From the IMG/VR virus record IMGVR_UViG_2690316148_000012: a DNA stretch of 4,820 bases; one strand, 5' to 3'. Under the pieces are notes generated by a model. The model had not been told where the DNA came from. It worked only from the letters and a program-made list of their open reading frames with translations, and did not search any database. The DNA comes from a virus. Lineage: Duplodnaviria; Heunggongvirae; Uroviricota; Caudoviricetes. This document shows, piece by piece, positions 1 through 4,820 of this stretch (the stretch's first letter is position 1; each line of letters opens with the position of its first letter). The translations under genes were made by a program, and so were the position numbers.

Positions 1-155
1 CCTCAAAAACACCATCATACACTAAATCAGTAAGTTGGCAGCATCACCGAAGTGGTAAAGAAGATAATAAAGAATAATATTTAGGGTTATAGGTCTTAGC
101 CCATTTTAAATGGAAGGCAGACATGCAGCCATGCATACTTCGCATGGCAACATAA

Positions 156-584
156 TTATTTAGACAAACTATCTAATTTTTGCGTCGCTTTTTGTGTTAG
201 GTCGCTGTAACTGATAAACCCTACGTTAGCACCTACAATTAACACTAAGAACACTAAGCTGCATATGGATAGAGTGGCAGATTTATGCTTATGGAAAACA
301 AAATATGCTACTATTGCACTTAATATGAAGGAAATGAATAGAAATATAGATGTTGATGTTTTTAGATATTTTTCAGGAAATAATGGGTGAGCAATAATGT
401 ATACAAGATTAAGTAGTATATAAATTGCTACCGGAATGAAAATCATGCTCCAGTGTGTATCTTTTTTGGGAGGGATTGGCTGCAAATAATCAGACACCGT
501 TTTTCCATCAGTTTCAAGAAGAATTACTAGATCTCTTACTTCACCACTGACTTGAGTGCCATCCTTAGTAGTAATGTTAATCAT
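156..584 (-). CDS. hypothetical small membrane protein, 142 aa; ~45-aa hydrophilic N-terminal domain followed by three predicted transmembrane helices; second gene of the two-gene operon
   Basis: Part of ORF track 156..641 (-). Start placed at the internal ATG 584..582 (MINITTKDG...), which has a GGAGGG Shine-Dalgarno 5 nt upstream (minus-strand TATTTGGAGGGAAAAAATG) and overlaps the upstream stop as ATGA. Three hydrophobic stretches: SMIFIPVAIYILLNLVYIIAHPLF, SIFLFISFILSAIVAYFVF, LSICSLVFLVLIVGANVGFISY. Basic loop HKHK between helices 2 and 3. Confidence 0.6.
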   Translation of the reverse strand: MINITTKDGTQVSGEVRDLVILLETDGKTVSDYLQPIPPKKDTHWSMIFIPVAIYILLNLVYIIAHPLFPEKYLKTSTSIFLFISFILSAIVAYFVFHKHKSATLSICSLVFLVLIVGANVGFISYSDLTQKATQKLDSLSK

Positions 585-958
585 TTTTTCCCTCCAAATA
601 CGATGCCCTCTACGTCTTTGGAAGCTTTTTGTGATGACCACTCCTCTGAATCAGGTGATTTAATTAAAAATATTGTATCTCCATCAAAAATCGTATTTGT
701 TCCGTAAAAATTCACATTTGATAGATCACCACCAAAAACCCTCTGCCCACTCGAGGTAATTGCCTCACCTAATTTAGTAAAATTACCAGCAATAGATGAT
801 TTTCTTTTTCCACTTCTATTCAAAGTGGCTTTAATTACACCACCACCATCCTTAGAGTTAAATAATTGAATGTCCACTCCAGCAGTTGGTTGTATATATT
901 TTGAAAGCTCTTTCTTGAACTTGTTAATATATTTATCTTTGTTTTCTTTGTTGGTCAT
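581..958 (-). CDS. hypothetical protein, 125 aa, soluble, Lys-rich N-terminus and Gly-rich body; first gene of an AT-rich two-gene operon; family not recognised
   Basis: ORF track 581..958 (-). Starts MTNKENKDKY at ATG 958..956 with no obvious Shine-Dalgarno. Ends GGKK*, and its TGA (583..581) overlaps the ATG (584..582) of the next gene. No hydrophobic segment or signal peptide by eye. Hand-counted G+C is far lower than in the neighbouring nin genes. Confidence 0.6.
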   Translation of the reverse strand: MTNKENKDKYINKFKKELSKYIQPTAGVDIQLFNSKDGGGVIKATLNRSGKRKSSIAGNFTKLGEAITSSGQRVFGGDLSNVNFYGTNTIFDGDTIFLIKSPDSEEWSSQKASKDVEGIVFGGKK

Positions 959-1130
959 TGGTTAGATCCATAGTTCTGGCTGTGATTAGGTGAAAGTATA
1001 CAAGGTTTTTAAAGCGAAGATCACTGTTTTGGCTTCAAGATAGTTTTGATTTATCGTAATCAATCCGCCATAATCCTCTCATCGGAGCCTGAACAACTCC
1101 GGTGACTTCTGCGCATTTAAGGGGACTTAA

Positions 1131-1226
1131 ATGCGACCACAATCTGAACTCATCACCTTGTCACAGATGCAGAAATGCACCTGCGATTTTCTGCATTCTG
1201 CGGTTTCCGTTAGGGAGGCCGTATGA
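1131..1226 (+). CDS. small ORF, 31 aa (MRPQSELITLSQMQKCTCDFLHSAVSVREAV), possibly the ylcH-like small protein found upstream of ybcN in DLP12-type prophages
   Basis: Hand translation, too short for the ORF track. An in-frame TAA sits immediately upstream (1128-1130). AAGGGG lies 6 nt before the ATG. Its stop TGA (1224-1226) overlaps the ybcN ATG (1223-1225). Identity with ylcH is from memory of gene order and approximate size only. Confidence 0.35.
   Translation: MRPQSELITLSQMQKCTCDFLHSAVSVREAV
1167..1196. repeat. inverted repeat ATGCAGAAA-N12-TTTCTGCAT (9-bp perfect arms) inside the small ORF just upstream of ybcN; possible operator or weak terminator/attenuator
   Basis: Arms at 1167-1175 and 1188-1196 pair perfectly. 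Followed by TCTGCGGTTTCCGTT, only moderately T-rich. Confidence 0.3.
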
Positions 1227-1678
1227 CTCTGCCAGTAGACGGCATCAAACTCCATCGCGGTAACTTCGCGGCCATCGGCCAGCAGATTCAGCCATTGCTG
1301 GATGCCGGGCAATGCTTACGCCTGCAGGTTAAGCCGTGGCGCGAGAAGCGCAGCCTGTCGCAGAACGCGCTCAGCCACATGTGGTACACGGAGATCAGCG
1401 AATATCTCATCGCCCGCGGCAAGACCTTCGCTACGCCTGAGTGGGTCAAAGACGCGATGAAGCACACCTATCTCGGCTACGAAAGCAAAGACCGTGTAGA
1501 TGTCGTGTCCGGCGAGGTCACCACCGTCCAATCCCTCCGCCATACGTCAGAGCTGGAAACCGGCGAGATGTACATCTTCCTGTGCAAAGTCGAAGCCTGG
1601 GCGATGAATATCGGCTGCCACCTGACAATTCCGCAGAGCTGTGAATACCAGCAGCTGCGCGATAAGCAGGAGGCGTAA
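1223..1678 (+). CDS. ybcN: YbcN-family prophage protein (DLP12 nin region; reported DNA base-flipping protein), 151 aa
   Basis: ORF track 1223..1678. Protein MTLPVDGIKLHRGNFAAIG...QLRDKQEA matches my recollection of E. coli YbcN in length and sequence. AGGGAGG Shine-Dalgarno at 1212-1218. Followed by ninE, ybcO and rusA in the canonical order. Confidence 0.85.
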   Translation: MTLPVDGIKLHRGNFAAIGQQIQPLLDAGQCLRLQVKPWREKRSLSQNALSHMWYTEISEYLIARGKTFATPEWVKDAMKHTYLGYESKDRVDVVSGEVTTVQSLRHTSELETGEMYIFLCKVEAWAMNIGCHLTIPQSCEYQQLRDKQEA

Positions 1679-1848
1679 TGGCTACACCGCTTATTCGTGT
1701 CATGAACGGGCACATCTACAGAGTATCAAATCGTCGTAAGCGTAAGCCTGAGCTGAAGCCATCCGAAATACCAACACTGCTCGGATATACCGCTAGCCTG
1801 GTTGATAAAAAATGGTTGCGACTGGCAGCAAGGAGGAATCATGGCTGA
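1678..1848 (+). CDS. ninE: NinE-family protein, 56 aa
   Basis: Hand translation: [56 protein letters not shown]. The ATG (1678-1680) overlaps the ybcN stop TAA (1676-1678). AGGAGG at 1668-1673. Below the ORF-track length cutoff. Position between ybcN and ybcO fits the DLP12 order. Confidence 0.75.
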   Translation: MATPLIRVMNGHIYRVSNRRKRKPELKPSEIPTLLGYTASLVDKKWLRLAARRNHG

Positions 1849-2131
1849 TTTGAGAAAAGCAGCGCGTGGTCGGGAATGCCAGGTAAGAATCCCTGGCGTA
1901 TGTAATGGCAATCCTGAAACGTCAGTACTGGCACATATCCGGCTGGCTGGATTGTGCGGTACCGGTATCAAACCGCCAGACCTGATTGCCACCATTGCAT
2001 GTTCTGCCTGTCACGACGAAATCGACCGCCGCACATATTTTGTCGATGCTGAGTATGCAAAAGAATGCGCGCTGGAAGGTATGGCGAGAACGCAGGTTAT
2101 CTGGCTGAAAGAGGGGGTTATTAAGGCGTGA
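1841..2131 (+). CDS. ybcO: YbcO-family prophage protein (DUF1364, putative Cys-rich metal-binding nuclease), 96 aa
   Basis: Part of ORF track 1802..2131. Start placed at the internal ATG 1841 ([23 protein letters not shown]...), which has AGGAGG at 1831-1836 and gives the 96-aa size I recall for YbcO. Overlaps the ninE stop (ATGGCTGA). Multiple Cys (CQV, GVCNG, CGTG, CSACHDE). Confidence 0.8.
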
Positions 2132-2490
2132 ATACCTACAGCATCACATTACCCTGGCCTCCGAGCAATAACCGCTATTACCGCCATAATCGCGGGCGCA
2201 CACACATCAGCGCAGAAGGGCAGGCATACCGCGATAACGTCACCCGAATCATTAAAAACGCAATGCTGGATATCGGCCTGGCTATGCCAGTGAAAATCCG
2301 TATTGAGTGCCACATGCCGGATCGCCGTCGCCGTGACCTGGATAATCTGCAAAAAGCCGCTTTTGACGCACTCACCAAAGCAGGTTTCTGGCTGGATGAT
2401 GCTCAGGTCGTTGATTACCGCGTTGTGAAGATGCCTGTTACCAAAGGTGGGAGGCTGGAACTGACCATCACCGAAATGGGGAATGAATGA
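2128..2490 (+). CDS. rusA: RusA Holliday-junction resolvase (crossover junction endodeoxyribonuclease), 120 aa
   Basis: ORF track 2128..2490. Protein [37 protein letters not shown]...[11 protein letters not shown] matches my recollection of E. coli RusA. GTG start overlaps the ybcO stop (GTGA). Acidic clusters DRRRRDLDN and WLDDAQ are present, consistent with the known catalytic Asp residues. Confidence 0.85.
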
Positions 2491-2627
2491 TGTTTGAGTT
2501 TTATATGGCAGAACTTCTTCGCCACCGCTGGGGGCATCTGCGCTTATATCGTTTCCCCGGTTCTGTTTTGACCGATTACCGAATACTGAAGAATTACGCC
2601 AAAACCCTGACAGGAGCAGGAGTATGA
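2487..2627 (+). CDS. ylcG: YlcG-family small protein, 46 aa
   Basis: Hand translation: [46 protein letters not shown]. The ATG (2487) overlaps the rusA stop (ATGAATGATG context). Below the ORF-track cutoff. Position between rusA and quuD fits the DLP12 order. Confidence 0.65.
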
Positions 2628-2712
2628 AGTCAGAGATAACAATCAACTAATACTGTTTTGTTGATTTTTGCTTGTAATTGGCGTTCTGGTCTGATTTTTG
2701 TGGAGTAAGTTG

Positions 2713-3096
2713 ATGCGTGATATTCAGATGGTTCTTGAGCGTTGGGGAGCGTGGGCGGCTAATAATCATGAAGATGTGACCTGGTCGTCCATTGCCGCCG
2801 GTTTTAAGGGATTAATTACTTCAAAAGTAAAATCTCGCCCGCAATGTTGTGACGATGACGCGATGATTATTTGCGGGTGCATGGCCCGTCTGAAAAAGAA
2901 CAACAGCGATTTGCACGATTTATTAGTAGATTATTATGTAGTCGGTATGACATTCATGTCACTGGCAGGTAAGCATTGCTGCTCTGATGGTTATATCGGG
3001 AAAAGGTTACAGAAGGCTGAGGGCATAATTGAAGGGATGTTAATGGCATTAGATATCCGGTTAGAGATGGATATCGTTGTTAATAACTCTAATTAA
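2713..3096 (+). CDS. quuD: Q-family late-gene antitermination protein, 127 aa
   Basis: ORF track 2698..3096, which begins at a TTG. I prefer ATG 2713 ([22 protein letters not shown]...), which has GGAG at 2702-2705 with 7-nt spacing. Cys-rich ([19 protein letters not shown]), consistent with a Zn-binding Q antiterminator. Located just upstream of a hairpin/terminator region, as expected for Q. Confidence 0.8.
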
Positions 3097-3129
3097 TATG
3101 CCAATTGTTTACTAAAAATTATTAAAAAT

Positions 3130-3147
3130 GGGGCGTTGCAACGCCCC
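3130..3147 (-). terminator. perfect 18-bp palindrome GGGGCGTTGCAACGCCCC flanked by A/T tracts; candidate rho-independent terminator for the convergent porin gene, possibly bidirectional
   Basis: The sequence is its own reverse complement (GC-rich stem, TGCA loop). On the - strand it is followed by ATTTTTAATAATTTTT (from + 3113-3129), a U-rich tract. On the + strand it is followed by CAAAAATAAA, so it is a poor + terminator. Confidence 0.4.
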
Positions 3148-3235
3148 CAAAAATAAAGGGTAATATATAACAGAAGGTTTATATAGTTAGAAGCAAGGTT
3201 GTGCTCCTAAAGGAAGTGGCTTGAGGGAGCCACTT

Positions 3236-3274
3236 ATATGTTGGGGAGGCAAAGCCTCCCGCAACATATCTTTT
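3236..3274 (+). terminator. candidate rho-independent terminator downstream of quuD (tR'-like): ~15-bp stem with one bulge, AAA loop, then TTTT
   Basis: ATATGTTGGGGAGGC (3236-3250), loop AAA, then GCCTCCCGCAACATAT (3254-3269) with a bulged G at 3261, followed by CTTTTAG (T-tract 3271-3274). A second hairpin sits immediately upstream (AAGTGGCT 3214-3221 / AGCCACTT 3228-3235). Confidence 0.45.
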
Positions 3275-3284
3275 AGTAATCAAA

Positions 3285-4367
3285 TTAGAACTGGTAAACC
3301 ATACCTACAGCAACGATATCATCGGTAGCAACGCCAGATGCTTTCGTGAAATCGCTCTTATCAATCAGGTTGATTTTGTAATCAACAAAAGTGGACATAT
3401 TTTTGTTGAAGTAATAGGTTGCACCTACATCAATATATTCAACCAGGTCCTGATCACCCCACGCACCCAAGTCTTTTCCTTTAGATTGCAGGTAAGCAAC
3501 GGACGGACGCAGACCGAAGTCGAACTGATATTGTGCAACTACTTCGAAGTTTTGTGCTTTGTTGGCAATATGGTTATTACCAAAAACAGTCATGTTCTGG
3601 GTTTCAGAATAGGTGGTAGCCAGATAGATGTTGTTCGCATCATATTTCAGACCAGCTGCCCATACTTCAGCATTTTGACCAGATGCATTCAGGCTGTTGT
3701 TACCGTAGATAACCTGATTATTAGTGCGGTCAGATTTAGCATAGGTTGCACCTACACCGAATCCTTCATACTCATAAGTAGTGGAGAAACCGAAACCATC
3801 ACCATTAGCTTCAGTTACGTCAGTGCGGTCATTTTTACCCTGATACTGAGCAGCAAAGTTCAGACCATCAACCAGACCAAAGAAGTCGTTGTTACGATAA
3901 GTTGCAACACCAGTGGTGCGACCAGTCATGAACACATCTGTTTGAGTCCAAGTGTCACCACCGAATTCTGGCAGGACGTCAGTCCACGCACCGATGTCGT
4001 ATGCTACACCGTAGTTACGGCCGTAATCGATGGAGCCGTAGTCACCGAATTTCAGGCCAGCGAAGGCAAGACGGGTTTTATCTTTGGAGGAACCTTGAGA
4101 TTCAGCGCGGTTGCCTTTGAATTCATATTCCCACTGACCGAAACCAGTCAGTTGATCGTTGATTTGGGTTTCACCTTTGAAGCCAAGACGGGCATAAGTA
4201 GTATCACCATCATCTGCATCATTAGAGGAGAAGTAGTGCTTAGCATTAACTTTCCCGTACAGATCCAGCTTGTTACTGTCTTTATTATAAATTTCAGCTG
4301 CCTGAGCAGACATCGCCATCAGTACTGATGCAGCTACAGCAGAAATTGCCACTGTTAATTTTTTCAT
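3285..4367 (-). CDS. nmpC: general diffusion porin of the OmpC/OmpF/PhoE family (nmpC-type prophage-borne porin), precursor ~360 aa with an N-terminal signal peptide
   Basis: ORF track 3285..4427 (-). Start placed at the internal ATG 4367..4365 ([29 protein letters not shown]...), a typical signal peptide with an AQA-A cleavage site. Mature N-terminus [16 protein letters not shown] is porin-like. The C-terminus ends ...VGMVYQF, with the terminal Phe characteristic of outer-membrane beta-barrels. Convergent position after quuD fits DLP12. Confidence 0.8.
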
Positions 4368-4571
4368 CGTGAGCCCTTTTTTTGAACTATTATTAAAAAA
4401 TGATGTCACTGCGCGATAAATATTCATCTAATCAATGTGATTATTTCAAGATGTAAGTTTTGGTTTCTCGTTTGATTTGTGAAGTAGATCTCTATTTTTA
4501 TCTGAACTTTTTTCTATCGAATCCTATTCATGGCTCTTGGCTGAATAAAAATAAATCTATTAGCCAATTTA

Positions 4572-4690
4572 NNNNNNNNNNNNNNNNNNNNNNNNNNNNN
4601 NNNNNNNNNNNNNNNNNNNNNNNNNNNNNNNNNNNNNNNNNNNNNNNNNNNNNNNNNNNNNNNNNNNNNNNNNNNNNNNNNNNNNNNNNN
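4572..4690. other. run of 119 N (masked or unresolved sequence) in the AT-rich region upstream of the porin gene
   Basis: Literal n characters in the input. The two ORF-track entries spanning it (4460..4744 + and 4528..4755 -) are artefacts of translating N as X. Confidence 0.99.
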
Positions 4691-4820
4691 TTATTTGTTG
4701 GGATTTGCTTATGTATTTGTAGTGGTGTTTTCAATACTCGGTAGCATTCTCGCAAATATCATTTAGTGGTTTACGTACGTAAAAAATTGGGGTAATGACT
4801 CCAACTTATTGATAGTGTTT

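Follow-up and report, generated by a model that had tools for sequence, protein, structure and literature searches.

The 4,820-nt stretch of viral DNA analysed here (IMG/VR record IMGVR_UViG_2690316148_000012; hereafter the window) carries an AT-rich pair of overlapping genes, and there is a strong case that this pair is mobile accessory cargo belonging to an unassigned protein family. The case for a defence or toxin function of the pair is circumstantial. The reading that we prefer, and which we hold to be possible rather than probable, is that the two genes form a mobile module of a sensor and a membrane effector, of the abortive-infection or toxin-antitoxin type. A broader and somewhat more doubtful proposal is that the pair represents an undescribed family of conflict modules spanning phyla, in which interchangeable effectors would join a new small alpha/beta sensor domain (about 111 clusters at 50% identity), and of which the E. 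coli version would be an abortive-infection system silenced by its own prophage. In such a family, the effector would usually be a protein with three transmembrane (TM) segments, recognised via its cytoplasmic N-terminal mini-domain; in occasional members, an HNH nuclease of the McrA type would be fused in its stead.

Genetic organization of the gene pair

The window comes from a DLP12-like lambdoid prophage of E. coli, of which it covers the nin/Q/porin segment. Its plus strand contains a ylcH-like mini-ORF, ybcN/ninB (1223-1678), ninE, ybcO, rusA, ylcG and quuD, while an ompC/nmpC-type porin gene is found on the minus strand. The gene pair lies upstream of ybcN, also on the minus strand, and is antisense to the phage early operon. 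An earlier note on this DNA had described an AT-rich two-gene operon on the strand opposite to the phage genes, and both parts of that description hold: gene 1 (581-958) and gene 2 (156-584) are both on the minus strand, and the GC content is 0.32-0.37 over positions 100-1000 (about 34% for the cassette) as against 0.52-0.60 over positions 1100-2400, which contain nin genes. The cargo that the same note named for this position in K-12 DLP12 (ybcM, ybcL and emrE) agrees with the K-12 gene order, which reads renD, emrE, ylcJ, ybcK, ybcL, ybcM, ylcH, ybcN and thus includes ybcK as well.

Gene 1 starts with ATG and encodes a soluble, basic protein of 125 aa (pI 9.5; WP_000182282.1; phrog_18061), in which a Kyte-Doolittle scan found no hydrophobic segment. 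Near-invariant positions in the gene 1 family are Y10, L22, G39, F84, G86, T87, K100, W107 and D115. Gene 2 encodes a membrane protein of 142 aa when read from the ATG at position 584 (WP_000608370.1; phrog_16940); the mechanically defined open reading frame reaches further, to a GTG at 641. The same type of scan located three TM segments in the gene 2 product (residues 47-65, 79-97 and 106-124), so that the pairing of a soluble 125-aa protein with a 142-aa protein of three TM segments is borne out. About 36 soluble residues precede the segments at the N-terminus and are modelled as a beta-hairpin and a helix, and the AlphaFold2 (AF2) model places helices at residues 44-68, 71-100 and 103-141. 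The loop between TM2 and TM3 is basic (HKHKS), the C-terminal tail is short, and the TM helices contain packing motifs of small residues such as GANVG. From hydropathy and the positive-inside rule, an N-in/C-out topology is predicted.

The stop codon of gene 1 and the start codon of gene 2 overlap as ATGA (581-584, minus strand), which suggests that the two genes are translationally coupled. A GGAGGG Shine-Dalgarno site for gene 2 (590-595, minus strand; CCCTCC on the plus strand) falls in the last part of gene 1, with 5 nt between it and the gene 2 ATG, and is kept in a copy of the cassette with 76% identity (L033). The overlap and the GGAGGG site had both been pointed out before and are present in the sequence as described. 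A candidate -10 hexamer, TATACT (995-1000, minus strand), matches the consensus at five of six positions and precedes the gene 1 start codon by about 37 nt; L031 has the identical hexamer, and the aligned position in L033 reads TATGAT. No good -35 hexamer was found for it, and a consensus promoter scan returned no match to TATACT, which, as a weak consensus match, is a putative promoter of the cassette. At the other end, a stem-loop of the form GCCAUGC-N7-GCAUGGC (128-148, minus strand) lies 8 nt past the gene 2 stop codon. Its stem is retained in the cassettes of 92% and 76% identity, in which the loop differs. The stem-loop has no U-tract and may act as a terminator or as a stabiliser of the mRNA end. 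An alignment of three diverged cassettes extends homology over the TATACT-like element, both genes and the stem-loop. The element and the stem-loop would then bound an autonomous transcription unit, the promoter being the weaker of these assignments. No Rfam family, and hence no known regulatory RNA of the type I or type III antitoxin kind, was detected in positions 1-1300.

Conservation and family searches

Homologues of the pair with 63-92% identity occur in Enterobacter, Klebsiella and E. coli. Against the copies of 92% and 76% identity (Enterobacter- and Klebsiella-type), dN/dS is 0.07-0.09 for both genes, with dS reaching about 2. Because of these homologues and the low dN/dS, both genes are judged from sequence comparison to be real and under purifying selection.

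In RefSeq, WP_000182282.1 and WP_000608370.1 are each labelled 'hypothetical protein'. The earlier note had been unable to assign either protein to a known family, a statement that is correct for Pfam, NCBIfam, PADLOC and the PDB but not for PHROGs, which already contains both. Gene 1 matches phrog_18061 (E 9.3e-85, 1-125 of 125 positions) and gene 2 matches phrog_16940 (E 2.3e-96, 1-142 of 142 positions) over their full lengths; both PHROG families are annotated 'unknown function'. Neither protein has a domain match in Pfam or NCBIfam, and Pfam-A searched at E<=1 gave only weak, sub-threshold matches confined to the TM segments. Similarly, a Pfam scan of 78 gene 1 relatives returned only scattered chance matches. 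PADLOC-DB v2.0.0 had zero matches to the window pair and to four proteins of distant pairs, and profile searches of the pair against the PDB found nothing. The confident homology to ordinary phage structural or housekeeping proteins that would have spoken against a special role was sought by profile searches and not found.

The AF2 models were built from shallow alignments of 9 and 16 sequences and are of low confidence (pLDDT 58.5 and 67.7); fold searches with them gave generic matches only and were uninformative. In the INPHARED phage collection, neither DNA nor protein searches found a copy of the pair. None of the papers covered by a literature search names the WP_ accessions or the PHROG identifiers of the pair, and both WP_000182282.1 and WP_000608370.1 are absent from the supplements of the DefensePredictor paper.

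Distribution and mobility in E. coli prophages

Of 5,426 complete E. coli genomes, 46 contain the 1-kb cassette, always on the chromosome, in single copy and at least 99% identical. Its host prophages differ: in strain A7 the prophage is integrated at argU (the DLP12 site), whereas in strain A24 it is at icd and has a different repressor region. In each of 18 IMG/VR loci, the pair is encoded on the opposite strand in the interval from the replication gene P to ybcN/ninB, and the flanks are mosaic, with identities of 69-100% for ybcN and of 41-100% for the O-like gene. The versions of 92% and 76% identity from other genera occupy the same position between P and ybcN. In other lambdoid prophages, this interval contains ren and small ORFs on the same strand, or different genes altogether. 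Since other cargo fills the interval elsewhere, it is, by sequence comparison, a variable slot, and the pair is rare accessory cargo and not core content. The accessory slot upstream of ybcN that had been proposed from the single sequence is thereby upheld, and comparison of the locus across related prophages identifies the pair as a mobile, variable cassette; its presence in 46 of 5,426 genomes does not agree with invariant core content.

Lambdoid prophages often encode accessory genes in a slot that follows the replication genes, and the defence gene HepS was found in this slot in Gifsy-1 (PMC13043305).

In strain CV839-06, an IS1 element interrupts gene 1 and leaves gene 2 intact. If gene 2 continued to be expressed and were a toxin with nothing to check it, this insertion would kill the cell. 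The same element also separates gene 2 from the promoter and from translational coupling, and because of this polarity the natural gene 1 knock-out is uninformative as to toxicity.

Distant relatives in other phyla

When 1.84 billion representative proteins were searched exhaustively with an HMM of the gene 1 alignment (E<=1e-3), 111 distant relatives of gene 1 were recovered, nearly all of them 120-135 aa long and matched over their full length. In 20 of the 22 lineages examined, the next gene encodes a membrane partner with three TM segments (123-154 aa); of the remaining two, one locus has a different partner with two TM segments and the other appears to be degraded. The distant partners share an N-terminal motif of the MK(I/V)GxxEGTxEE(V/I)xD(L/F) type, three hydrophobic segments and a basic loop between TM2 and TM3, and most distant pairs have a 4-nt gene overlap. 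Profile comparison of the E. coli-type and the distant partners gave an hhalign probability of 85.6% (E 5.6e-6, 108 columns). A conserved third gene was sought beside the distant pairs and none was found. Gene 1 is evolving more slowly than gene 2.

The hosts include Gamma-, Beta- and Alphaproteobacteria, Bacteroidota (Chryseobacterium), Cyanobacteria (Synechococcus), Nitrospirota, Acidobacteriota, Desulfobacterota-type bacteria and Planctomycetota. Judged by these sequences, the pair is far older and more widespread than its E. coli version and is a conserved unit across phyla. The pairs from a Nitrospira metagenome-assembled genome (MAG) and from Neptuniibacter are 92% and 89% identical, a figure to be read with the reservation that MAG bins can be contaminated. 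In 11 of 13 loci, the pair has a lower GC content than its flanks. The near identity of the Nitrospira and Neptuniibacter pairs and the low GC content point to horizontal transfer.

One relative of gene 1, P0104 (447 aa), is known from two short contigs only. A complete gene 1-like domain occupies its residues 1-120, and the HNH nuclease domain behind it (Pfam E 1.3e-12) resembles that of McrA (BLASTP E 8e-10; PDB 6ghc, E 3.5e-5), so that a fused nuclease takes the place of the membrane partner. Effector swapping is typical of defence sensor domains. A small domain that can partner either a membrane protein or a nuclease behaves, as far as domain architecture can indicate, like the sensor or adaptor of a conflict system. 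A resemblance between gene 1 itself and the N-terminal domain of McrA was considered and ruled out (hhalign probability 0.2%).

Carriers and genomic neighbours

Carriers of the pair include lambdoid prophages and an unrelated prophage with lysis and terminase genes close by. A Chryseobacterium prophage with the pair also encodes a Bro-N/BstA_C (BstA-like) protein. A further carrier is a mobilisable plasmid of 4.8 kb that has a Replicase/PriCT rep gene and MobC/relaxase genes; on this plasmid, the pair lies immediately downstream of rep and overlaps the end of rep. Klebsiella, E. coli and Salmonella together provide more than 200 short contigs of this plasmid subfamily. A tblastn search of PLSDB found no copy of this subfamily, while the plasmid backbone is common there. 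The idea that the pair replaces a RelE/ParE toxin-antitoxin module in sibling plasmids was dropped, as annotation puts that module in a different slot.

Several loci contain toxin-antitoxin or defence genes. In one islet, the pair is accompanied by BrnA, a Gp49/HTH pair, GNAT genes and an IS element, and is directly followed by PD-Lambda-3_B (E 6e-83). Another islet contains PIN and DUF4160/DUF2442 genes, and a further locus an Xre-MbcA antitoxin. On a Nitrospira contig, a PDC-M14A-like gene and the gene of a DrmD-like SNF2 helicase (E 9e-204) come after the pair, and on a Syntrophaceae contig PDC-M49A (E 3e-275) does so. Toxin-antitoxin genes are near the pair in L006, L015 and L040. Defence or candidate defence genes occur within about 5 kb in L015, L036, L043 and L046, which are a minority of the loci in a raw tally, and in 12 chromosomal loci the neighbours are mostly housekeeping genes. 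The association of the pair with defence genes is suggestive only.

The earlier note had suggested an abortive-infection, superinfection-exclusion or toxin/immunity module. This suggestion stands in part. It gains from the conservation of the pair as a unit across phyla, the mobile carriers, the islets with toxin-antitoxin and defence genes, the HNH fusion and the patchy, low-GC distribution; it loses from the lack of any matching PADLOC model and from the mostly housekeeping neighbours.

Comparison with known systems

By sequence, the pair is a member of only the two PHROG families and of none of the systems compared here. By analogy, it appears functionally nearest to RexAB and to the mycobacteriophage gp30/gp31 systems, and in its layout nearest to a type II toxin-antitoxin operon.

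RexA/RexB of lambda is, like the pair, a two-gene prophage cassette of a cytoplasmic protein and a polytopic inner-membrane protein of about 140 aa. The Rex cassette is expressed in the lysogen, as the pair probably is. A further likeness would be the course from sensor to membrane effector to collapse of the membrane potential, which is only a proposal in the case of the pair. RexA has about 279 aa and RexB has four TM segments; the rex genes lie in the immunity region and are co-transcribed with cI. In contrast, gene 1 encodes 125 aa, the gene 2 product combines three TM segments with a cytoplasmic N-terminal domain, and the pair is located between P and ybcN/ninB, antisense to pR transcription. 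No homology between the two was found, as neither Pfam nor PADLOC gave a match. RexAB-type systems have been treated in PMC12894663 and serve here as a comparison.

Similarly, gp30/gp31 of the mycobacteriophages Sbash and Butters are prophage-encoded combinations of a soluble protein with a small membrane protein, drawn from orphan families. In both phages, gp30 and gp31 together exclude heterotypic phages and are encoded near the immunity and early regions. They differ from the pair in sequence, to judge by the negative PADLOC search, in their actinobacterial hosts and in the numbers of TM segments and sizes of the proteins.

With type II toxin-antitoxin operons, the pair shares the bicistronic arrangement of two small overlapping genes, the soluble product of the upstream gene and the mobile, patchy carriage; an HTH, RHH, AbrB or Phd antitoxin domain or a known toxin fold was not found in the Pfam and NCBIfam searches. 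Membrane toxins of known systems such as GhoST are much smaller peptides than the gene 2 product. With regard to nucleases, McrA, the type IV HNH enzyme of prophage e14, and P0104 both consist of an N-terminal module of about 125 aa followed by an HNH domain. The module of McrA is a DNA-binding domain whereas that of P0104 is gene 1-like, and the window pair has no nuclease. Class I holins have three TM helices in an N-out/C-in arrangement, and their genes adjoin the endolysin gene in the lysis cassette. Gene 2 shares the three TM segments, but about 3 kb separate it from essD/rrrD, it is on the other strand, and its product is predicted to be N-in. HepS of Gifsy-1 resembles the pair in its accessory slot just downstream of the lambdoid replication genes, and is unlike it in consisting of one HEPN RNase, which has neither a membrane partner nor homology to the pair (PMC13043305).

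Proposed mechanism and significance

According to the preferred reading as a sensor and membrane-effector module, the gene 1 product would be a small cytoplasmic alpha/beta protein that serves as the sensing or regulating subunit, and the gene 2 product would be an inner-membrane effector composed of a cytoplasmic N-terminal mini-domain and three TM helices. Translational coupling would supply the two proteins in a fixed proportion. In the lysogen, the pair would be transcribed from its own promoter, antisense to the early-right operon; from its orientation and the weak promoter match, the pair is probably expressed in this state. The gene 1 protein would bind the N-terminal domain of the gene 2 protein and keep the effector in check, until either a cue derived from a phage or the loss of a labile gene 1 protein sets the gene 2 protein free. 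The freed protein might then oligomerise and permeabilise or depolarise the inner membrane, and this breach would stop the infected cell before the incoming phage has finished its cycle. The logic would be that of RexAB-like abortive infection or of a toxin-antitoxin system, carried out by unrelated proteins. At induction of the resident prophage, transcription from pR would oppose that of the cassette and could silence the pair, sparing the resident phage; this possibility arises because the cassette is antisense to pR-driven transcription.

If the pair is indeed a defence or toxin module, it would be a compact system of about 0.8 kb that comprises two new protein families, one of them a possible sensor domain that also occurs fused to a nuclease. 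The slot between P and ninB in lambda-like prophages would then be a place to look for such cargo, as in Gifsy-1. Annotation of the pair would resolve a recurring pair of 'hypothetical proteins' that spans many phyla, and a membrane effector that has only 125-145 residues and a defined partner would offer a tractable system in which to study the gating of small membrane proteins. New small defence systems are frequently described in this field, so that the pair would not come as a surprise, yet it is a good candidate for an inexpensive test.

Alternative explanations

The membrane protein invites two further explanations tied to phage biology. The gene 2 product is small and has three TM helices, like class I holins, and endolysin genes lie within a few kb of the pair in two unrelated prophages, so that a holin-like protein and a cytoplasmic regulator could together control lysis for their own prophage. 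We regard this as very improbable: the lambdoid pair is located about 3 kb upstream of the S/R/Rz-like cassette and antisense to both the early and the late operons, its lambdoid carriers have a holin of their own (essD), copies occur on plasmids and at chromosomal sites unrelated to phages, and the predicted N-in topology with a cytoplasmic N-terminal domain is unlike that of class I holins. Superinfection exclusion, in which the three-TM protein would anchor its soluble partner at the site of DNA entry and block injection with no killing of the cell, appears quite unlikely, though it would account for a prophage-borne pair that has a membrane component and is probably expressed in the lysogen. 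Prophage systems that block entry are well known, with SieA/SieB, HK97 gp15 and T4 Imm/Sp as precedents. A further precedent is SNIPE, a defence able to act at the injection site (PMC13190303). Against exclusion, the pair has chromosomal and plasmid copies and occurs in phyla with very different envelopes and phages, for which a host-autonomous effector is the better fit, and the HNH-fused relative has no membrane part at all.

The mostly housekeeping neighbours of the chromosomal copies and the failure of any defence model to match the pair would fit a role outside conflict, such as a membrane-homeostasis, ion or stress pair carried as lysogenic-conversion cargo, in which gene 1 would regulate a small channel or transporter. 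One source automatically labels a gene 2 homologue as 'VIT1/CCC1 family predicted Fe2+/Mn2+ transporter', a label that has no support from Pfam. The distribution of the pair is extremely sparse and phylogenetically scattered, near-identical copies with a GC content below that of their flanks are found across phyla, carriage is by prophages and a small plasmid, and one relative is fused to a nuclease; a non-conflict role is on these grounds rather unlikely. Unlikely as well, though the most credible of these alternatives, is a pure addiction module acting by post-segregational killing, in which gene 1 would encode a labile antitoxin and gene 2 a membrane toxin, and which would stabilise the carrier with no sensing of phages. 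Its layout would be type II-like, with two small genes, a soluble upstream product and a 4-nt overlap; on the 4.8-kb mobilisable plasmid the pair is directly downstream of rep and overlaps it, and several loci have further toxin-antitoxin genes close by. However, a DNA-binding domain of the antitoxin kind cannot be recognised in gene 1, a gene 1-like domain fused to HNH is more in keeping with a sensor or adaptor than with an antitoxin, and gene 1 is naturally disrupted in a strain with an intact gene 2, which polarity could explain. Many toxin-antitoxin systems also act in defence, and in this respect an addiction module overlaps with the preferred reading of a sensor and membrane effector.

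Natural disruptions of the gene pair and of replication gene P

Among the 46 carrier genomes, one (E. coli CV839-06, locus L055) has an IS1A element inside gene 1 (1557-3136 of the locus). Only the N-terminal 49 aa of gene 1 remain ahead of the element, and gene 2 is intact but separated from its promoter by IS1A. The insertion is in effect a natural knock-out of gene 1. Gene 2, for its part, is seemingly damaged in two IMG/VR copies. In locus L030 (8375-8799), the match to gene 2 is broken into two segments, which implies that a frameshift or a stop lies close to codon 52. In locus L022 (8401-8799), the match begins only at residue 10, and the P gene is absent after gene 2.

An insertion sequence also marks the start of the window, where nucleotides 1-48 are the 48-nt IS1 terminal inverted repeat, identical to it at 48 of 48 positions; the corresponding coordinate in the host prophage of strain A7 (L001) is 14950. 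Comparison with the uninterrupted locus places the insertion point within replication gene P, 29 nt short of its end. The prophage of the window therefore has a truncated P and is probably replication-defective.

Other features of the window

Upstream of ybcN, a ylcH-like ORF of 32 codons (1128-1226, forward strand) overlaps the ybcN start. Inside this ORF and directly upstream of ybcN are two terminator-like hairpins (1168-1203, forward strand), which could be a tR2-like terminator of the early-right operon. Further along, the window carries a prophage porin gene of the ompC/nmpC type (3285-4427, reverse strand), which is intact, whereas the K-12 DLP12 copy (nmpC) is interrupted by IS5. Before the porin gene, on its upstream side, the sequence reads as 119 consecutive N (4572-4690), either an assembly gap or a masked stretch, and ORFs called across it are artefacts.

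Variable cargo and neighbours of related pairs

The cargo adjoining the repressor gene differs between two host prophages, comprising a DUF4411 protein and an ImmA/IrrE metallopeptidase in strain A7 (L001, 9874-11522) and two hypothetical proteins in strain A24 (L002, 6946-8496). This position is a second variable slot in these phages.

On a related Col-type plasmid, NZ_CP055165.1 of K. pneumoniae (L042), an unrelated coupled pair (1600-2326) occupies the same rep-to-mobC slot as the pair does on its 4.8-kb plasmid. Its first protein (89 aa) has CxxC...CxxC motifs and is zinc-ribbon-like, while the second (154 aa) has two hydrophobic segments; the two are a further, unannotated soluble-plus-membrane pair.

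Two distant versions of the pair have defence-like neighbours. A PDC-M14A-like gene and a DrmD-like SNF2 helicase come after the pair in a Nitrospira MAG (L043, 8846-13859), as PDC-M49A does in a Syntrophaceae MAG (L046, 1236-4107). These stretches may be small defence islands.

P0013 is a chimeric ORF of 127 aa on a 1,145-bp ENA contig and may be either a genuine recombinant or an assembly chimera. Its N-terminal part consists of pentapeptide repeats (Pfam PF13576, PF13599 and PF00805), joined at DLSNVNF to the final 50 residues of gene 1 with 100% identity.

Follow-up and report, generated by a model that had tools for sequence, protein, structure and literature searches.

The compositional boundary upstream of ybcN in a fragment of a DLP12-type prophage is very probably a mosaic junction

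General features of the locus

The window analysed here (the whole stretch of DNA, 4820 nucleotides) is a fragment of a lambdoid prophage of the DLP12 type. It carries an AT-rich cassette of two genes, called A and B below, followed by genes of the nin operon. The features are listed from left to right, with coordinates in the window.

1–48, minus strand: terminal 48 nt of an IS1, from the end that precedes the transposase gene; the outer end (48) adjoins the cassette
49–77, plus strand: relic of the 3' tail of P (last nine codons, with the TAA stop at 75–77), 24% G+C
78–155, no strand assigned: convergent spacer from P to gene B, with hairpins found by a terminator scan
584–156, minus strand: gene B, 142 aa, second gene of the cassette pair
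958–581, minus strand: gene A, 125 aa, with a TGA stop that shares bases with the ATG of gene B (ATGA)
959–1044, minus strand: cassette-specific upstream region, probable promoter, with no homology to other lambdoid phages
1045–1130, plus strand: conserved leader of the nin region, with a promoter-like site and inverted repeats, from the alignment of seven phages
1131–1226, plus strand: small ORF like ylcH/orf33, 31 aa, whose stop and the start of ybcN overlap (ATGA)
1188–1650, plus strand: replaced segment, a GC-rich ybcN allele of the CobraSix type, from the identity profile
1223–1678, plus strand: ybcN, recombination mediator of the Orf/NinB family (PRK09741 subgroup), first long gene of the nin operon
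2713–3096: quuD
4367–3285, minus strand: porin gene of the ompC/nmpC type

The gene order to the right of the cassette is ybcN-ninE-ybcO-rusA-ylcG-quuD, and the position of ybcN in it fits the Orf/NinB family. The predicted protein matches NCBIfam PRK09741 (2.5e-78) and phrog_72 (8e-51), and it passes the Pfam NinB threshold narrowly (24.0 bits, cut-off 23.8); the relationship of ybcN to this family has been described (PMC4118853). Small ORFs homologous to 1131–1226 are annotated in phage 82 (orf33), in E. coli 536 and in a DLP12-type prophage. The window as a whole has no match in Rfam at E values up to 1. It is compositionally patchy also outside the region discussed here, with 43% G+C in quuD, 44% in the porin gene and 29% in the region upstream of the porin gene.

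The window is bounded by IS1 sequences. The reverse complement of 1–48 is identical to one end of an annotated IS1A (locus L001, 6776–6823), and positions 1–48 and 4791–4820 are exact reverse complements of the two IS1A ends, in the same orientation. The 48-nt stretch has a median of 10 matching places per E. coli genome. The entire window is 100% identical to the chromosome CP029794.1 (locus L023), a run of N at 4572–4690 being set aside. Beyond the left IS1, this chromosome carries host sugar-utilisation genes, not phage genes, and with an IS1 at both ends the locus is therefore an IS1-bounded prophage remnant of Shigella type, devoid of P, O and the repressor region. The preliminary description of this DNA had spoken of expression in the lysogen, a setting that does not apply to such a remnant. 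In the source records the proteins are named as hypothetical proteins of Shigella sonnei or E. coli.

The G+C step

From counts made by hand on single 60-nt lines, the preliminary description had placed a sharp change of composition in the intergenic region 959–1130. The counts are correct: G+C is 30 per cent over 61–120, 25 per cent over 301–360 and 58.3 per cent over 1261–1320. By feature, G+C amounts to 33.6% in gene B (156–584), 34.1% in gene A (581–958), 37.2% over 959–1044, 44.2% over 1045–1130, 49% in the ylcH-like ORF (1131–1226) and 57.7% in ybcN (1223–1678). The difference is larger at the third codon position, with 26–28% G+C in the two cassette genes versus 77% in ybcN.

The position of the step was estimated by a two-segment likelihood scan over 49–2627, with a support interval of two log units. 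The best change point is 1064 (support 1051–1086), with a log-likelihood gain of 43.9; the maxima obtained by shuffling were 11.0 (2000 full shuffles) and 25.2 (2000 shuffles of 60-nt blocks). The boundary thus lies inside 959–1130, as had been proposed, and it is far beyond what chance would produce.

The step is real, and its sharpness is only partly so. The composition rises as a staircase of levels, from 34.4% G+C (49–1044) to 45.5% (1045–1187) and 57.2% (1188–1650), before falling to 51.2% (1651–2627). Low G+C over the entire prophage, which the preliminary description had named as the observation that would speak against it, is not what is found in the intact relative of E. coli 536 (locus L003). 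There the cassette, at 34% G+C, stands out as an island from P (55–60%) and from the nin genes (about 50%), and its low G+C is not a property of the prophage as a whole. More generally, the composition of the cassette (34.4%) is distinct from that of the flanking phage genes (55–60% in P and 50–58% in ybcN).

The highest level of the staircase coincides with a change of relatedness. Compared with E. coli 536, the window is 100% identical over 48–1187, about 77% identical over 1188–1650 and 96–99% identical afterwards. The Enterobacter phage CobraSix, by comparison, is 92–98% identical to the window over 1100–1650. The ybcN allele of the window has 57.5% G+C versus 50–51% in the alleles of 536, of the K-12 type and of phi80. 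This profile marks a second junction (J2) at about 1188, where ybcN was swapped for a GC-rich allele of the Enterobacter-phage type, the similarity to 536 returning at about 1650. The cassette edge described below (J1) and J2 are separated by a conserved linker of 143 nt. The contrast of 34% to 58% is then the sum of two events, the edge of the cassette and the separate import of a GC-rich ybcN, and the apparent sharpness of the boundary owes part of its height to the second. The cassette is found linked to at least two ybcN alleles.

The same profile could be taken to mean that the step consists mainly of the imported ybcN allele, and not of the AT-rich operon. The identity values over 1188–1650 and the excess of G+C over the other alleles are those that this explanation requires, but the allele accounts for only about 7 of the approximately 23 percentage points; with an ordinary allele, the cassette would still be a 34% island against about 50%, and the likelihood change point falls at 1064 rather than at 1188. 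We give this explanation a very slight probability. The GC-rich allele is a contributing factor to the step, not an alternative to the cassette edge.

The junctions of the cassette

The right edge of the AT-rich antisense two-gene cassette (J1) lies at 1044/1045. Among 50 697 phage records and 5426 E. coli genomes, sequences other than the 46 cassette carriers align with the window only from 1044/1045 (or from 1087/1100) rightward. A query starting at 1045 matches 3026 of the 5426 genomes and, among the matches listed, most align from the first base. In a seven-way alignment of the window, E. coli 536, phage 82, HK639, CobraSix, phi80 and a DLP12-type prophage, the sequences to the left of J1 are unrelated, and a conserved leader begins to its right, from TTTGAT. 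The region that had been described as a divergent intergenic region of about 170 nt has two distinct components: 959–1044 is cassette DNA, and 1045–1130 belongs to the conserved nin leader.

This leader, about 140 nt long, precedes ylcH-ybcN in many lambdoid phages and is common to phage 82, HK639, phi80, CobraSix and DLP12. It contains a promoter-like site found by a promoter scan, TTGATT (1046–1051) and CATAAT (1069–1074) with a 17-nt spacer, and these elements are invariant across the seven phages. In the phage 82 record X92588 the homologous positions are annotated as a putative -35, a putative -10 and a 'possible regulator-binding site'. Inverted repeats are present at 1046–1063, 1079–1105 and 1112–1135; the start codon of the ylcH/orf33-like ORF falls within the third, and the fold z-score of the leader is -3.7. 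According to published work, adequate expression of the ybcN-rusA operon of DLP12 needs an upstream insertion that supplies a promoter (PMC4118853), so that the promoter-like site of the leader is weak at best. The conserved leader probably serves as a recombination linker.

The left edge of the cassette is the ancestral stop codon of P, at about position 49. In an alignment of P gene ends, the P-type genes of phi80 and HK639 end with ...GGGATGGTGTGA, also given as ...AACGGGATGGTGTGA. In the lineage of the window, CGA replaces the TGA stop of P and the frame continues, AGTGGTAAAGAAGATAATAAAGAATAA. The read-through adds nine codons including the stop (AGT GGT AAA GAA GAT AAT AAA GAA TAA). The tail of P at 49–77 thus arose when the ancestral stop was read through into the cassette. 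The homology of other P alleles also ends at this point. The cassette accordingly extends from 49 to 1044, about 996 bp. Alignment to prophages lacking the cassette, which had been proposed as a way of defining its endpoints, does place them, at the P stop codon on the left and at 1044/1045 on the right, so that the boundary maps the edges of an exchangeable cassette to the base.

Neither direct nor inverted repeats pairing the two junctions were found, and the ends of the cassette show no terminal inverted repeats and no target-site duplication. The lack of flanking repeats argues that the cassette is not a transposon. The spacer between the P tail and gene B contains a terminator-like hairpin at 84–102 (plus strand, followed by ATTTT) and a hairpin of 7 bp at 128–148. 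The folding z-scores of the spacer are -2.2 and -2.9 on the two strands; on the minus strand, the hairpins downstream of gene B have no T-tract.

Position 49 is the G of the CGA codon, and the IS1 of the window consequently sits exactly on the left junction. This coincidence, together with the IS1 ends that flank the window in the same orientation and an IS1 that interrupts gene A in strain CV839-06, might suggest that the boundary was made by IS1, either by transposition or through a composite element that brought the AT-rich segment to the nin genes. However, the junction at 1044/1045 and the order P-cassette-ybcN are identical in prophages free of IS1, for example in E. coli 536, which indicates that the IS1 is a later arrival, by which the left arm of the prophage was deleted. 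An origin by IS1 therefore has an almost negligible probability.

Distribution of the cassette and the variable slot

Of 5426 complete E. coli genomes, 46 carry the cassette. Each has one copy, with at least 99% identity, and P and ylcH-ybcN are its neighbours in every case. The adjacent leader-ybcN module occurs in 3026 of these genomes, 2980 of which lack the cassette. Among sequenced Shigella and E. coli the pair is very frequent; an assembly collection has 12 488 blocks that list the exact sequence of protein A. Candidate inactivations of the pair are an IS1 in gene A of strain CV839-06 and, in two assemblies, 1-nt deletions in gene B that may be homopolymer errors.

In other prophages, the slot between P and the nin genes is filled by different genes: ren, emrE, ylcJ and ybcK in the DLP12-type prophage of strain 158274-3, ren-like, eae-like and theta genes in HK639 and CobraSix, and a gene like gp45 of N15 in phi80. 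These data bear out the proposal that the operon is an independently exchanged unit. Every relative examined has other genes in the slot, and an empty site, in which the same P allele is joined directly to the leader, was not found among the matches listed. The event may therefore have been a replacement of earlier cargo.

Diverged cassettes, with 67–92% amino-acid identity, are found in unrelated prophages of Klebsiella and Enterobacter. They are always antisense and lie between the replication and the nin/Q modules, next to variable neighbours (replication genes of the DnaB or DnaC type, DUF1367, NinB, DinI). One locus of the Klebsiella type carries a colicin-like and immunity-like pair in the same slot. 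A DNA search of the cassette against the 50 697 phage records, distant mode included, gave no match; as PHROG families exist for both proteins (see below), the phage members must be diverged.

All copies of the cassette are AT-rich, with 31–37% G+C overall and 25–34% at the third position, versus 51–55% in the flanks. Comparison of the window genes with the Klebsiella and Enterobacter copies gives dN/dS values of 0.07–0.11 for gene A and 0.07–0.09 for gene B, with dS near or at saturation. A and B are real genes under strong purifying selection. Since G+C remains at 31–37%, and at 33–37% in copies with saturated synonymous sites, the AT-richness is evidently maintained and is not the fading mark of a recent import. 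Its use as a sign of horizontal acquisition must be qualified accordingly: the separate ancestry of the operon is supported, but the AT-richness does not denote a recent arrival awaiting amelioration. Long-maintained AT-richness could reflect selection rather than foreign origin.

An operon ancestral to this type of prophage, whose low G+C is a by-product of the encoded proteins or of local selection, would be expected to stay AT-rich in all its variants despite saturated synonymous divergence, as observed; moreover, gene B is rich in Ile, Phe and Leu, and the small protein in Lys, Asn and Ile. A third-position G+C of 26–28% nevertheless shows that the bias is not driven by amino acids. Ancestry in the prophage type is also made unlikely by the absence of the cassette from most of the E. 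coli genomes with the adjacent module, by homology with other phages that stops exactly at both cassette edges, and by the presence of the same cassette beside unrelated replication and nin genes in other genera. This explanation retains a slight probability.

We conclude that the compositional boundary is very probably a mosaic junction in a lambdoid prophage of the DLP12 type. The variable slot that separates P from the nin genes is filled by a cassette of about 1 kb with 34% G+C, which runs opposite to the early-right operon and would have moved by recombination between phages at the conserved flanking sequences rather than by transposition. Lambdoid phages are documented to exchange DNA with defective prophages, DLP12 among them, by way of homology (PMC3945230).

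Promoter and possible silencing of the cassette

The preliminary description had pointed to TATACT, on the minus strand at 995–1000, as the best -10 of the operon, without a good -35 or a convincing sigma-70 promoter. Both statements stand. The hexamer is found where indicated, 36 nt before the ATG of gene A; the best -35, GTGATC, has three of six matches at a spacing of 18 nt, and a consensus scan of 959–1044 called no promoter for the operon. The stretch GTATACTTTC is kept in two diverged cassettes (loci L030 and L028), in which the flanks diverge, and a second type of upstream region has TGaTATAGT (an extended -10) or TATAAT at the equivalent place. This conservation of position in all variants supports, without proving, TATACT as the -10 of a promoter belonging to the cassette. 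The cassette would then be transcribed from its own sigma-70 promoter and, given the poor -35, its expression would either be low or require an activator or the lifting of silencing.

Silencing by proteins of the H-NS type had also been suggested. Xenogeneic silencing of AT-rich acquired DNA by H-NS is said to have been reported by Navarre in 2006. Such silencing of AT-rich horizontally acquired DNA is described by Lucchini (2006, PMC1550270). The cassette has 65.6% A+T over its 996 bp, in a host with about 50% G+C. The high-affinity motif of H-NS, TCGATAAATT, is not enriched: with up to two mismatches it is found seven times, versus 7.0 expected. A search of the literature yielded no H-NS binding or expression data for the cassette locus. 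On the basis of its composition, the persistent AT-richness makes the cassette a plausible target of H-NS.

The cassette genes

Genes A and B belong to the families phrog_18061 (9.3e-85) and phrog_16940 (1.9e-95), respectively; both match over their full length, and both families are unnamed, with function not assigned. Gene A has no match in Pfam, NCBIfam, PADLOC or PDB, and gene B has no accepted match in Pfam, NCBIfam or PADLOC; in PADLOC-DB v2, neither gave a profile match at E values up to 1. A Pfam 7TMR-DISM match of gene B (21 bits, cut-off 29) was dismissed as similarity between hydrophobic helices. Neither the literature searched nor the DefensePredictor supplements contained the RefSeq accessions of A and B.

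Close relatives are limited to a few enterobacterial clusters at 90% identity, 13 for A and 17 for B, the latter all from Enterobacteriaceae. The family of A is larger. An exhaustive profile search gave 111 representatives at 50% identity, nearly all of 120–135 aa and full-length, and a profile of distant members matched at least 362 clusters. One member is fused to HNH, and none of the others has a Pfam domain. A match to a protein of 1251 aa proved to be a cadherin-repeat protein and was rejected as spurious. When 89 family members were compared with PADLOC, matches came from single members only, and at least the strongest of them is accounted for by an HNH fusion. A PDB search with the sequence of A alone and with a profile of the 89 members gave Spc97 as its best match (E 9e-4, 52 residues), which was judged spurious.

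Gene B codes for a short soluble N-terminal part followed by three long hydrophobic helices, predicted at residues 44–68, 71–100 and 103–141 in the model. The AlphaFold models of both proteins are of low confidence (pLDDT 58.5 for A and 67.7 for B), and Foldseek searches with them against PDB and BFVD gave no match at E <= 1e-3.

The pairing of A with a second gene is conserved in distant bacteria. In Thiohalobacter, Cryomorphaceae, Myxococcales, 'Ca. Aadella', Limnobacter and a metagenome scaffold, the gene downstream of the A homologue overlaps it; in Acinetobacter the next gene is adjacent and does not overlap. The partner genes code for membrane proteins of about 125 aa which, where the sequence was read, have a short, soluble N-terminal part and hydrophobic helices; one of them was aligned with the gene B profile (hhalign probability 89%, E 2e-6). 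The A-B unit ranges from enterobacterial lambdoid prophages to Acinetobacter, Limnobacter, Thiohalobacter, Bacteroidota and Myxococcota. The neighbourhoods of the distant homologues are variable accessory regions, only loosely resembling defence regions or mobile elements; they include a YjhX toxin gene, a Cas6/Csf5 gene with an integrase, an Xre-MbcA/ParS antitoxin gene and a restriction-like gene.

The conserved pairing and the accessory neighbourhoods suggest a stand-alone two-component module with a membrane effector. The likeliest single reading, which we hold tentatively and at less than even probability, is a prophage-borne module acting on the membrane, of the exclusion, abortive-infection or toxin type, in which A would be the cytoplasmic partner and B the membrane effector. 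It is possible, but we consider it doubtful, that A and B are an undescribed membrane-acting pair of the anti-phage or toxin type, with A (about 125 aa) as a new fold family and B as a membrane effector of about 125–142 aa, and that their AT-richness is selected so that silencing of the H-NS type keeps the expression of a potentially toxic pair low.

The cargo is more interesting than the boundary, being a constrained pair of genes with relatives across phyla and no annotation in the libraries searched. Should A-B turn out to act in defence or as a toxin, the accessory repertoire of prophages would gain another small system, and A-B would provide a case for studying why such cargo stays AT-rich. 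This pair conserved across phyla is the only part of the locus with potential for novelty.

Comparison with known systems

The boundary itself is ordinary lambdoid mosaicism, and a moron-like cassette at a mosaic junction is already well known. Morons, such as bor and lom of lambda, are reportedly accessory transcription units inserted between conserved genes, as recognized by Hendrix and colleagues in HK97 and HK022. Like them, the cassette is small, autonomous and of deviating composition, lies between two conserved modules and is present or absent among relatives. It also has a promoter-like element of its own, downstream hairpins and an orientation that would permit expression independent of the lytic operons. 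Unlike the situation described for morons, no relative was found in which the genes flanking the cassette are directly adjacent, because the slot always holds some cargo.

The position of the cassette is that of the variable slot between P and ninB of lambda-like phages, which is occupied by ren in lambda; in the DLP12 prophage of K-12, the slot contains ren-emrE-ybcK-ybcL-ybcM before ylcH-ybcN. The cassette differs from these occupants in being antisense and AT-rich, and its sequence is unrelated to theirs.

With DNA silenced by H-NS, the cassette shares its size of about 1 kb, an A+T content of 65% and a weak -35; it differs in the lack of an enriched high-affinity motif.

RexA-RexB of lambda, like other two-gene prophage systems of exclusion or abortive infection, is composed of a soluble partner and a small polytopic membrane protein. 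The A-B pair has the same order, a soluble protein followed by a membrane protein of about 140 aa, and it is likewise carried by a prophage in an accessory slot. The two genes are translationally coupled by ATGA in one operon, and their pairing is conserved in distant bacteria. In contrast, A is far smaller than RexA, and similarity to PADLOC profiles is lacking. The resemblance of A-B to RexA-RexB is one of architecture only.

Left edge and integrity of the cassette

In the cassette-bearing prophages, the replication protein P has a C-terminal extension of nine residues, RSGKEDNKE (window 49–77), because the ancestral TGA is now CGA and the reading frame continues into the cassette. The junction between P and the cassette is the exact position of the left IS1 of the window.

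Some genomes carry an inactivated cassette. In strain CV839-06, gene A is interrupted by IS1 (L001 6776–7543; about window 813–822). Two other assemblies each have a single-base deletion in gene B, one at nt 25 (L018) and the other within an A-run at nt 118 (L025); both deletions could be assembly errors.

Leader hairpin and porin gene

Two further features lie to the right of the cassette:

1112–1135: perfect 10-bp hairpin, GCGCATTTAAG...CTTAAATGCG
4572–4690: 119 consecutive N, upstream of the porin gene in an AT-rich region

The start codon (1131) of the ylcH-like small ORF lies inside the hairpin, which is kept in most of the aligned lambdoid leaders. This arrangement suggests that entry into the nin operon is controlled at the level of translation or transcription.

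Over window 3250–3750, the porin gene matches that of the E. coli 536 prophage at only 76–87% identity, in patches, in contrast to the 96–99% identity of that prophage elsewhere; this divergence probably reflects another exchange or variation in surface loops. In place of the 119 N, the identical chromosome L023 has 86 nt, TATTAACGGCTGTTATTTATAAGTGCTC....

Other cargo of related prophages

A second AT-rich island, of about 35% G + C, was observed in intact relatives between kil/cIII and the repressor, a position equivalent to that of lambda rexAB. Its cargo is not the same from strain to strain:

E. coli 536 (L003 3000–4750): ASCH-domain protein and 353-aa protein
CV839-06 (L001 926–2574): DUF4411 protein and ImmA/IrrE peptidase

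In one Klebsiella-type prophage (L013 2665–4348), a gene pair adjoins the A–B cassette in the same replication–nin slot. The pair has weak Pfam matches to a colicin pore-forming domain and a colicin immunity protein, and a DndB-like gene is found nearby.

IS1 copies flanking the prophage remnant

The assembly collection lists exact protein A in 12 488 blocks; for 6298 of these, the longest contig carrying it is only 2–5 kb, which is consistent with breakage of short-read contigs at IS1. The window begins and ends with an IS1 terminus:

1–48: IS1 terminus, left
4791–4820: IS1 terminus, right, same orientation as the left

The 4.7-kb piece between them, comprising the cassette, the nin genes, quuD and the porin gene, is thus bracketed by direct IS1 copies. 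In L023, host lacY/csc-like genes are found beyond the left IS1, so the prophage has lost its replication and immunity regions. With its direct flanking IS1 copies, the 4.7-kb piece resembles a composite element.

Follow-up and report, generated by a model that had tools for sequence, protein, structure and literature searches.

A complete porin gene of the NmpC/Lc type in an IS1-bounded fragment of a lambdoid prophage

The window, by which we mean the whole stretch of 4,820 nucleotides that was analysed, carries on its minus strand what we identify with high confidence as a complete porin gene of a lambdoid prophage: it is the gene known as nmpC in the prophage DLP12 and as lc in phage PA-2, and the annotation pipelines label it OmpD or OmpC. 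The gene is already known, and the same protein is encoded in thousands of E. coli and Shigella assemblies as well as in sequenced phages; the only part that is specific to the present genome is the setting of the gene between two insertion sequences. The "prophage" is here a 4.7-kb fragment with IS1 at both ends and a cut gene P. The coordinates of the features discussed below are collected in Table 1.

The list of open reading frames for the window contains a minus-strand frame running from 4427 to 3285, which amounts to 380 codons when counted from the upstream ATG, while translation from the ATG at 4367 yields a protein of 360 residues with the C-terminal end VGMVYQF. This protein matches the Pfam Porin_1 model over its entire length (model positions 1-337 of 337; E-value 3.1e-153; 510.6 bits as against a cut-off of 23.7), and the NCBIfam model for the "porin OmpC" subfamily is matched with 518 bits, above its cut-off of 484. 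Both matches are far beyond chance. It falls below the cut-offs of the NCBIfam equivalog models for PhoE (506 versus 599 bits) and OmpF (484 versus 583 bits). The N-terminus displays the MKK start, a hydrophobic core and an AQA/AE cleavage motif, and is predicted to be a Sec signal peptide that is cut after AQA. The record for lc of PA-2 has a signal peptide of 23 residues at the same place, and the mature chains of the solved porins begin at query residue 24, with the sequence AEIYNKD.

A search of all PDB sequences aligned residues 24-360 of the query with the first to the last residues of the OmpK37, OmpC, OmpK36, PhoE and OmpF chains (E-values of 1e-116 to 1e-137). The C-terminal strands are complete, with the alignment reaching the last residue in every solved homologue. 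All six residues that constrict the pore (K16, R42, R82, R132, D113 and E117 in the OmpF numbering) are retained; from the alignment with the K-12 porins, they are K39, R60, R99, R150, D130 and E134 of the precursor. A single-sequence AlphaFold2 model had a pLDDT of 30.2 and is uninformative; hence, the barrel fold rests on the alignment to the solved structures. The mature protein is colinear over its full length with the 16-stranded trimeric general porins of known structure, whose fold it would share and whose trimeric state it may share. The earlier note, made from the letters of the window alone, had described a reading frame uninterrupted from a canonical signal peptide to the terminal YQF. 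The frame list, the Pfam match and the alignments to the solved chains agree with this description, and it also holds that no insertion sequence lies inside the gene.

Table 1. Features of the window, with positions counted from its first nucleotide.
Feature	Position	Strand	Basis
IS1 copy, last 48 nt	1..48	plus	Exact match to the end of the annotated IS1I of K-12
quuD, Q-type late antiterminator gene, convergent with the porin gene	2713..3096	plus	Pfam Phage_antitermQ, E 4e-53
Structured 3' UTR of the porin transcript (ipeX region), 161 nt	3124..3284	minus	Alignment, RNA fold
Intrinsic terminator, GC-rich, in minus-strand orientation	hairpin 3130-3147, T-run 3124-3129	minus	Hairpin and T-run in the sequence
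Porin CDS including stop codon; 360-aa precursor of the NmpC/Lc type	3285..4367	minus	ORF list, Pfam, NCBIfam, identities
Mature porin, 337 aa, with PEFGGD loop-3 motif and C-terminal YQF	3288..4298	minus	Alignment with K-12 OmpC, OmpF, PhoE and OmpN
Predicted signal peptide, 23 codons	4299..4367	minus	PA-2 lc sig_peptide (69 nt, same place); mature solved chains
Non-coding in-frame extension of 20 codons, covering the 5' leader and the -10 region of the promoter	4368..4427	minus	A7/A8 polymorphism, Shine-Dalgarno, RefSeq and PA-2 starts
Porin promoter/regulatory region (PnmpC)	4368..4571	minus	204 bp identical to K-12 DLP12 and ETEC1747
Proximal CRP-binding site as annotated in PA-2 (putative here)	4475..4495		PA-2 misc_binding 1434-1454
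119 consecutive N (bases masked or unresolved) between the porin and late genes	4572..4690		Sequence
Intergenic sequence remaining on the side of the late (lysis) genes, cut off by IS1	4691..4790		Alignment
Second IS1 copy, first 30 nt, same orientation	4791..4820	plus	Exact match to the start of IS1I

The genomic neighborhood is that of a lambdoid prophage. The window presents ninB/ybcN, ninE, ybcO, rusA, ylcG and quuD, all of them intact, and then the porin gene on the opposite strand; quuD is annotated at the equivalent position in both ETEC1747 and K-12. The closest relatives are WP_000737275.1, from an intact lambdoid prophage of E. coli ETEC1747, and the "OmpD" protein of the Escherichia phage PhiR34_1 (PV340559), each of which is 100% identical to the window porin. 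At the DNA level these two loci are 98.8-99.6% identical to the window, and they show the order ybcN, ninE, ybcO, rusA, ylcG, Q, porin (on the opposite strand) and holin; however, their copies reside in complete phage or prophage genomes, whereas the window segment is cut by IS1 on both sides. The placement of the porin gene after Q on the opposite strand is also seen in DLP12, PA-2 and PhiR34_1 and in ten further loci encoding the identical protein. The shared order of the nin genes, rusA and quuD in DLP12, PA-2 and PhiR34_1 bears out the earlier reading of the gene as a prophage-borne one of the NmpC/Lc type.

Two alternatives, both of which we reject, bear on the extent of the product and on the ownership of the gene. 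The ATG at 4427 is open and in frame, and some gene callers annotate a product of 380 residues from it, as in the case of P0009, one member of a JGI/IMG cluster. That this long form is the true product is extremely improbable given what is found between the two start codons: in a comparison of the window with 14 relatives the A-tract at 4377-4383 is polymorphic (A7/A8), and in 8 of these 15 loci, which encode the same or a near-identical porin, the 1-nt difference in length means that the upstream ATG is no longer in frame. PhiR34_1, with its identical protein, is among the eight. The sequence AAGGG is present 6 nt 5' of the ATG at 4367, whereas no Shine-Dalgarno-like sequence was seen in the window before the ATG at 4427. 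The upstream ATG also overlaps the likely -10 element of the promoter, and hence should lie upstream of the mapped "G" at which transcription starts. Moreover, a signal peptide must be N-terminal, and every paralogue starts at the position equivalent to MKK, which is also where RefSeq and the PA-2 record place the start of the porin. Thus, the suggestion that the 20 additional codons are untranslated is upheld by the loss of frame, the missing Shine-Dalgarno sequence and the MKK starts of RefSeq and PA-2. As to ownership, the PGAP name, the RefSeq label ompC and the NCBIfam assignment to the "porin OmpC" subfamily would make the gene the core chromosomal ompC, or failing that some other host porin. 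We consider this next to impossible: the protein is only 64% identical to K-12 OmpC as against 90-100% to the phage and prophage porins, its neighbors are quuD, rusA, ninE and ybcN in the window and, in the relatives, also essD, rrrD and rzpD, and the gene is found in 36 sequenced phage genomes.

The dN/dS ratio is 0.11-0.13 in comparisons with lc and nmpC, and this pattern of substitution points to a porin gene under selection. A decayed pseudogene is ruled out by the 100% identity to the phage and prophage copies together with a dN/dS of about 0.12. Lc of PA-2 (J02580) has 90.1% protein identity, and 91.1% DNA identity over 1475 nt. Relative to Lc the window porin shows 36 differences, including five fewer residues, and these are clustered at residues of about 182-231, at 263-267 and in the C-terminal quarter, regions which we take, from the OmpF structure, to be the external loops L4-L6 and L8 of the solved porins. 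Just three of the 36 differences fall in columns that are invariant among OmpC, OmpF, PhoE and OmpN, although such columns make up 45% of the alignment; at one of the three it is the window porin, and not Lc, that keeps the conserved Arg. In the first 175 residues the two proteins are the same except for two positions. The synonymous divergence is 0.06 over residues 1-175 and 0.44-0.69 beyond them. In view of this jump the allele looks recombinant, with a 5' half that is Lc-like and a 3' half that is more distant; the nucleotide comparison thus suggests that the window porin is a recombinant allele.

The region upstream of the porin gene can be interpreted with the help of the K-12 promoter PnmpC, to which it is identical over 204 bp. 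In K-12 the promoter activity is abolished by deletion of the region from -199 to -1, the transcription start has been mapped to a "G" by 5'RACE, and the promoter is activated by CRP and repressed by OmpR, IHF and MprA (PMC11677980). By position, a putative -35 element in the window would be TTGAAA (4449-4444), separated by 17 nt from a putative -10 element TGAATA (4426-4421), with the start G expected near 4414. A sigma-70 consensus scan returned no promoter-like site in the window, nor one in positions 10300-10950 of ETEC1747, where the sequence differs from the upstream region of K-12. Because the K-12 promoter, identical over those 204 bp, is experimentally active, we regard the scan as uninformative. 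The proximal CRP site, ATTTGTGAAGTAGATCTCTAT, is identical between the window and PA-2. PA-2 has a second, distal CRP site in its annotation, whose place is just past the IS1 junction; this site is absent from the window and has been either lost or displaced. In the place of the run of 119 N the relatives have an AT-rich spacer of 86 nt, and the sequence beyond this run aligns with K-12, PA-2 and ETEC1747 as far as the IS1 junction.

The other flank of the gene is conserved as well. The 3' UTR is about 95% identical to the sequence downstream of the porin in K-12 and PA-2, and it folds with -61.8 kcal/mol (z = -7.75 relative to shuffled controls). A scan of the whole window against Rfam at a permissive threshold gave no match; ipeX is without an Rfam family, and the 3' UTR was accordingly identified by alignment. 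Two papers describe ipeX as a 167-nt RNA that arises from the phage porin promoter as a part of the porin transcript and represses ompC and ompF (PMC12197685, PMC5069750). With a promoter region and a terminator of its own, a structured 3' UTR and one CRP site still in place, the unit has the predicted organization of a moron.

At both of its ends the fragment has suffered from IS1. At the left junction the replication gene P is cut, and the flank matches just the final 30 nt of this gene as it stands in ETEC1747. On the right, the junction falls between the upstream region of the porin and the terminator-like hairpin and holin gene of the intact relatives, in which the sequence past this point contains the distal CRP site (according to the PA-2 annotation), the terminator-like hairpin and essD. 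All of the 13 loci with the same or a near-identical porin that we inspected run on into holin, lysozyme and Rz genes, while in the window IS1 takes the place of the lysis side. The two IS1 copies have taken away the distal part of the upstream region and truncated gene P, so that what still carries the porin gene is a degraded element riddled with insertion sequences. Neither junction had a match among the GTDB species representatives, and both were absent from the 5426 complete E. coli genomes. The window is probably an entire short-read contig that was broken in the IS1 repeats of an IS1-rich genome, perhaps one of the Shigella type. PADLOC returned no match for the two small ORFs at 156-958, and a tRNA scan of the window found none.

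The literature on Lc and NmpC offers a model for how such a gene may act. By analogy, the porin would be a moron whose own promoter, activated by CRP, drives transcription even in the repressed prophage, and its product would be exported and inserted into the outer membrane as a trimeric diffusion pore. The ipeX 3' UTR would be processed from the same transcript and would lower the synthesis of OmpC and OmpF, so that the cell surface swaps the host porins for the phage porin. As a consequence, the permeability might be altered, and the receptors of OmpC-dependent phages and colicins might be removed or replaced. A paper by Castillo-Keller from 2006 reportedly deals with the role of Lc/NmpC and ipeX in outer-membrane permeability and receptor masking. 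The earlier note had likewise proposed that the porin can change permeability and serve as, or mask, a phage receptor, a proposal that coincides with the published role of Lc/NmpC and of the ipeX 3' UTR (PMC12197685, PMC5069750).

In an alternative view the gene would be intact and yet quiescent in a decaying, IS1-bounded remnant, and would contribute nothing to the outer membrane at present: IS1 is inserted 423 bp upstream of the start codon, whereby the PA-2-annotated distal CRP site is removed, IS1 has also cut gene P in what is a degraded prophage, the consensus promoter scan is without a site, and nmpC is called "quiescent" in E. coli B by the title of a paper (Prilipov 1998). Against this, the core promoter from -199 to -1, which is sufficient in K-12, is 100% identical here, and the coding sequence is that of PhiR34_1, with no sign of decay and with the low dN/dS noted above. 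Further, intact homologs are expressed elsewhere: in the Perceval prophage of LF82 the homolog is expressed 10-fold above the background in the lysogen, in the uropathogenic strain CFT073 it is expressed at 37 C as both mRNA and protein, and in S. flexneri it is induced under anaerobiosis. On balance a silent gene is unlikely. The IS1 copies themselves invite a further reading, in which the two direct copies and the 4.7 kb between them would mobilize the porin, ipeX, quuD and rusA as a unit. IS1 composite transposons, Tn9 for example, are built with a pair of IS1 elements in the same orientation, and that is how the partial copies at the two ends of the window are disposed; the absence of either junction from the complete E. 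coli genomes is also in line with it. However, the DNA between the IS1 copies has 99.6% identity to a prophage without interruption and follows it colinearly, and a resident prophage that was hit by IS1 twice, in independent events, is the simpler explanation. IS1-rich genomes such as those of Shigella, moreover, break short-read assemblies exactly at IS1, and those members of the protein cluster of this porin that bear the name Shigella sonnei are found on contigs of about 4.8-5.3 kb. A composite transposon is therefore quite improbable. We hold it to be just as improbable that the 4.7-kb block (porin, ipeX, quuD, rusA, the nin genes and a two-gene module) is a cassette which is selectively retained, or can be mobilized by IS1, in an IS1-rich genome. 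Were it one, a recombinant porin with variant loops and a truncated upstream region might confer a phage and colicin receptor profile, or a regulation, distinct from that of Lc and NmpC.

The identification as a prophage porin also agrees with how widespread the gene is. Of the 5426 complete E. coli genomes, 2503 contain it with a coverage of at least 80%, and the exact protein occurs on at least 1000 contigs and in 17,488 index blocks, under source names that include "porin OmpD [Shigella sonnei]" and "outer membrane porin protein LC". These frequencies, along with the copies in phages, indicate that an intact copy is the usual condition and that the IS5 allele of K-12 is a peculiarity. Prophage porins of the NmpC/Lc type alter outer-membrane permeability, antibiotic entry, heat tolerance and the sensitivity to phages and colicins, while their ipeX 3' UTR down-regulates the major porins of the host itself. 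We would annotate the gene as an intact porin of the NmpC/Lc type, rather than as ompC, with its start at 4367 and within an IS1-bounded prophage fragment.

Among the known systems, Lc of PA-2 shares with the window porin the position, orientation, signal peptide, proximal CRP site and 3' UTR (ipeX) region. NmpC of K-12 (DLP12, qsr'), once re-joined across IS5, is likewise 90.1% identical, and it has the same locus architecture and the same 204-bp promoter region. In the annotation of K-12 MG1655, nmpC is a pseudogene in two fragments of 1040 nt and 58 nt that are split by IS5B, so that the comparison with this locus confirms the earlier statement that the 3' end of the K-12 gene is broken by IS5. 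IS5B follows nucleotide 1040, where TTC ACT AAA supplied the CTAA target; with TTC ACG AAA at this point, the window lacks the target tetranucleotide. With respect to OmpD of Salmonella, nmpC of E. coli has been treated as an ompD-like gene (PMC3333887), and many records name the window protein OmpD. Finally, the window porin is a full-length homolog of the general porins of known structure (2J1N, 1OSM, 1PHO and 2OMF), with an identity of 62-68% (OmpF 62%, PhoE, the protein of structure 1PHO, 65%, and OmpN 68% among the other K-12 paralogs), and like them it carries PEFGGD in loop 3, the charged residues of the pore constriction and, at its C-terminus, the aromatic signal YQF; it differs from them in being phage-borne, in having its own regulation and in its distinct external-loop regions.

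The porin gene of the window (3285-4367, minus strand) encodes an NmpC/Lc-type precursor of 360 aa, which we compared with nmpC, its homologue in the K-12 prophage DLP12 that is split by IS5. Synonymous divergence from the latter is 0.06 over porin residues 1-175 as against 0.44-0.69 over residues 176-360, corresponding in window coordinates to a contrast between 3841-4367 and 3285-3840, respectively. The porin allele looks mosaic, and this contrast along the gene suggests that porin alleles have recombined. In K-12 nmpC the IS5 target is CTAA, lying within TTC ACT AAA, while the window has TTC ACG AAA for the same codons (F-T-K; 3327-3330); hence, the insertion site used by IS5 in K-12 is missing from this allele.

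Upstream of the porin start, the homopolymer preceding the Shine-Dalgarno sequence varies in length among 15 loci that all encode an identical or near-identical porin, with A7 in seven and A8 in eight of them. This length determines whether gene callers can lengthen the porin ORF to 380 aa. Farther upstream, four relatives carry an AT-rich spacer of 86 nt at the position of the N-run; its length therefore disagrees with the 119 N of the window.

Features of the window and of its continuation in an intact relative
Feature	Position	Strand	Remark
IS1, final 48 nt	1-48		same orientation as IS1 at 4791-4820
ORF, 142 aa, hydrophobic protein	156-584	minus	phrog_16940
ORF, 125 aa	581-958	minus	phrog_18061
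A7/A8 length polymorphism	4377-4383		porin 5' leader, immediately before Shine-Dalgarno sequence
N-run, 119 N	4572-4690		intergenic, upstream of porin gene
Second IS1 copy, initial 30 nt	4791-4820		same orientation as IS1 at 1-48
Terminator-like hairpin	L001 10748-10769 (ETEC1747)		equivalent just past window 4790

The two small ORFs (156-958), which overlap and are AT-rich (34% GC), are placed between the remnant of replication gene P and ybcN. Neither yielded an above-threshold Pfam match or any NCBIfam or PADLOC match, and both are annotated as hypothetical in ETEC1747, an E. coli with an intact lambdoid prophage and an identical porin. The pair is a moron-like module.

The two IS1 ends enclose a prophage fragment of 4.74 kb, with the left copy interrupting gene P. 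Neither the GTDB representatives nor 5426 complete E. coli genomes contain either junction. Probably the window is one entire contig, assembled from short reads of a Shigella-like genome rich in IS1.

At the right end of the window, IS1 parts the porin-holin spacer region from whatever comes next. In intact relatives the hairpin is followed by the holin gene essD, an order that resembles the tR' arrangement of lambda and, by this analogy, points to a late promoter that probably occupies the spacer between porin and holin, where it would diverge from the promoter of the porin gene.
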